A stretch of 64,000 nt of DNA from a bacterium. Lineage in GTDB: Bacteria > UBA8248. The stretch lies in assembly GCA_965207065.1 (NCBI GenBank), contig OZ242260.1, positions 2,810,017-2,874,016 of the forward strand. Direction: 5' to 3'. Shown here piece after piece: positions 1-64,000 of the stretch; position 1 is the first letter of the stretch, and the number at the start of each line of letters is the position of its first letter. The notes below the pieces were generated by a model. It did no database searches. It had not been told where the DNA came from and worked only from the letters and a program-made list of their open reading frames with translations. A program made the position numbers and the translations under genes.

Positions 1-86
1 AAAAAATCCGCCATGTTTTGGCTAGCGTATTCAAATGATCGTGAGGGGAGGCGGGAGGCGCTTCCCGGGATCGAAGGGGGGGGAGA

Positions 87-1235
87 ATGAGTGATACGAC
101 GTTTTTTACACTGGATCAGGAGCCGCCGTGTAGCGCGAGAATCGCGGTCGTCGGCGTAGGAGGGGGCGGAGGAAACGCCATCAACACCATGATTTCAGCG
201 GGCATGGAGGGTGTTCAATTCGTGGCCGCGAACACGGATTCCCAGGTTTTGGAGCGTTCTCTCGCGTCCGACAAAATCCAGCTCGGCAAGGAGTTGACGA
301 ATGGACTTGGGGCCGGTGGCAACCCCGAGGTAGGCAGGAAAGCCGCTCTGGAGGACACAGAGTGTCTCTCGGAATTCATGCAAAACCTCGAGATGGTGTT
401 CGTCACGGCAGGAATGGGTGGTGGTACGGGCACGGGTGCGGCTCCCGTCATCGCTCGCATTGCGAAAGAGGCAGGGGTGCTGACGGTGGGCGTCGTCACC
501 AAGCCGTTCGACTTCGAGGGTCCGCGCCGGATGAATCAGGCCGACGAGGGCATCGAGGAACTGCGTGACGCCGTGAACACGCTCATCACCATCCCCAACC
601 AGCGTCTCCTGGGCATGGTCGAGCGCTCCACGCCGATGATGGAGGCTTTCCAGAAGGCGAATAACGTCTTGTTGCAGGCGTGTAAGGGTATCGCCGACCT
701 CATCACCACGCCCGGTTTGATCAATCTCGATTTCGCCGACGTGCGCACCATCATGCGCGACATGGGCGGGAAGGCCCTGATGGGCAGCGGCACGGGCCAG
801 GGCGAGAATCGCGCCGTCATCGCCGCGCAGAACGCCATCAACAGTCCGCTGCTCGAGGAAGGGACCATCGAGGGTTCCCGGGGCGTACTCATCAACATCA
901 CCGGCGGTCAGGATCTTTCCCTCTTCGAGGTGAACGAGGCCTGCAGACTCGTCCATGAAAAAGCGCACCAGGACGCCAACATCATTTTCGGTTCGGTAAT
1001 TGACCCGAACCTGGACAACCAGATTCGCGTGACGGTAATCGCAACGGGCTTCGGGAGGGAATCTATTCGCGAAGTTCCTCCCCTGGAAGCGGAAGCGACG
1101 GGCACCGAGGGCGGGAAAATCTCGGTTCCTGCGTATATCCGCCTGAAAAGTAACAAGATGCAACCTGGCGTCCCGGATAATCTGGAGGATGACGATCTGG
1201 ATGTGCCCACTTTCCTGCGCAAGCAGGTTGACTAA
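87..1235 (+). CDS. ftsZ: cell division protein FtsZ
   Basis: Tubulin/FtsZ signature GGGTGTG ([18 protein letters not shown]) and N-terminal GVGGGGGNA glycine-rich GTP-binding loop; RBS-like gggagaATG. Confidence 0.97.
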
Positions 1236-1445
1236 CCCCCACACGTCGTTCGGTCGAGGGGGCCTCTCTCGCGCCTGACGACGCATTCCCCATGGACGCG
1301 ACTGGGGGAGAGCATTCTCCCCCAGCCCCGCCTTTCTCAGGGCATGGGCCCGTTTCTTGTGGCGTCACGGACCTCTCATTATAATGAGAGCCGGACAAGG
1401 AGTTTACGGAAGGGTGTACGGTAATTTCTCGTCGTCCGGGATGGG

Positions 1446-2249
1446 TTGCGGATGATTTCTCTGGAACGCCACGAATCCGGCAGCGTTGAATTTCTCAGCT
1501 CACCCTTGCTGGATGAACCCGGTTTCTTGCGTCATGGGTTCAGCACCCGGAGGGGAGGGGTGAGCGAAGGCCGGTTCCGTTCCTTGAACCTCGGCCGCGC
1601 CAGGGGTGAAGATCCCGAAAACGTAGCGGAGAACAGAAGGCGCTTTTTTGAAGCCGCCGATTTTCCGGCGCGACGCCTGGTGGAAGCGAAACAGGTGCAC
1701 GGGTGCGACGTTCTCGTGGCGGAGCAAACATCTCCCGGTGAAAGAACGTGCGGAGACGCCCTGATCACGAACGCTTCGGGTTTGGGGCTGGCGGTCCAGA
1801 CGGCGGATTGCATTCCCGTGCTCATCGCAGACGCGCGGAAGGTGGCCGTCGCAGCCGTGCATGCGGGACGCAAGGGAGTTGCCGGCGGCGTTTTGTCCGC
1901 GACCATCGAGCGGATGCGGGAGGAATACGGCTGCGATCCCAGGGATATGCGGGCCGCTTTGGGCCCCGCCATTTCCGGGGAACGCTACGAGGTGGGCGAG
2001 GAGTGCCTGCCGCCTTTTCGCGAACGGCACCCAAACTGGAGGGATTTCGCCACGCCCCTGGGGAGGGGCAAGTGGCTGCTGGACCTCCCCCTGGCGGCGA
2101 GGCTTCAGTTGGCCTCTGCAGGGATTCCCGAAAGCCGGATTGGTGCGCCGGGGCCTTGCACGTTTTCTGAATCATCAAAGTTTTTCTCCTACCGCCGCGA
2201 CGGGCCTCAGACGGGGCGACTGCTGTCGGCCGTCTGGATAGGAGGGTGA
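1446..2249 (+). CDS. pgeF: YfiH/PgeF family (DUF152 laccase-domain) protein
   Basis: Protein length and composition typical of the YlmD/YfiH family; position directly downstream of ftsZ as in conserved ylm clusters; TTG start in track. Confidence 0.75.
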   Translation: MRMISLERHESGSVEFLSSPLLDEPGFLRHGFSTRRGGVSEGRFRSLNLGRARGEDPENVAENRRRFFEAADFPARRLVEAKQVHGCDVLVAEQTSPGERTCGDALITNASGLGLAVQTADCIPVLIADARKVAVAAVHAGRKGVAGGVLSATIERMREEYGCDPRDMRAALGPAISGERYEVGEECLPPFRERHPNWRDFATPLGRGKWLLDLPLAARLQLASAGIPESRIGAPGPCTFSESSKFFSYRRDGPQTGRLLSAVWIGG

Positions 2250-2962
2250 GGAATACGGTGAGTGAAGTTGGGCAGCGATACGAGATGGTGAAGGAGCGTG
2301 TGGCGGATGCGGCACTCGCCTCTGGCCGGAACCCGGATGAAATTCGCCTTCTGGCCGTGAGCAAGACCCAGCCGCCCGAGCGCGTCGTCGAAGCGATCGA
2401 TGCGGGCGTCGACATCATCGGGGAGAACCGGGTGCAGGAAGCCCAGCGCAAAAGGGGTGAAATCGACCCCGGGGTCGCGGGCAGGGCGAGGTGGCATCTC
2501 ATCGGCGGCCTGCAAAGGAACAAGGCCCGCACCGTGCCCGGACTGTTCGACGTGGTGGAATCGGTAGATTCCCTCGCCCTGGCGCGCGAGTTGAACAAGC
2601 GCGTGGGTGTCGCGGGAGAAGACCCCCTGGACGTGTTCATACAGGTGAACACGGGGGCGGAAACCCAGAAGGGAGGGGTCGCCCCGGCGGATGCGATAGC
2701 GCTCGTGCGCGATGTTTCCGCGCTGGAAGCCTTGCGGGTGGTCGGCTTGATGTGTATTCCTCCCCTGGGGCGGGAGGCGGAGGAGAGCCGACCCCATTTC
2801 GAGTTGTTGAGAAAATTGAGGGATGAGGCCCGGGACGGAGGGTTTTCTCACGTCCGGGAGTTGTCGATGGGCATGTCGAACGACTTCGAAGTCGCGATAG
2901 CCGAGGGAGCGACGCTCGTCCGCATCGGCACGGCCATTTTCGGGCCGAGAGGAGAGAACTGA
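2246..2962 (+). CDS. yggS: YggS-family pyridoxal-phosphate homeostasis protein
   Basis: Alanine-racemase-N-like fold sequence (LLAVSKTQP, ENRVQE, RWHLIGGLQRNK); overlaps stop of upstream gene. Confidence 0.8.
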   Translation: MRNTVSEVGQRYEMVKERVADAALASGRNPDEIRLLAVSKTQPPERVVEAIDAGVDIIGENRVQEAQRKRGEIDPGVAGRARWHLIGGLQRNKARTVPGLFDVVESVDSLALARELNKRVGVAGEDPLDVFIQVNTGAETQKGGVAPADAIALVRDVSALEALRVVGLMCIPPLGREAEESRPHFELLRKLRDEARDGGFSHVRELSMGMSNDFEVAIAEGATLVRIGTAIFGPRGEN

Positions 2963-3055
2963 AGCGAATTTGAATCAGGCCAATCATTTCAGTAGGATGG
3001 GCTGGTTCCGGCGTTCGGGGCGATTTCGAACCTATATGCGAAAGGTATTTGGAAT

Positions 3056-3862
3056 ATGTCGGAAATCCTTGTAGTCGGTGGCGGCAACATGGGCGAAGCG
3101 CTCGTCATGGGGATGGTGAATTCCGCCTATGCGAAAGTCGACGACATCGTCATCGCGGAGCCCCTGGCGGAGCGCGCCGAACATCTCCGGCAAGCTTCGG
3201 GATTTGCCGTGGTGTCCGATGGGGCCGAAGCGGCTCCCGAGGCGGAAAAAGTGGTGATCGCAGTGAAGCCGCAGGTGCTCGACGCTGTTCTGGGTGGGCT
3301 GAGGGACGCTCTCGCGCACCGACCGCTCCTGATTTCAGTCGTCGCGGGCGCGTCCACGAGCCGGTTCACGGGAATTCTGGGCGATGAGGCGCGCATCGTC
3401 CGCGTCATGCCGAACACGCCCGCCCTCGTGGGAGAAGGCGCCGCGGGGCTATGCGCCGGCGGAGGGGCGTCGGAAGCGGATTTATCGCAAGCGAAGCAGC
3501 TTCTGGAGTCCGTCGGCAAGGCAGTGGTCTTGCCTGAATCGCTGATGGATGCCGTGACTGGCTTGTCGGGCAGCGGTCCCGCGTATGTCTTCCAATTCAT
3601 CGAGGCGCTGGCGGACGGCGGGGTGAGGGCGGGCCTGCCCCGTGAGGAGGCGATGCTGCTGGCGACCCAGACCGTTTTGGGCTCCGCGCGGATGCTTCTC
3701 GAAACGGGAGAGCATCCGGGCCGCCTGAAGGACATGGTGGCCTCGCCCGGGGGAACGACCATCGCCGGCTTGCATGCGCTCGAAAACGGGGGACTGCGCT
3801 CCGCCGTCATCAACGCCGTCAGCGCCGCCGCGCGCAGAAGCGAGGAACTGGGCCGTGGCTAG
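3056..3862 (+). CDS. proC: pyrroline-5-carboxylate reductase
   Basis: N-terminal Rossmann motif VVGGGNMGEAL and ProC-like C-terminal region (ASPGGTTIAGL). Confidence 0.9.
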   Translation: MSEILVVGGGNMGEALVMGMVNSAYAKVDDIVIAEPLAERAEHLRQASGFAVVSDGAEAAPEAEKVVIAVKPQVLDAVLGGLRDALAHRPLLISVVAGASTSRFTGILGDEARIVRVMPNTPALVGEGAAGLCAGGGASEADLSQAKQLLESVGKAVVLPESLMDAVTGLSGSGPAYVFQFIEALADGGVRAGLPREEAMLLATQTVLGSARMLLETGEHPGRLKDMVASPGGTTIAGLHALENGGLRSAVINAVSAAARRSEELGRG

Positions 3863-3889
3863 TCTGCTTTTCGATATGAGGGTTCGGTC

Positions 3890-4186
3890 GTGTTCTTGAT
3901 ATCGAATTTCATGAACGGAATCGGGGTGATTCTCAGCTATCTGCTGACCATCTACATCTGGATCATCATCATCCGCGCGCTTTTGTCGTGGGTGAACCCG
4001 GATCCCTATAATCCGATTGTTCAGATATTGTATCGCCTGACGGAGCCCGTGCTGGCTCCCGTGCGCTACCGGATGCCCGACATCGGGGGCATCGATGCGA
4101 GTCCGATCGTGGTTTTGTTGATCATATTCTTTTTGCAAAGTTTCCTGGTTCAAAGTATCTTTGACCTGGCAAACATGTTGCGTTGA
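3890..4186 (+). CDS. YggT family membrane protein
   Basis: 98-aa hydrophobic protein with YggT-like motif (IIIRALLSWVNPDPYNP), conserved position after proC. Confidence 0.75.
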   Translation: MFLISNFMNGIGVILSYLLTIYIWIIIIRALLSWVNPDPYNPIVQILYRLTEPVLAPVRYRMPDIGGIDASPIVVLLIIFFLQSFLVQSIFDLANMLR

Positions 4187-4206
4187 TTATCACCTGGGGA
4201 GTGGAG

Positions 4207-4782
4207 ATGAAGTACACGGGCCATGACGTTCGAAGCCATCGTTTTTCGAGCAAGATGCGGGGCTACGATCGGCTCGAAGTCGATGCGTACCTGTTCAAGG
4301 TGGCCGACTGGCTGGATCAGTCGGTGCGGAAAAACGAACAGCTCAGCCTGCAATGCAAGGACCTCTTCGATCAATACAATGGCTTGAGAGAAGAGCACGC
4401 CAATCTGCAGAAAATCCTCATCTCCGTAAACGAACTCAGGGATCAGGCCGCGGCCAAGTCCGGCGAAATGGTGGAAAAAGCGGAAACCGACGCCGAGGAA
4501 CTCATCAATGAGGCCGAAGTCGAGGCGAATAAGATACTCGTGAAAGCCGAACAGGATACCGAAAAACTGCGTGAGGAGATCGCGAGGTTAACGGAACAGA
4601 GGGATAAGATTCTTGCGGATCTGTATGAGACGTTTCTCTCCCAGATTCGAACACTCGAGGTCGAAGGCGTCCGCATGGGGGTCGACCTCGCCCGCCTCCA
4701 TGAGGAAGGCGAAGAGGTTCCTGACGAGAAAAGTGAAAACGTCATCAAGCTGAACCAGAAAGCGGAGGGCGATGCGTCGTGA
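4207..4782 (+). CDS. DivIVA domain protein
   Basis: N-terminal DivIVA motif (F..KMRGYDRLEVDAYL) followed by coiled-coil; start moved to ATG 4207 preceded by ggaga. Confidence 0.75.
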   Translation: MKYTGHDVRSHRFSSKMRGYDRLEVDAYLFKVADWLDQSVRKNEQLSLQCKDLFDQYNGLREEHANLQKILISVNELRDQAAAKSGEMVEKAETDAEELINEAEVEANKILVKAEQDTEKLREEIARLTEQRDKILADLYETFLSQIRTLEVEGVRMGVDLARLHEEGEEVPDEKSENVIKLNQKAEGDAS

Positions 4783-5072
4783 TCGGCCTCCGCGAGGAGG
4801 CGGACGGCGTCAGCTTTGAGGTTCGGGTCCAGCCGCGTTCATCCAAAATGGAAATCACCGGAGTCCAGGACGGCGCCCTGCGGGTGCGGCTGACGGCGCC
4901 GCCCGTGGAAGGCGCCGCAAACATACAGTGCATCGAGTTGCTCTCCCGTAAAATGAAGGTTCCAAAACGCTCCATACGAATCGCCTCGGGCGCGAGAGCG
5001 CGCAGAAAGCGCCTGAAGGTCCTGGGACTGGGCATCGAAGAGGTGAGGGATATCCTGAGCGCCATGGCGTAG
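4779..5072 (+). CDS. DUF167 (YggU-like) protein
   Basis: 97-aa ORF with YggU-like sequence (GALRVRLTAPPVEGAAN); start overlaps divIVA stop. Confidence 0.65.
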   Translation: MIGLREEADGVSFEVRVQPRSSKMEITGVQDGALRVRLTAPPVEGAANIQCIELLSRKMKVPKRSIRIASGARARRKRLKVLGLGIEEVRDILSAMA

Positions 5073-5152
5073 AAGCCATGTGCCCGCGCAAAGCGATGAA
5101 TGAGAGAATCCGGATGGGCGGGAAAAAAGAGATTGAGGGAAATTTTCACACC

Positions 5153-6202
5153 ATGGCGTTTCGGGACGGCGCTCTCGTTCTTCTCGATCAGCGGAAACTT
5201 CCCCGAGAAGAGGTGTATCTCGAATACCGCACGGAAGACGATGTGGCCGAGGCCATCAAGACCATGGTGGTGCGCGGCGCGCCCGCCATCGGGATAGCGG
5301 CGGCTTATGGCATGGCCCTGGCCGCCGCCCGCCACGCGGGTTCAGGCGGCGATGCGCAGCGCGAGGCGCTCGAGCGGGCGGCCCGGGTGCTGGGCGACAC
5401 GCGCCCCACGGCGGTGAATCTCTTCTGGGCGATAGAAAAAATGATGGCGCACGTCGACCATAGCGACTCGGCGCCCGAAGGGCTGGCCGATGAACTCCTC
5501 CGCCTGGCGAGGGATATGCACGAGGAGGACGCCGCGATTTGCCGCCGGATAGGCGACCTGGGCGCTGAGTTGCTGCAGGAGGGGAGCAGCGTTCTCACCC
5601 ATTGCAACGCCGGCGCGCTTGCGACCGCAGGCTACGGCACGGCGGGCGGCGTGATTCGCAGCGGCTTTCGGGACGGACGGGTGCGGGAGGTTTTCGTGGA
5701 CGAGACCAGACCCTTCCTGCAGGGAGCGCGCCTCACCGCCTGGGAGTTGAGCCGCGACGGCATCCCCGTCGTGCTCATCACCGACAACATGGCCGCGCAT
5801 TGCATGAGCCTGGGAAGGATAGACGCGATTGTGGTAGGTGCGGACCGCGTGGCCGCGAACGGGGACGTCGCCAATAAAATCGGCACGTATGGCCTCGCGG
5901 TGCTCGCGAGAGAACACGGGGTGCCCTTTTACGTGGCGGCGCCGACGAGCACCGTCGACATGGAGGCGAAAAGCGGCGCGGACATTCCCATCGAAGAACG
6001 CCCCGAGGAGGAGGTTCGCTCCTTCGGCGGCCGGCCCGTCGCGCCGGAGGGGGTAAGCGTCTTCAACCCCGCTTTCGACGTGACGCCCGCGCGTTTCGTG
6101 GACGCCCTGGTGACGGAGCGGGGGGTAGTGCGCCTCGCGGAAGGGGAGTCTCTCGGCCTATACTACAAGATGTCAGGTTTGCCGTTTCAAAGCGAGATGT
6201 AG
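5153..6202 (+). CDS. mtnA: S-methyl-5-thioribose-1-phosphate isomerase (eIF-2B alpha/beta/delta family)
   Basis: MtnA-like sequence (LLDQRKLP, MVVRGAPAIGIAAAYG, ANKIGTYGLAVLA); start set to in-frame ATG 5153 after gaggga. Confidence 0.85.
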   Translation: MAFRDGALVLLDQRKLPREEVYLEYRTEDDVAEAIKTMVVRGAPAIGIAAAYGMALAAARHAGSGGDAQREALERAARVLGDTRPTAVNLFWAIEKMMAHVDHSDSAPEGLADELLRLARDMHEEDAAICRRIGDLGAELLQEGSSVLTHCNAGALATAGYGTAGGVIRSGFRDGRVREVFVDETRPFLQGARLTAWELSRDGIPVVLITDNMAAHCMSLGRIDAIVVGADRVAANGDVANKIGTYGLAVLAREHGVPFYVAAPTSTVDMEAKSGADIPIEERPEEEVRSFGGRPVAPEGVSVFNPAFDVTPARFVDALVTERGVVRLAEGESLGLYYKMSGLPFQSEM

Positions 6203-6212
6203 ACTGCTCGTG

Positions 6213-6242
6213 TTGACTTCCGGCACGCGTGCGGGCTATAAA
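6213..6242 (+). promoter_or_regulatory. candidate sigma70-like promoter for tRNA-Asp (TTGACT -35, TATAAA -10, 18-nt spacer)
   Basis: Hexamers read directly about 40 nt upstream of the tRNA 5' end. Confidence 0.3.
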
Positions 6243-6281
6243 CCGACATTCTTCGGGCGGTTTTGAAGAGTTGTTTTCATG

Positions 6282-6359
6282 GGGGCTGTAGCGAAGTTTG
6301 GTTATCGCGCTGGCCTGTCAAGCCAGAGATCGCGGGTTCGAGTCCCGTCAGCCCCGCCA
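6282..6359 (+). tRNA. tRNA-Asp (anticodon GTC)
   Basis: Manual cloverleaf: acceptor GGGGCTG/CAGCCCC, D-stem GCGA/TCGC, anticodon stem CTGGC/GCCAG with loop CTGTCAA, T-arm GCGGG-TTCGAGT-CCCGT, encoded CCA. Confidence 0.9.
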
Positions 6360-6672
6360 CTTTCAACTCCGCTCAGAATCTTCGCCTTTAAAGAGTATAC
6401 AGGCGAATATGCCGCTCATTCTCATGCCGACGTCAGAATTCGGGCGAGCTTTGGTCTTCGGCGGGGTGTTGGTGTATAGTAAATTTTAATGTATTCAATT
6501 TATTTTATTTATAGATTAAATTTCGCTTTCCTACATCATGAGCGAATCATTCATGATTTACCGGCGTATGGTTTGATCGGTGTCGATGGTATGTCGACGC
6601 TGTAAGACTTTGCGTCTTTTTACAACTCCTTGGGCCGTCTCAAGGAAGTCTTCTATTTCGAGGAGAAACGGA

Positions 6673-7662
6673 ATGAAAAGATTTGTTGGTTTCGCACTGG
6701 CCGCCGCGTTCGTAGTGGGTACGTTCGTGGTGGTCGCACCGGCCGAATCGGCGACGCTGCGAATCGGCGCGCACCGCTCCATGTGGGGTTCTTTCGAGAT
6801 TATCGCCGACCGCATGGGCTACTGGAAGAAAGAGGGCCTCAAATACACAATCGGCCACTTCAAGCAGGGCAAACTGATGCGCAACGCCATCATCCAGGAC
6901 AACCTGGATACCGGCACCACGGGTTTCTCGCCCTTCACCACGGCGATCTCCAAGGGCGCGCGGATCATGGGCATCGGCGTGACGGCGAACATGTGTGAAG
7001 CCATCAACATCATCGTGCCCGTGAAGTCGAAGGCGAAGAGCCTCAATGATCTCAAGGGCTCGGTGTTCGCCAACAAGAAGGGCACGAGCACGGACTTCTC
7101 CTTCCAGGCCTTCGTCCTTCCCGCGTATGGCCTGAAAAGCTCCGATTTCCCGCTTCTGAGCGTCCGCGCCACCGAGCGCATCGCCGCGCTGATATCCGGC
7201 GCCGCCAAGGCGGCCATGGTCGGCGAGCCGCAGGGTGAAATCGCCCGCGAGGCCGGCTACGTCCGCTATCTTGAGGACCTCTGCAAGTACGACAACCCGA
7301 GCATGATGCACGTGGGCAACCCCCAGACCATGAAAAAACACCCCGACCTTTACTACAAATACTTCCGGGGTTGGCTGAAGGCCCACCAGTTGGTGAAGAA
7401 CGACCCCGAGAAGTACGCCAAGGTCTATACCAAAGCGTTGCAGGAAGTCGGCGACAAGGCCAAGGAGAGCACCACGCTCAAGGTCATCAAGAAGCTGAAG
7501 TCCGAATTGTACCTGAGCGATCGCGTGAGGAGCTACCTGAACAAGATGGGTGACAAGCAGAAGGAATTCGGCTGGATCAAGAGCCGCCCAGACTTCAGAA
7601 AGAGCCCGTGGCTGAATGACTCCATCCTCCGCAAGGCCGCGAAGGACATCGGCTTCAACTAG
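6673..7662 (+). CDS. ABC transporter substrate-binding protein (nitrate/sulfonate/taurine NitT/TauT-like)
   Basis: Signal peptide (MKRFVGFALAAAFVVGTFVVVAPAES) then SsuA/NMT1-like periplasmic binding fold; start set to ATG 6673 with aggaga RBS. Confidence 0.8.
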   Translation: MKRFVGFALAAAFVVGTFVVVAPAESATLRIGAHRSMWGSFEIIADRMGYWKKEGLKYTIGHFKQGKLMRNAIIQDNLDTGTTGFSPFTTAISKGARIMGIGVTANMCEAINIIVPVKSKAKSLNDLKGSVFANKKGTSTDFSFQAFVLPAYGLKSSDFPLLSVRATERIAALISGAAKAAMVGEPQGEIAREAGYVRYLEDLCKYDNPSMMHVGNPQTMKKHPDLYYKYFRGWLKAHQLVKNDPEKYAKVYTKALQEVGDKAKESTTLKVIKKLKSELYLSDRVRSYLNKMGDKQKEFGWIKSRPDFRKSPWLNDSILRKAAKDIGFN

Positions 7663-7692
7663 GCGACACGTATACGCAAGACGCAAAACAAA

Positions 7693-7730
7693 AGCCCCCG
7701 GGAGTATCCGCTCCCGGGGGCTTTTGTTTT
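7693..7730 (+). terminator. Rho-independent terminator
   Basis: Perfect 12-bp GC stem AGCCCCCGGGAG/CTCCCGGGGGCT, 6-nt loop, then TTTTGTTTT; A-run on the 5' side. Confidence 0.75.
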
Positions 7731-7804
7731 GCTGGAGCCGGATGATCACGCCCTGGATCGGGTTGTTGAAAACGCCTTCATCGGTCGGGGTCGCGGTATT
7801 CGGT

Positions 7805-7970
7805 AGTCAGACAGGCTCCCGTGTTTGTCCGAGGTCGCTGTAGGGACAGGTTGTCCCTACGGGCTCACCTCCCGCCGTCATTCCGGCGGCGCCAAATTCC
7901 GAGTGAGGAGAGGTTTTTCAACAACCCCAAGTAGAGGGTTTGTAGGGACAGGCCCCTGTGCCTGTCCGAG
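7805..7970. repeat. cluster of REP-like palindromes (GTAGGGACAGG...CCTGTCCCTAC family)
   Basis: Palindrome gtagggacaggttgtccctac at 7840-7860; gtagggacaggcccctgtgcctgtccga at 7942-7968 recurs identically at 49236. Confidence 0.5.
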
Positions 7971-8232
7971 GCATCCGGACCTCTTCTTGCAAAGCGCAAC
8001 CGCTGGGATGGAATGGAAATACAAATACGGGTGGACATAGAGGTTCATGGCGGCCACGGAGGGCCGCCCCTACGGAAGCTCCACCGCCTTTTGAAACCAA
8101 TCCCCCACAGGGGGCTATTTCCTGTATCTGTGGGTAGTAGAAGGTGCGCGCAGGACTCATCCTCCCGAAACATAAAAAAACCGGGCGCGACTCTCGTCGC
8201 GCCCGGCAGGTAAGCGTTTGTATTTGTTCTGG

Positions 8233-9159
8233 TTACACTTTTTTGTCCTGCGCGCCCATCGCCTCCATCATACCCCAGCGGATGACGGTGCGGCTCTCGA
8301 TGGGCTGGAAGAGCGCCTTCTCGAGAATGAAGCCGAAAAGCCCAAGTACGGAAAGAGCAACCATCATGAACGCGATGTCGAGGTATTCCTGCGCGTCGAA
8401 AATGCCGGCGGAAAGTCCCCAGCGGATGCCCGCGAACGCCTCCGCCCCCACGCCGGCGCGCCAGGCGCGCGCCAATCCGATGCGCAGACCGCTCAGAATC
8501 ATCGGGAGCGAGCCGGGCAGGACGACGGTGCGGAAAATCGTCATCTTGTCCGCGTTCATCGACTGGGCCGCGCGTATCCATACCGGGTTCACGGTTTTCA
8601 CCCCCGTCCAGACCGCCATGGCGATGGGCAGGAACGAGGCGAAGGCCGTGATGACGATGACCGTCTGATCTCCGATGCCCGACCAGATGACGACGATGGG
8701 TGTCCACGCGATGGCCGGAATCGGCAGCAACACGGAGAGAAGCGGCACGAAGAACGATTCCCAGAAAGCGAAGCGTCCCATCAAGATTCCCACGATGGTG
8801 CCCACGATGGCGGCGATAAAGAACGAGAACGGAAGGCGCCACGCGGTGTTGAGCGTATGGAGCAGAATCGGGCTCTCAAAAAGTTTCCAGATCTGATCCA
8901 TGATTCCCAGGTTCGGGTTCTCGGCCAATGCACGGAACAGGGGATCGGTGACGAGTTCCCATGCCCTGAAGACAATCGCGTCCACGGTGGGGAAGAGCCT
9001 GCCCTGGTTGCCCTGGGCCTGCATGGCGGCGACTTGCCAGATGGCGAGGATGACGATGAACGGGTAGATCGGCCTGAGCTTCACCCAAATGGGCGACCTC
9101 ACCTCTTTTTTCTTCTCGTCCAACGATGGAGGAACAGGCGTTGCCTCGGTTGTCTGCAT
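8233..9159 (-). CDS. ABC transporter permease (NitT/TauT family)
   Basis: Multi-TM protein with the binding-protein-dependent permease fold typical of SsuC/TauC. Confidence 0.85.
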   Translation of the reverse strand: MQTTEATPVPPSLDEKKKEVRSPIWVKLRPIYPFIVILAIWQVAAMQAQGNQGRLFPTVDAIVFRAWELVTDPLFRALAENPNLGIMDQIWKLFESPILLHTLNTAWRLPFSFFIAAIVGTIVGILMGRFAFWESFFVPLLSVLLPIPAIAWTPIVVIWSGIGDQTVIVITAFASFLPIAMAVWTGVKTVNPVWIRAAQSMNADKMTIFRTVVLPGSLPMILSGLRIGLARAWRAGVGAEAFAGIRWGLSAGIFDAQEYLDIAFMMVALSVLGLFGFILEKALFQPIESRTVIRWGMMEAMGAQDKKV

Positions 9160-9172
9160 GGATAATTCCTCT

Positions 9173-9919
9173 CTAAAAATCGCGAATCAAATCGTTCACG
9201 TGTTTTTGCAGTTTGATGAACTCGGGCGCGAGGTCGTCGCGGGGCCTGGGTAGATCGACTCTCACGATCTCGCGGATTCTCCCCGGATTCGGTACAAACA
9301 CGACGATCCGGTTCCCGAGATAGACGGCTTCGCTCAGGTTGTGCGTGACATAGAGGATCGTCTTTTTCGTCTTCTGCCATACGTCGACGGTCAACTCCTG
9401 CAACTCCTCGCGCGTCTGGGCGTCGAGCGCGCCGAAGGGCTCGTCCATCAGTAGGATTTGCGGGTCGAACGCCATGGCTCTCGCCACCGCCACGCGCTGG
9501 CGCATACCGCCCGAGAGGTTGTGGGGAAAGAAATCGGCAAATTCCTCGAGGCGGACGAGACGAAGAAACTCGAACGCGATTTCTCTGCGCTCCTTCTCGG
9601 GGAAGTTTCTGATCTCGAGGCCGTATTCCACGTTCTGTCTGGCCGTGCGCCACGGGAAGAGGGCGTATTCCTGGAACACGACGCCCTTGTCGTAGTCCTG
9701 GGTGAGCGTTTTTCCGTCCATGGTGATTGTGCCCGCGGTGATCTCGACGAAGCCGGCGAGCATGTTCAGCAGCGTCGTTTTTCCGCAGCCCGAAAGCCCC
9801 ACGAGGCAGATGAACTCGCCGTCCTCGATGTTGAGGGTCACATCCTCGAGAGCGTGGACTCTTCTTTCGGGTGTGTCATAGATTTTTCTCAAATTCTGAA
9901 TCGATATTTTGGTTACCAT
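9173..9919 (-). CDS. ABC transporter ATP-binding protein (NitT/TauT family)
   Basis: Walker A GLSGCGKTT, signature LSGGMRQR, Walker B LLMDEPFGALD; start set to internal Met (MVTKISIQNL). Confidence 0.9.
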   Translation of the reverse strand: MVTKISIQNLRKIYDTPERRVHALEDVTLNIEDGEFICLVGLSGCGKTTLLNMLAGFVEITAGTITMDGKTLTQDYDKGVVFQEYALFPWRTARQNVEYGLEIRNFPEKERREIAFEFLRLVRLEEFADFFPHNLSGGMRQRVAVARAMAFDPQILLMDEPFGALDAQTREELQELTVDVWQKTKKTILYVTHNLSEAVYLGNRIVVFVPNPGRIREIVRVDLPRPRDDLAPEFIKLQKHVNDLIRDF

Positions 9920-10205
9920 AAATAATAGTATTCCCAATATGATGAAAGACATAGCCTTTCGGGTGAATTGAAATCGAAACGAAGCAGGATGATTCTAGCA
10001 AATACATAACGAGAGAGAAACCGCAATTATACTTTCACGATGATTTGTAATAATCTCATGTTCGTTCATCTATGTTGATGAGTGGCTCACAGCCAAAAAG
10101 TATTGATATTGCTTGAGATTTGGGTGTATCCCCAAGTCATGTGAATATTGGTTTGCTCCGTATGCCGGGATGAATCCCGGGCGGGAATACCGGAAAGGGT
10201 TCTTG

Positions 10206-11429
10206 ATGGATGGTCGACTTCCGCTGGAGGGGCTTCGGATACTGGCGGTGGAGCAGTTCGGCGCGGGGCCGCTGGCCTCGCAACTGTTGGCGGACATGGG
10301 GGCCGAGGTCCTGAAAATCGAGGACCACGCCGTGGGCGGCGATTCCGCGCGGCCCGTCCCCCCGTATGCCCTGCCGGACAACGACAGCTATTATTTCCAG
10401 TCCTTCAACCGCAACAAGAAGAGCGTCGCGCTTAGGATTCGCACGCCCGAGGGCAAGGCCATACTGCGAAGACTCGTGCCGAAAGCGGATGCGCTCTATG
10501 CGAATTGCCGGGGTGATGCGCCGGAGAAACTCGAATTAACATATAAACACTTAAGCCCCTACAACGAGAAAATCGTGTGCTGTTTCCTCTCAGGCTACGG
10601 GATGACGGGACCCAGAGCGCCCGAGCCGGCCTATGACTACCTCATGCAGGCCTATGCGGGCATCATGGACCTGACGGGAGAGCCCGACGGTCCCCCCACC
10701 AAGGCGGGCGTGAGTTTCGTGGATTTCTCGGGCGGGTTCATATCGCTCGTCGGCCTGCTGGCCGCGTTGTGGGAGGCGAACCGCACCGGCAAGGGCAGGG
10801 ACGTAGACGTTGCGCTCATGGACGGCGCCCTGGTTCAGCTTGCGTACATGGCCACCTGGGCGCTCAACTGCGGCTACGTGCCGCAAAAATTCTCCCGAAG
10901 CGCGCATCCCTCGATGGTGCCCGCGCAGAATTTCGAGACCAAAGACGGCTGGATAAGCGTGCTTTGCCTGAAACAGAGTTTCTTCCCCATCCTCGTCGAG
11001 CGCATGGGGATGCCGGCGCTGGCCGAGGACCCGCGCTTCAAGCTGGCGCAGGATCGTTTCGAGAACCGGGTAGTTCTGCTGGATATTCTCGAAAGGGCGT
11101 TTCAGGAAAAGACGAACGCGGAGTGGACCGACCTGCTCCAGGGCCACGTTCCCTTCGCGCCGGTGAACACCGTGGCGCAGGCGATGGAAGACCCCCAGAT
11201 TCTGGCGCGGGACATGATTGTCGAGATGGAGCACCCCGCGGCGGGGACGATGAAGGTACTGGGGCCGCCCATCAGGCTGCCGGGCGCGGATATGAAGTAC
11301 AAGCGGGCGCCTTATCTGGGCGAGCACACGAGAGAGGTTCTGGGCGATCTGCTCGGTATGGAGGATGACGAACTCGAGGTCTTGAGAGAGAAAAATATCG
11401 TATCCTGGAACACTCCGCCTGAGGGGTAG
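10206..11429 (+). CDS. CoA transferase, family III (CaiB/BaiF-like)
   Basis: Family III CoA-transferase N-terminal pattern (LEGLRILAVEQFGAGP...LADMGAEVLKIE); start set to in-frame ATG 10206. Confidence 0.8.
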   Translation: MDGRLPLEGLRILAVEQFGAGPLASQLLADMGAEVLKIEDHAVGGDSARPVPPYALPDNDSYYFQSFNRNKKSVALRIRTPEGKAILRRLVPKADALYANCRGDAPEKLELTYKHLSPYNEKIVCCFLSGYGMTGPRAPEPAYDYLMQAYAGIMDLTGEPDGPPTKAGVSFVDFSGGFISLVGLLAALWEANRTGKGRDVDVALMDGALVQLAYMATWALNCGYVPQKFSRSAHPSMVPAQNFETKDGWISVLCLKQSFFPILVERMGMPALAEDPRFKLAQDRFENRVVLLDILERAFQEKTNAEWTDLLQGHVPFAPVNTVAQAMEDPQILARDMIVEMEHPAAGTMKVLGPPIRLPGADMKYKRAPYLGEHTREVLGDLLGMEDDELEVLREKNIVSWNTPPEG

Positions 11430-11484
11430 CGCGCAGGACAGAGAGAATATTCCGGGTTTCATTCACATTATTGGAGGTGATCTC

Positions 11485-11913
11485 ATGGCGGATTTGCCTG
11501 TACCGCAAGTCGTAAATTCCCTGGACGTGGACGAGGACAAGGCCTATGAGCCGCCCTACGATATTCGCTGGGGCGTGAACCAGGAGACGACGGGGACGGA
11601 TACCATCACGATGGGGAGAACCATCATCCCGCCCCGGGGCCGCAACGCGCTGCACTATCATAAAAACTGCGACACCACGATCTACGTGGTGAAAGGCCCC
11701 ATCAACATTTACTGGAAAGATGGGGAAGAGATCGAAAGAAAGGAAATACCCGTCGGCCACTTCGTCTATTTCCCCTGCGGGTGCATTCACGGGCAGGAGA
11801 ACCCGAGCACGGACGGACCGGCGGAGTTGATTTTCACCTACGGCGGAATGCCCAACAAGGAAGCGGCCGGCACGACGTTCGTGGACGACCCGAGAGACCC
11901 GCTGAGAGACTAG
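11485..11913 (+). CDS. cupin domain protein
   Basis: Short beta-barrel-like protein with His-rich cupin motifs ([17 protein letters not shown]); ggaggtg RBS upstream. Confidence 0.6.
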
Positions 11914-11968
11914 CTTTCGCTTTTCCGGGGCGCTTTCCATCCGTTCGCCATCGACCGAGAATGAGGAG

Positions 11969-12865
11969 ATGAGAACACGCATGTTTTCCCCACGATTCCT
12001 CGTTTGTCTGCTCCTCACATGCTTCCTGGGCGTCACCGGCTCGTTCGTTCATGGACAGCAGGCCAGGAAGAAAATTTCCGGCTTCGACGGCGCTACGCTG
12101 GTGCACGTGCCCCCGGGCTGGTTCGTGATGGGCAGCAAACACGGCGACAAGGACGAGCGCCCGCCCCGGAAAATCTTCGTGCCGGGTTTCTGGATCGGCG
12201 AGACCGAGGCGACGGCGGAGCGCTTCGCGCGCTTCGTCTCCCAAACGGGCTACAAGACGACGGCCGAGAAGCGGAAATGGTCCTGGACCTGGGACGCTTC
12301 CTTGAGGAAGGGAAAGGGCGGCTGGCGAAAGACGAAGGATGCGAATTGGCGCCGGCCCGAAGGTCCGAAGTCGAACTGGAAAAGCGTTCCGAAACAACCC
12401 GTCTCGCACGTGAGCTGGCCCGACGCGGAAGCCTATTGCCAGTGGGCGGGCAGGCGCCTGCCGACCGAGGCGGAATGGGAGCACGCGGCGCGCGGGGGGG
12501 ACGGAAGACGCTACCCCTGGGGCAAGGCGCGCGACGCGATGAGAGCCAACCTGAAAGGGGGAAAGGACGGATTCCCCGGCGTCGCCCCCGTGGGCCGCTT
12601 TCCGAAAGGCGCGAGCCCGTTCGGGGCGCTCGACATGTCCGGCAACGTCTGGGAGTGGGTGGCCGACCGCTATGGATCGAGAGCCTATAAGAAAATGGCC
12701 GAGCGCGACCCGCACGGCCCTGCAAAAGGAAAAACCAGAGTCGTTCGCGGCGCGTCCTGGGGTAGTCCGGTCGCCTGGGCCACGGCGCACAACCGCTACC
12801 ACCGCCCGCCCGATTATACGAACAACAAGATCGGCTTTCGCTGCGCCACGGGTGAGGGTGGTTGA
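11969..12865 (+). CDS. formylglycine-generating enzyme family protein (FGE-sulfatase/SUMF1 domain), secreted
   Basis: N-terminal signal peptide; FGE motifs ([58 protein letters not shown]). Confidence 0.8.
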
Positions 12866-13054
12866 TAGGGCCTTCGCTGCATGGGAATGAGCGGCGGTGA
12901 GGGGATGAAAGCAAAGCTGCGCGTGCGAGAGGGCGAATATCATGGCCGGAGACGCACGACGCGATTGTCCATAAGCGGCAAACGCAGAATACACGCTGCA
13001 GATGGCTTGCGACTCGTCAGGAATAGAGCAGGAAAATCAGACTGAGCACCGTCT

Positions 13055-13315
13055 TTATTTCGACGTTCTTTCAATCAGGGCTTCCAGCGCTCTCATACTT
13101 TCTCGGTGACGGGCATCCAGAGCGGCCATAGTTTGCTCATGCCAGCGCTTGCTTTCCTCGTGCAGGCGCTGGCTTTGTTCTTCCCTTCTCTCTGTGCCGC
13201 GTTGCATCAGCCTCAGCCCGTACCAGATGAGCGCGCATTGTCCGACGCCCACGATGAGCGATATGAAGGCGTGAACTGCAGAAATCCAGAGCGTAAGTAT
13301 TTCGAATTCCGTCAT
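13055..13315 (-). CDS. small membrane protein, paralog A of a 3-member family
   Basis: 86 aa; one hydrophobic helix (LWISAVHAFISLIVGVGQCALIWYGL) then charged tail ending HRESMRALEALIERTSK. Confidence 0.55.
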   Translation of the reverse strand: MTEFEILTLWISAVHAFISLIVGVGQCALIWYGLRLMQRGTERREEQSQRLHEESKRWHEQTMAALDARHRESMRALEALIERTSK

Positions 13316-13540
13316 CTTTTCCTCTCCGCGGGTCTGGATTGGGAGTGGAGTAGTTTTTCAAATATGACGCACAGAGAAGGATAAATCAACGTCCGCCTTC
13401 GCTCGCATCATGTCATTCGTTCGGATTGCCCCGGAAGAATGGGTTGCGCCACCGGGATGATGGACTGACGCCGCGCGAGAGGCGCGTGCATCAAGAAAAT
13501 GCCGAGGGAAATCAGACGGAGCGCCGGTTTTTTTCTCCGC

Positions 13541-13792
13541 TCACTTCGACGTTCTCTCAATCAGGGCTTCCAGGGCTCTCATGCTTTCGCGGTGGCGGGT
13601 GTCCAGAGCGGCCATGGTTTCTTCATGCTGCTTGTCTCTGGCTGCCGAAGCGCGGCTCATCTGTTTCAGCCCATACAAAATGAGAAAACACTGAACGCTG
13701 CCCACGATGAGCGATATGAAGGCGTGAACTGCAGAAATCCAGAGGCCAATACGTGATAGTTCGAGCGTCGCTAATTCAAATTGCGTCATCAT
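13541..13792 (-). CDS. small membrane protein, paralog B (tandem duplicate of A)
   Basis: 83 aa; shares GLWISAVHAFISLIVG..QC and an identical C-terminal 17 aa with A; about 60 bp of upstream DNA also duplicated. Confidence 0.55.
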   Translation of the reverse strand: MMTQFELATLELSRIGLWISAVHAFISLIVGSVQCFLILYGLKQMSRASAARDKQHEETMAALDTRHRESMRALEALIERTSK

Positions 13793-13981
13793 TTCCTCTC
13801 CGCGGGTCTGAATTGGGAGTGGAGTAGCCTCTCGAATATGAAGGATGGTGGAGGATAAAGCAACTTTCGCCGTTGCTCGTATTACGATTATCGTTCTGGA
13901 TGTGCGACGGTCTTCATTTTGTGGAAATTCTTGCCGACCTATTCGTCGGGCGCAGGGTCGCCGCTATCTGAGCAAAAACCC

Positions 13982-14947
13982 TCAATTCGTCGGCGCGGGT
14001 GGCACGACGAGCACGCCGTGCGCCCCGTTTCCCACGCGGATTGTCCTGATGTTGCGGTGTGATTTCGCGTCCATCACGAACACTTCTTTCGAATCGCGGT
14101 TCGTCACGTAGGCGAGCGCGCCGTCGGGCGTGAAGGCGATGAGGTCGGGCCGTATGCCCTGCTTCACGCTGGCGACGCGCTTTTGCGAGGGAAGCGAGAA
14201 GACCGACACGCGGTTTTTGTGCGGGAGGGTGACGTAGAGGAACTTCCCGTCCGGCGTGATGAGGGTGTCGTGCGGCTCGCCGGAGAGTTTGATGGTGCGG
14301 ATGATTTCCAGGGTATCGAGGTCGACCACGCTGTAGGAGTTCCGCTCCCCGTTCATAACGTAGAGCCTTTTGCCGTCGGGCGTCACGTCGATTCCCTCGA
14401 TGTAGTGGCCCGCCTCGATTTGTTTGACGGGCTTTCTCGTATCGAGATCGACAACGGAGACGTCCTCGCTGAGCTCATTCGCCACGAAGGCCCGGCGGCC
14501 GTCGGGGCTCAGCTTGATGTTCACCGGGTTGTTGCCGCCGTGCTTGATGAGGCCGATGACCTTGCGCGCCGCGACGTCGAGGATCGTCACGTTGTCCGAA
14601 TATGTGTTCACGAAATAGGCGCGCTCGCCGTCGGGGGAGAACGCCAGGTTGTAGGGGTCGCGCCCCGCGCGTACGCGGCGGACGAACTTGAGCGTATGCG
14701 TGTCGAAAACGCGCACGAAGGCGCTGCCGTCGTTGATGACGTAAGCGTGGCGCCCGTCGGGCGCGAGGGAGAGACGGTTCGCCTTCCTGCCCGCGGGGAT
14801 CGTTGTGATGACCTCATGCGAATTGCGCGAGATGACGCTCAGCGTGCCGTCGCGCGTGTTCGTGACCAGAATCCGCTCGCCCGCCGCAAGCGCGCTGGCG
14901 GGAGCCAACAGCAGAAAAATGATGAGTGTGGTGACCGCTTTGTACAT
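13982..14947 (-). CDS. YVTN-family beta-propeller repeat protein, secreted
   Basis: Signal peptide (MYKAVTTLIIFLLLAPASALAAG) and repeated about 40-residue units with Y(V/F)(T/V)N cores (AYVIN, AYFVNT, LYVMN, LYVTL, AYVTN). Confidence 0.75.
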   Translation of the reverse strand: MYKAVTTLIIFLLLAPASALAAGERILVTNTRDGTLSVISRNSHEVITTIPAGRKANRLSLAPDGRHAYVINDGSAFVRVFDTHTLKFVRRVRAGRDPYNLAFSPDGERAYFVNTYSDNVTILDVAARKVIGLIKHGGNNPVNIKLSPDGRRAFVANELSEDVSVVDLDTRKPVKQIEAGHYIEGIDVTPDGKRLYVMNGERNSYSVVDLDTLEIIRTIKLSGEPHDTLITPDGKFLYVTLPHKNRVSVFSLPSQKRVASVKQGIRPDLIAFTPDGALAYVTNRDSKEVFVMDAKSHRNIRTIRVGNGAHGVLVVPPAPTN

Positions 14948-14958
14948 GATGGAGGAAC

Positions 14959-15396
14959 CTACCGGCCTTGTTGCTTCAAAAACGCCTCTTTCGCCCTGGG
15001 GTCGAAGCGGCAATTGCACATATTGCGGATCAGGGCCACCAAATCACGAATCTCTCGTTTTGTAAACACGTTGCCCCAGGGCGGCATGATGGGGGAGAGG
15101 TCGCTCGCCCCGCCCCCGTGGGTGATGGTGCGCACCATGTCCTCGTCCGAGAACTGGGCCATGTCCTTCCCGTCGGTGAGATTGCGGGGGCTCACGGGAA
15201 GCTTCTTGGTGTTGTTCACCCCCTTGCCGTCTCCCTTGGGGCCGTGGCACTGGATGCAGTACCAGCGGAAATTCTCCGCAGCGCTCACGCGGCTTGCGGA
15301 CTCCTCCGCGCCTGCAAGCAAGGGCGCGCCCGCCGCGACGGCGATGATGCAAGCGGATATGAACAATCCACCGATGAGACGTGATGAACGCTTCAT
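14959..15396 (-). CDS. c-type cytochrome (mono-heme)
   Basis: Signal peptide and one CxxCH heme-binding motif (CIQCHG). Confidence 0.8.
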   Translation of the reverse strand: MKRSSRLIGGLFISACIIAVAAGAPLLAGAEESASRVSAAENFRWYCIQCHGPKGDGKGVNNTKKLPVSPRNLTDGKDMAQFSDEDMVRTITHGGGASDLSPIMPPWGNVFTKREIRDLVALIRNMCNCRFDPRAKEAFLKQQGR

Positions 15397-16112
15397 TTGA
15401 AACTCGCGATATAGGCGGCGAGAGCGATGAAATCCTTCTCGCTCAGCCGGGTGAACGGCTTATCCCCGTACACCGGCATTCTGCCGTTGGGGTTGTAGCG
15501 CGCAGGTTTTTTGAGGAAAGCCACGATGAAATCGGGGTTCAGCCGGCGTCCCGCATCCTTGAAATGGGGCGCGCTGTGGCCGCCGACCTCAATTCGAGTC
15601 CGGTAGACCGTTTTTCGTATCGCGACCATATGGCACGAATAACACGGCTGTTTTTTCTGAAACAGTATCCTCGCGCGCCTGAGCACTTTTCTGGGGATTT
15701 TCTTCCATCGCGGAACGACGCCCACCGGCATTTGCGGGTCTTTTAAGCTCTCCAGATAGGCTGCGACCTTGGCCGCATCTTTTTCTGCAAGGACGGGATG
15801 CGGGTATTTCCCCCGCTTCATGGCGCCGTAGATGACGCCGCGAAAAGGTTCCGGCTTGGCCAGCCATTGCGCCAGAAAGCCGGGCCGGAACTTGCTGCCC
15901 GCATACCAGAGCGTGGGGCCTTTGATCCCGTGGCGTGCAGGCGGGGGGATCCTGTTTTCAGGGCCTTTGCGGGTGTGACAGCTTCCGCAGTTGTTATTCT
16001 GAAAGAGCGCCTTTCCCTCATCGAACTCCGCACCTTGCGAGGCAGTAGGCGCAAGCAGGAGAAAGCAAATTCCCGCGAACGCGAGGGGAAGCGTCTTGTT
16101 GATGCGTTTCAT
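15393..16112 (-). CDS. di-heme c-type cytochrome
   Basis: Signal peptide and two CxxCH motifs (CGSCH, CYSCH); 4-nt overlap with the downstream cytochrome gene. Confidence 0.8.
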   Translation of the reverse strand: MKRINKTLPLAFAGICFLLLAPTASQGAEFDEGKALFQNNNCGSCHTRKGPENRIPPPARHGIKGPTLWYAGSKFRPGFLAQWLAKPEPFRGVIYGAMKRGKYPHPVLAEKDAAKVAAYLESLKDPQMPVGVVPRWKKIPRKVLRRARILFQKKQPCYSCHMVAIRKTVYRTRIEVGGHSAPHFKDAGRRLNPDFIVAFLKKPARYNPNGRMPVYGDKPFTRLSEKDFIALAAYIASFK

Positions 16113-16187
16113 CCAGATAGTCTCGTAATCTTCTAGATAGTTTCGCTAGTCTCGGGCGGTCGCGTCGTGAAGTTTGCCGAAAAAGCC

Positions 16188-17258
16188 TTATTTCGGCAAC
16201 TCGGGGGCCTTGACTTCGGGGAGGTCGCCCGTGAGCGCGCCCATGAAGGCGATCAGGTCCGCTTTTTCGGTCTTCGTGAGCTTCAGGGGCTTCATGTCCG
16301 GGTCAAGATGGGGGTTCGGATGGCCACCTTCCTCATAGAAATCGACCACTTCCTCCAGCGTGGCGAAGCGGCCGTCGTGCATGTAGGGCGCTGTCTGGGT
16401 GATGTGGCGAAGCGTGGGCGTCTTGAACTTGCCCCGGTCCTTTATTTTCCGGGTGATTTTCTCCCTTCCAACCTGCAAAGGCTTCTTGTCCATCCCGACG
16501 CCTAAGTTGTGGAACTTGTCGTCCGTGAAGGGTGCGCTGAACTCATCCACCAGGTGGCATTTCACGCAATTGCCCTTTTTCATGAAAACCTCGAATCCCC
16601 TGATCGCCCGGGGCGATAGCGCTGACTCATCGCCTCCGTATTTCCAGCGGTCGAAGGGGGAATTTCCTGAGAGCAGGGTGCGCTCGAAGGTGGCGATGGC
16701 CTGAACCACGCGCTCGAGACTGACCCCGGGACTCCCGAATGCCTCATTGAACCGCGCGCGGTATTCGGGGATTGCGCCGAGCGTTTTGATAATCCTCGCC
16801 TCATTGGATGCCATTTCGCTCGGATGGAGGATGGGCCCCCTGGCCTGCTCCTCGAGGCTCGCGGCGCGCCCGTCCCAGAAGTGGGTTTCGTTGTAGGCGG
16901 CGTTGATGACCGTGGGGACGTTCCGGAGCGTGAGCCTGCCGTCAAAGCCCGTACCGTACTGGCGCGCATTCGAGAATCCGCGCCGGGGCATGTGGCAGGT
17001 CGCGCAGGAGACCTTCCCGTCGCCGGAGTAGCGTTTTTCGAAGTAGAGCATCTTGCCGAGTTCGATCTTGGGCCGCGTCATGGGGTTGTCATCGGGCACG
17101 GGAACGTCGTCGAGGCCCAGGGGAGGTTCCGGGGGGAGTTCCACTTGCGGGCGCCCATCCTGCGCGTGCGCCGGTGGCGCAGGCATCCACCCGAGCGCCG
17201 GGATCAGGAGACACAGCGCCGCGATCTGCGCGAGGTGATATATGGACTTTCTCTTCAA
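16188..17258 (-). CDS. di-heme cytochrome c peroxidase (CcpA/MauG family)
   Basis: Two heme motifs CATCH and CVKCH; CCP-family conserved stretches (FSGDGKVSCATCH, ETHFWDGRAASLEEQA, KTPTLR, APYMHDG). Confidence 0.85.
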   Translation of the reverse strand: MKRKSIYHLAQIAALCLLIPALGWMPAPPAHAQDGRPQVELPPEPPLGLDDVPVPDDNPMTRPKIELGKMLYFEKRYSGDGKVSCATCHMPRRGFSNARQYGTGFDGRLTLRNVPTVINAAYNETHFWDGRAASLEEQARGPILHPSEMASNEARIIKTLGAIPEYRARFNEAFGSPGVSLERVVQAIATFERTLLSGNSPFDRWKYGGDESALSPRAIRGFEVFMKKGNCVKCHLVDEFSAPFTDDKFHNLGVGMDKKPLQVGREKITRKIKDRGKFKTPTLRHITQTAPYMHDGRFATLEEVVDFYEEGGHPNPHLDPDMKPLKLTKTEKADLIAFMGALTGDLPEVKAPELPK

Positions 17259-17295
17259 GGCGGAGCACCGTCCAGGGTAGATAGGGCTCTCTGCA

Positions 17296-17688
17296 TTATG
17301 ACCTTTTCAGCAACTCGATGCTGACGCCATCGGGCGCCTCGATGAAGGCGATCTGCGTCGTCGGGTTGAATTGCACCGGTTCGACGGTGAATTTCACGCC
17401 TTTTCCCTTGAGGTCGTCGCAATAGGCCTGAAAATCGCCTGCGATCTGGAAGGCGAAATGATCCGTCCCCCATTCGAGGCCGCCCTTTTCGCCCGCGCTT
17501 TCGCCGGTTCTCTCCCCGCGGACGATGACCGTGGCGCCGTTGAATTTTACGGGGATCTGCGGCGCGCCCTTGAACACGCCGCCCTCTCCGCGCTCGCCGC
17601 CCAGGTTCTCGACGAACCAGTTCACGCTCGCCTCGGGGTCTTTGCTGATGACGTGCACGTGATCGAATACGATGCTGGCTGAACTCAT
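17296..17688 (-). CDS. VOC family (glyoxalase/bleomycin-resistance fold) protein
   Basis: 130-aa protein with VOC-like beta-alpha-beta-beta-beta pattern (HVHVISKD, HFAFQI). Confidence 0.65.
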   Translation of the reverse strand: MSSASIVFDHVHVISKDPEASVNWFVENLGGERGEGGVFKGAPQIPVKFNGATVIVRGERTGESAGEKGGLEWGTDHFAFQIAGDFQAYCDDLKGKGVKFTVEPVQFNPTTQIAFIEAPDGVSIELLKRS

Positions 17689-17772
17689 TTCTTATTTCTC
17701 CTTTCGCTTAACCGTCCCGAGCCGCGCGAGGAGAATCTCGCGCCCCGATTTTATCCGGCCGCTCTCTGTTGT

Positions 17773-18423
17773 TTAACCTTCCCAGGTGACGTCCCCGAAT
17801 TCATCAGGCGCAGGCCTTCCTGCGGCCCGGAATCCGGCGACTTCCGCCTTGCTCTGCGCGACGGTGCTGTTCGCCCCGTGGCCGGGGTAGAGAACGGTAT
17901 CGTCGGGCAGGGCGAAGACCTTGTTCTCGATGGAATCGAGCGACTTGAGCAATTGGTCGTGATTCCACGTTTTTCCGGGGCCGCCGGGGAAAATCGTATC
18001 CCCGCATACGCAGTGGCCCGGGTAGAGGAACATCAGCATACCCTTGCAGTGGCCGGGCGTGTGGATGGCCTTGAGGGTGATCTCGCCGAATGTGATCTCT
18101 TCGCCGTCCGCGATGGTGAAATCGGGGCTGATGCCGAACTCCCTGGCGTCCTCGGCGTGCTGGCCCAGGGGCGCGCCCGTGCGGCTTCGCACCTCATCGA
18201 GCGCGTCGATGTGGTCGCCGTGGCAATGGGTCTGTAGAATGTATTTGGGCGTGGCGCCTTCGCACGCGGCGAGAATCGGCTCGGCGGAATGAGAGGTGTC
18301 GATGATGACGCACTCTTTCGTCGCCTTGCACGTCAGCACGTACACGTTGTTGCTGTAGGGGCCGATGTTGAGTTTTTGGAAATCGAGTGCGGGAAGGTCC
18401 ACTCTCTGGTCGAATTCACCCAT
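17773..18423 (-). CDS. MBL-fold metallo-hydrolase
   Basis: Metallo-beta-lactamase motif HCHGDH and downstream His/Asp/Cys ligand positions. Confidence 0.8.
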   Translation of the reverse strand: MGEFDQRVDLPALDFQKLNIGPYSNNVYVLTCKATKECVIIDTSHSAEPILAACEGATPKYILQTHCHGDHIDALDEVRSRTGAPLGQHAEDAREFGISPDFTIADGEEITFGEITLKAIHTPGHCKGMLMFLYPGHCVCGDTIFPGGPGKTWNHDQLLKSLDSIENKVFALPDDTVLYPGHGANSTVAQSKAEVAGFRAAGRPAPDEFGDVTWEG

Positions 18424-18519
18424 GTCGTTTTCTCTCCTTTGTCTGATGAAGACCTGTGTTCATGAAGACGAGGTGACAGGAAACTTTACTGCCTTAACCG
18501 GGCGGACCACAACTGCAAG

Positions 18520-19206
18520 GTGAGAATTTTCGTGGACAAACCCTTCGTATACGCGAACCTGGCGATGACGCTCGACGGAAAAATCGCAGGCCGCGACCGC
18601 GCGGATTTCTCCCTGGGCTCCAAAGCGGATCGCCTGGAGATGGATCGACTGAGAGCCTGTGCGGACGTCGTGGTATGGGGCGGGCAGACGCTCAGGACGG
18701 CGCGGCATCCAGCACGGGTGCGCGAGGAATCCCTCGCCCGCGAGCGCGTGGAACGCGGCCTGCCACCGCACCCGGCGAACGCCGTGATCACGAAAAGCGG
18801 CGATTTCCCGAAAAATTTGCCGTGGTTTGCGAACGATGAGATTGAGCGGTACATATTCACCGCGCCTGAGGGTGCGCGCCGCTTAGAAGAAGCCCATACG
18901 GGAAACGCGCGAATCGTGGTTCTGGACGAGGCGGGATCCCTCCCTGAGCAGGTGCTGGCCTATTTTAGCGAGCGGGGGATGAAGCGCGTGCTTCTCGAGG
19001 GCGGGGGTTCCCTGGTATGGGAGTTCGCCCGGCATATCGATGCGTTTCACGTGACGCTCACACCATGGCTGGCGGGGGGCGCATCCGCACCGACGCTCAT
19101 GGACGGGCCGGGTTTTCCCTCGGGCGAGTTTCTTGGGCTCACGCTCGAGGAGGCACGCAGAGAAGGGGATGAGCTGTTCCTGCGCTACAAGGCGAAGACT
19201 GTGTGA
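18520..19206 (+). CDS. RibD C-terminal domain / dihydrofolate reductase family protein
   Basis: DHFR-like reductase pattern (ANLAMTLDGKIA, RVLLEGGGSL, HVTLTPWLAGG). Confidence 0.7.
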   Translation: MRIFVDKPFVYANLAMTLDGKIAGRDRADFSLGSKADRLEMDRLRACADVVVWGGQTLRTARHPARVREESLARERVERGLPPHPANAVITKSGDFPKNLPWFANDEIERYIFTAPEGARRLEEAHTGNARIVVLDEAGSLPEQVLAYFSERGMKRVLLEGGGSLVWEFARHIDAFHVTLTPWLAGGASAPTLMDGPGFPSGEFLGLTLEEARREGDELFLRYKAKTV

Positions 19207-19294
19207 TGGCCTGTCCACCGAGGGTGTTGAGAAAGTTCCTTTTCAGGGGATAGAGGGGACGCCCCGCTCGTCTTCCTTCTGCCTTGAAAACCAA

Positions 19295-19460
19295 CCCCCC
19301 CTACCCCCCCTTAACAGGGGGGCAAGAAAAAACAAAAGCTCCCCTACCGGCGGCGGGCGTCGCCTTTTTATACCCCCCTGACAAGGGGGGGTAGGGGGGG
19401 TTGCTTTTCAAGTCGGCGGCCGTCGTTTTACTCCCCTAACAAGGGGGTCGGGGGTTTTTT
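19295..19460. repeat. tandem C-run/G-run hairpin repeats (three units of about 60 bp)
   Basis: Three hairpins cccc-ttaaca-gggg, cccccc-tgacaa-gggggg, cccc-taacaa-gggg, each followed by a related ggcggcgggcgtcgcctttt-type segment. Confidence 0.5.
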
Positions 19461-19530
19461 GTAGGGGTCGCATATATGCGACCCGCCTTTTTCGCCGCCC
19501 GCCATGGGTCGCATGGTATGCGACCCCTAC
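19461..19530. repeat. REP-like inverted pair (gtaggggtcgcatatatgcgaccc / gggtcgcatggtatgcgacccctac)
   Basis: Two near-reverse-complement 24-bp units separated by about 21 bp; same GTAGGG...CCCTAC termini as the other REP-like copies. Confidence 0.5.
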
Positions 19531-19686
19531 ATAACCACCACGATCCGCAAGGGACTATTCCACCAGCCGCCCACCGCGCGGATTGAACCGCCACCGCGCC
19601 GTGTGGTACTCATGGAAGTCTAAAAATCATGTTCTCATGACATTCCAACGGTTGCATTGCGATGATGTCGCCGGGAGGAGGAAGCC

Positions 19687-20676
19687 GTGGCCACCAGGGC
19701 GAAGCGAAGATCGGCAAAACCGAAGAGGTTGACGAAAAAGGACTTGAACGCGATGTACCGCAACATGCTGCGCATCCGCCGCTTCGAGGAGAAGACGGAC
19801 GAGTTCTTCATGGCGGGCCGGGTAAAGGGGGCGGTTCACGTGAGCATCGGGCAGGAGGCGTGCTCGGTCGGCGTCTGCACGGCGCTGAACGATGAGGACG
19901 CCATCCTGACCACCCACCGGGGCCACGGGCACTCCATCGCCAAGGGCACCCGGATGCCCGAGATGATGGCCGAGTTGCTTGGCAAGTCCACCGGCCTCTG
20001 CAAGGCGCGCGGCGGCTCCATGCACATCGCCGACATCTCGAAGGGCCACTACGGCGCGCACTCCATCGTGGGGGCGAACATGCCGATGGCGACGGGCATG
20101 GGCCTCGCCTATCAACTGGAAGGCACGGGCCGCGTGGCGGTGGTCTTCTTCGGCGACGGCGCGTCGAACCAGGGCAGTTTTCATGAGTCGATGAACCTGT
20201 GCGCCATCTGGAAGCTGCCGGTCATCTTCTTCTGCGAGAACAACCACTACGCGGTGAGCTACCACGTGGAGCGCTCCACGGCGGTGAAGGACATCAGCGT
20301 GCGCGCGCAGGGCTACAACGCGCCCGGCGTAACGGTGGACGGCATGGACGTTGTGGCCGTCTACGAAGCGACCGCCGAGGCCGTGCGCAGGGCGCGCGAG
20401 GGCGGCGGCCCGAGCCTGATCGAGGCGAAGACCTACCGCTTCTTCGGCCACTCGCGCGGCGACCCCCAGTTCGGCCCCTACCGCACGAAGGAAGAGGTGG
20501 ACGAGTGGAGAAAGCGCGATCCGCTTACCATCGCGGCGAAGATGCTCAAAATGACGGAAGCGCAGAAAAAGGCGCACTTAAAAGCCGTGGACGATGAGTT
20601 GAACGGGGCTATCGACTTTGCGGAGCAAAGCCCGGAAGCGACGCTCGAATCCGCACTCGAGGACGTATACGCGTAA
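19687..20676 (+). CDS. TPP-dependent 2-oxoacid dehydrogenase E1 component, alpha subunit
   Basis: TPP-binding motif region (GDGASNQGSFHESMNLCAIWKLPVIFFCENNHYA); GTG start in track. Confidence 0.9.
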   Translation: MATRAKRRSAKPKRLTKKDLNAMYRNMLRIRRFEEKTDEFFMAGRVKGAVHVSIGQEACSVGVCTALNDEDAILTTHRGHGHSIAKGTRMPEMMAELLGKSTGLCKARGGSMHIADISKGHYGAHSIVGANMPMATGMGLAYQLEGTGRVAVVFFGDGASNQGSFHESMNLCAIWKLPVIFFCENNHYAVSYHVERSTAVKDISVRAQGYNAPGVTVDGMDVVAVYEATAEAVRRAREGGGPSLIEAKTYRFFGHSRGDPQFGPYRTKEEVDEWRKRDPLTIAAKMLKMTEAQKKAHLKAVDDELNGAIDFAEQSPEATLESALEDVYA

Positions 20677-20731
20677 AGAAACCCCATCCCCCGGCGCTGC
20701 GCGCCCGGTGAGAACCCTGGAGAGAGGCGAC

Positions 20732-21712
20732 ATGCGAGAGATTACTTTTGTGGATGCGTTGACCGAGGCCCATCACGAGGAGATGGAGCGCGATGAGCGC
20801 GTGATCGTCATGGGCGAGGACGTGGAGCTGGCCTACGTCTTCGGCGTCACGAAGGGGCTGGCCGAAAAATTCGGGCGCGACCGCGTGCGCGACACGCCCA
20901 TCAGCGAACTCGGCATCGTGGGCGCGGGCGTGGGCGCCGCCATGGCGGGCTACCGGCCCATCGTCGAGATCATGTTCATGGACTTCATCATGCTGGCGAT
21001 GGACCCGCTCATCAACCAGGCGGCGAAGCTGCGCTACATGCTGGGCGGGCAGTTGAGCGTGCCGCTCGTGGTGCGCACCCCGGGCGGCGGCGGCGTGCAG
21101 TACGGTCCCACGCACAGCCAGTGCCTGGAAGCCTGGTTCATGCAGATACCGGGCATCAAGGTGGCGGCGCCGAGCGACCCCGCCGACGCCAAGGGCCTCA
21201 TGTGCGCCGCGATTCGCGACGACAACCCCGTGCTCATGGTGGAGCACAAGATGCTCTACAAGATGAAGGGCCCCGTGCCCGAGGGCGAGCACGTGACACC
21301 TTTCGGGCAGGCCGCCGTGAAGCGAGAGGGCACGGACATCACCCTCATCGGCGTTGGCTACCAGGTGCACAACTGCCTGGCGGCGGCGGATGAACTCGCG
21401 AAAGAGGGGGTCAGCGCAGAAGTGGTCGACCCCAGGACGCTGGCCCCGCTCGATACCGGGACGCTCGCCGAATCGGTCCGCAAGACGAACCGCTGCATCA
21501 TCGTCGAGGAAGGGCACCTGAGGAGCGGCGTGGGTTCGGAGATATCCGCGGCCGTTCAGGAGGAAGCCTTCGACTACCTCGACGCCCCCATCGGCCGCGT
21601 GGCCGCCCTCGACGCGCCCATCCCCTTCGAGCCCCGCTTAGAAGATTTCGTGCTCCCCAACACGGCGAACGTCGTCGACGCCGCGAAGAAGGCGTTGGGG
21701 GTAAGTGTGTAG
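20732..21712 (+). CDS. 2-oxoacid dehydrogenase E1 component, beta subunit (transketolase-like)
   Basis: E1-beta pattern (MREITFVDALTEAHHEEMERDERVIVMGEDV); start set to in-frame ATG 20732. Confidence 0.9.
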   Translation: MREITFVDALTEAHHEEMERDERVIVMGEDVELAYVFGVTKGLAEKFGRDRVRDTPISELGIVGAGVGAAMAGYRPIVEIMFMDFIMLAMDPLINQAAKLRYMLGGQLSVPLVVRTPGGGGVQYGPTHSQCLEAWFMQIPGIKVAAPSDPADAKGLMCAAIRDDNPVLMVEHKMLYKMKGPVPEGEHVTPFGQAAVKREGTDITLIGVGYQVHNCLAAADELAKEGVSAEVVDPRTLAPLDTGTLAESVRKTNRCIIVEEGHLRSGVGSEISAAVQEEAFDYLDAPIGRVAALDAPIPFEPRLEDFVLPNTANVVDAAKKALGVSV

Positions 21713-21737
21713 GGGAAGGAGTGGGTTTGTTGATTTC

Positions 21738-21838
21738 GTAGGGGCGGACCTGTGTGTCCGCCCTGCGCGGGTGTCCATAGAGCCACCACGTCATCGAATC
21801 AAACGGTAAACCGGGCGGACACACAGGTCCGCCCCTAC
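21738..21838. repeat. MITE-like element: perfect 26-bp inverted repeats flanking about 49 bp
   Basis: gtaggggcggacctgtgtgtccgccc (21738-21763) and its exact reverse complement gggcggacacacaggtccgcccctac (21813-21838). Confidence 0.55.
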
Positions 21839-22171
21839 GGGTCAATCCCTCAGAAAATCCGTAACTGAATGGCGGCGGAAGCGGATACCCCTGCGGGGGG
21901 AATGACGAATACGCCCCGGACAGGTCGCGACCTGTCCCTACAATTCAAGAGAGACTGCCTATTCCTCGCTCCACGCCTTCTCGTACTTCGCCCGGTGCTC
22001 TTTTGGCAGCGGGGAGGCGAAATACGATATCCCGACGAAGAGCACCGTGTTCACCAGCAGGCCGAAGAAGCCCGGCAACGTCCCGTCTCGGTAAAACCAC
22101 GATCCGTGCAAACCCACACGCCCTTGCATGCGACCTGTTCATGGACTATATTCAGTCCACAGGAGGCGGCC

Positions 22172-22447
22172 ATGACCCTTTCGGACCGGATAAAACCCAT
22201 CAGTTACCTCAAGGCGCACGCCGCGGAAATCGTCCGCACGCTCGGGGAGCGGGGAGAACCCCTGGTGATCACCCAGAACGGGGAAGCCAAGGTGGTCATG
22301 CAGGACATCGACAGCTACGAGCAGATGCAGGAGACGCTCGCCCTGCTCAAGATTCTCGCCCTGGGCGACCGCCAGATTGAAGCCGGGCAGACGCAGCCCG
22401 CTGCCGATGTGACGGCGCGGCTCCGGGAGCGGCTCCCGGCCCGCTGA
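22172..22447 (+). CDS. type II antitoxin, Phd/YefM family
   Basis: About 91 aa (MTLSDRIKPISYLKAHAAEIVRTLGERGEPLVITQNGEAKVVMQDIDSYEQMQETL); aggagg RBS; stop overlaps toxin ATG (TGATG). Confidence 0.8.
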   Translation: MTLSDRIKPISYLKAHAAEIVRTLGERGEPLVITQNGEAKVVMQDIDSYEQMQETLALLKILALGDRQIEAGQTQPAADVTARLRERLPAR

Positions 22448-22773
22448 TGCCTTTCGCGGTTCACCTGACCGAGGACGCGGCGCGCGACCTGGAAGATATC
22501 TGCGAAACCATCGAACGGCGCGATTCACCCGCCGGCGCCGCCCATGTGCTCGACAGAATCGAAGAGGCGTTTACCGGCCTTTGCGAACATCCCCGGCGCG
22601 GCGCTTTCCCGAAGGAATTGCTGGATATCGGGATTCGCGAATACCGCGAGGTATTTTTCAAGCCCTACCGGATTATCTACCGGGTGCGGGAGGAGAGCGT
22701 ATATGTGCTCCTGATCGCCGACGGCAGGCGCGACATGCGGACGCTGCTGGAGCGGCGTTTGCTTTTGGCGTGA
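22447..22773 (+). CDS. type II toxin, RelE/ParE family
   Basis: 108 aa with ParE/RelE-like sequence (YRIIYRVREESVYVLLIADGRRD); translationally coupled to the Phd-like gene. Confidence 0.8.
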   Translation: MPFAVHLTEDAARDLEDICETIERRDSPAGAAHVLDRIEEAFTGLCEHPRRGAFPKELLDIGIREYREVFFKPYRIIYRVREESVYVLLIADGRRDMRTLLERRLLLA

Positions 22774-22941
22774 AACACGAACCGAGTGAATTTAAGAGTG
22801 TGCGCGTAGCCGGGCGGTTGAAGGGGAGGATGCCCGGCGAACCCTCCCTCATCGGTCGGGTTCGACTCTTTGACTTCCCGCGCGCCCTAGGCGAGACTGA
22901 TCGAACTGGCTGCTCCACGAGGACAGACCGGAAATAGCCGA

Positions 22942-23274
22942 ATGACGGAATACGAAGCCGCAAACCTTGCCGTGCAACAATCTGCCCTCGCCTTGCAACA
23001 AGCCGCGATATGGGTCGCCGCCGCCGTCGGGGCCGCGCAATGCAGCCTCATCGGAATTGGCCTCTACATCATGCGGCAGGCCTCGAAGCAACGCGACGCC
23101 CTGCACAGGGAAACCATAACGGCGCTGAACGCTCAGCGTGAGGCGCAAAGCGAACAGCACCGGGAAACCATGAAGGCGCTGGAAGGCCAACACAAGGCGC
23201 TGGAAAACCAGAGCGAAGCGCTCCGGGAACTCATCCGCCGTACGTCTGCGCCTTCGGCGCAGGAGGACGGTTGA
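22942..23274 (+). CDS. small membrane protein, paralog C of the 13055/13541 family
   Basis: 110 aa; shares ME(F/Y)E N-terminus, hydrophobic helix with conserved QC (AAVGAAQCSLIGIGL) and C-terminal HRETMKALE...LIRRTS. Confidence 0.5.
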   Translation: MTEYEAANLAVQQSALALQQAAIWVAAAVGAAQCSLIGIGLYIMRQASKQRDALHRETITALNAQREAQSEQHRETMKALEGQHKALENQSEALRELIRRTSAPSAQEDG

Positions 23275-23572
23275 AGTGAGAATCACCGCCTCCTCCGTCT
23301 TTTCTCTTTCCTTACCCTAGCTTCCAAGCGCGCGCATTTTTCGTGCAAAATGAAGAACTGCTTTGCGCGCACACGTGCGGAGGCGAAGCCGGTGCGGTGG
23401 TAGAGGATGTGTCAAAGGGAGCGGTTTTCGAGATGTTTGTTTCTGGTCTTGATGTCATGTATAATTTTCTCATCATCGGCAATTCATAAGATATTGTGGG
23501 TTTTGCGGCTCCTGCCGTGGACCGACAATTCAAGCCAGCGGGAATGCCCAATCTACAGAGGAGATTGGAGCA

Positions 23573-25342
23573 ATGTCCTCACGCCGAGCCCTGATCGATG
23601 TCGCCCTAGGCAATGAACCTGCGGAACTCGCCATCACGAATGGCCGCGTCGTCAATGTACATACCCGTGAAATCTATAGCGCCGGGGTTGCAATAAAAGG
23701 CGACCGGATAGCGGCGGTCGGCGATATCGATTACGCGATCGGTGAGAACACGGAAGTGATCGACGCTGAGAACCGCTATGTAACACCCGGCCTGGTCGAC
23801 GGCCACCTCCACATGTATCACTCCTACCTGGGCGTGAACGAGTTCGTCGAGGGGATGCTGCGGCATGGCGTCACCGCCTACGCAGACGGCTTCTATGGCC
23901 AGGGGATCGTCGGCGGCCGGGAAGCGATCCGGTTTTTCAAGGATGCGCTCGAAGCCACCCCTCTCAGGCTTATATTCCTGGTCCCCACCCTCTCGCACCT
24001 GCAGAACCGCGAACTCGGCCTCGAGCCCACACCAGGCATCAGCGTAGAAGAGATGAACGAGATGCTCGACTGGGAAAACTGCGTGGGTCTGGAGGAACCG
24101 CCGTTCCTGCCGGTCTGCGAGAAGTGGGAAGATTATCTGGACCTCTTCGACCGGTGCCTGGAGCAGCGCAAAACGATTACGGGGCATGCCGCCGGCGCCA
24201 GTTGGCGCCAGATGCAGGCATACGCCGCGGTCGGGACCAGTACCGACCACGAGTCCGTTGCGACCGACGAGGCGGTCGACAAGACCCGGGCCGGCTTTCG
24301 CCTGCTCATGCGTCTCGGGTCAGGCGCGATTGACGTGCCCGAACTCGTAAAGGCGTATCTTGAGCACAAGGTCGACCCGAGAGCGCTTGCCATGTGCGCC
24401 GATCTCGCTTCGCCGGAGAAACTGCTGCGCGAAGGCGGAGTCGATGCAAATATCCGCGTGGCCGTTCGAAATGGCGTGCCGCCTGTAATCGCGGTTCAGA
24501 TGGCGACCATCAATGTCGCCGAGGCCTTCTATTTGCAGAGGGACATGGGGGCGGTCGCTCCAGGCCGCTACGCCGACATCCTGCTCGTCGACGACCTGGT
24601 CACATTTGATATCTCCCGCGTATTCGTCGGCGGGGAGACCGTAGTCCGGGACGGCGAGTTCCTGGCGGACCTGACCCCCATCGAGTATCCAGGCAACTTC
24701 CGCGGGACGGTCAGGATCGAACGTGAGATCGCCCCTGTTGCTCTCGAACCTCGGACCGATGAGGAGGGCCCGGTGACCGTTCGGGTGATCGGCGTGACGG
24801 ACGGCAGCCTCGTAACCGATGACGGAAGGGCGGTCCTCGACGTTAAAGACGGCGTGATTCAGCCGGATCTTGACAACGACGTCCTGCCGCTGACGATGGC
24901 CGATCGGTTCGGCAAGGGAGGGGGGCGCATCGGCAACGGCTTCGTGCGCGGCTTCGGGCTGAAGCGCGGGGCGATTGCGTCGACCGTCAACGCCGTCTGC
25001 GAGAATCTGGTTGCGGTCGGCGCGAGCACGTCCGATATGGCGTTCGCCATGAACAAGCTCGCCGAGATCGGCGGCGGAAAGATAGTCGTTGCCGATGGCG
25101 AGATCCTCGCGCTGGTGGAGTTGCCCCTTCTCGGGCTTTTGTCCGAAGAACCGACGGAGACGGTTACGGCGAAGTTCGACAGGGCGTTCGACGCCATACG
25201 CGATCTCGGGTGCGATCTCGCGAGTCCGTTCTCGCAGCTTGAGTTCAGCTTCGCCTGCGGCGAAATCGGCGATCTGCGGCTTTCCGACGAAGGGTTGTTG
25301 CGGGTTGACCCGCCGGAGATGGTGTCGTTGGTCGTAGAATGA
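23573..25342 (+). CDS. adenine deaminase-like amidohydrolase
   Basis: 589 aa; N-terminal metal-binding His pair (TPGLVDGHLHMYHS) and overall adenine-deaminase-like length/layout. Confidence 0.6.
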   Translation: MSSRRALIDVALGNEPAELAITNGRVVNVHTREIYSAGVAIKGDRIAAVGDIDYAIGENTEVIDAENRYVTPGLVDGHLHMYHSYLGVNEFVEGMLRHGVTAYADGFYGQGIVGGREAIRFFKDALEATPLRLIFLVPTLSHLQNRELGLEPTPGISVEEMNEMLDWENCVGLEEPPFLPVCEKWEDYLDLFDRCLEQRKTITGHAAGASWRQMQAYAAVGTSTDHESVATDEAVDKTRAGFRLLMRLGSGAIDVPELVKAYLEHKVDPRALAMCADLASPEKLLREGGVDANIRVAVRNGVPPVIAVQMATINVAEAFYLQRDMGAVAPGRYADILLVDDLVTFDISRVFVGGETVVRDGEFLADLTPIEYPGNFRGTVRIEREIAPVALEPRTDEEGPVTVRVIGVTDGSLVTDDGRAVLDVKDGVIQPDLDNDVLPLTMADRFGKGGGRIGNGFVRGFGLKRGAIASTVNAVCENLVAVGASTSDMAFAMNKLAEIGGGKIVVADGEILALVELPLLGLLSEEPTETVTAKFDRAFDAIRDLGCDLASPFSQLEFSFACGEIGDLRLSDEGLLRVDPPEMVSLVVE

Positions 25343-25370
25343 CGCAAACCGGAAACAAGAGGGAGAGATC

Positions 25371-26132
25371 ATGAGTGACGGAAAGCTGGCGGGCCGCGTC
25401 GCAATCGTGACCGGTGGATCGCGGGGGCTTGGACAGGCGATTGCGTGGGAATTCGCGAATGAGGGCGCCGACGTGGCCGTGGTCGGCCGAGACGAAGACG
25501 CCCTCTCTGAAACGATTGACGGCATCGAGCAGCGCGGCGGAAAGGCCGTCGCCATTGCGGCGGAACTCCGTGAAGTCGCCTCGATTCCAGGGGTCTTCGA
25601 CAAAGCCGAGAGCGAACTCGGCGAGTCGACGATTCTTGTCAACAGTGCGGGCGTACAGGGGGATCGTCCTGCGCTCGATGTCACCGAGGAGCAGTATGAC
25701 GAAGTAGCCGACACCAACATGAAGGCGCTGTTCTTCTGCTGCCAGGAGGCCGGCAAGCGGTGGATCGATCGCAAGAGCGGCGGGCGCATCATCAACCTCG
25801 GCTCTATTTTCGCCGTCGTCGGGATGCCCAATTTCTCGGTCTATTGTTCAACAAAAGGCGGCGTGCTGCTGCTGTCCAAAGCGCTCGCGATCGAGTGGGG
25901 GCCACACGGAATCAACGTCAACCTGATCGGCCCCTGCGCCACGATGACAGACATGGTAAGGCCGCTGTTCGACGACCCCGATTTCAAGGCGGCTTACATG
26001 CCGCGGGTGCCCGCAGGCGCCCTTCCAGAACCCCTGGACATCGGCAGGGCAGCCGTCTTCCTGGCCTCGGACGACGCTCGGATGATCCATGGACACCATC
26101 TACTCGTCGACTCCGGCTATACGACCAACTAA
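25371..26132 (+). CDS. SDR family oxidoreductase
   Basis: Cofactor motif TGGSRGLG, NSAG, catalytic YxxxK (YCSTK). Confidence 0.85.
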   Translation: MSDGKLAGRVAIVTGGSRGLGQAIAWEFANEGADVAVVGRDEDALSETIDGIEQRGGKAVAIAAELREVASIPGVFDKAESELGESTILVNSAGVQGDRPALDVTEEQYDEVADTNMKALFFCCQEAGKRWIDRKSGGRIINLGSIFAVVGMPNFSVYCSTKGGVLLLSKALAIEWGPHGINVNLIGPCATMTDMVRPLFDDPDFKAAYMPRVPAGALPEPLDIGRAAVFLASDDARMIHGHHLLVDSGYTTN

Positions 26133-26150
26133 TCGAGGTTCGGGGGGGCT

Positions 26151-27254
26151 GTGACCCTGGTGACTGACCAAAGCGATACACCAGGCGGTCCTATAGCAGT
26201 CGACCAACCCGGGAACGGTCCCCAACAGGTAACGACCTGGGCCGTCGGCGCTTTGGAACGTACGCGTGGTCTGCTGCGTCACGAGGTGCAGCTGCTGCTC
26301 GCCCTCGTCCTCCTCTACCTCGGGTTTTCGATCATAGAACCCGACATCTTTATCTCCATCAGGACCATCGAGAATCTCGCCAGACAGGCGGGCGTCCTGC
26401 TGGTCGCCAGCGTCGGGCAGATGCTGGTGCTCGTCGTGGGCGGGTTCGACATCTCGGTCGGAGCTACCGCGGGACTCGCATCCACGGCGCTCGCGCTGCT
26501 CGTTGACGATTTCGGGTTGTACGGGGCCGTTACGGCGGCGTTGGCGCTCGGAGCCCTTGTCGGCTCCGTCAACGGTCTTGTGATCGCGTATCTGGGGGTC
26601 AATCCCTTCGTGGCTACATTGGCGATGCTGACATTCCTGACCGGGTTGTCAAACGAACTGAGCAGCGGCGCTTCGGTTCCGATTACCGACCGGGGTGTGA
26701 GCGCGTTCGGGGCGGACGAGTGGGGGCCGCTGCCGGGGACAATGGGCGTTGGACTGGTAGTCGTATTCATTGCATACCTGCTTCTCAACCGCCTCAGGGC
26801 GGGTCTCTACATCTATGCGATCGGGGGGGGGCGCGAGACGGCGCGTCTGTCGGGGATTTCGGTCGCCCGTTACGAGGTTCTCGCCTATGCGATGTGCGGC
26901 TTTTTTGCGGCCGTCGCCGGGGTCATGCTCGCATCCAGGGTCACGCTGGGACAGGCAAGCCTCGGGGCTGGCCTGGAGCTTGAATCCATCGCCGCGGCGG
27001 TGATCGGGGGCGCCGCGATCGGCGGCGGAGTCGGCCGGCTGCTTGGCGCTGCGATGGGGGTGGGGATCTTGACGGTTCTCACCAGCGGTCTCGAGATCGT
27101 CGGTGTTTCGGAGTTCGCGCGCCAGATGGTTACCGGCGTCGTGCTGGTTGTAGCGGTCGCCTTCAACCAACGAGGACGGCTGGGTGAATGGGCGATCTTC
27201 AAGCAAGCGAAATTACTGCTCCGCGGCCGCGGCGAACGGCCCCGCGGTCCTTGA
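26151..27254 (+). CDS. ABC transporter permease (monosaccharide/ribose-type)
   Basis: Multi-TM, Gly/Ala-rich helices typical of RbsC/branched-chain-type permeases; start uncertain. Confidence 0.75.
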   Translation: MTLVTDQSDTPGGPIAVDQPGNGPQQVTTWAVGALERTRGLLRHEVQLLLALVLLYLGFSIIEPDIFISIRTIENLARQAGVLLVASVGQMLVLVVGGFDISVGATAGLASTALALLVDDFGLYGAVTAALALGALVGSVNGLVIAYLGVNPFVATLAMLTFLTGLSNELSSGASVPITDRGVSAFGADEWGPLPGTMGVGLVVVFIAYLLLNRLRAGLYIYAIGGGRETARLSGISVARYEVLAYAMCGFFAAVAGVMLASRVTLGQASLGAGLELESIAAAVIGGAAIGGGVGRLLGAAMGVGILTVLTSGLEIVGVSEFARQMVTGVVLVVAVAFNQRGRLGEWAIFKQAKLLLRGRGERPRGP

Positions 27255-27290
27255 CGCAACATATCGTTTCCACTGCCAAAGGAGAACACC

Positions 27291-28412
27291 ATGCGTATGA
27301 AATATTTGATTGCCATGCTGAGTCTCGTCACGTTGATGCTTATGTTCTGGGGAGGGAGCGAGGTGAGCGCCCAGGCCATCAAGATCAGTCCAAAAGATGC
27401 GGCCTATGCGAAGTATCAGGCGCTTTCGACGGCGAAGAAGTTGCATTCGAATCTTCCCTGCACGGTTTCTCCTACCCCGAAGGAAGCCGCTGCGTACCGC
27501 GCGCCAAAGGCGAAGCGCAGGTACACGATCGGCTTCATGGAGCCCACGCTGGCGGGACACTATTACCAGGCAGGCTCGAGCGGCGCGGTCAAGGCCGCCA
27601 AAGAGGCGGGCGTGAAGCTCGAGTTCGTTTCGGCGGGCACCGGATACGCGTCGCCCGAGCAGCAGTTCAAACAGGCCGAGCGTCTCCTGCTGAAAGGCGT
27701 GGACGCAGTCGCCGTCATCCCGACCGATATCCAAGGCGGGGTCGCAATCACCAACCTTTTCCTCCGCGAGAAAATTCCGGTCGTGATCGTGGCCACCGAG
27801 TCCAGCTCGCCGGATGCATACATGGTGATGCAGGACGACTACCAGATGGGCCGAGATTCGGCTGACCTGCTGGTGAAAGAGACCGGCCCGAATGCCGGGA
27901 AGGGCATCGTGATCGCCGGGCCGGCCAACGCCACCTGGTCTGCCAAGCGGGCGGCCGGTTTCGCGGATCGGGTGAAAGAAAAATACCCGGGCGTCAAGAT
28001 CGCCGTCTCGGCGACGCAGAATGTCGATCCCGCCCAAGGGCTGAAATCATTCGAGAACGCGGTTCAGGCCCATCCTGATATCAAATGGGTGTATTCGGTC
28101 TTTAACCTGCTGCTCGATCCCGACTCGCTGCCGGCGCGGTACAAGAAAGTGGCTTTCGTCACGAACGGCCTGGACCCTGCCTCCATTCAGGATTTGAAAG
28201 AGGGTCAATACTCGACGATCATCGGCATCACACCGACTCCGATGGGGTACCAGGGGGTCGGTCACGCCGTGTCGATCCTGAATGGCGATCAGAACGTGCC
28301 CGCCCTGGTGTGCATCCCGCTGACGCGGTACACCGCAAAAGACATGCCGCCCGACAAAACGGCGGTGACGCTGGAGCTTATCCAGAAAGGGTTTGAGGTC
28401 TCGGCTAAATAA
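27291..28412 (+). CDS. sugar ABC transporter substrate-binding protein (periplasmic binding protein family)
   Basis: Signal peptide; PBP type I fold pattern (YTIGFMEPTLAGHYY, VDAVAVIP). Confidence 0.75.
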   Translation: MRMKYLIAMLSLVTLMLMFWGGSEVSAQAIKISPKDAAYAKYQALSTAKKLHSNLPCTVSPTPKEAAAYRAPKAKRRYTIGFMEPTLAGHYYQAGSSGAVKAAKEAGVKLEFVSAGTGYASPEQQFKQAERLLLKGVDAVAVIPTDIQGGVAITNLFLREKIPVVIVATESSSPDAYMVMQDDYQMGRDSADLLVKETGPNAGKGIVIAGPANATWSAKRAAGFADRVKEKYPGVKIAVSATQNVDPAQGLKSFENAVQAHPDIKWVYSVFNLLLDPDSLPARYKKVAFVTNGLDPASIQDLKEGQYSTIIGITPTPMGYQGVGHAVSILNGDQNVPALVCIPLTRYTAKDMPPDKTAVTLELIQKGFEVSAK

Positions 28413-29997
28413 TGACCAACCAGCAGCGCTTCGCTCGCGAGCCTGGTGGTCGCAGAGGATGGAATTGCTGAATTCCCCGGTCGAAGAACGTCGCGTTCCC
28501 GCCATCGGGATGCAGAACGTCACCAAAACGTTCCCCGGCGTAAGGGCTCTGGATCGCGTCAGTTTTGATGTCGACCACGGTGAGATACACGCGCTGGTCG
28601 GGGAGAACGGGTCGGGAAAGTCCACACTCTTGAAGCTGATGGTGGGCGCTTTCCCGATGGACTCCGGGCAGATCCGCATCAACGGGGATGAGGTGCGGCT
28701 GCGCTCACCGCGTGAAGCCAGGAAGCGATACGGCATCAAGTTGATGCCGCAGGATGTCGAACTGTGCGGGCAACTGATTACCGGTCGCAACATCATGCTG
28801 GGCCTCGAGGGGGCGCTGGTCGACCGGAACAGGCTCTCGCGCCGCGAGCGATCCATGACGACGGAAGTCCTCCGCCTGATCGGCGCTCACGTGGATCCCC
28901 TGGTCTTGGGGGAGGATTTAAGCACACCGGAGGCCCGGTTTATCCAGATCGCCCACGCACTCTTGCCTCCGGTGAACGTGGTCCTTTGTGACGAGCCGAC
29001 GGCGGTGCTCTCCGCAGTAGATGCCGAGGCGCTGCTGGCCACCCTGACCCGGATTCGGAGCGAAGCGGGTACGGCCATTGTGTATGTCAGCCACCGGATC
29101 GGTGAAGTCCTCCAGATAGCCGACCGCATCACTATCCTGCGCGACGGCCTCAGCGTCGGTACGTTCCGGCGCGACGAGATCGACCGGCAACAAATCATTG
29201 AACTGATGACCAAGTCCGCGCGCGCCGGCAGGCAAGGGGCGCCGGCTCAAGACGCTGCCCGGAGCGCAGCGAAAGGAGGCAAGCTGGCGGTTAAGTCGCT
29301 CAGGCTCGGTCGAAGCTTTTCAGACGTTTCGTTCGAAGTAGAGGCGGGACAAATTGTGGGAATCGCCGGCGCCCAGGGTGCGGGATTCGGCCCGCTGCTC
29401 GCTACTATCGCGGGCCGTACTAAATACGACGCCGGCTCAATCGAACTGGATGGGGTCTCCATTCCGCCCGGATCGACCACGAGTGCGTACAGACATGGGG
29501 TCGCGCTGGTCCCTGCCGACCGGCGGCAAGCGGGCATCGTCCCATCACTCACGGTTCGGGAGAACATCGCCTTGCCCGTTTCAGGCTCGCTGGGGCGATA
29601 CGGTTTCCGGCTTCGCCGGACCGAGCGGGAGACGAGCCGAAAGAGCGCTGAGATATTCGATATCAGGGGAGCCGGGTTGAACACCCTGGCCGGGAACCTG
29701 AGCGGCGGCAACCAGCAGAAACTGGCGATTGCCCGATCCCTTCAGGGGGATCCCAAGTTTCTCCTCCTCGAAGAACCCACGCAAGGCATCGATATCGGCG
29801 CCAAGTCCGAGATCCGCCATTACATCAGCAGGCTCGTCCGTGACGAAGGAATGGGCGCGCTGGTTGCAAGCTCCGAGTTTGAAGATCTCATCGGCTTTTC
29901 GGACGTCCTCCATGTGATGCGCCTGGGCCGGGTCGTCGCGACGTTCGACGGGAAGACGGCGACCTACTCGGATATCCTTCACGCAGCGCTCCCGTAA
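28393..29997 (+). CDS. sugar ABC transporter ATP-binding protein with two tandem nucleotide-binding domains
   Basis: NBD1 Walker A GENGSGKST, Walker B VVLCDEPT; NBD2 signature LSGGNQQK, Walker B LLLEEPTQGID; true start probably downstream (MELLNSP or MQNVTKTF). Confidence 0.85.
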   Translation: MRSRLNNDQPAALRSRAWWSQRMELLNSPVEERRVPAIGMQNVTKTFPGVRALDRVSFDVDHGEIHALVGENGSGKSTLLKLMVGAFPMDSGQIRINGDEVRLRSPREARKRYGIKLMPQDVELCGQLITGRNIMLGLEGALVDRNRLSRRERSMTTEVLRLIGAHVDPLVLGEDLSTPEARFIQIAHALLPPVNVVLCDEPTAVLSAVDAEALLATLTRIRSEAGTAIVYVSHRIGEVLQIADRITILRDGLSVGTFRRDEIDRQQIIELMTKSARAGRQGAPAQDAARSAAKGGKLAVKSLRLGRSFSDVSFEVEAGQIVGIAGAQGAGFGPLLATIAGRTKYDAGSIELDGVSIPPGSTTSAYRHGVALVPADRRQAGIVPSLTVRENIALPVSGSLGRYGFRLRRTERETSRKSAEIFDIRGAGLNTLAGNLSGGNQQKLAIARSLQGDPKFLLLEEPTQGIDIGAKSEIRHYISRLVRDEGMGALVASSEFEDLIGFSDVLHVMRLGRVVATFDGKTATYSDILHAALP

Positions 29998-30404
29998 GGG
30001 TTGTCGCTGAGGCTGCGGCGAACGGCGCCGGATTGGCGCGCAACCTCGCCGGGGCATCCTGTTCATGGAGCGACCGCAATCCCTCGTGTCTGATCTTCAT
30101 CGTGCGATTGCAACGCGCAGCGCCTTGCGCCACATGCGGCCTGTTTTTATGTAGCTCAGTCTTCTTCATCGAAAGACGGCATCCGCATTTCCCCGCAATT
30201 GCTGTGTCCAAGTTTCCGCCCGTATGGAGCACAATCCCGCGCGGGAAAAATTGTTCCCGACGACTCAAGGAGGGGAGAACATGGAAACGGCGATTCGGCA
30301 ACCATCGGGATTGTTCTTCTCCCCGATCGGAATCGACCCGCCCGCGTCCCGGAATCGATGGGTAAGAAATAAGCGAAAAAAGCAGAAAACAATTCGATAA
30401 AATT

Positions 30405-30435
30405 AGATAAATTCACGGGGTTTTTCGATAAATTT
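30405..30435 (+). promoter_or_regulatory. 31-bp motif AGATAAATTCACGGGGTTTTTCGATAAATTT, copy 1 (upstream of VOC gene)
   Basis: Identical to the reverse complement of 47936-47966; contains GATAAAT direct repeats; lies in an AT-rich tract. Confidence 0.4.
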
Positions 30436-30539
30436 CCGAGATAAAAAAAGCGGCGGTATGCCATAATTGCGCCTGGAAAAACCGGCGGAAATGAGGGGGG
30501 CGTGCGTCCCCGAACCGATGGCGCAAGAGGAGGCGCGAG

Positions 30540-30983
30540 ATGGGTCTGGTGAGCATCAACCATACGAGTTTCACTGTGTCGGACGCGGTGGCGATAGCCG
30601 GGTGGTACTGCGAAATGCTTGATTTTACTATCGTTTCGGTCGATACCCGGCCCCAGGACTACAGCGAGAAGGTGACGGGCATCACAGGCGCGGACCTGCG
30701 AATCGTCTACATCAAAGGCGGGGGCTACCACATCGAGCTGGTCGAATACGTGGGCGCGCCCGGCGTGAAGATTGACACCGCCACGAACAACGTGGGCAGC
30801 GCGCACATCGCCTATAACGTCAATGATCTCAAAGGGATGTACGAGGCGCTGGGGCCCAAGGGGGTGAGGTTCGTCTCGCCGCCCGTGCCCGTCACGCAAG
30901 GCCCCAACACGGGCGGATTCGTCGTCTATCTCGAGGATCCGGACGGCAACACGCTCGAACTCATCGAGAGGCCGGGCGCGTAA
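30540..30983 (+). CDS. VOC family protein (glyoxalase-like)
   Basis: 147 aa with VOC-fold pattern (INHTSFTVSD, HIELVEY, HIAYNVNDL). Confidence 0.7.
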   Translation: MGLVSINHTSFTVSDAVAIAGWYCEMLDFTIVSVDTRPQDYSEKVTGITGADLRIVYIKGGGYHIELVEYVGAPGVKIDTATNNVGSAHIAYNVNDLKGMYEALGPKGVRFVSPPVPVTQGPNTGGFVVYLEDPDGNTLELIERPGA

Positions 30984-30994
30984 TCAGATAAGAA

Positions 30995-31711
30995 TCAGAG
31001 CGTTACGCTCTCCCCCGGCTCCAGGACGATGACTTCCGTATCCAGGCCGCGTTTGCGCACCTCTTGGGTGAACGCCTCTGGCGTTCCCGTCAAGTGGGGC
31101 AGGCTCGAGTGGTGGATGGGCACGACGCGCTTCGCCTCCAAGAGCTCGCACGCCAGCGCCGCCTGGCGCGCGCCCATGGTGGCCCTGTCCCCGATGGGCA
31201 GGCAGCACAGATCGGGCGCATAGAGGTCGGCGATGATTCGCATGTCGCCGAAAACGGCGGTATCTCCCGCGTGGTAAAGGCGTTTGCCGTCCTCGAAGGT
31301 GAGAATCAGGCCGCAGGGCTCGCCCGTATACTTGAGTTCCGGGCCGTAGGCGCCCCCGTGAAAGGCGTGGGTGAGGGTGAGCTGGACGCCGCCGAAATCG
31401 ACCGTGCCGTCCTTTCCCATGGGCGTGGCGTGGGAGCCCAGGTCGTGTTCTGCGGCTATAGTGCGGATGAGGTCCATGTGTCCCGCCACCGGGCATGGGT
31501 TCGCCTCGAAAACGGGGATGACGTCGGCCGTATGGTCGAAATGGCCGTGGGTGAGGCAGATGAGGTCGGCTTTTTGCGGTGTCTTGAGTTCAGGCGGGCA
31601 TACGGGGTTCTTCTCGAGCCAGGGGTCGATGTAGATGCGCTTGCCCCCGTCCGTTTCAACCAGAAACGTCGATTGCCCATGAAATATCAGCGTTGCGCCC
31701 ATGTTTCGCAT
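30995..31711 (-). CDS. metal-dependent hydrolase, MBL fold (UPF0173-like)
   Basis: MBL motif CLTHGHFDHT and downstream His/Asp ligands. Confidence 0.8.
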   Translation of the reverse strand: MRNMGATLIFHGQSTFLVETDGGKRIYIDPWLEKNPVCPPELKTPQKADLICLTHGHFDHTADVIPVFEANPCPVAGHMDLIRTIAAEHDLGSHATPMGKDGTVDFGGVQLTLTHAFHGGAYGPELKYTGEPCGLILTFEDGKRLYHAGDTAVFGDMRIIADLYAPDLCCLPIGDRATMGARQAALACELLEAKRVVPIHHSSLPHLTGTPEAFTQEVRKRGLDTEVIVLEPGESVTL

Positions 31712-31743
31712 TACCTCCTAAGTGTTTGAATTACCAATGAAAT

Positions 31744-32634
31744 CTATAAGTATTCGCGGAACCAAGCCGTCGTTTCCGTGAGAGCCATCTCGAAGAGTTC
31801 CGGGTTGTTCACCTGGTAGACGTCGTTGTGGCGTCCCCTGGGAAGCATGACGATTTTCTTTGGCTCGCCGCAGGCCGCGTAGCAGGCGTGCGCTTCTGAG
31901 GGAGGAACCATGACGTCTTCTTCCCCGTAGATGAACAGGACGGGCCGGGGCGAGATTTTGCCGACCACCCATTCGGGGCGATAGCGAAAACAAGCCTCCA
32001 CGCTTTCGAGGTCGAGTTCGAGCACCTCCTCGGAGCCGTGTTCTTCCAGCGTCATCGGGGGTTTGGGGTTGTCCGGGTCGTCGCTGTAGATATCGTGGCG
32101 GATGATGGTTTCCCGCTCGTTGGTGGTGACGCGCTTGCGGGCGGCTTCCCGTACCCGGGACTGGAAGGCGAGCCATTCATAAGGCCTCCTCAATGTCTTC
32201 AGCCAACGCTCGCCGTCATGCACTCCCACGGCGGAGACGGTCGCCTTCACGCGCTCATCGAACGCCGCGGCCCAGATGGCGTGAGCACCCCCAAAACTCG
32301 TGCCGTACAGGCCGATTCGCTCGGGGTCCACGCCTTCTACGGTTTGCAGACAGGTGATTCCGTCGTAGGTGTCCTGGGCCTGTTCCAGCGGGCGGTGGCG
32401 TCCGCGAGCGCCCTCGCTCACACCGTAGCCGCGATAATCGGGCGCAAGGGTGAAAAACCCCGCTTTGCTCAAGTGGGTGGGCATGTCGATTGTGGCCAGG
32501 TTCTTTCGTCCGCTGTATCCTGTCACGCAGACGATTCCCGGTCGAGGCGGGTCACCGGGTTTCCAGTTGTCCGGGCGGTACAGATGCGCGGCGATTTTGA
32601 GGCCGTCGCTGAAATAAGTGATATCTTCGTGCAT
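31744..32634 (-). CDS. alpha/beta hydrolase fold protein
   Basis: Nucleophile elbow GTSFGG in an alpha/beta-hydrolase-length protein. Confidence 0.7.
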   Translation of the reverse strand: MHEDITYFSDGLKIAAHLYRPDNWKPGDPPRPGIVCVTGYSGRKNLATIDMPTHLSKAGFFTLAPDYRGYGVSEGARGRHRPLEQAQDTYDGITCLQTVEGVDPERIGLYGTSFGGAHAIWAAAFDERVKATVSAVGVHDGERWLKTLRRPYEWLAFQSRVREAARKRVTTNERETIIRHDIYSDDPDNPKPPMTLEEHGSEEVLELDLESVEACFRYRPEWVVGKISPRPVLFIYGEEDVMVPPSEAHACYAACGEPKKIVMLPRGRHNDVYQVNNPELFEMALTETTAWFREYL

Positions 32635-32844
32635 TTTAGTTTCCTTTTTAATGTATTAAATTACAATTGATTAGAGAATACCGGGTTTTTGACACACAGG
32701 GCTACTGCTGATAGGAGTAAGAAGGCATACAATACACGGTCTTTCTCGAATTTCCGAGAAACTGACGTTCCTGGAAAAGCCGCATGGGAAGTATGTCACG
32801 GAAAGTTTGGCGCCGCCGCTTGTAGAGGAGATACTGATTAAATC

Positions 32845-34170
32845 ATGTCTCGTCAAAAAATCTTCCTCATTCTTGCCGTTCTGGTTCTTGTAGTAGGCGT
32901 AGCGATCACGAAGTTGCTGATCGAGAATCGACCAGAACCCGAGACAGTGACTCCCACCGCACCACGCAGATTCGTCAGGACCATGCTCTTGAAAAAACAG
33001 GACAAAACCTTCTGGGTCAATGGGTTCGGAACCGTTCGGCCCAAAACGGAGCTTTCCATCGTGCCTGAAGTATCCGGGAAAGTGGTCATGCGATCATCTG
33101 GGTTCAGGACCGGCGGCTTCATCAAGAAAGGGGATGTGCTTTTCCGAATCGACCCTGCGGATTACAAACTCGCCATCGAGCGGCGAAAAGCGGAAATCGC
33201 GCAACTCAGAGCCGATATCGCTCGATTGAGGCAGGAGGAGAAGAATCACCAGGCCGATCTGGACATCACCGAACGCCATATGGAGTTAGTTGCTCAGGAA
33301 ATGGAACGCAACGAAAGATTGCGAAGACAAGGCGTTATTTCTTCTGGTCAATACGATCAGTCCCAACAGAATTTCCTCAGGCAGGAGAGAACGGTTCAGT
33401 CTATCAGGAACATGCTGGCGCTGCTGCCCGTTCAGTTGAGACAGAAACGCGCGGCGTTGAGAGCGAACCAATCGGAACTCAAAAGAGCGACTCTGCAATT
33501 GTCTCGGACCAAAATCGTGGCTCCTTTTGATGCTCGGGTGCGAGAGACGGGTTTGGAAATAGGAGATTTCGCCAGTGCGGGTAAATCCGTGGGCAAAATT
33601 TATGATGTTTCAGCACTGGAAGTCCCTGTTTCACTGCCGGTTGAGGATGCGCGCTGGGCGTTTCGCCGTATTCGGGAAGTATCCTTTCCCCGTAGCCAAG
33701 AAGAGGTAAAGCCTTTTTTCCCCGCTGCCAGGGTATCCTGGAGTCAGTTCGGCAAAAAGTTTGAATGGACTGGGCGGGTGTCTCTCGTGGATTCCGGGCT
33801 GGATGAGTCCACGCGCGCGCTCACACTCGTAGTTGAAATTTCTGAACCCATGAAAAATTGGATATCTGGAGAGCACCCTCCCCTTTTTGTGGGGATGTTC
33901 GTTGAAGTGAAAATCGAAGGCATCACGATGCCAGGCGTGTTCGTCATTCCGCGCACCGCATTGCGTGAACGGGATCACGTTTATTTGTTGGACGAAGGGA
34001 AATTAAGGATTCAAAAAGTGGAAGTCATTCGAAAAGCTCAGGATGGCGTCGTGATCAGAAATGGAGTGAGTGAAAACGCCCGTATCATTCTTTCCGCTGT
34101 CCCCGAGCCCGTCTCCGGCATGATACTCAACGAACAAAACGGGATTCCTGGCGGGGCATCCACGCAATGA
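32845..34170 (+). CDS. efflux RND transporter periplasmic adaptor subunit (HlyD/MFP family)
   Basis: N-terminal TM anchor, coiled-coil, lipoyl-like and beta-barrel regions; overlaps start of downstream RND pump. Confidence 0.85.
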   Translation: MSRQKIFLILAVLVLVVGVAITKLLIENRPEPETVTPTAPRRFVRTMLLKKQDKTFWVNGFGTVRPKTELSIVPEVSGKVVMRSSGFRTGGFIKKGDVLFRIDPADYKLAIERRKAEIAQLRADIARLRQEEKNHQADLDITERHMELVAQEMERNERLRRQGVISSGQYDQSQQNFLRQERTVQSIRNMLALLPVQLRQKRAALRANQSELKRATLQLSRTKIVAPFDARVRETGLEIGDFASAGKSVGKIYDVSALEVPVSLPVEDARWAFRRIREVSFPRSQEEVKPFFPAARVSWSQFGKKFEWTGRVSLVDSGLDESTRALTLVVEISEPMKNWISGEHPPLFVGMFVEVKIEGITMPGVFVIPRTALRERDHVYLLDEGKLRIQKVEVIRKAQDGVVIRNGVSENARIILSAVPEPVSGMILNEQNGIPGGASTQ

Positions 34171-37100
34171 AGCAAATTCTGGCTTGGTCTGCACGCCATA
34201 CCGTTTTCGCCAACCTTTTGATGGTGATAATGATAATCATCGGCGTTTTCGCCGTTTTTCAAATTCGCAGTGAATTGATCCCTCAATTCGCCCTAGATCG
34301 GGTTAGCGTCAAAGTAACGTGGGAGGGCGCGAGTCCCATGGAGGTGGAAGAGGGAGTTTGCATCAAAATCGAAGAAGCCTTGACCGGTGTCGAGGGGGTA
34401 AAAAAAATCACTTCGGTTGCCTATGAAGGGCGATGTGAAATTGCAGCGGAACTGCATGCCTGGATCAAGAGTTCCCGGGATTTGATGGAAGATATCAGAA
34501 GCGAAATCGACCGCATCAAAACATTGCCCGAGGATATAGAAAGGCCCATCGTTTCGGAAGTGAAGCGGATACTTCAGGTAATTGACATCTCATTGTTTGG
34601 CAATGTTTCGGAAGAAGTCCTGAAACGAAAAGCCACGGAGATCAAAGATGAATTGCTGGAAATGCCCAACATTTCCAAAGTAGTTTTGAGCGGCTTGAGA
34701 GATTGGGAAATATCAATCGAAGTTTCAGAGGAGATGTTGCGCCGCTTTGGGCTCACTTTTGAGCGAGTTGGAAATATCATTCGCAAAAACGTGCTTGAAC
34801 TCTCGGGTGGGGATATCCGTTCTGCGGAGCGAAGAATCAGAATCAGGACATTGGGGAAGCGTTACACGGGTCTGGAATTCGAGCGGCTTGAAATACTCAC
34901 CCGACAAGACGGTACCATCTTGAGACTCGGTGATATTGCTCGAGTGGTCGACGCTTTTGAAGAAAGCGATAAAACGGGTCGGTTCGATGGGAAACCGGCT
35001 GCGCTCATCACGGTGTATAGAACCGATGAGGAAGATGCGCTTTCGATTTCTAAAGCAGCAGTTGGATACGTTAAGAAAAAGCGCGAGGAATTACCTGAAG
35101 GGTTGGATTTGGTCCATTGGGCGGATACCTCGCGTTTGATACAGGACCGGCTCGATCTTTTAATGAGAAACGGGCGCGTCGGACTCGTTTTGGTTTTCTT
35201 CTCCATGTGGTTGTTTTTAAACATTCGTCTTTCATTTTGGGTGGCCATGGGAATTCCCGTCTCCCTGTTGACGGCGCTCGGTTTTTTGAATTTCACCGGC
35301 GGTACTCTCAATATGCTCTCGATGTTCGCCTTCATCATGGTTTTAGGGATACTGGTGGACGACGCCATTGTAGTGGCTGAAAATATCTATTCCCATATGG
35401 AAAGAGGGAAGAATCGCGTTCAGGCCGCTATCGACGGCTGTTATGAAGTTGTCCTGCCGGTTATCGCCACTGTCGTGACATCTATTGTGGCTTTCGCTCC
35501 CTTGCTTATGGTGGAAGGAACTGTCGGGAAATTCATGGCGGTGCTTCCGGCGGCTATCATCGCCGCGTTAATCGCTTCTCTTATCGAGTCATTATTTATT
35601 CTGCCGGCTCATTTGGGTCATTGGGTGAGGTCGCCCAGGTCGGGTGGAATATCAGCGCGCGTGAGGAAAGCCATCGATAGTGCAATCAACTGGCTTATCT
35701 ATCGGTTTTATGCGCCGATTCTGAAATTTTGTCTCAACGCCAGATATCTGGTCATCTCTCTGGCTTTGGTGGTTTTTATGGTGACAGTAGGATTGGCTGT
35801 GGGTGGGCATGTGAGATTTTTGTTTTTCCCTAAGCTCGATTCCGATTGGGTGGAAGCCAGAATTCTGTTCCCTCCGGGAACCCCGATTCGGCAAACGCGA
35901 AACGCGGCGCAAAGGATTGAGCAGGCAGCCGTTGCCCTTGATGAGGTTTTTCGTTCGAAAACGGGTGAGCCGATCGTGAAACATATATTCACGACGCTGG
36001 GCGAGCAATTTGGCCAAAACCGTGAGCGTGTCGCGGGGGGCAGCCATATGGCGCATTTGATTGTGGAGTTGCTGCCCTCGGAGGCCAGAGGAATTAGTGG
36101 GGAGGAAATTACAAACCGCTGGCGCGAAAATACAGGAAAAATTCCGGATGTATTGAGCCTAACTTTCGGTTCCGGGAGAGCCGGCCCGCCTGGCGGTAAA
36201 CCTATCGATGTGCAGTTCTATGGTGATGACATCGAGACATTGAGAAGTGTATCCACGGAATTCAAGCGGGAGTTAACAAAATATCCTGGTATATATGACA
36301 TTCAAGATGACTTCAGGCCCGGAAAGCTTGAATTCAGAACATCATTGAAGCCACAGGCGCGGGTGCTTGGCGTGAGCCTCGATGACTTGGGGCGTCAGTT
36401 GCGCGCGCGCTTTTTCGGGCTGCAGGTCCTGCGTCTACAACGCGGCCGGGATGACGTGAAGGTCAAACTTCGCTATCCGCCCGAGGAGAGGCGCTCTATC
36501 GAAGACATCAGGAAAATGAGAGTCAGGGCGTCCTCAGGGGCCGAAATCCCTTTCCATGAGGTGGCGGAAGTCGAGATGGTTCAAGGGCTTGATGAAATCA
36601 GGCGTGTGTCCAGAGCAAGGGCGATCAACGTAACAGCTGAAATCAACCAGGGCCGGGCCAATCCCACCGAGGTTCTGAACGACTTGAAGGCGAATTTCTT
36701 CCCAAAGTTCCTGAACCGCCAAAACGGAGTAGGGGTTAGATTCGAAGGTCAGGCAAAAGAGACGCAGGAGTCATTCAACAGTCTGTTTCGCGCCTTTGCG
36801 CTAGCGATTGCCGTCATTTTTGCGATTTTGGCCACTCTGTTCAGAAGCTATTTCCAGCCCATAGTCGTCATGAGCGCGATTCCGTTTGGGATTGTTGGCG
36901 CCATTTGGGGGCATATCATCCTAGGGTACGATATCTCGATATTGAGTATGTTTGGCATCTTGGCGCTTACCGGGGTTGTGGTGAATGACTCTTTGGTGCT
37001 TTTGGATTTCGCAAATCGGAGTATCAAAGACGGAATGCCGATAGAAGATGCGCTACAGCAGGCCGGTGTCGCAAGATGGAGAGCGATTGTTCTAACGACA

Positions 37101-37355
37101 ATGACGACCGCCGCAGGATTGGGGCCGATGTTGTTCGAGAAAAGTTTTCAGGCGCAATTCTTGATTCCCATGGCGATTAGTCTGTGTTTCGGGCTGCTTT
37201 TCGCCACGGTGATAACGCTTGTTCTGGTTCCTGTAATCTCTTTAATTGGAAACGACTTCGGCCGGTTTTGGTGGCGTATATGGACGGGCAAATGGCTTAC
37301 GAGAGAAGAAGTGGATGTACATTCTCCGCAGAAAGAAGGAGAAATCCACGCCTGA
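34167..37355 (+). CDS. efflux RND transporter permease (AcrB/AcrD/AcrF family)
   Basis: 1062 aa, two 6-TM bundles with large periplasmic loops; AcrB-type motifs (GILVDDAIVVAENI, GVVVNDSLVLLDF). Confidence 0.9.
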   Translation: MKQILAWSARHTVFANLLMVIMIIIGVFAVFQIRSELIPQFALDRVSVKVTWEGASPMEVEEGVCIKIEEALTGVEGVKKITSVAYEGRCEIAAELHAWIKSSRDLMEDIRSEIDRIKTLPEDIERPIVSEVKRILQVIDISLFGNVSEEVLKRKATEIKDELLEMPNISKVVLSGLRDWEISIEVSEEMLRRFGLTFERVGNIIRKNVLELSGGDIRSAERRIRIRTLGKRYTGLEFERLEILTRQDGTILRLGDIARVVDAFEESDKTGRFDGKPAALITVYRTDEEDALSISKAAVGYVKKKREELPEGLDLVHWADTSRLIQDRLDLLMRNGRVGLVLVFFSMWLFLNIRLSFWVAMGIPVSLLTALGFLNFTGGTLNMLSMFAFIMVLGILVDDAIVVAENIYSHMERGKNRVQAAIDGCYEVVLPVIATVVTSIVAFAPLLMVEGTVGKFMAVLPAAIIAALIASLIESLFILPAHLGHWVRSPRSGGISARVRKAIDSAINWLIYRFYAPILKFCLNARYLVISLALVVFMVTVGLAVGGHVRFLFFPKLDSDWVEARILFPPGTPIRQTRNAAQRIEQAAVALDEVFRSKTGEPIVKHIFTTLGEQFGQNRERVAGGSHMAHLIVELLPSEARGISGEEITNRWRENTGKIPDVLSLTFGSGRAGPPGGKPIDVQFYGDDIETLRSVSTEFKRELTKYPGIYDIQDDFRPGKLEFRTSLKPQARVLGVSLDDLGRQLRARFFGLQVLRLQRGRDDVKVKLRYPPEERRSIEDIRKMRVRASSGAEIPFHEVAEVEMVQGLDEIRRVSRARAINVTAEINQGRANPTEVLNDLKANFFPKFLNRQNGVGVRFEGQAKETQESFNSLFRAFALAIAVIFAILATLFRSYFQPIVVMSAIPFGIVGAIWGHIILGYDISILSMFGILALTGVVVNDSLVLLDFANRSIKDGMPIEDALQQAGVARWRAIVLTTMTTAAGLGPMLFEKSFQAQFLIPMAISLCFGLLFATVITLVLVPVISLIGNDFGRFWWRIWTGKWLTREEVDVHSPQKEGEIHA

Positions 37356-37530
37356 TATTATGCTTCATAGTTTTATCGAATGGAACTACTTGCGGGAATG
37401 TATTTATTCAATTCCCCCAAAAGTTTGCTTTCATTATTGATTGTAATCTCGAATACGAATGAGTTTAGGAGAACAAGATTTTATGTCCTCAGAATTTGAT
37501 GTGCGCTACGGTGAAGAGGTAGGAGACAAG

Positions 37531-38583
37531 ATGGAAGCGGTCGTGATGACCGCACCTGAAAATTTGGAAATACAGTCCGTTCCCGTTCCGGAACCGGGCA
37601 TCGGGGAAGTGCTCGTGAAAGTGGAATGCACCACGATTTGTGGTACAGACATAGAGATCATCAAAGGCGGTCACCTCCCCAACTGGCCGCCCCGGCTTCC
37701 GGCCATCCTGGGGCATGAATGGTCGGGCAGAATTGTGGCTATGGGCCCGATGACTGAGGGTTTCGGTCTCGGTATGGGTGATGCCGTGGCTGGGACGAGC
37801 CATGCTGGATGCGGTGCCTGTCGCATGTGCCTCATAGGCCGTTATAATCTCTGTTATAATTACGGGAATACAGTCACTGGTCATAGGCAGTACGGGCATA
37901 TCACGCAAGGCTCGTATGCGGAGTATGTCGTCAACAACATACGTGCGTTGCACAAAATGCCCGAGGGAATGTCGCTTGAGTATGGGTCGGCCGTGGACCC
38001 TGCTGCTTGCGGGCTCTGGACGGCGAAGCGTGCTGGCATCAATCCTGGCGATACGGTCGTGATATTGGGTTCCGGACCCATCGGTGTTTTTGCATATGAA
38101 TCCGTCAAGGCGATGGGCGCAGGACGCATAATCGTTGTGGGCGGTGGCAGGAGGCTCGAGATTCTAGAGGAACAAGGCGCTGAAGTTGTCAGTTACCGAG
38201 ATGGCGGTGTGCCGGAACGGATTGATGAGATGACCCGCGGGAAAAAAGCCAACGTCGTGCTGGAGACGGCTGGAACCACGGATAGCTTCAAATGGAGTGT
38301 GGATTGCGGCGGCAAAGGCGCGCGAGTCGCCATTACCGGCATACCGGACAACATTCCTGATATGGCATGGAAGCGCGTCGTGCTCGAGGAAATGGATATT
38401 TTTGGTGTTCGGGCGAATCCCAACTGTGGAGATGAAGTATTATCACTCATTCAAGCCGGCAGGATGAATGTGGACCCATACATTACTCATCGGTTCCCCC
38501 TCAGAGAATACCAAGAAGCGCACGATACGTTTGTGGCTCGAAAAGATGGCGCTTTGTTGGTGAACCTGACTCCTGGAGCATAA
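37531..38583 (+). CDS. zinc-dependent alcohol dehydrogenase (MDR family)
   Basis: Zn-ligand region CTTICGTDIEI, structural-Zn Cys cluster (CGACRMCLIGRYNLC), Rossmann GSGPIG; start set to MEAVVM. Confidence 0.85.
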   Translation: MEAVVMTAPENLEIQSVPVPEPGIGEVLVKVECTTICGTDIEIIKGGHLPNWPPRLPAILGHEWSGRIVAMGPMTEGFGLGMGDAVAGTSHAGCGACRMCLIGRYNLCYNYGNTVTGHRQYGHITQGSYAEYVVNNIRALHKMPEGMSLEYGSAVDPAACGLWTAKRAGINPGDTVVILGSGPIGVFAYESVKAMGAGRIIVVGGGRRLEILEEQGAEVVSYRDGGVPERIDEMTRGKKANVVLETAGTTDSFKWSVDCGGKGARVAITGIPDNIPDMAWKRVVLEEMDIFGVRANPNCGDEVLSLIQAGRMNVDPYITHRFPLREYQEAHDTFVARKDGALLVNLTPGA

Positions 38584-38588
38584 CGACA

Positions 38589-38990
38589 ATGTCTCAAGGC
38601 GAGATGAAATATGGCGCGAAGATGATTGCGGAGGCGAAGCTCGAAGCCGTTCCGAATCCATCAATGCAGCGCGATTACGTTGTAGATTTCACCATTCCCG
38701 AATTCACTTGTCTTTGCCCGCTCAGTAATTTTCCCGACTTCGCCACAATTCGCATCAAATACGTTCCTGGTGAAATGATAGTGGAGTTGAAATCCTTAAA
38801 ACTCTACATCAATAATTACAGGGACCGGGAAATATTTCATGAACAGGTGGTCAGCACCATCCTTGACGACTTGGTTGAGGTTTGCGCGCCGAAATGGGTG
38901 TGGATTGAAGGGGATTTTAACGTTAGAGGAAATATAAAAACAAAAATTCGAGCCACGCATGGTGTGAGACCACCAGATATTCCGGAATAG
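38589..38990 (+). CDS. queF: NADPH-dependent 7-cyano-7-deazaguanine reductase
   Basis: QueF motif E(S/L)K(S/A)hK(L/Y)(Y/F/W) present as ELKSLKLY; catalytic Cys context EFTCLCPLSNFPDFA. Confidence 0.85.
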   Translation: MSQGEMKYGAKMIAEAKLEAVPNPSMQRDYVVDFTIPEFTCLCPLSNFPDFATIRIKYVPGEMIVELKSLKLYINNYRDREIFHEQVVSTILDDLVEVCAPKWVWIEGDFNVRGNIKTKIRATHGVRPPDIPE

Positions 38991-39089
38991 ACGAATCGCT
39001 GATCAACTTGTAACGTTGCTCGGTGCAAAACAACTAACTTATAGTACTTAACATTAAACCCGATGAATTAAGCCATATTTCTCAATGAG

Positions 39090-41345
39090 GTGGAAATGAC
39101 AGACTATAAAGTCGCGGGCATGGGCCTTACACGAATCGATGCACCTGACAAAGTAGCTGGCAGTGCAAAATATGCGGCTGACGTTCCATCGAGCCGTTCA
39201 CTCATCGGTCTAGTCTTGGGTAGTCCGCATCCGTATGCGAAAGTACTGAGCGTAGATGCGAGTGAGGCGCGTAAGATACCTGGCGTCCGGGCAGTCGTGA
39301 CGCGAGATGACGCCCCCCGCATTCGATTCGGCGCCAACATCAAAGATCAGAGTTGGTTTGCGCAGGATGGCTTTGTTCGATATGGCGGAGAACCTGTGGC
39401 TGCTGTGGCCGCCGAAGATATGGATGCCGCTCAAGCGGCAATTGAATCGATTCAGGTGGACTATGAAGTTTTAGAGCCAGTGGTAAACGGCTTGGACAGC
39501 CGGGCAGGCGAGGGTCTTGCCGTCCACGAAGATTGGCAAGATTTGGGACTTGGCCCGAATGCAGACAAAAACATTATCGCCCGATTTGAAAAAGAAATTG
39601 GAAATGTCGACGCCGGATACAAAGAGGCGGATCGCATTTTTGAGCACACATTTTCTACACCATTCGTACATGCCGGCTATATTGAGCCTCACGCTTGCGT
39701 TGCCGAGGCAGGTGCAGACGGAAAAGTCACAATCTGGACAACCACGCAGGATGCATGGTCCATCCGGGCGGACGTGGCTGAGGCGCTTGGCCTCCCGGCA
39801 ACTCATGTTCGAGTCATTCCTACTGAAATCGGCGGTGGGTTTGGCGCTAAGCTAAAGAGTACTTATGAGCACCTAGCCGCTCTTTTGGCTTTGAAAACTG
39901 ACCAGTCTGTGCGCATGGAGATGACGCGCGAGGAAGATCATATCGGGGTGAATCCGAGACACCCGCATTTCATTACGATCCGCACAGCGGTGAAGAATGA
40001 TGGTACATTTGTCGCTCGGGAGCTTGATGTCACGATGGATCATGGCGCCTATGGCCGAGGCGCACCGTTTCAATGCAGTAGCAAGATGCTGATGGGTTCA
40101 TGCTCGTATCGTATCCCCAACGTTAGGATTCGTGCTTGTACGGTATATACCAATGGCCCCGTTTGTGGTCCCGTGCGTGCTCCCAGCGGTCCCCAGTACC
40201 ACTTTGCCACTGAAGTGCAGATGGACATCATCGCGCGCGAGATGGGGATTGACCCACTCGAGATAAGGCGAATTAATTCCCTTCGGCCTGGAGATGAGAC
40301 GCTGGCTGGGAAGGAGCCGGCTCCGTCCATGCGTAGTGTGCTTGACTCAACTGCCGTGGAAGGCATGTGGGGAAAGAAAATTGAGGCTAACGGAGAGCTC
40401 GAGGGAGATGGCTGGAAGCTCGGCCGCGGCATAGCTTGCGGATATTGGCCGGGTCCTGGGGAGGCGTCTAGTTGCACGGTTCGCCTGAATCAAGACGGCA
40501 CCGTACAAGTGGTAGCGGGAACGGTGAACCTTACGGGTATGAGCACTTCCATATGCCAACTTGCCGCAGAGGAATTGGGCGTTAGTTTGGATGAAGTGCG
40601 GTACACGAACGGAGATACAGATTCGGTTCCCGAATCATCGGCGGCGTCAGGCAGTAAGGCGACGCGCGCGGTTGGAATGGCAACTTTGAGTGCCGCCCGT
40701 GATTTGCGGAACAAAATCTTGAATGTGGCGAGTATAAAACTCGAAGCCGCTGCGGATGATCTGGTTTTGGAAGATGGACAAGTCAAAGTGGCTTCAGCGC
40801 CCGACCGAGCTATGTCTCTTGCACAGGTGGCCAAGGCGGCGCCTGAAATTCAGGGATTTTTAATCGGACAAGGTGAAAGCGCAAAGCCTCCCCCATGTCC
40901 GATACATACCGGACAGGTGGCGGATGTAGCCGTGAATCCGGAGCTTGGTGAGGTCAGGGTTTTGCGCCTTACATGCGTGCAGGACGTGGGATTTGCCATA
41001 AACCCATTGTCCGTGGTGGGACAAATTGAAGGCGCCATGCTCCAGGGACTCGGATTGGCCCTCATGGAAGAGCAACCCAGGCGCCCGGATGGTAATTTGC
41101 ATGGCGATACCTTCCATGAATATCTGATACCTACCAGCATGGATATGCCTGAATTGAATGCCGTTTTGTATGATAACCCGGCCGAGGGTACGCCCTATGG
41201 GATGCGAGGCGTGGGTGAACCGCCCATTGTGGCGACTGCGGCGGCGATTGTGAATGCCATTCAAGACGCTGTTGGTACACCAGTTTTCTCATTACCTGTT
41301 GGCCCGCATCATATTCGAGAGGCTCTGGCTACGAACAGCGTATAA
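39090..41345 (+). CDS. xanthine dehydrogenase/aldehyde oxidase family molybdopterin-binding subunit
   Basis: 751 aa; a/b hammerhead plus MoCo-binding domains (PHACVAEAG, GGGFGAK, GVGEPPIVATAAAI); no adjacent 2Fe-2S or FAD subunit genes. Confidence 0.85.
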   Translation: MEMTDYKVAGMGLTRIDAPDKVAGSAKYAADVPSSRSLIGLVLGSPHPYAKVLSVDASEARKIPGVRAVVTRDDAPRIRFGANIKDQSWFAQDGFVRYGGEPVAAVAAEDMDAAQAAIESIQVDYEVLEPVVNGLDSRAGEGLAVHEDWQDLGLGPNADKNIIARFEKEIGNVDAGYKEADRIFEHTFSTPFVHAGYIEPHACVAEAGADGKVTIWTTTQDAWSIRADVAEALGLPATHVRVIPTEIGGGFGAKLKSTYEHLAALLALKTDQSVRMEMTREEDHIGVNPRHPHFITIRTAVKNDGTFVARELDVTMDHGAYGRGAPFQCSSKMLMGSCSYRIPNVRIRACTVYTNGPVCGPVRAPSGPQYHFATEVQMDIIAREMGIDPLEIRRINSLRPGDETLAGKEPAPSMRSVLDSTAVEGMWGKKIEANGELEGDGWKLGRGIACGYWPGPGEASSCTVRLNQDGTVQVVAGTVNLTGMSTSICQLAAEELGVSLDEVRYTNGDTDSVPESSAASGSKATRAVGMATLSAARDLRNKILNVASIKLEAAADDLVLEDGQVKVASAPDRAMSLAQVAKAAPEIQGFLIGQGESAKPPPCPIHTGQVADVAVNPELGEVRVLRLTCVQDVGFAINPLSVVGQIEGAMLQGLGLALMEEQPRRPDGNLHGDTFHEYLIPTSMDMPELNAVLYDNPAEGTPYGMRGVGEPPIVATAAAIVNAIQDAVGTPVFSLPVGPHHIREALATNSV

Positions 41346-41376
41346 ATCACACCCGATACTTATCAAGGAGAATCCA

Positions 41377-42042
41377 ATGCCTGTAGACGAAGGAACAAGT
41401 TTGCCGGATAGTTTGGGCGTGACCGATGAGATGATGGCATGTCCTTTACCAAGGTTGCCTTTCGTTGATCCTGACAATGTTCCCGACGAACTCAAGGAAG
41501 AACTCGCTCCGCTCTACGATTGGTCGAAACGGATGTGGGGCACTGTCCCACGCTTTTTACAGCTTTTGGGAAATTCACCCCCTACTGTGGAAGGATGGAT
41601 GTTGCTCGACCAGAAGCTCCGTACGAATCGATTGAAAACGGAGTCCGATTACATTCGACTCATGGAACTGGTCATCGTCAAAACGGCCATTTTGACAGAG
41701 TGCAACAACTGAATCGGGCACAATGTGGAGCTCGGTCGAGCTCTGGGTCTTACGCAGGATCAAATCAACATGTTGGAAGGCGATGATTGGAATGAAAGTG
41801 ATTTGTTCGATGACAAGGAGAAAGCCGTTATCCGTTGGGCGGATGAAGTATCGAAGTTCAGAGCGAAGAACAATGACTTCGCATTCAATGAGATGAAAAA
41901 ATATTTCTCCAATCGGCAGATCGTGGAACTCACTTTTATTTGTGGGATGTGGCATCTTTCGGGAAGACTGGCCGAGGCGCTCCACCTGGTTGTGGAACCA
42001 CCGGGAGGGCGCATCGAATTTCAGGCAGAAGACATGGCGTAA
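41377..42042 (+). CDS. carboxymuconolactone decarboxylase/AhpD-like protein with in-frame UGA (probable selenocysteine) at 41710-41712
   Basis: Track ORFs 41254..41712 and 41725..42042 are in the same frame, separated only by TGA; joined sequence ELVIVKTAILTECNN-U-IGHNVELGRALGLT matches the CMD catalytic Cx2Cx3H motif with U replacing the 2nd Cys; aaggag RBS before ATG 41377. Confidence 0.65.
41726..41745 (+). promoter_or_regulatory. SECIS-like hairpin 14 nt downstream of the in-frame UGA
   Basis: ug-GAGCUC-GGUC-GAGCUC-ug: 6-bp GC-rich stem extendable by two G-U pairs, GGUC tetraloop. Confidence 0.4.
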
Positions 42043-42315
42043 ACACAAGCTTCATCGTCAAATACATTTGTTGAGCGATCCTTGCGTTGTGTCGTTTTGG
42101 CTTGATATACGCGTGCGCATACAAATCATCTCCAACATTTGCTCATCTGAAATTCATCTTTCCGGCTTCCATTTTCGTTTTTTCGACTGACTATTTCATC
42201 CGCCCATGATATGAAACATGTTTTGAACAATGCATTTTTATCGGTTGAAAAATAAGGATATATACATAAAAAAAGAATTGCTTTTTTTGAAGATTTTTGT
42301 ATACTCACGCGCTTT

Positions 42316-42546
42316 GTGATGTCGCCTGTGAATAATCCGGGCAAATTCGAATTGAGCCGCCCAATGAATGAGGAAGAAATGCTCGAGTTCAATGAAAGTG
42401 TTGCTGTCTTGGATCAAGAGTTTTTCGCTGAGTCTGGCGATGTTTTGCCAACGGATGTGGACAATGATGTGTCTGATGACGGTGCAAGTAACGATTTCTC
42501 CTTCTTAAGTGACGGCGAAGGAGGCAATGCTCCTGCTGCTTATTAG
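42316..42546 (+). CDS. small acidic hypothetical protein
   Basis: 76-aa Asp/Glu-rich ORF in an AT-rich segment, followed by a strong terminator; no recognizable domain. Confidence 0.35.
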   Translation: MMSPVNNPGKFELSRPMNEEEMLEFNESVAVLDQEFFAESGDVLPTDVDNDVSDDGASNDFSFLSDGEGGNAPAAY

Positions 42547-42570
42547 CATCCAACAGGAGAAAATGATTCA

Positions 42571-42605
42571 GCGCCCGGTTGAGATTTCAGCCGGGCGTTT
42601 TTTGT
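42571..42605 (+). terminator. Rho-independent terminator
   Basis: Stem CGCCCGG/CCGGGCG with 12-nt loop followed by TTTTTT. Confidence 0.7.
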
Positions 42606-42643
42606 CCTGAAATATCTGTAATATGGAATTTACTTCATAACTA

Positions 42644-43504
42644 TTGGAAGAAATTGTGATGGCGACAGACGAACTGACGATTCATCATGAAGACTTGCGT
42701 GGCCGCATTCTCTCAACGGATTCGATGACCTATTTTGACGAAAGGGTTGAAGAACGGGACGTTCTCATTGGAGGCTCTTACGCCGCACGCATGACGATGG
42801 CGTGGGCAATGCGCCTGGGTGCGAGGGCAATCGTTGCCCATGCGGCAGGAGTAGGAAAAGATGACGCGGGTATAAGCGGTCTCCGGTTGGCCCAGGAATA
42901 TCATGTGCCTGCATTGGCATGTGAGACAATGTCCGCAAGACTCGCCGTTGGAGTATCCGTTTATGAAGGCGAAGTCGGCCATGCGAATCAAGTGGCCCAA
43001 AGTCTCGGTGTTGAAATCGGTCAATCCATTGCTGAAGCTTCGAAAATTTTGCTCGATGCCGATGTGGGCCGGGAAGTGATTGTGGAGGAAAGCCTGGATG
43101 ATAGAATTTATGAGCTAGAGCATTTGCCTGATGGTAACATACGCGCTTCATGGGGAATTCCCGTCCTGCGTTCTATCCAGGAACCAAGGCCCCAAGATGT
43201 TTTTATCCAAGCCTCGCATTGCGGACTTACTCTCGTACCGCATGTCATGAAGCTTAATTTAAAGGGTGTTATTGCCAATGATGCAGGACGGGGGAAAGAT
43301 GACTCCGGCATCGCATCTTTCCCCTACCTGGCGCGGGAGGGGATTGCGGTGGCGGCGGTCGGCGCCATGAGTGCGCGAATTGGTGATGTGATGAGCACCT
43401 GGCAGGAAGGCATTATTTCATGCATGAACGAAGTGGCGGAGAAGCGTGGGGTGCGAGAAGGCATGATGACGCGAGAGGCGGCTATCGCAATGCTCAATGC
43501 GTAG
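42644..43504 (+). CDS. hypothetical protein with internal duplication
   Basis: 286 aa; two homologous halves each containing A.G.GKDD(A/S)GI(S/A) (AAGVGKDDAGISGL / DAGRGKDDSGIASF); no family recognised. Confidence 0.5.
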   Translation: MEEIVMATDELTIHHEDLRGRILSTDSMTYFDERVEERDVLIGGSYAARMTMAWAMRLGARAIVAHAAGVGKDDAGISGLRLAQEYHVPALACETMSARLAVGVSVYEGEVGHANQVAQSLGVEIGQSIAEASKILLDADVGREVIVEESLDDRIYELEHLPDGNIRASWGIPVLRSIQEPRPQDVFIQASHCGLTLVPHVMKLNLKGVIANDAGRGKDDSGIASFPYLAREGIAVAAVGAMSARIGDVMSTWQEGIISCMNEVAEKRGVREGMMTREAAIAMLNA

Positions 43505-43522
43505 GATTTACCAGAAATTATC

Positions 43523-43598
43523 TGGTGGAGGTGAGGGGATTCGAACCCCTGACCTCGTGGGTGCGATCCACGCGCTCTCCCATCTGAGCTACACCCCC
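43523..43598 (-). tRNA. tRNA-Ala (anticodon CGC)
   Basis: Minus-strand cloverleaf GGGGGTG-TA-GCTC-AGATGGG-AGAGC-G-CGTGG-ATCGCAC-CCACG-AGGTC-AGGGG-TTCGAAT-CCCCT-CACCTCC-A-CCA; G3:U70 Ala identity pair present. Confidence 0.9.
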
Positions 43599-43654
43599 AC
43601 AAAAGGAACTTGAAGGTAGGCGAAGGAGCTACGGGTGTCAAGTGAAATAGGGAG

Positions 43655-43944
43655 AGCCGATGAAGAACTCCCCCTAGGAGACTTCACCGGCTCTCGACCT
43701 GCCACAGAGTCCGCCCGTTTCCCCCGCAGCAGGGAGTTGCTTTTGACTAAAGTGGGAGCCAAGGACTCAACCCCTGAGGTATATTATCCTTGGCTCCCGA
43801 TCCTGCTGCAGAGTCCGCCCGTTTCCCCCGCAGCAAGAAAATTCACTGAAATTCCATTTTGGTGAGAGTCGGGGGACAACCCTCCAAGGATTTTCCCCCG
43901 ACTCTCGTCCCGTCGCAGAGTCCGCCCGTTTCCCCCACGACGGG
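43655..43944. repeat. tandem array of alternating hairpins: three copies of a conserved 21-nt loop CAGAGTCCGCCCGTTTCCCCC with variable closing stems, interleaved with three long perfect hairpins
   Basis: Cores at 43705-43725, 43809-43829, 43916-43936; stems cctgcca/cagcagg (imperfect), ctgctg/cagca, cccgtcg/cgacggg; intervening hairpins with 8-, 12- and 13-bp stems. Confidence 0.6.
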
Positions 43945-43953
43945 TAAGCTATA

Positions 43954-46900
43954 TCAAGAACATCCACTCGTCGCGCCACAAGTCATACATTTCAGGCACG
44001 TCCCGTTTCGCACTAAGGTGAACAAACCACAATCGCTGCAAGCTTCCCCCTCATACCCTTTCGCGCGGGCTTCTTCGATGCGTGAATCAATTGCGGAGCT
44101 TGCTTCCGTTATGGGTGTCATCGAAGTTTGGGTGGATTCTGTCTCATAATTCAGACTTATCCGGTCGCTGCGCGGTGCGCTTGCATCCGGTCCCGGGAAT
44201 ATGGTTTGAATCTCTTCTTCTTCCTCGGTATCGAATTCCGGAATCTCTTCCTGGGGGCGCCCGATGGTGTCGCTCCTCAAGTCCTCCGACACGACTTGCG
44301 CCAGGTCGTGGCGACCGAGATATGAAACCGCCAGTTCACGGAAGATGTAATCGATGATGGATGTGCTCATCTTGATGTGCGGGTTGCCCGAGACCATACC
44401 CCCCGGCTCGAATCGTGTGAATACGAAGGCATCCACGAATTCATCCAATGGGACGCCGTGTTGGAGCCCCAGCGAAATTGCGATGGCGAAACAATTCATG
44501 AGGCTTCTGAAGGCAGCGCCTTCTTTGTGCATATCTATGAAAATTTCGCCGATGGAGCCGTCCTCGTACTCACCGGTTCTAAGATATACCTTGTGACCGC
44601 CAATGACGGCTTTTTGTGTGTATCCACCGCGGCGGGTAGGCAACTTGCGTCTTCTGGACTGGTAAATGATCCGGCGCACAATCTGCTGGGCTACATGCAC
44701 GGGGGCACTTTGGGTAGCTGGTTCTTCTTCGCCGATATCACTGAAGAGTTCTGCTTCGCTTTGTGCGGAAAGTGGTTGGCTTAGTTTCGAGCCATCGCGG
44801 TAAATCGCTATGGCTTTGGTCATCCGCTGCCACGATTCGTTGTAGATGTCTAAAATATCTTGAATCGTTGATTCCGCGGGCATGTTGATGGTTTTGCTGA
44901 TGGCGCCAGATATGAAAGGCTGCGCCGCCGCCATCATTCGAACATGGGCCATGGGGCTGATGAAACGCTTGCCTTCTCGTCCGCATTTGCTCGCGCAATC
45001 AAAAACGGCTAGATGCTCTTCTTTTAGGTGGGGCGCCCCCTCAAGCGTCATTTTCCCGCAAACGAAATCATTCGCTTCGCTGATTTGTTCTGGAGTGAAA
45101 CCAATGGCTTCGAGCAGATTCAGGTTCCAGTCGGCTATTTGCGCTTCGCTGAGCCCTAATTGCTCAATGCAGAAGTCATCACCGAGGGAATGTTTGTTGA
45201 AGGCGAACTGGATTTCAAACGCCCCTTCGAGAGCAGCTTCCACTTTTTCCAGAGCCTTGCTCGTAAACCCTTTCTCGTGCAAAGACTCTGGATTGATATG
45301 AGGAGCATTCGTGAGGGTCCCCCGCCCTCGGCAGTAGGCGACGATTTCGCGGATCTCTTCATCGTCATAGCCTAGATGCCGCAAGGCAGCGGGAACGGAT
45401 TGGTTGATGATCTTGAAATAACCGCCTCCGGCCAGTTTTTTGAATTTCACCAAAGCAAAATCCGGCTCGATTCCCGTTGTGTCACAATCCATCACCAAAC
45501 CAATTGTGCCTGTCGGCGCGATGACAGTGGCTTGTGCGTTCCGGTAGCCGTTTCGATAGCCGATGGCCAAAGCATCATCCCACGCCTCACGCGCCGCTTG
45601 GAGAAGATAATGGGGGCAGATTTCCGCAGCGATTCCTGCTGGTGCCTTCGAGAGCATTTCGTATTCTGCCTCCGGCACAGAATAAGCTGCGCGGCGGTGG
45701 TTTCTCAGAACCCGCAACATGTGCTCTTGGTTGTCCTGATACCTTGAGAAAGCGCCCATTTCCCCTGCCATCTCGGCGCTGGTGGCATACGAGCAGCCGG
45801 TCATGATGGAGGTGAGAGCGCCGCACCATGCTTCCGCTTCAAGTGAGTCGTAAGGGATGCCAAGAACCATTAACAAGGTGCCCAGATTGGCGTACCCAAG
45901 TCCTAAAGTTCGATACTCGAATGAGCGTTTGGCTATTTCCGGACTGGGGAATTGCGCCATCAGTACTGAAATTTCGAGGACGACTGTCCATAGGCGAATA
46001 ACATGACGATAGTCTTCTATCTGAAAGTGGTTTTTTTCAGTATCCAAGAATTTTATGAGATTCATCGACGCTAGATTGCATGCGGTATCATCCAAGAACA
46101 TGTATTCTGAGCAAGGATTAGAGCCGTTGATGCGACCATCGGCGGTGCACGTGTGCCAGTCGTTGATGGTTGTGTCAAATTGAAGGCCAGGGTCTGCGCA
46201 ACACCACGCTGCATATCCAATCTGATTCCAAAGTTCTTTCGAACTGACGGAGTCCGCGATTTCGCCGTCAGTGCGCCGTATCAGGTTCCAATCCGAGTTT
46301 TTCTCGGTAGCTTCCATAAAATCATCTGAAACGCGGATGGAATTGTTCGAGTTTTGACCGGAAACCGAGATGTAGGCCTCGCCTTCCCAATTTGTATCGA
46401 GCTCTTCGAACTCGATTTCGGTGATGCCTTGACGTGCAAGTTGGAGAGTCCGATGGATATAATTATCCGGAACGCCGGCGAGTCTTGCGGCCCGAATTGC
46501 TTTGGTGAGTGATGGGTTTTTATCCGGCTGGTACAAGTTGCCATTCAAGCTCAGGTTCTTTCCTTCCAGGCAAGCCCCGAGAATGGCGTTCATGTGCCGG
46601 TTGCACATCTTGCTGCCCGAAACCAGGGCGGCCACTTTCTGTTCTTCGTGCACCTTCCAGTTGATGAATTCCTCGATGTCGGGGTGGTCGATGTCGAGCG
46701 TGACCATTTTCGCCGCGCGCCGAGTGGTGCCGCCCGACTTGATCGCGCCCGCGGCGCGATCCCCAATCTTGAGGAAACTCATGAGGCCGGAGCTTCTTCC
46801 ACCTCCTGAGAGAGATTCCCCCTCCGCTCTCAAATTCGAGAAATTCGTGCCGGTGCCCGAGCCGTATTTGAAAATGCGCGCCTCGCGCGTCCATAAATTC

Positions 46901-47550
46901 ATGATCCCGCCCTCGTTGACGAGATCATCTTTCACCGATTGGATGAAGCACGCATGCGGTTGAGGACGCTCATAGGCGTTGGTGGAGCGGAGTATTTCCC
47001 CGCTTTCGGGATCGCAATAAAAATGTCCCTGGGCGGGGCGCGTGATGCCGTAGGCCCAGTGCAGGCCCGTATTGAACCACTGTGGCGAGTTGGGGGCCGC
47101 CATCTGGCTCGCTAGTATGTATAAAAGCTCCTCATAGAACGCTTTGGCGTCTTTTTCCGCGTGAAAATAACCGTGTTTCCAGCCCCAATAGGTCCAGCAT
47201 CCCGCCAGGCGATGGAAAACGTCCCGGGCGTCGCGCTCGCTTCCGAATCGCTCATCCTCGGGCAGGGACTCAAGTTTTTCCGTGTCCGGCTCCGAGCGCT
47301 GCAGCCATTCGGGCACTCCCTCTTCGGAAACTTTGTTTAAATGTGTGGGGACGCCGGCTTTTCGGAAGTATTTTTGCGCTAGAATGTCGACGGCCACCTG
47401 AGACCAGCTCTCAGGCGCCATGATGTCCTTCGCTTCGAAGACGACCGAGCCGTCCGGGTTGGTGATGCGCGAGGTGCGCGGCGTGAAACCGACCTCGCCG
47501 TACGCGTCATCTCCGGCCCGGGTGAATCGCCTCGTAAACTCCACGCCCAT
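43954..47550 (-). CDS. nrdJ: adenosylcobalamin-dependent ribonucleotide reductase (class II)
   Basis: 1198 aa; class II RNR layout with Cys-rich C-terminal tail ([22 protein letters not shown]); ggagga RBS before ATG. Confidence 0.9.
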
Positions 47551-47614
47551 TCTCCTCCGCTAGGAACGCCCCGCTATGCCGGGGTCATATTTAGTATGGC
47601 GAAATCAAGCGGCA

Positions 47615-47716
47615 ACACTAAATGTAGTATGCTTTGCCCCCGTCTGTCAATACCCTGAAAACGGATATACACAAAATATATGCGATTACCCACACCTTAT
47701 CCCCAAATATTGTGTT
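47615..47716 (-). promoter_or_regulatory. candidate NrdR boxes upstream of nrdJ
   Basis: Coding-strand 16-mers cgcatatattttgtgt and (c)aacacaatatttgggg spaced 32 bp centre to centre, plus atactacatttagtgt; resemble consensus acaCwAtATaTwGtgt. Confidence 0.4.
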
Positions 47717-47935
47717 TTCCTGTGGAAAACCGGCGCAAACAGGAAAACAAGGGCTGAAAACCGCTTCGCCGCCCCACGCAGCCTCGATTTCCGGAGCCTC
47801 GGCGCGCCTTGAATCGGGGGCGCAGGAGCGCGTGAACTCAAAGAGCGTGGCCGCCGGCCGGCGCGCTTTTGCCGCGCAGAACAAGCACCGGAAACGCCCG
47901 CAAACATGCTCCGGATGCGCCCGGAAGAGCGTCTG

Positions 47936-47966
47936 AAATTTATCGAAAAACCCCGTGAATTTATCT
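47936..47966 (-). promoter_or_regulatory. 31-bp motif AGATAAATTCACGGGGTTTTTCGATAAATTT, copy 2 (upstream of nrdJ)
   Basis: Exact reverse-complement match to 30405-30435. Confidence 0.4.
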
Positions 47967-48430
47967 GTATTTATCGTATTTTTCGGAATTGTTCAGGGGT
48001 GATTGTCCTCGACTTCGCCGCCCCGGCCGCGTCCCGATGACTCCCTCTCTCACGCACTGACGACATGTCTGGAGAGTCATCGAACGGGCCGATCTCCCGG
48101 CGGCGAGGCGCGGTTGCAAGAGCGAAGACCGCGCGTCGAGCAGGAGGATGGTACACCTTTCCGGAACGCGCACCTGCGGGGAAATGCGCGCTTCCCGGCG
48201 GCGGACCTCATCGGCGCGCGCGCCCTCATCACCCAGGCGCTCGATGAGCGGGCCGCAAGTTTCCGCGAACGCTTCGGCATCCGCGCGTTCTCGGAGCGCG
48301 AGTCGCTCATGCTGCTGTTGAGGATATCGGAGTCGAGAGACGTGTTTTAGGGCAGGGCGTGCACGGATTCGAGGATAGGCGGCTTGGCGCAAGGTTGGCT
48401 GAGCGATGGATTATCGCAGCTACGCACCGC

Positions 48431-48796
48431 TCAGTCCTGCTCCAGGAGGACGGCCAGCTTCTCCAGCGCTTCGCCCACCACGCGCGGCGGAGCCTGCGAC
48501 GCGAGGCGCGCCTTTCGCGCCCGCCAGTCGAGGCTCTTCACCTGATCGGCGAGCACCACGCCCGTAACGGGGCCATCGGCGGGGAGCGCCACCTCGAAGG
48601 GATAGCCCTTGGCTCTCGAAGTGACGGGACAGAGGAGCGCCAGACTGCTTTTCTCGTTATAGCTTCGCGGGCTGACGACCAGCGCGGGGCGGCGGCCCGC
48701 CTGCTCATGCCCCGCCTGGGGGGTGAAGGAGAGCCAGACGACGTCGCCCCTGCCCGGAACGTAGTCCGCGTCCGAAACCACCGGTCTCGCTACCAC
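48431..48796 (-). CDS. mazF: type II toxin, MazF/PemK family endoribonuclease
   Basis: PemK/MazF pattern (GDVVWLSFTPQAGHEQAGRRPALVVS, LCPVTS, VVLADQVKSLDWRARKA). Confidence 0.85.
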   Translation of the reverse strand: MVARPVVSDADYVPGRGDVVWLSFTPQAGHEQAGRRPALVVSPRSYNEKSSLALLCPVTSRAKGYPFEVALPADGPVTGVVLADQVKSLDWRARKARLASQAPPRVVGEALEKLAVLLEQD

Positions 48797-49029
48797 GCCT
48801 CAATGCCCTGCGCCGGGCCTGCGTCCTGTTCGGCGTGGAGGTTGTCCGCGTTCATCTCAGCGAGCATGTCGGCCAGCCGGTAGCCTCTCTTGCGCATCAC
48901 CACCCTGTCGCCGCGCGCGCTCATCTCGATGGCCGAACCCTCCCGGACGCCCCATTGCTCGGCGATGGGCTTCGGGATGCGGACGGCCAGGCTGTCGCCC
49001 CACTTTGCGATATGCGATTTCGCGCCCAT
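48790..49029 (-). CDS. mazE: type II antitoxin, MazE/AbrB-SpoVT family
   Basis: 79 aa with swapped-hairpin motif (AKWGDSLAVRIPKPIAEQWGVREGSAIEM); overlaps mazF start. Confidence 0.8.
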   Translation of the reverse strand: MGAKSHIAKWGDSLAVRIPKPIAEQWGVREGSAIEMSARGDRVVMRKRGYRLADMLAEMNADNLHAEQDAGPAQGIEAW

Positions 49030-49235
49030 GCGGTTATCCTCCTCTCAAATATTTATATCTATAATATATATCTATTTGAAGGTGGTGTCGAAGGGAAGGG
49101 ATTTCTTAATACTCACACCAGGCATGTTTGCAATTAATCCCCCCTTGATAAGCATCGACGACCGATATAATAGGTTTACGTTTATGTTCGGTATTCCGGC
49201 GCATGCCGGAATGAAGGTGAAGAACCGCGTCCGCC

Positions 49236-49307
49236 GTAGGGACAGGCCCCTGTGCCTGTCCGAAGCCTCTCTTCCGGCAAGGGACAACCACGGGGGGTTG
49301 TCCCTAC
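49236..49307. repeat. REP-like palindromes
   Basis: 49236-49263 identical to 7942-7968; second palindrome gggacaaccacggggggttgtccctac at 49281-49307. Confidence 0.5.
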
Positions 49308-49517
49308 TGCGAAAACCAAAACTCCTCTTTTCTTGGTCGAGTGTGACTAAAAGGAACCGCATATATGTAGCCTGTGGTCGGAAGGCGAAAAGGGAGGGTC
49401 GCATTATGTGTGTGACAACCCCGAGGAGGGGTTGCCACCTACATACGGTGTGGATATTTCAATCCCGGTCTCGATAATCAACTCTGGCGTCGGTCGACCC
49501 CATCGGCGCGCGCTGAA

Positions 49518-50252
49518 TTATCCGCGTGTTTTGTCCGTGCTGAAAGCTCCAGGCATTTCGTCCCACGTCCTGTCGTCCAGCGTTCGGCCCGTCTTTTTCT
49601 TGAACACGCCGCCCCATTGCTTGAAGAAAAAGGGCGTACCGCTGTGCACGCAGTTGTCGCGAATCTCTCTCACCCAGTCCGGCTCCATAAGCCTTGCGCC
49701 CGGCCCGGATTCCCCGCCGACGATCACCCAGTCGATGCCTGTAAAGTCCAGGCCCGGCAAAGGACCCAGCAGGGGTTCGAGAGAGAGAAACTTCGTCCGG
49801 GCACCGGTTTCTCGGAGCGGCCCCAGACGTCCGAGCCATTTTTCGGATTCGATGCTCGCGCCGAGCCAGATGTTGGGCGTCCAGTTCAACTTCCTGCCGA
49901 GCAGAGCGGCCCGGCCCGGGCGCTTGGTGAGCACCTGAAACGTGTGCCGGGTCGAGCGGTTCATCACGTCGAAAACGGACTCGATGAAACCGGACGGCAC
50001 CGATTGATGAAACAGATCGGACATGGAGTTGACGAATACGAGGCGCGGTTTCTTCCATCTCAGGGGTTCATCGAGAGAGGACTCGTGGGTGGCGAGGGAG
50101 AACCCGTTCTTGTACTTCTCGACTCCCATACTTTGGAGCCGTTTCGACATTCTCTCGGCGTAGCAGTGCTTGCATCCGGGGCTGATCTTCGTGCAGCCGG
50201 TCACCGGGTTCCAGGTCATCTCGGTCCACTCGATGCTGGAAATCGTCGACAT
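49518..50252 (-). CDS. phage Gp37/Gp68 family protein (DUF5131)
   Basis: N-terminal [27 protein letters not shown] Cys motif characteristic of that family. Confidence 0.75.
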
Positions 50253-50494
50253 GGCTAGATGTGCTCCAGTACGTGCTTTGCAATCCGAGTAGCTGGCTTG
50301 ATTCCTCTAGGATTGCCTACGCAAAATAAAAAAACAAACAACGCCGAATTCTTGGAATTTCTGAAAGTCCGGGAATTATTGAGAAACCGGTCTCCAAAGA
50401 GGTGTTCAAGGTTTCTCTTGTAGATGGAGATAAGGTTGTCTGTTTGACTCTTACGACGGGCTCATTTGATCTTAAGGGCTTATCAATGAACCAA

Positions 50495-50911
50495 TCAAAT
50501 ACTGAGAATGAATTCATCCTTGTACATGGTAAAATGAACTTCCGAAAGAAAATCCATGCCAAGCAATACATCAAAATTTTCAGGCTGGAACGGAAGTAGG
50601 GAAACTTCAATTTCCTTGCCTCGTAGATTGAGCCATGCTCCGGCTCCTCCCCCCGACGCCTCTATTTGATCTCCAATCGGGATGTCGACCTTGACCCTGT
50701 ATTTTTCAGTTTGGATTGGATCCCCGCTGACGGGAATGATGTCGGTAAAACCGATGCTGGACAGTTTTCCTTCATCGACCACCTTCTGAGATATCATGGT
50801 GCCTTGCGCACCCGTATCCAGTATCGCCGGATAGGATTTAGGCTCGGTCCGCGCCGATGGCGGGCTCCCGATCGAAATGGCGACAAACAGGCGGATTTCC
50901 CTGTTTTCCAC
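50495..50911 (-). CDS. retropepsin-like (clan AA) aspartic protease
   Basis: 138 aa with active-site LDTGAQ in a pepsin-like half-barrel-length protein; lower-GC segment. Confidence 0.7.
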   Translation of the reverse strand: MENREIRLFVAISIGSPPSARTEPKSYPAILDTGAQGTMISQKVVDEGKLSSIGFTDIIPVSGDPIQTEKYRVKVDIPIGDQIEASGGGAGAWLNLRGKEIEVSLLPFQPENFDVLLGMDFLSEVHFTMYKDEFILSI

Positions 50912-50949
50912 TCGACCCCGGAATGTAGGGATTTAGAGTTTATTTGACT

Positions 50950-51225
50950 TCAGGATTTGGGTAGACACATGGTGAAAACGCCGAGAGATATTGGCGGTTC
51001 GCCAATTTTTTCAATCGAGAAATTACCGAGACCGAATTTCTCGCAGCCAATCGCATATGCGTCACCGCTATCGTCATATATTTCCACAACTTCCCCGTCA
51101 TGGAGCAATGCCGCCCTTCCGAAGTGTTCGGCCTCCATTTCTTCCTTTATGGCGTTGTACGCAGCTCGGTTCTTAACAAGCTGTGAGTTCATCTTCCTAC
51201 CCTCCCGCAAGTAGGCGAATATCAA
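50950..51225 (-). CDS. small hypothetical protein upstream of the retropepsin-like gene (possibly DUF5678-like)
   Basis: 91-aa ORF, same strand, 38 nt upstream of the protease gene; family assignment is from memory only. Confidence 0.4.
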   Translation of the reverse strand: MIFAYLREGRKMNSQLVKNRAAYNAIKEEMEAEHFGRAALLHDGEVVEIYDDSGDAYAIGCEKFGLGNFSIEKIGEPPISLGVFTMCLPKS

Positions 51226-51362
51226 TCCCTGAAGGATTGAAAATCATCGCATATTTTTAGCTGGAAGTTAACTCTATATTCACAGTTCATACTCCCACCT
51301 GGCAAGGACAAGTGATTATGCTTGTCCTTCAAGCGTAAAGCGGCACTGCTCCCGCCGGAAAT

Positions 51363-51643
51363 TCATTCCCGGAACAAATCGGAGTGCGAACCCGTGCGGA
51401 CGAGGCGCAACTCGTTTCCTCTGATGCGGTAGATCAAGAGCCAGTCCGGCTCGAAGTGGGCTTATTGGGATCCTCTCCATATTCCGCGCAGCGGATGATC
51501 GAGATTGCGCGCAGGCAGCGGCTCCTGGCGGATGAGCGAGTTGAGCAACTCCCGCAGTTTGGTGAGGTCTTTCCCTCGCCTCCGGGCTCTTCTCACGTCG
51601 CGCTTGAATTGCGATGAACCAGTACTTACAGACCCAAATCCTC
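51363..51643 (-). pseudogene. YafQ-like (RelE superfamily) toxin gene interrupted by an in-frame TAA
   Basis: Frame reads ...FKRDVRRARRRGKDLTKLRELLNSLIRQEPLPARNLDHPLRGIWRGSQ-stop-AHFEPDWLLIYRIRGNELRLVRTGSHSDLFRE; stop at 51462-51464. Confidence 0.5.
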
Positions 51644-51883
51644 GAACAACTCCTCGGCGCTGTCGAAGCGCTCCCCCTTGCCCTCGTCGAGTTCTTTCAT
51701 CGCCTTGCGGGTGGCGGGGTTCGGCGCGCGGACGACGAAGGGCAGCCTTCGCTCCTCCGCCACGCGCATCATGAGCAGGCGAATCGCATCCGATACCGAA
51801 AGGCCCATCGCGTTCAGCGCCTCCGTGGCACGGGCCTTGGTCTCGCTGTCGATTCGGGCGCGGACTACAGTATCCGTCGGCAT
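51626..51883 (-). CDS. type II antitoxin, RelB/DinJ family
   Basis: 85 aa with ribbon-helix-helix N-terminus (VVRARIDSETKARATEALNAMGLSVSDAIRLLMMRVA). Confidence 0.75.
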   Translation of the reverse strand: MPTDTVVRARIDSETKARATEALNAMGLSVSDAIRLLMMRVAEERRLPFVVRAPNPATRKAMKELDEGKGERFDSAEELFEDLGL

Positions 51884-52056
51884 TTGGCGTCCTCCTCTCG
51901 TGTAGCCTCATTGTAGCTACATCACCTCGTCCCCCATGTCAAGGGCAATTCCCTGTGGTTTTAGACTGAATCCCTCCCCCCGTTTGGCATCGGCGCGGAA
52001 CCTTGGTCTAATGGTCGCGGTTTTTTTCGTTGAGCGCCTTACCCGAAGGAGGAAGT

Positions 52057-53463
52057 ATGGCGGCGTATGACGTGGCGGTGATCGGAGGGGGGCCTGCGGG
52101 CTATGTGGCGGGCGTGCGCGTCGCGCAGAGCGGCGGAAGCTGCGTGGTCATCGAGCGCGACGAGCTGGGCGGCACCTGCCTGAACTGGGGCTGCATCCCC
52201 AGCAAGAGCTTAATCGCCGCCGCGGAAGTTTTGAGGAACATCAGGAACGCGGACGCCTACGGGGTCGAAGTCACGGGCGAGGTGCGCGCCGACCTCGCCG
52301 CCATGGTCGAGCGCAAGGACAAGATTGTCGCAGGCCTGGTGAAGGGAATCGGCGGGCTGTTCAGGGCCCACGGGGTGGACCACATGGCGGGCGACGCCGA
52401 GATTCTGGAGATGGGCAAGATTTCCGTGCGCGGAAAAGAAGGGGAACACGAGATAGTCGAGGCCGATAAGATCATCATCTGCACCGGTTCCCGGCCCGCG
52501 CAGATTCCCGCCTTTCCCATCGACGGCAATAAAATCATTTCTTCCGAGCAGGCCGTGCACCTGAAATATCTGCCCGAGCGGTTGCTCATCGTCGGCGCGG
52601 GCGTCATCGGCTGTGAGTTCGCGTGTCTCTATAAAGAGCTTGGCGCCAGGGTCGTCATGGTGGAGTTGCTCGACCGGGTCCTGCCGCTGGGTGATGAGGA
52701 TGTCTCGAAACTCATGGCGCGTGAATTAAGAAAACAGAAGATCAAGGTGCGCCTGAATGAGAAGTTAACGGGCGTCTCGCGCAAGGATGATGAGATGGTC
52801 GCGCAATTCGAGGGTTCGGACGAAGAAGAGCGCGCGGACCTCGTGCTCGTCTCCGTGGGCCGGACGATGAACACCGACGGCCTGGGTCTCGAGCGAATCG
52901 GCGTCGAACTCGGCCCGCGCGGCGAGATCAAGGTGAACGAGATGATGGAGACGAACGTGGCGGGAGTCTACGCGGCGGGCGACGTGGTGGGCGAGCCCAT
53001 GCTCGCGCACGTGGCCTCGGCGGAAGGGGTCGCTGCGGCGGAAAACGCCATGGGCGCGGAGATACGGATGGATTACCGCGCGATTCCGGCGGGCATCTTC
53101 ACGCATCCCGAGATCGGCGTCGTCGGCATGGCCGAACACGAGGCGGAGAAGGCGGGTCACGCGGTGCGCGTGGGCAAGTTCTCGGTTCGCGCTCTCGGCA
53201 AGGCGCAGGCCGAACGCGCGCTGGAAGGCGAGGTGAAGGTCATCGCCGACGCGGGGGATGACGCCATTCTGGGCGTGCACATCGTGGGCGCCCACGCCGC
53301 CGACATCGTGCACGAGGCCGCCGTCGCCATGCAGCACCGCGTAACCGCCTCCGACCTGGCCGGCACCATCCACTCCCACCCCACGCTTTCGGAAGCCGTC
53401 ATGGAGGCGGCATTGGACGTGCACGGCGAGGCCATCCACGCCCCGCCGAGGAAACGTTCATAA
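52057..53463 (+). CDS. lpdA: dihydrolipoyl dehydrogenase
   Basis: FAD motif VIGGGPAGY, redox-active disulfide GGTCLNWGCIPSK, NAD motif and C-terminal interface His (HSHPTLSE). Confidence 0.9.
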   Translation: MAAYDVAVIGGGPAGYVAGVRVAQSGGSCVVIERDELGGTCLNWGCIPSKSLIAAAEVLRNIRNADAYGVEVTGEVRADLAAMVERKDKIVAGLVKGIGGLFRAHGVDHMAGDAEILEMGKISVRGKEGEHEIVEADKIIICTGSRPAQIPAFPIDGNKIISSEQAVHLKYLPERLLIVGAGVIGCEFACLYKELGARVVMVELLDRVLPLGDEDVSKLMARELRKQKIKVRLNEKLTGVSRKDDEMVAQFEGSDEEERADLVLVSVGRTMNTDGLGLERIGVELGPRGEIKVNEMMETNVAGVYAAGDVVGEPMLAHVASAEGVAAAENAMGAEIRMDYRAIPAGIFTHPEIGVVGMAEHEAEKAGHAVRVGKFSVRALGKAQAERALEGEVKVIADAGDDAILGVHIVGAHAADIVHEAAVAMQHRVTASDLAGTIHSHPTLSEAVMEAALDVHGEAIHAPPRKRS

Positions 53464-53549
53464 GGGGTTGTTGACCCTCCCCCGAATCGGAAGTGTTCAC
53501 CGTCATTCCGGTGTCGGTCCCGACTGAAGAAGGGGGGCTGCGGAATCTT

Positions 53550-53577
53550 GTAGGGACAGGTCGCGACCTGTCCCTAC
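53550..53577. repeat. REP-like perfect palindrome gtagggacaggtcgcgacctgtccctac
   Basis: Same core as 21918-21941 (ggacaggtcgcgacctgtccctac); further palindromes follow to about 53720. Confidence 0.5.
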
Positions 53578-53944
53578 GGGTAATAAAGTGACTCGGCGTA
53601 TGCAGTTGACCGGGGAAAGAGGAGACAACATTCCTCCCTTGTAGAGCACTCAACAACCACTCCCCCCTTGAGGGGGTCGGGCTTCCCGAGGGGAAAGCCC
53701 GACAGAGGCCGAGTCCTTTGGACGAAGGCCGATGTGGTGGGGGGTGACTCGCGTTAATTGTGCATTCCGAATCATACCCCCCACCGACTCGCTTTCGGGC
53801 TTGCGCCCTCAGCTCTTCGTCGGTCTACCCGAGGAGGATAGACCGACCCTCAAGGGGGGAGTGAAATTTAGCGCGCTCCTTTTGTGGACTTTTTCAACAA
53901 CCCCTATAGAGGCCCTCGAAACAGCTTGGCGGATTCCGTGGCGG

Positions 53945-54925
53945 CTAATACGGCACGTCGATGAGCATTCCATCGCCGGAGCGCATGTCTTCTTCCAATA
54001 GCTCGCGCATCGCCCTGGTCACCGGGCCGGGCTTTCCGTCCCCGATGACCTGATCGTCCCACTGCACCACGGGGGCGACGTATATCGAGCTACCGATCAG
54101 CATCATCTCGGCGGACGCCTTGGCCTCGGCCACGGGAATGTCGTCCACCACCACGTCTTTGATGACGCCTTGATCCACGAGTCGGCTCGCGAGTTCTAAA
54201 AGCCGCTTCACCGTGCAGCCCGAAAGAATGTTCTCGAACCTGGGATGCCGCAGTACGCCGTCCGCCGTCACGAAGGCGCAGTTCATGTTCGAGCCCTCGC
54301 CTACGTTCCCCGCCTCGTCCACGAAGATGCCGTTGTCGAGGCCGTGTTCCTTCGCCTCCATCTGCATGAGGGTGTTGGGCAGGTAGTTCGTGCTCTTGGT
54401 GACCGCGTAGAGCGGCGGCTTGATGGGGTAGGTGGTCGTCATCACGCGCATTCCCTCGGCGTAGTAGCGCTCGGGGTAGTCGAGGCCGCCGAAGATCATC
54501 ACGAAAAAGGCGGGCTTGGCGTCGCCTGCGGGTATCAGCCCCAGGTTGCCGGTGCCGGAAGAAGCCCAGTAGCGGATCGAGCCCTCGCGGCGGCCTGAGA
54601 GCGCGCTCGTGCGGATGACGATCTCGCGCATCTCCTCGCGGCTCGGGAGTTCGAGCTTGGAAGCCTCCGCTGAGCGGATGAAGCGGTCCAGGTGGTTCTC
54701 CAGGTCGTAGATCTTCCCCTCGATGATGGCCGCCGTGTCGAAGATGCCGTGACCCCGGTGGACCATGTGGTCGTCGAAGGGGATGACCATCAGGTCGGGG
54801 TCCGTCACCACGCCGCCCAGGTGGCTCGAGTAAAACGCCGAATAATCGACCTCCTGCGCCGCGCGCAGGTTCTTGAGACTATCGAGAACGTCCTCTCTCG
54901 TGAGGGCGTTTATGCTTTCCGACAT
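53945..54925 (-). CDS. branched-chain amino acid aminotransferase (class IV aminotransferase)
   Basis: Class IV aminotransferase pattern; start set to MSESINALT with aaggaga RBS. Confidence 0.75.
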   Translation of the reverse strand: MSESINALTREDVLDSLKNLRAAQEVDYSAFYSSHLGGVVTDPDLMVIPFDDHMVHRGHGIFDTAAIIEGKIYDLENHLDRFIRSAEASKLELPSREEMREIVIRTSALSGRREGSIRYWASSGTGNLGLIPAGDAKPAFFVMIFGGLDYPERYYAEGMRVMTTTYPIKPPLYAVTKSTNYLPNTLMQMEAKEHGLDNGIFVDEAGNVGEGSNMNCAFVTADGVLRHPRFENILSGCTVKRLLELASRLVDQGVIKDVVVDDIPVAEAKASAEMMLIGSSIYVAPVVQWDDQVIGDGKPGPVTRAMRELLEEDMRSGDGMLIDVPY

Positions 54926-55103
54926 GGTCTTCTCCTTATGCCTTACAGCTTTACCCCGGAAATTCGGGAACCATTCTTTTGGATGAAACCTCATATCATT
55001 CGAATTTGTCCGCATGATGCCGTGTGGGTGATTTTCGGGCAAGGGCCTGCTACATTATCGCCCGGTTGGTTCGGGCAGATAGGGTGTGCTGGAGGCATGG
55101 TCG

Positions 55104-56246
55104 ATGCAGGACGATCTTTATTTGAACGACGAGCAGAAGATGGTGCGTCAGATGACGCGGGATTTCTGCGAGCGCGAGATCGCTCCCCGGGCGTCGGAGA
55201 TAGACGAGGGCCGCTTCCCGGCGGAGGTCGTGAAGAGCATGGGCGAACTCGGGCTGATGGGCCTCACCGTGCCGGATTCCTACGGCGGAGGGGGCGCGGA
55301 CCCCGTCTCGATGGCGCTGGCGACCGAAGAGGTTGCGGCCGCGTGTCCTTCGACGAGCGCGATTTTCGCCGCGCACAACTCGCTGGTCTGCGAGCCTGTC
55401 CATCGCTTCGGCAGCGAGGGGCAAAAAGAACAATTTCTGCGCGGCCTGGCGAGCGGTGTGTGCATCGGCGCATTCGCCCTGACGGAGCCGGGCGCGGGTT
55501 CGGACGCCGCCTCGCTCACCACCAGCGCCGTGCGCGAAGGGGACGCCTACCGCATCAACGGCGTCAAGCGCTTCATCACCAGCGGCAAGCAGTCGGGCCT
55601 GTGCCTTCTCTTCGCGGTGACCGATCGCGCCATGCGCCACAAGGGGCTGAGCGCCTTCCTGGTTCCGCGCGAATCCCGAGGCTTCGAGGTCGTGCGCAGC
55701 GAGGACAAGATGGGGATGCACGGCTGTTCGATATCAGAGCTTCGCTTCGACGCCGTGGAACTGCCCGAGGCGAACCGCATGGGGGAGGAGGGGCAGGGCT
55801 TCGAACTCGCGATGCGGATACTCGATTCGGGTCGTATCATCGTCGCAGCCCAGGGTCTGGGCTTCGCGCGGGCGTGTCTCGACGCCTCGGTGGCCTATGC
55901 GCGCGAGCGCGAGACGTTCGGCGTCCCGATCAAGGATCACCAGCCTGTTGCGTGGAAGCTCGCTGACATGGCCACGCGCGTCCACGGCGCGCGTCTGCTC
56001 ACCATGAAGGCGGCGCGGCTCAAGGCGGCTGGCGCGCCCTATTCGGCCGAAGCCTCTATCGCCAAGGTGTTCGCCACCGACGCCGCCCAGCGTAACGCGG
56101 AAGAAGGCGTTCAACTCCACGGGGGCAACGGCTACATGCGCGAGTATCCCGTGGAGCGCTTCTACCGGGCTTCGAAGGTGACGCAGATCTACGAGGGCAC
56201 GAACGAGATACTCCGTCAGGTCATCGCCAAGCACCTGCTCAACTGA
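55104..56246 (+). CDS. acyl-CoA dehydrogenase
   Basis: ACAD motifs (FALTEPGAGSDAAS, QIYEGTNEI); start set to ATG 55104 after ggagg. Confidence 0.85.
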   Translation: MQDDLYLNDEQKMVRQMTRDFCEREIAPRASEIDEGRFPAEVVKSMGELGLMGLTVPDSYGGGGADPVSMALATEEVAAACPSTSAIFAAHNSLVCEPVHRFGSEGQKEQFLRGLASGVCIGAFALTEPGAGSDAASLTTSAVREGDAYRINGVKRFITSGKQSGLCLLFAVTDRAMRHKGLSAFLVPRESRGFEVVRSEDKMGMHGCSISELRFDAVELPEANRMGEEGQGFELAMRILDSGRIIVAAQGLGFARACLDASVAYARERETFGVPIKDHQPVAWKLADMATRVHGARLLTMKAARLKAAGAPYSAEASIAKVFATDAAQRNAEEGVQLHGGNGYMREYPVERFYRASKVTQIYEGTNEILRQVIAKHLLN

Positions 56247-56300
56247 AAAGAAACCCGCCCGCCGCCCATTATCGAGTAACATTCAAGTAAGAAACTGTTT

Positions 56301-56364
56301 TGTCGCTCACGTATGAACGACAAAGCTGTTTGTCGCTCACTTTTGGGCTAAAGTGAGCGACAAG
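56301..56364. repeat. direct repeat + hairpin upstream of fic (copy 1)
   Basis: gctcacgtatgaacgacaaagctgtttgtcgctca (56306-56340) repeated at 57611-57646 with one mismatch; 11-bp-stem hairpin ttgtcgctcac/gtgagcgacaa. Confidence 0.5.
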
Positions 56365-56437
56365 AGCATCGTCGATTTCATTTTCAAGAGAGAAATTGTA
56401 ACATTAAGGGCTAGTTCCGGGGTGACTGAGTGCTTTT

Positions 56438-57610
56438 TTGCGCGTTGACAGTCATCATCATTCACCAATGTATAAAGAGTTTTGGAGAGGACTGATGCCT
56501 CCGGTTCATTACCACGAAGGGCGTTTCCCCCCGGAGAAAAGCCTCGATTGGGGAGCGCTGGCACCGTTACTCGGCCCGGCGGCTGCGGCTCTGGCGCGCT
56601 ACGACGAGATACTCAACGTCGTTCGTAACCCCGAATTATTGCTTGCGCCCTTGACTACCCAGGAGGCGGTGCTCTCCTCGCGCATCGAGGGCACCCAGGC
56701 CACCATGGGTGAGGTATTGGAGTTCGAGGCGGGGCAGGAGGTGGACTCTCCCGAGCGTCGTGACGACATTGAAGAAGTACGCAACTACCGCACCTCGATG
56801 AGAGAGGCGGAGGAGATGCTCACCGCACTCCCGCTGTCCTTAAGAGTCGTCCGAGAGGCGCATCGCGTATTGCTTTCCGGGGTGCGCGGGAGGAACAAAT
56901 CTCCCGGTGAGTATCGGCGTATCCCGAATTGGATCGGGCCGCCAGGGTGTTCCATCGATACCGCCAAGTTCGTGCCCATCGGGGCGGAGAAGCTCGACGA
57001 GGCCATGAGCGCATGGGAGCGCTATATCCACCAGGAAACGCCCGATCTGCTGGTGCAGGCGGCCGTCCTGCACGCTGAGTTCGAAGCCCTGCACCCTTTC
57101 CTGGACGGTAACGGTCGCCTGGGGCGGATGCTGGTTCCTTTGTTTCTATGGCAGCGCGGTCTCATCAGCCGTCCCATGTTCTACATCAGCGCCTATTTCG
57201 AGGCGCATCGCGATGCGTATTACAATGGGTTGCTCGCCGTCTCGCGCGACGACGATTGGACGGGTTGGTGCAAGTTTTTTCTCGAAGGAGTGCGAGTGCA
57301 GGCGGAGGACAATCTCGCCAAAGCCCGGGCCATTCTCGAGCTTTACGAGGACATGAAAATACGTGTAACGGAATTGACCCGCTCCCACTACGCCGTCCAC
57401 GCCCTGGACTGGATTTTCGAGCGTCCGATTTTCCGCAGCATTCATTTTGTGAACACGGCGGACATCCCTGAGCCGACGGCGCGCAGGGTGTTGCGAGTGC
57501 TTCGGGAAAATGAAATCCTGAATGTTGTCAGAACCGGGAAAGGCCGCCGCTCGACGATTCTGTCGTTTCCTGACTTGCTAAACATTGCGGAGCAAAGAAA
57601 GCTGTTTTAA
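56438..57610 (+). CDS. Fic family protein (AMPylase), class II with N-terminal inhibitory motif
   Basis: Fic active-site motif HPFLDGNGRLGR; N-terminal SSRIEG matches the (S/T)xxxE(G/N) inhibitory-helix motif. Confidence 0.85.
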   Translation: MRVDSHHHSPMYKEFWRGLMPPVHYHEGRFPPEKSLDWGALAPLLGPAAAALARYDEILNVVRNPELLLAPLTTQEAVLSSRIEGTQATMGEVLEFEAGQEVDSPERRDDIEEVRNYRTSMREAEEMLTALPLSLRVVREAHRVLLSGVRGRNKSPGEYRRIPNWIGPPGCSIDTAKFVPIGAEKLDEAMSAWERYIHQETPDLLVQAAVLHAEFEALHPFLDGNGRLGRMLVPLFLWQRGLISRPMFYISAYFEAHRDAYYNGLLAVSRDDDWTGWCKFFLEGVRVQAEDNLAKARAILELYEDMKIRVTELTRSHYAVHALDWIFERPIFRSIHFVNTADIPEPTARRVLRVLRENEILNVVRTGKGRRSTILSFPDLLNIAEQRKLF

Positions 57611-57646
57611 TGCTCACGTATGAACGACAAAGCCGTTTGTCGCTCA
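57611..57646. repeat. direct repeat downstream of fic (copy 2)
   Basis: Begins immediately after the fic stop codon; degenerate related copies continue to about 57690. Confidence 0.5.
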
Positions 57647-57718
57647 TTTATGGACGAAAATGATTGACAAAACCATTTGTTGTGCATTTATTAACGACAT
57701 ACGCATCTCCGCCCAGTC

Positions 57719-58414
57719 ATGGAGATGAATAAGCCGATGTCAGCCTCACGTTTTCGTTCGAAAGGTTTCTGGAAGAAGCGGACGCCTCGCGCGCGCTTGC
57801 GCCGCCATGTGGCGCTCGCCATCGTCCTCGCATTCTTCGTCAGCGGCTGCGTCACGCCCACGCCGAGGCGGCAGGGGAACATCTGCGAGATTTTCGACCA
57901 GCAGCCCGACTGGTACGACTACGCCCGCGCGTCCGAGAAACGCTGGGGCACGCCGGTGCACGTGCTCATGGCGTTCGTGAAGAAAGAATCGAGTTTCCAG
58001 AGCCACGCGAGGCCGCCCATGCGGTGGTTCCTGTTCATCCCGCTCGGCCGCCCCTCCACGGCGCTTGGCTATGCGCAGCCCCTGAACCAGACCTGGGGGG
58101 ACTACAAGGCGGAGCGCGGCAGCTGGCTGAGCAGCCGCACGCGCATGAAGGATGCGCTCGACTTCGTCGGCTGGTACAACGCCAAGTCACGGCGCGAACT
58201 GGGCATTTCCCTGAACGACGCGCACAGGCTCTACCTCGCCTATCACGAGGGAAGGGGCGGCTACCGGCGCGGAACGTGGAAGAAAAAGCCGAAAATCCGC
58301 CGCGCGGCGCGGCGCGTGGCCGAGACCGCCCGGCTCTACAAGGCCCAGCTCGCGCGCTGCGAATCGAGGTTCCGGTGCGATTCGTGGTATCAGGTCTGGC
58401 CCTTTTGCCGCTGA
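57719..58414 (+). CDS. hypothetical lipoprotein
   Basis: Basic N-terminus, hydrophobic segment and lipobox-like FVSGC; no recognised domain. Confidence 0.45.
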   Translation: MEMNKPMSASRFRSKGFWKKRTPRARLRRHVALAIVLAFFVSGCVTPTPRRQGNICEIFDQQPDWYDYARASEKRWGTPVHVLMAFVKKESSFQSHARPPMRWFLFIPLGRPSTALGYAQPLNQTWGDYKAERGSWLSSRTRMKDALDFVGWYNAKSRRELGISLNDAHRLYLAYHEGRGGYRRGTWKKKPKIRRAARRVAETARLYKAQLARCESRFRCDSWYQVWPFCR

Positions 58415-58424
58415 GGATTACTGA

Positions 58425-59105
58425 ATGATTCCGTACCGTATTCTTAAATGCCCTGCGATTGTCCTCTGCGTTCTGACCGCCTTTCTCATCCTTACTCCCG
58501 GCGTTCTCCTGGCGCAGGAGATCGTGCTCGGCCGCTTCTCGGCGGGCGACCTCTCCGGCTGGGAACCCAAGAGTTTCGAGGGCGAGACCAGGTATCGACT
58601 CGTCAAGTTGCGAGGCGGCGAAACGGTCCTCGAAGCGGTGAGCAACGCGGCTGCGTCCGGCCTGGTGCTCAAGCGGAAGATCGACCTCACGAAAACGCCG
58701 ATTCTCATCTGGCGCTGGCGGATCGAGCGCCCCGTCAACCCGCCGGATGAGTTGTCCAAAGAAGGAGACGACTTCGCCGCCCGCGTCTATTTCCTGGCGC
58801 CCGGCGCCGGCTGGCTCTCTTTTCCGGATTCGGTCGTCTACGTCTGGGCCAGCGGGCAGCCTGTAGGCTCCGCCTGGCCGAACCCCTACACCAAGAAGGC
58901 CCACATGGTCGCCGTCGATTCAGGCGCGGGCCTCGCCGGGCAGTGGCGGACCCATCGCCGGAACATGCGCGCGGATTTCAGGCGCTACTTCGGCCGCGAC
59001 ATCACCGAGATCACCCACATCGCCATCATGACCGACACCGACAACAGCAAGCTCTCGGCCCGCGGCTGGTACGGCGATATCCGCGTCGCCTCCGCCGGAC
59101 CATAA
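58425..59105 (+). CDS. secreted hypothetical protein (possibly DUF3047-like)
   Basis: Signal peptide (MIPYRILKCPAIVLCVLTAFLILTPGVLLAQ); family assignment tentative. Confidence 0.45.
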   Translation: MIPYRILKCPAIVLCVLTAFLILTPGVLLAQEIVLGRFSAGDLSGWEPKSFEGETRYRLVKLRGGETVLEAVSNAAASGLVLKRKIDLTKTPILIWRWRIERPVNPPDELSKEGDDFAARVYFLAPGAGWLSFPDSVVYVWASGQPVGSAWPNPYTKKAHMVAVDSGAGLAGQWRTHRRNMRADFRRYFGRDITEITHIAIMTDTDNSKLSARGWYGDIRVASAGP

Positions 59106-59138
59106 AATAAATCGAACTAACCAACAGGAAATTAAATC

Positions 59139-59768
59139 GTGCATGTAGCCGTGATCGATATAGGAAGTCCTAAGAATAATAATATCGGTTGGGCTCTCGT
59201 GGGCGATAAAGCCGATTGCGGTACTAATCTGGACGAGTGTGCGAAAGTTCTCGCCCAAGTGCTTAAAACTGAACCCTTGGCACTTGGTTTTGAGGCTCCG
59301 ATGTTCGTACCTATGAGAAATGAGCCTTTTAGTCTAACGAGCGCACGTTGTGGCGAGACGGGGGAGGGTATTAGTAGACCATTCTCGGCCAGCGCTGGCG
59401 CCTCAGTCTTGGTCACTTCTACGGTGGTCGTGCCTTACGTTCTTCGTTGTCTCAGGAAAACTGTTCCAGACGTGACGGCGACGCTTGATTGGAATGGCTG
59501 GCCAAATGAACCCAGACAATCGAGTCGGATGCTTCTATTTGAGGCTTTTGTCACGAACCAGGATAAAGCTAGGCAGCACTTTGAAGATGCCCGGTTGGCG
59601 GCTAAGGAACTCTACACCAAGCTCAGGGGCAATAAGAAAATCGAATCATCTGTGACGGTAGATAAATGTTTCAGTATTCTCGGTGCCATGATGTTGCGGA
59701 CTGGATTGTCTAAGGATATTTCTGTGCTATCTCAACCATGTTTAGTAGTCAGGCCAAACACTGAATAG
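59139..59768 (+). CDS. hypothetical protein with RNase H-like (RuvC/YqgF-type) N-terminal motif
   Basis: N-terminus MHVAVIDIGSPKNNNIGWALVGD resembles RuvC-I/YqgF motifs; gene is markedly lower in GC than its neighbours. Confidence 0.45.
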   Translation: MHVAVIDIGSPKNNNIGWALVGDKADCGTNLDECAKVLAQVLKTEPLALGFEAPMFVPMRNEPFSLTSARCGETGEGISRPFSASAGASVLVTSTVVVPYVLRCLRKTVPDVTATLDWNGWPNEPRQSSRMLLFEAFVTNQDKARQHFEDARLAAKELYTKLRGNKKIESSVTVDKCFSILGAMMLRTGLSKDISVLSQPCLVVRPNTE

Positions 59769-59814
59769 TGAAAGAGTTATAGTTCCACGTATGTGTTGAC
59801 ATGGAGCTACCCAG

Positions 59815-60654
59815 CTATTCGCCGGGCTGTTCCTTGTTTTTTTCGATGGCCGCCATCGCCAGTTCGCGGTCTTCGGGGTCTTCCACGCGGCGCGCGGTAT
59901 CGAGAGCGGCGTCGATTTGCCCCTCTTGCGCCTGCGCCAAGGCGATATCCCGGTAAGCCCAGGAGCGATATGGAGCTTTACCGATGCCGCTTGCGGAGTT
60001 GAGAGCGACGGGGAAATCTCCTGCGTTCGCCTGGACCGTCGCGATTTCCTGCAAGGCCCAGGAGCGCCAGGCAGGGTCGCCGATTTCACGGGCGTTCTGA
60101 ACGGCTGCGGTGAAATCCCCCGCCTCGGCCATGCCCATGACGCTTCGCCACGCATTTTCGGAAAGGCTTTTCTCGTCGCGGATCTCCTCGATCGCCTCCA
60201 GAGCGGCGTTCAGCGTGTGGGAGGCGATGGCGGCGGCGGGACCACTCTGGATGGCGGAGAAGTGCTTGAGCGCCTGCATTTGATCGTCGGGGTCGTCGAT
60301 GCGGCGTATCGTCTCGATGGCTTCGCTGATTTGTCCCGCCCTCGTCTGCGCAATGGCGATTTCACGCAAGGCGGAGGCGTAAAAAAGAGCGCTTCCGATG
60401 CCTCGCGCGGTCTCGATAGCGGCGTCGATATCCCCCGCCTGCGCCTGTGAGCCGGCGAGCTCACTCAGATGAATGGAGCGGTTGGTGATTTCGCTCAGGA
60501 ATCGCGAGATTTCGGCCTCGGGCGTGAGCTCCCGGCCGTCGAGCGTCTCCTCCCGGATTTCCGCGCTTTCCGGCAGGAAAGAAGCCGGAGGCTTCTCCTC
60601 GGCTTCGCTCGAATTCCCCATAAATCGCATCAAACTCCGAAAAATGTTTCTCAT
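59815..60654 (-). CDS. TPR-like helical repeat protein (tandem paralog 1)
   Basis: Repeated about 31-aa units (A..A..IGDP..RS.AL.EIA.AQA.AG); about 90% identical to 60968-61819. Confidence 0.6.
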   Translation of the reverse strand: MRNIFRSLMRFMGNSSEAEEKPPASFLPESAEIREETLDGRELTPEAEISRFLSEITNRSIHLSELAGSQAQAGDIDAAIETARGIGSALFYASALREIAIAQTRAGQISEAIETIRRIDDPDDQMQALKHFSAIQSGPAAAIASHTLNAALEAIEEIRDEKSLSENAWRSVMGMAEAGDFTAAVQNAREIGDPAWRSWALQEIATVQANAGDFPVALNSASGIGKAPYRSWAYRDIALAQAQEGQIDAALDTARRVEDPEDRELAMAAIEKNKEQPGE

Positions 60655-60967
60655 CTGGGTCCTCGTCTATCGGTATGAGAGATTTCATATTGAACGCGAT
60701 GTTTTTCCACAGGATTGATATCGTTAGCCTTGTTCTAAGCAGTCATTATCATCTCGTTTGTTTTGATTTGCAAAAGAAAAAGCACTCAAGAAGCCGAGAT
60801 TACGTATTATCGCCATAGATATTATATTGTAAATACCAATATTTATAGGATTACTATGAATCGAGGCTGATGCCGAACAGGCAGGGTCGGTGAGAATGCG
60901 CGCTCATCTTTGCTCCTCGATCGCCTCGGCGAAGCGCTCGGCGATGTCGGCGGCGCGGCTTGGCGCG

Positions 60968-61819
60968 CTATTTACCGGGTTGTTCCTTGTGTTTTTCGAT
61001 GGCGGCCATCGCCTGCTCGCGGTCTTCGGGGTCTTCCACGCGGCGCGCGGTGTCGAGAGCGGCCTCGATTTGCTCCTCTTGCGCCTGCGCCACGGCGATA
61101 TCCCGGTAAGCCCAGGAGCGGTACAGCGCCTTGCTGATGCCGCTTGCGGAGTTGAGAGCGGCGGGGAAATCTCCCGCCTGCGCCTGACCCGTCGCGATTT
61201 CCTGCAAGGCCCAGGAGCGCCAGGCAGGGTCGCCGATTTCACGGGCGTTCTGAACGGCTGCGGTGAAATCCCCCGCCTCGGCCAGGTCCATGACGCTTCG
61301 CCACGCATTTTCGGAAAGGCTTTTCTCGTCGCGGATCTCCTCGACCGCCTCCAGGGCGGCGTTGATCGCTTGGGAGGCGATGGCAGAGCCGGGACCACTC
61401 TGGATGGCGGAGAAGTGCTTGAGCGCCTGCATCTGATCGTCGGGATCGTCGATTCGGCGTATCGTCTCGATGGCTTCGCTGATTTGTCCCGCCCTCGCCT
61501 GAGCAATGGCGATTTCCCGCAAGGCGGAGGCGTAAAAAAGAGCGCTTCCGATGCCTCGCGCGGTCTCGATGGCGGCGTCGATATCCCCCGCCTGCGCCTG
61601 TGAGTGGGCGAGCTCGCTCAGATGAATGGAGCGGTTGGTGATTTCGCTCAGGAATCGCGTGGTTTCGGCCACGGGCGTGAGCTCCCGGCCGTCGAGCGTC
61701 TCCTCCCGGATTTCCGCGCTTTCCGGCAGGAAAGAAGCCGGAGGCTTCTCCTCGGCTTCGGGCGAAACCCCCATGAATCTCATCAAACTCCGGAGTATGT
61801 TTCTCATCCGGGTCCTCAA
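60968..61819 (-). CDS. TPR-like helical repeat protein (tandem paralog 2)
   Basis: Same architecture; N-terminus MRNI(F/L)RSLMRFMG shared, upstream sequence partly shared. Confidence 0.6.
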   Translation of the reverse strand: MRTRMRNILRSLMRFMGVSPEAEEKPPASFLPESAEIREETLDGRELTPVAETTRFLSEITNRSIHLSELAHSQAQAGDIDAAIETARGIGSALFYASALREIAIAQARAGQISEAIETIRRIDDPDDQMQALKHFSAIQSGPGSAIASQAINAALEAVEEIRDEKSLSENAWRSVMDLAEAGDFTAAVQNAREIGDPAWRSWALQEIATGQAQAGDFPAALNSASGISKALYRSWAYRDIAVAQAQEEQIEAALDTARRVEDPEDREQAMAAIEKHKEQPGK

Positions 61820-62052
61820 TTATCCCTTGCTGGATTATTCACCTTGATTCAAACTGATCGTCCATACAAGGTTCATGTGATTGTGTCGCACTGTGAAAAT
61901 ATTATCTTCGCATTCGCTTTATTTTGCAAAAAAAAAGCACTCGAACAACTGGAATTATTGATAGTTGCCACGAGAATGGCGGGGAAAGCAAAAAATGAAA
62001 GGAAAAACAGGTCCGATGCCTCGTTCGGCAGGACGGGAAACTCGCGCGGCTC

Positions 62053-63984
62053 CTACTCCTCTATCGCCTCGGCGACGAGTTCGGCGATGTCGGCGGCGCG
62101 GATGTTCTTCTCCGGGTCGAGCGTCTTGAGAGCGTCATCGAACATCTGCATGCAGAAAGGACACGAGACGGCGGCGGTTTCGGCCCCGCATGCCTTCACG
62201 TCCTCGAGCCGCTCGTGGTTGATGCGCTTTTTGGGGTCATCGTCCATCCATGCGTAGCCGCCGCCCGCGCCGCAGCAAAGCGAGCGCGAGCGGTTGCGCG
62301 CGAGCTCGGTGAAGCCGCCGTCGGATATCTGGTGCAGCACCTCGCGCGGGGCGTCGTACACGCCGTTGTGGCGGCCCAGGTAGCAGGGGTCGTGGTAGGT
62401 GATGGAGCCGAGCGATTTCTTGAGCTTGAGTTTTCCTGATTTTATGAGTTCCGCGATGAGCTGCGTGTGGTGCACCACCTCGTAGTTTCCCCCGAAGTCG
62501 GGGTATTCGTTCTTGTACGTGTTGAAGCAATGCGGGCAGGTGGTGATGATTTTCTTCACCTCATAGCCGTTCAGCGTCTCGATGTTCTGTTTCGCGCACA
62601 TCTGGAAGGTGAACTCGCCCCCGGCCCGACGGGCGGGGTCGCCTGTGCAGACCTCCTCCGCGCCCAGGATGGCGAAGTCCACGCCCGCGGCTGAGAGTAT
62701 CTTCACCATCGCCCGCGACACCTCGATGTTGCGGTCGATCATCGAACCCGTACAGCCCACCCAGTAGAGATATTCCGCCTTCTCTCCGCTTGCGAGGACT
62801 TTCACGTCGAGGCCCTCGTACCATTCCTCGCGGTTGTGTTGCGCGCCCACCCAGGGGTGTTGCCGCTCGTCCATCGACTTCAGGAACTGGCGCGCGTCCT
62901 CGCTCGTTTTGGATTCCATCATCACCAGGTAGCGCCGCATGTCCACCATCTTGGGGATGTGCTCGATGAATACCGGGCACTCCTGCTGGCAGGCCCCGCA
63001 GGTGCGGCAGCCCCAGAGTTCTTCTTCCAGGACGGCGGGTTCGTCCCCGGGCTCGCCGAACAGGGGCGTCCTCTCGCCGGCTTCACCGTTTTCCGCGAGC
63101 GCCGCCGGGCCCGTCTCGCTCAGGTGCGTCTTCATGTCCTGGATCAGCTTTTTGGGGCTGAGCGGCACCCCGCTCATGTAGGCGGGGCAGACGTCCTGGC
63201 AGCGGCCGCAGTTCGTACACGCGTCCAGATCCAGCAGGTTTTTCCAGGTGTACCCCTCGATCTTCTCCACCCCCAGGGTTTCCAGCGCCTCGGGGTCCGC
63301 TTCCATCGTCGCCTCGATGTCGATGAAGCTCAGCTTGCCGCTCGACTCCAGATTTCTGCAGAACATGTTCAACAGGCCGTACCAGATGTGGTTGAACTTC
63401 CCGAAGCCCATGTAGCCGAGCAGGACGAACGCAGTAATGGCGTGGAACCACCAGTTGATGCGGTGGAGGAACCGGAGCGTCTCGAGGCTCAGCCCCTGGA
63501 GAGTCAGGGCGACCGCGTAGCCGCCCGGCGACCACGGGGCCAGGGCCGGGTTGTGTCTGAGTTCGGTTGCCGCGATGCGCAGCCCTTCCACGACGAAGCC
63601 CTGCACGAAAACGAGCAGGAGCAGCCACAGCGCGAGGTAGTCGTCGAGCACGGAGTTCATGCGCTCGGGCTTCATCACCAGGCGCCGCCAGAGGGCCATG
63701 AGTATTCCGACGATCCCCAACAGCCCGAAGCCGTCGCTGAGCAGCGAGTAGCCCAGGTAGAGGTTTCCCTTGAGATAGTGGATTCCCGTCCATTCCTGAA
63801 CGGCGATCATCGAAGTGGCGATCAGTTCGACGAAAAAGCCGTAGAAGATGAACAGGTGCATGAGGCCGGGGTAGGTGTCCCGCAGCATCCGTCGGTGGAG
63901 CACCAGCTCATCCACAACCCCCCAGAGGCGTTTCACCGGTTTGTCGGTTCTCATTTCGCCGCCGCCCAGGCGCCACAACCTCAC
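62053..63984 (-). CDS. membrane-anchored Fe-S oxidoreductase (N-terminal NarI-like membrane domain fused to HdrD/DsrK-like 4Fe-4S + CCG domains)
   Basis: N-terminal multi-TM region; ferredoxin motifs CTNCGRCQDVCP and CRTCGACQQECP; two Cys-rich CCG-type segments (CTGDP...TTCPHC, CCGAGGGY...CPFC). Confidence 0.8.
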   Translation of the reverse strand: MRLWRLGGGEMRTDKPVKRLWGVVDELVLHRRMLRDTYPGLMHLFIFYGFFVELIATSMIAVQEWTGIHYLKGNLYLGYSLLSDGFGLLGIVGILMALWRRLVMKPERMNSVLDDYLALWLLLLVFVQGFVVEGLRIAATELRHNPALAPWSPGGYAVALTLQGLSLETLRFLHRINWWFHAITAFVLLGYMGFGKFNHIWYGLLNMFCRNLESSGKLSFIDIEATMEADPEALETLGVEKIEGYTWKNLLDLDACTNCGRCQDVCPAYMSGVPLSPKKLIQDMKTHLSETGPAALAENGEAGERTPLFGEPGDEPAVLEEELWGCRTCGACQQECPVFIEHIPKMVDMRRYLVMMESKTSEDARQFLKSMDERQHPWVGAQHNREEWYEGLDVKVLASGEKAEYLYWVGCTGSMIDRNIEVSRAMVKILSAAGVDFAILGAEEVCTGDPARRAGGEFTFQMCAKQNIETLNGYEVKKIITTCPHCFNTYKNEYPDFGGNYEVVHHTQLIAELIKSGKLKLKKSLGSITYHDPCYLGRHNGVYDAPREVLHQISDGGFTELARNRSRSLCCGAGGGYAWMDDDPKKRINHERLEDVKACGAETAAVSCPFCMQMFDDALKTLDPEKNIRAADIAELVAEAIEE

Positions 63985-64000
63985 GCGCTGGTAGATACCG

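Follow-up and report, generated by a model that had tools for sequence, protein, structure and literature searches.

The window analysed here, a stretch of bacterial DNA 64,000 nucleotides long, carries a fic gene that is flanked on both sides by palindromic repeats and followed by an SLT_4 transglycosylase lipoprotein gene, which starts 19 nt past the end of the downstream repeats (Table 1). The Fic active-site motif HxFx(D/E)GNGRxxR is present in the predicted protein as HPFLDGNGRLGR (residues 200-211), and H200, P201, F202, D204, G205, N206, G207, R208, G210 and R211 are invariant in 42 homologues. An N-terminal inhibitory helix motif, (S/T)xxxE(G/N), is found as SSRIEG (residues 61-66), with S61, R63, I64, E65 and G66 invariant in the homologue alignment. 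Matches to the Pfam models Fic (E = 4e-18) and Fic_N (E = 2e-24) and a full-length match to the PADLOC SoFic model (E = 1.2e-111) point in the same direction, while the score against the NCBIfam equivalog ProtAdlyltaseSoFic is 166.8 bits versus a cut-off of 550; the predicted protein thus belongs to the same broad family as SoFic and is not its equivalog. The AlphaFold model (pLDDT 86.7) ends in helices at residues 300-309, 315-321 and 326-338, a strand at 312-314 and wing strands at 343-346 and 355-357, and the full-length model matches SoFic (3eqx; TM 0.81), CccR (7xux) and CbFic2 (8cil) in Foldseek. By these criteria, fic codes for a class II AMP-transferase of the SoFic type, from a family of toxins known to act against phages. 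SoFic itself is widespread as a defence system that consists of a single gene. The window Fic has no exact record in the contig index, and homologues were used in its place for the comparisons below.

The direct repeats that the sequence-only reading had described on either side of fic are real: the 35-mer GCTCACGTATGAACGACAAAGCYGTTTGTCGCTCA is found at 56305-56339 and again at 57612-57646, beside fic and nowhere else in the 64 kb, and was matched 0 times in 100 shuffles. Its downstream copy had been placed at the first base after the stop codon; it begins instead 2 nt past the TAA at 57608-57610. The upstream copy had been placed about 100 bp from fic, which is correct for an in-frame TTG at 56438, whereas the gap is about 130-155 nt for the ATG at 56495, the start backed by homologues. 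Both 35-mers are contained in a larger direct repeat of 78 nt (82% identity), the downstream copy of which begins ahead of the fic stop and takes in the last fic codons. Each 78-nt copy is a phased set of palindromes made from a 10-bp half-site, TTG-N5-CA, which has the form TTGTCGCTCA in the window; the palindromes follow the order A-B-A', with start-to-start spacings of 14 bp (type A) and 24 bp (type B). The stop codon lies inside the left half-site of downstream palindrome A, TTAATGCTCA, and it is because this first half-site overlaps the stop codon that the repeat resembles the 3' end of fic. The upstream hairpin with an 11-bp stem that had been noted earlier is present and is followed by a second hairpin (56330-56363) with perfect 14-bp arms and a 6-nt loop at its centre, and a degenerate third palindrome, A', lies downstream. 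At up to 1 mismatch, the 11-nt half-site TTTGTCGCTCA occurs 7 times in the window versus 1.3 expected, with 6 of the 7 at the fic flanks, and a scan of the 64-kb window found no box clusters away from fic. The upstream copy was aligned with the downstream copy of the window and with the copies of two related loci (L001 and L215).

Table 1. Features of the fic locus (positions in the 64,000-nt window).
Feature	Position	Strand	Description
Upstream direct-repeat copy	56292..56369	.	Degenerate stub of fic 3' end, palindrome A, palindrome B
Palindrome A, upstream	56299..56324	.	11-pair stem; half-sites TTGTCGCTCA 56300-56309 and TGAACGACAA 56314-56323; spacing 14 bp
Palindrome B, upstream	56329..56364	.	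Half-sites 56330-56339 and 56354-56363; spacing 24 bp
Promoter-like TTTCAT-N17-TAACAT	56376..56404	+	Putative; read by eye
fic	56495..57610	+	371 aa; predicted SoFic-type class II Fic enzyme
C-terminal winged-helix region	57380..57607	+	Predicted (AlphaFold model); Foldseek matches to SoFic, CccR and CbFic2
Predicted recognition helix codons	57470..57508	+	Residues 326-338 (EPTARRVLRVLRE); 327, 330, 334 and 337 co-vary with the half-site
Downstream direct-repeat copy	57599..57676	.	Last fic codons, stop codon, palindromes A and B
Palindrome A, downstream	57607..57630	.	Left half-site TTAATGCTCA 57607-57616, degenerate; right TGAACGACAA 57621-57630
Palindrome B, downstream	57637..57670	.	Half-sites TTGTCGCTCA 57637-57646 and TGATTGACAA 57661-57670
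Possible SLT_4 promoter	57664..57692	+	Putative; by eye; TTGACA in right B arm, N17, TTTATT in A'
Palindrome A', downstream	57677..57700	.	Degenerate; half-sites TTGTTGTGCA and TTAACGACAT; register +66, +80
SLT_4 transglycosylase lipoprotein gene	57719..58414	+	Downstream neighbour, outside the element

The upstream copy now lies just upstream of a promoter-like element that is conserved in related loci (L001 and L003-L006), where it reads, by eye, TTTCAT/TTTTAT-N17-TATGAT, TATCAT or TATGTT. A possible promoter for the SLT_4 gene falls within the downstream array, in which the right B arm form TGATTGACAA is kept in the window lineage. A consensus scan called no sigma-70 promoter, including at both of these by-eye elements, and its terminator-like matches overlapped the palindromes only in part.

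In 83 fic loci, which represent over 12 phyla and differ in gene context, with several unrelated surroundings, the same array starts at the stop codon of fic, and at least two boxes lie directly past the stop in 82 of the 83. The half-sites keep a register to the stop codon of -4, +10, +26, +50, +66 and +80 (with -4 occupied in 40/83 loci, +10 in 24/83, +26 in 46/83 and +50/51 in 52/83), and the spacing between pairs is 14 and 24/25 bp for plus/minus, 16 bp for minus/plus, and 30, 40 and 70 bp for same-strand half-sites. Some genomes enlarge the array in 70-bp tandem units (8.5 copies in L017), and all boxes of a locus share one box variant. With a loose match that allows 2 mismatches, box density is 11.2 per kb in fic flanks versus 3.4 per kb elsewhere, and only 1 exact box was found off the fic flanks in ~640 kb of non-flank locus DNA. 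Dispersal of the boxes in the manner of REP/BIME elements was not found in the 64-kb window or in this ~640 kb, and the idea that the repeat is a common intergenic element unrelated to fic does not agree with boxes that are confined to fic flanks. As far as could be found in the literature, the conserved, phased array at the 3' end of the gene has not been described before.

The repeats had also been proposed as boundaries of a small cassette that delivered fic, i.e., as recombination sites of a mobile unit that is integron-like or that moves through recombination between arrays. In favour of this, the Fic protein is 66-90% identical across phyla, so that the fic-plus-array unit moves horizontally; in addition, the upstream copy bears a stub of the fic 3' end, partial fic 3' ends are stacked with arrays in two loci (L064 and L028), indicating recombination in the region, and arrays grow and shrink in tandem. 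However, the order acyl-CoA dehydrogenase, fic, SLT_4 is kept in relatives at 77-88% Fic identity, two of these relatives (L002 and L007) have fic without the upstream repeat, and in many loci the start of fic shares bases with the stop codon of an upstream methylase gene in an operon-style junction. A test for empty sites through SLT_4 homologues returned 3 contigs, of which L216 and L217 are non-syntenic and L215 is syntenic. The latter is the sole fic-less relative found; it keeps the A and B palindromes, and fic codons ~338-369 are fused right past the dehydrogenase stop, which marks an internal deletion. This stub of the fic 3' end indicates that fic was lost by a 5' deletion and not by excision at the repeats, and the expected presence or absence of fic precisely at the repeats was not observed, since the last ~34 fic codons persist in L215. 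There is no integrase or transposase among the neighbours examined, no integrase or recombinase was identified by Pfam in the immediate neighbours in the window or in the called genes of L001, L002 and L215, and an attC-like GTTRRRY core is not visible at the boundaries. It is therefore very improbable that the repeats delimit a mobile fic cassette.

The other role suggested from the sequence, that of operators for an unseen regulator, fares better in its first part than in its second. The regulator would not be unseen, because the arrays accompany fic in one phylum after another and their half-site co-varies with the recognition helix in the C-terminal winged helix of Fic itself. Half-site position 7 is G in 208/208 half-sites (24 loci) where residue 327 is arginine and in 28/216 where it is proline, and 26/26 loci with R or K at residue 327 have a G7 majority, versus 5/49 of the other loci; the co-variation statistics as a whole ignore phylogeny, and the R327 class perhaps represents only 1-3 clades of a rough neighbour-joining tree. 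Similarly, position 6 is G in 377/470 half-sites of loci with R/K330 and in 0/12 with Y, Q or H at residue 330. Two further loci (L072 and L034) fit the pattern between residue 330 and position 6 by eye. When mutual information was ranked over all 371 protein columns, the top columns were residues 327, 334, 337 and 332 for position 7 and residue 330 for position 6, all of which are inside the predicted recognition helix. Both box variants can be seen side by side in one locus (L064), where an intact fic with P327 is followed by C7 boxes and a partial second fic copy with R327 is followed by G7 boxes. The co-variation, together with these two C-termini and their matching boxes, argues that the operators are most likely for Fic itself. 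The link between Fic and the boxes is correlative as read from the sequences, and on balance the repeats are probably arrays of operator-like "Fic boxes" for the DNA-binding tail of the protein that they flank.

If so, the C-terminal winged helix of Fic would read the TTG-N5-CA half-sites in an A-B-A' array. Binding to the upstream array may allow Fic to control its own transcription, and the downstream array, which starts inside the stop codon and lies directly ahead of the next gene, may allow it to control read-through or the promoter of that gene; alternatively, the downstream array could serve to assemble several Fic dimers on the DNA beside the gene. Within this explanation, it is proposed that the downstream array is the ancestral, family-wide part and that the upstream copy arose by a duplication, specific to this lineage, of the 3' end of fic together with its array. 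A conserved array 3' of a gene is an odd site for an autoregulatory operator, and the upstream copy in the window lies upstream of the putative -35 element and not over it. The 14- and 24-bp spacings would require either a flexible dimer or two binding modes.

A non-Fic protein, such as a host factor or a regulator encoded elsewhere, could in principle bind the boxes, with fic merely under its control. In keeping with this, A/B-phased arrays without a full fic are found in phage-like contigs (L087, L089, L136, L142 and L174), ahead of or after hsdS (L187 and L120), and between a methylase and an AlbA_2/HATPase_c_4 gene (L123/L152). Such a binder is nevertheless quite improbable: no other gene is conserved beside the arrays across the 83 loci, because the gene contexts differ; the co-variation of the half-site is specific to the recognition helix of Fic and is seen even within one locus; and several arrays that lack fic (L134, L213, L111 and L215) are remnants of it. 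The stored flanks of the fic-less array loci contained no Fic-like winged helix, and a regular-expression search of these loci for Fic-like recognition helices gave one doubtful match, 5.8 kb off. Fic-less A-B-A arrays occur in restriction-modification loci as well. The AlbA_2/HATPase_c_4 protein was considered as a second reader of the boxes and was rejected, as it has no significant similarity to the Fic winged helix; AlbA_2 genes neighbour just 2/83 fic loci.

Palindromes at the end of a gene may also act as RNA hairpins in the fic transcript (e.g., as a stabiliser in the 3' UTR or between cistrons, a terminator, a processing site, or an RNA antitoxin-like element). The upstream copy folds far better than its shuffles do (-35.9 kcal/mol, z = -6.0), transcription passes through the array from fic into the next gene where the two form an operon, and an excess of G.T over A.C mismatches in type B palindromes (72 vs 39) fits some selection at the RNA level. 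Yet upstream copies are outside the likely transcript, whereas the downstream array of the window, which is family-wide and in the mRNA, folds no better than its shuffles (z = -1.5, with 15/200 as good). In type A, position 4 is paired in just 52/122 palindromes and the wobble excess is absent. Interior palindrome positions are often non-complementary, with mismatches of the transversion type, and it is the sequence that is conserved rather than the pairing, to judge from the palindromes compared. Furthermore, the hairpins of a locus switch variant together and track the Fic recognition helix, which a pure pairing constraint does not predict, no typical terminator T-run follows the array, and a scan of 55500-58500 against Rfam at E <= 1 matched no family. 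Taken with the folding results, these observations make a role as RNA hairpins quite unlikely. The wobble test itself is uninformative for type A and mildly skewed for type B.

Binding of a Fic protein to its own operator is already known for two relatives of the window Fic, CccR and SoFic. CccR of Yersinia pseudotuberculosis is a class II Fic protein that carries an HTH at its C-terminus and represses its promoter via an inverted repeat (PMC9755527). It resembles the window Fic in structure, with an identity of just ~18-19% over the structural alignment, and its dimer binds an inverted repeat of 10-bp half-sites beside its own gene. The window shares the placement of inverted-repeat half-sites next to fic. 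The upstream array of the window ends 12 nt before the by-eye promoter-like element, and the family-wide array is found past the gene and outside its promoter. However, CccR has a single operator, AGATAATCAT-N26-ATGATAATCT, over the -35 and -10 boxes, whereas the window has several phased palindromes with 14-/24-bp spacing and another half-site, as well as a 3' array that overlaps the stop codon and is expandable in 70-bp tandem units. SoFic of Shewanella oneidensis (SO_4266) is the best structural and profile match (identity ~26%); as a dimer, it binds the 100-bp stretch that precedes its own gene, and EF-Tu is among the proteins that it AMPylates (bioRxiv 10.64898/2026.07.09.737422). No binding motif has been described for SoFic, nor any 3' array. 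CbFic2 of Coxiella burnetii, another class II Fic protein with a C-terminal winged helix, is dimerised by DNA binding, which controls AMPylation and deAMPylation (PMC10628234). Its DNA ligand alters both oligomeric state and activity, a precedent that suggests a possible role for a cis-linked array of sites. Unlike the window Fic, CbFic2 is secreted as an effector and acts on histones of the host; it bound random DNA with no defined motif, and a cognate repeat array is not known for it.

An arrangement in which an array lies beside the gene of its binding protein is also seen in plasmid centromeres, such as sopC after sopB on plasmid F and parC of R1. These consist of tandem short inverted repeats next to the gene of the binder and form a multi-dimer complex, which is a likeness of mechanism and not of family; in contrast to the centromeres, the fic locus is chromosomal and has no ParA/ParB-type partner, and the binder would be an enzyme toxin. 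A more far-reaching model, in which the own-site array of SoFic-family toxins, phased, fused to the stop codon and repeated every 70 bp, acts as a DNA scaffold that gates the toxin, can be built on the dimerisation that controls AMPylation in SoFic and that is driven by DNA in CbFic2. The array would capture new dimers of Fic close to its gene and determine their oligomeric state, and the look-alike arrays on phage-like contigs would be decoys or triggers in the conflict between phage and host. This model is rather unlikely.

Should the boxes be the sites of Fic itself, the enzyme family would gain a DNA motif together with a recognition code (residue 327 with position 7, residue 330 with position 6) that is testable by one or two point mutations. 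The layout from the stop codon and the 70-bp period would then favour a nucleoprotein complex of several dimers over the usual occlusion of a promoter. Since the array stands directly ahead of the next gene in many restriction-like operons, Fic may in that case also regulate adjoining defence genes.

A small protein encoded downstream, AS1, has been reported as the partner of the E. coli Sofic (PMC12249575). An AS1-like small downstream ORF was sought here and rejected, as in most loci no frame runs through the array without a stop; ORFs that begin at an ATG in palindrome A (right arm) vary from 10 aa to run-on frames of >1,000 aa, and the ATG is absent in 21/46 loci. The array thus differs from the AS1 system in that it holds no conserved ORF. 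A SoFic homologue on a Salmonella plasmid (L218) has upstream TGTCGAT-type boxes, a small downstream ORF and no 3' array, so that a 3' array is not a feature of the whole SoFic superfamily. In E. coli, a distant SoFic-type fic is immediately preceded by ~8 palindromic units of 70 bp in tandem, which have a TGTCGAT core and the same period as the arrays described here, and E. coli loci of this type offer a tractable test system. The E. coli array used as a query matches many places per genome because its units are tandem.

The two 35-bp repeats that the sequence-only reading described around fic are present, and a search for the 35-mer beyond fic, run on the 64-kb window, returned no third copy (0 matches in 100 shuffles). 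The 35-mer is part of a longer direct repeat of 78 nt, the two copies of which are 82% identical. The short half-site, or box, within it (TTTGTCGCTCA, allowing at most one mismatch) occurs seven times in the window versus 1.3 expected, with six of the seven at the fic flanks. Four half-sites in the upstream copy form two palindromes (A and B), and the downstream order is A, B, A'.

Features of the fic region and its 3' neighborhood (window positions)
Feature	Position	Remarks
78-nt repeat, upstream copy	56292-56369	
Palindrome A, upstream	56299-56324	half-site starts 14 bp apart
35-mer, upstream copy	56305-56339	
Palindrome B, upstream	56329-56364	starts 24 bp apart; perfect 14-bp arms, 6-nt center
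TTTCAT-N17-TAACAT/TATGAT element	56376-56404	12 nt past upstream palindrome B
Likely fic 5' leader	56415-56494	
fic ORF	56495-57610	371 aa; Pfam Fic_N and Fic domains
78-nt repeat, downstream copy	57599-57676	
Palindrome A, downstream	57607-57630	stop codon TAA inside left arm
35-mer, downstream copy	57612-57646	
Palindrome B, downstream	57637-57670	
TTGACA-17 nt-TTTATT	57664-57692	just before SLT_4 start
Palindrome A', downstream	57677-57700	degenerate
Low-G+C patches	59000-59800, 60600-60900	0.38-0.53 versus ~0.65 around
209-aa ORF	59139-59768	+ strand; in first low-G+C patch
279-aa ORF	59815-60654	- strand

The protein encoded between the repeats is a class II Fic enzyme of the SoFic type, with SSRIEG as its class II inhibitory motif and HPFLDGNGRLGR as its catalytic motif. 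Its closest solved structures are those of SoFic (3eqx, E = 7e-34), and its AlphaFold model (pLDDT 86.7) gives a full-length superposition with SoFic (TM 0.81) and also matches CccR and CbFic2. The PADLOC model for the SoFic anti-phage system is matched at E = 1e-111, and the NCBIfam equivalog model scores under its cut-off. [quoted passage not shown] In the likely leader, a conserved run, GC(T)6-7G, follows a G+C-rich segment (ggggtgactgagtgcttttttgcg), an arrangement also seen in relatives L001 and L003-L006; this run may serve in attenuation or as a binding site.

Fic homologues 66-90% identical occur across phyla (e.g., Nitrospinota, Gamma- and Alphaproteobacteria, Latescibacterota, Dehalococcoidia, Acidobacteriota, Gemmatimonadota, Fibrobacteria, Spirochaetes, Binatia, and others), and in 82 of 83 fic loci compared at least two boxes lie directly 3' of the fic stop. 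Phasing across these loci is regular, with convergent pairs 14 and 24/25 bp apart, divergent pairs 16 bp apart, and same-strand pairs 30, 40, or 70 bp apart. The register relative to the stop is fixed (-4, +10, +26, +50/51, +66, and +80/81); the stop codon TGA supplies half-site positions 2-4 in the first box. In some genomes the B-A unit is tandemly repeated with a 70-bp period (8.5 copies in locus L017; similarly in L029, L060, and L061), and upstream arrays are additionally present in 18 loci. Gene contexts vary widely, including a type I hsdM whose stop overlaps the fic start, a large N6_N4 methylase followed by fic, the array, and a ResIII/DEAD helicase, MmeI-like enzymes, and metabolic genes (window lineage, Dehalococcoidia); among the compared loci, fic is the sole constant partner of the array.

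The suggestion that the repeats bound a cassette that delivered fic did not hold up. Relatives whose Fic is 88% and 77% identical have in common the gene order aminotransferase, acyl-CoA dehydrogenase, fic, SLT_4, DUF3047. Two relatives (L002 and L007) lack the upstream copy, and only ~50 nt separate their dehydrogenase gene from fic; another (L001) carries a single upstream copy and, on the downstream side, three ~145-nt units in tandem. The fic-less relative L215 has the same gene order and, instead of an absence of fic exactly at the repeats, shows a 5' deletion: fic codons ~338-369 remain (tblastn E = 3e-5) directly after the dehydrogenase stop, with palindromes A and B behind them. Hence the ancestor had fic at this locus and L215 lost the gene through the 5' deletion, not through insertion or excision at the repeats. 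In the window, the upstream repeat duplicates the fic 3' end together with the array. Its probable source is the same unequal recombination by which arrays lengthen and partial fic 3' ends become stacked (L028, L064).

The palindromes could act as DNA sites or, alternatively, have some role at the RNA level. The upstream copy folds strongly as RNA (z = -6.0), and palindromes fold by construction; the family-wide copy, represented in the window by the downstream array, does not outperform shuffles there (z = -1.5). Transversion mismatches are frequent at interior positions of the palindromes compared (122 of type A, 117 of type B), and G.T over A.C mismatches show no excess in type A and a modest one in type B (72 versus 39). 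All boxes within a locus share one sequence variant, an Rfam scan matched no family, and no conserved reading frame was found through the array. Together, these patterns favor protein-bound DNA sites, perhaps with some additional role at the RNA level.

Three published Fic enzymes with a winged helix bind DNA: a 10-bp inverted repeat mediates repression by CccR of its own promoter (PMC9755527), the SoFic dimer binds the 100-bp segment upstream of its gene (bioRxiv 10.64898/2026.07.09.737422), and DNA-induced dimerization is a switch in CbFic2 (PMC10628234). Whether Fic reads its own boxes was tested here through co-variation between the recognition helix and the half-site (TTG-N5-CA), the center of which varies by lineage. 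With R327, box position 7 is G in 208/208 half-sites (24 loci); with P327, in 28/216. Loci with a G7 majority number 26/26 where residue 327 is R or K versus 5/49 elsewhere. Position 6 is G in 377/470 half-sites when residue 330 is R or K and in 0/12 when it is Y, Q, or H, a pattern also judged by eye in L072 and L034. Mutual information over all 371 protein columns peaks at residues 327, 334, 337, and 332 for position 7 and at residue 330 for position 6, all within the predicted recognition helix and about one helical turn apart. These statistics carry no correction for phylogeny, and the R327 class may represent only one to three origins; a signal concentrated in one helix is nevertheless difficult to attribute to common descent alone. 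Locus L064 provides a within-genome control, in which C7 boxes come after the intact fic (P327) and G7 boxes after a partial second fic (residues 241-356) whose recognition helix differs and has R327. Such partial fic 3' ends are stacked after the intact gene at the Bryobacterales loci L028:5117-5740 and L064:5129-5750, and, because each C-terminus has its own type of box behind it, modules of winged helix plus array appear to have been swapped or duplicated by recombination.

In a scan for the type B palindrome, matches numbered 12 in viral and at least 120 in metagenome sequence. Twenty-four of the metagenome matches adjoin Fic homologues (43-67% identity), mostly as palindrome B at the canonical post-stop position, with three upstream of or inside fic. 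Another 31 matches have space for fic on both sides and lack it; some are fic stubs (L134, L213, L111), some are chance palindromes within coding sequence, and some are true A-B-A arrays, located either in restriction loci or, on phage-like contigs, next to DUF932 and L5-gp82-like genes. A search near the true arrays detected no Fic-like winged helix; a second reader protein may exist, or a Fic encoded elsewhere may act in trans. The arrays on phage-like contigs (viral and metagenome contigs L087, L089, L136, L141, L142, L174; e.g., L089:3175-3260) have the same 14/16/24-bp phasing and adjoin a TAATTA-rich repeat, with a RuvB-like AAA gene also near; they might serve as decoys, be targeted in trans, or be bound by another protein. 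In metagenome contigs L123 (1950-2111) and L152, a fic-less A-B array lies between the terminator of an N6_N4 DNA methylase and the start of an AlbA_2/HATPase_c_4 (Schlafen-like) gene, the slot held by fic in other restriction-like operons.

The arrays flanking fic probably work like the self-operators of CccR and SoFic. In the simplest model, Fic dimers on the upstream array would tune fic transcription, and dimers on the downstream array would gate read-through into, or the promoter of, the next gene, which in most other genomes is a restriction or helicase gene. Two promoter candidates were recognized by eye: the conserved TTTCAT element of the window lineage and, downstream, a TTGACA box supplied by the right arm of B (consistently TGATTGACAA in that lineage) with TTTATT inside A'. 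A consensus promoter scan called no promoter, including at either candidate. The new elements are the defined box, its phased A-B-A and 70-bp architecture, the conserved start inside the stop codon, and the helix-box co-variation; the literature searched contained no description of them.

The distant SoFic-type locus of the E. coli FORC_043 chromosome (NZ_CP016828.1) has ~8 tandem units of the same 70-bp period (L219:834-1420) directly 5' of fic (L219:1423-2499), a recurrence that hints at a defined multi-dimer complex. The E. coli unit contains palindromes such as CATCGACAC...GTGTCGATG and TAAACATGT...ATATGTTTA, and the exact array is found in >200 E. coli genomes; the fic DNA matches the query at only ~71% despite the equal period. 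On Salmonella plasmid p96A29192-65, an unannotated ORF of ~75 codons (L218:2528-2755) lies 3' of a SoFic-type fic and may be a counterpart of AS1, an antitoxin reported to lie 3' of E. coli Sofic (PMC12249575). In this lineage TGTCGAT boxes precede fic, and a 3' array is lacking. Farther along the window, the 209-aa ORF has no match in Pfam or NCBIfam, and the low-G+C patch around it may be foreign DNA. The neighboring 279-aa ORF consists of repeated ~30-residue units (…AIETARGIG…YASALREIAIAQTRAGQI…) that resemble HEAT or TPR-like repeats.
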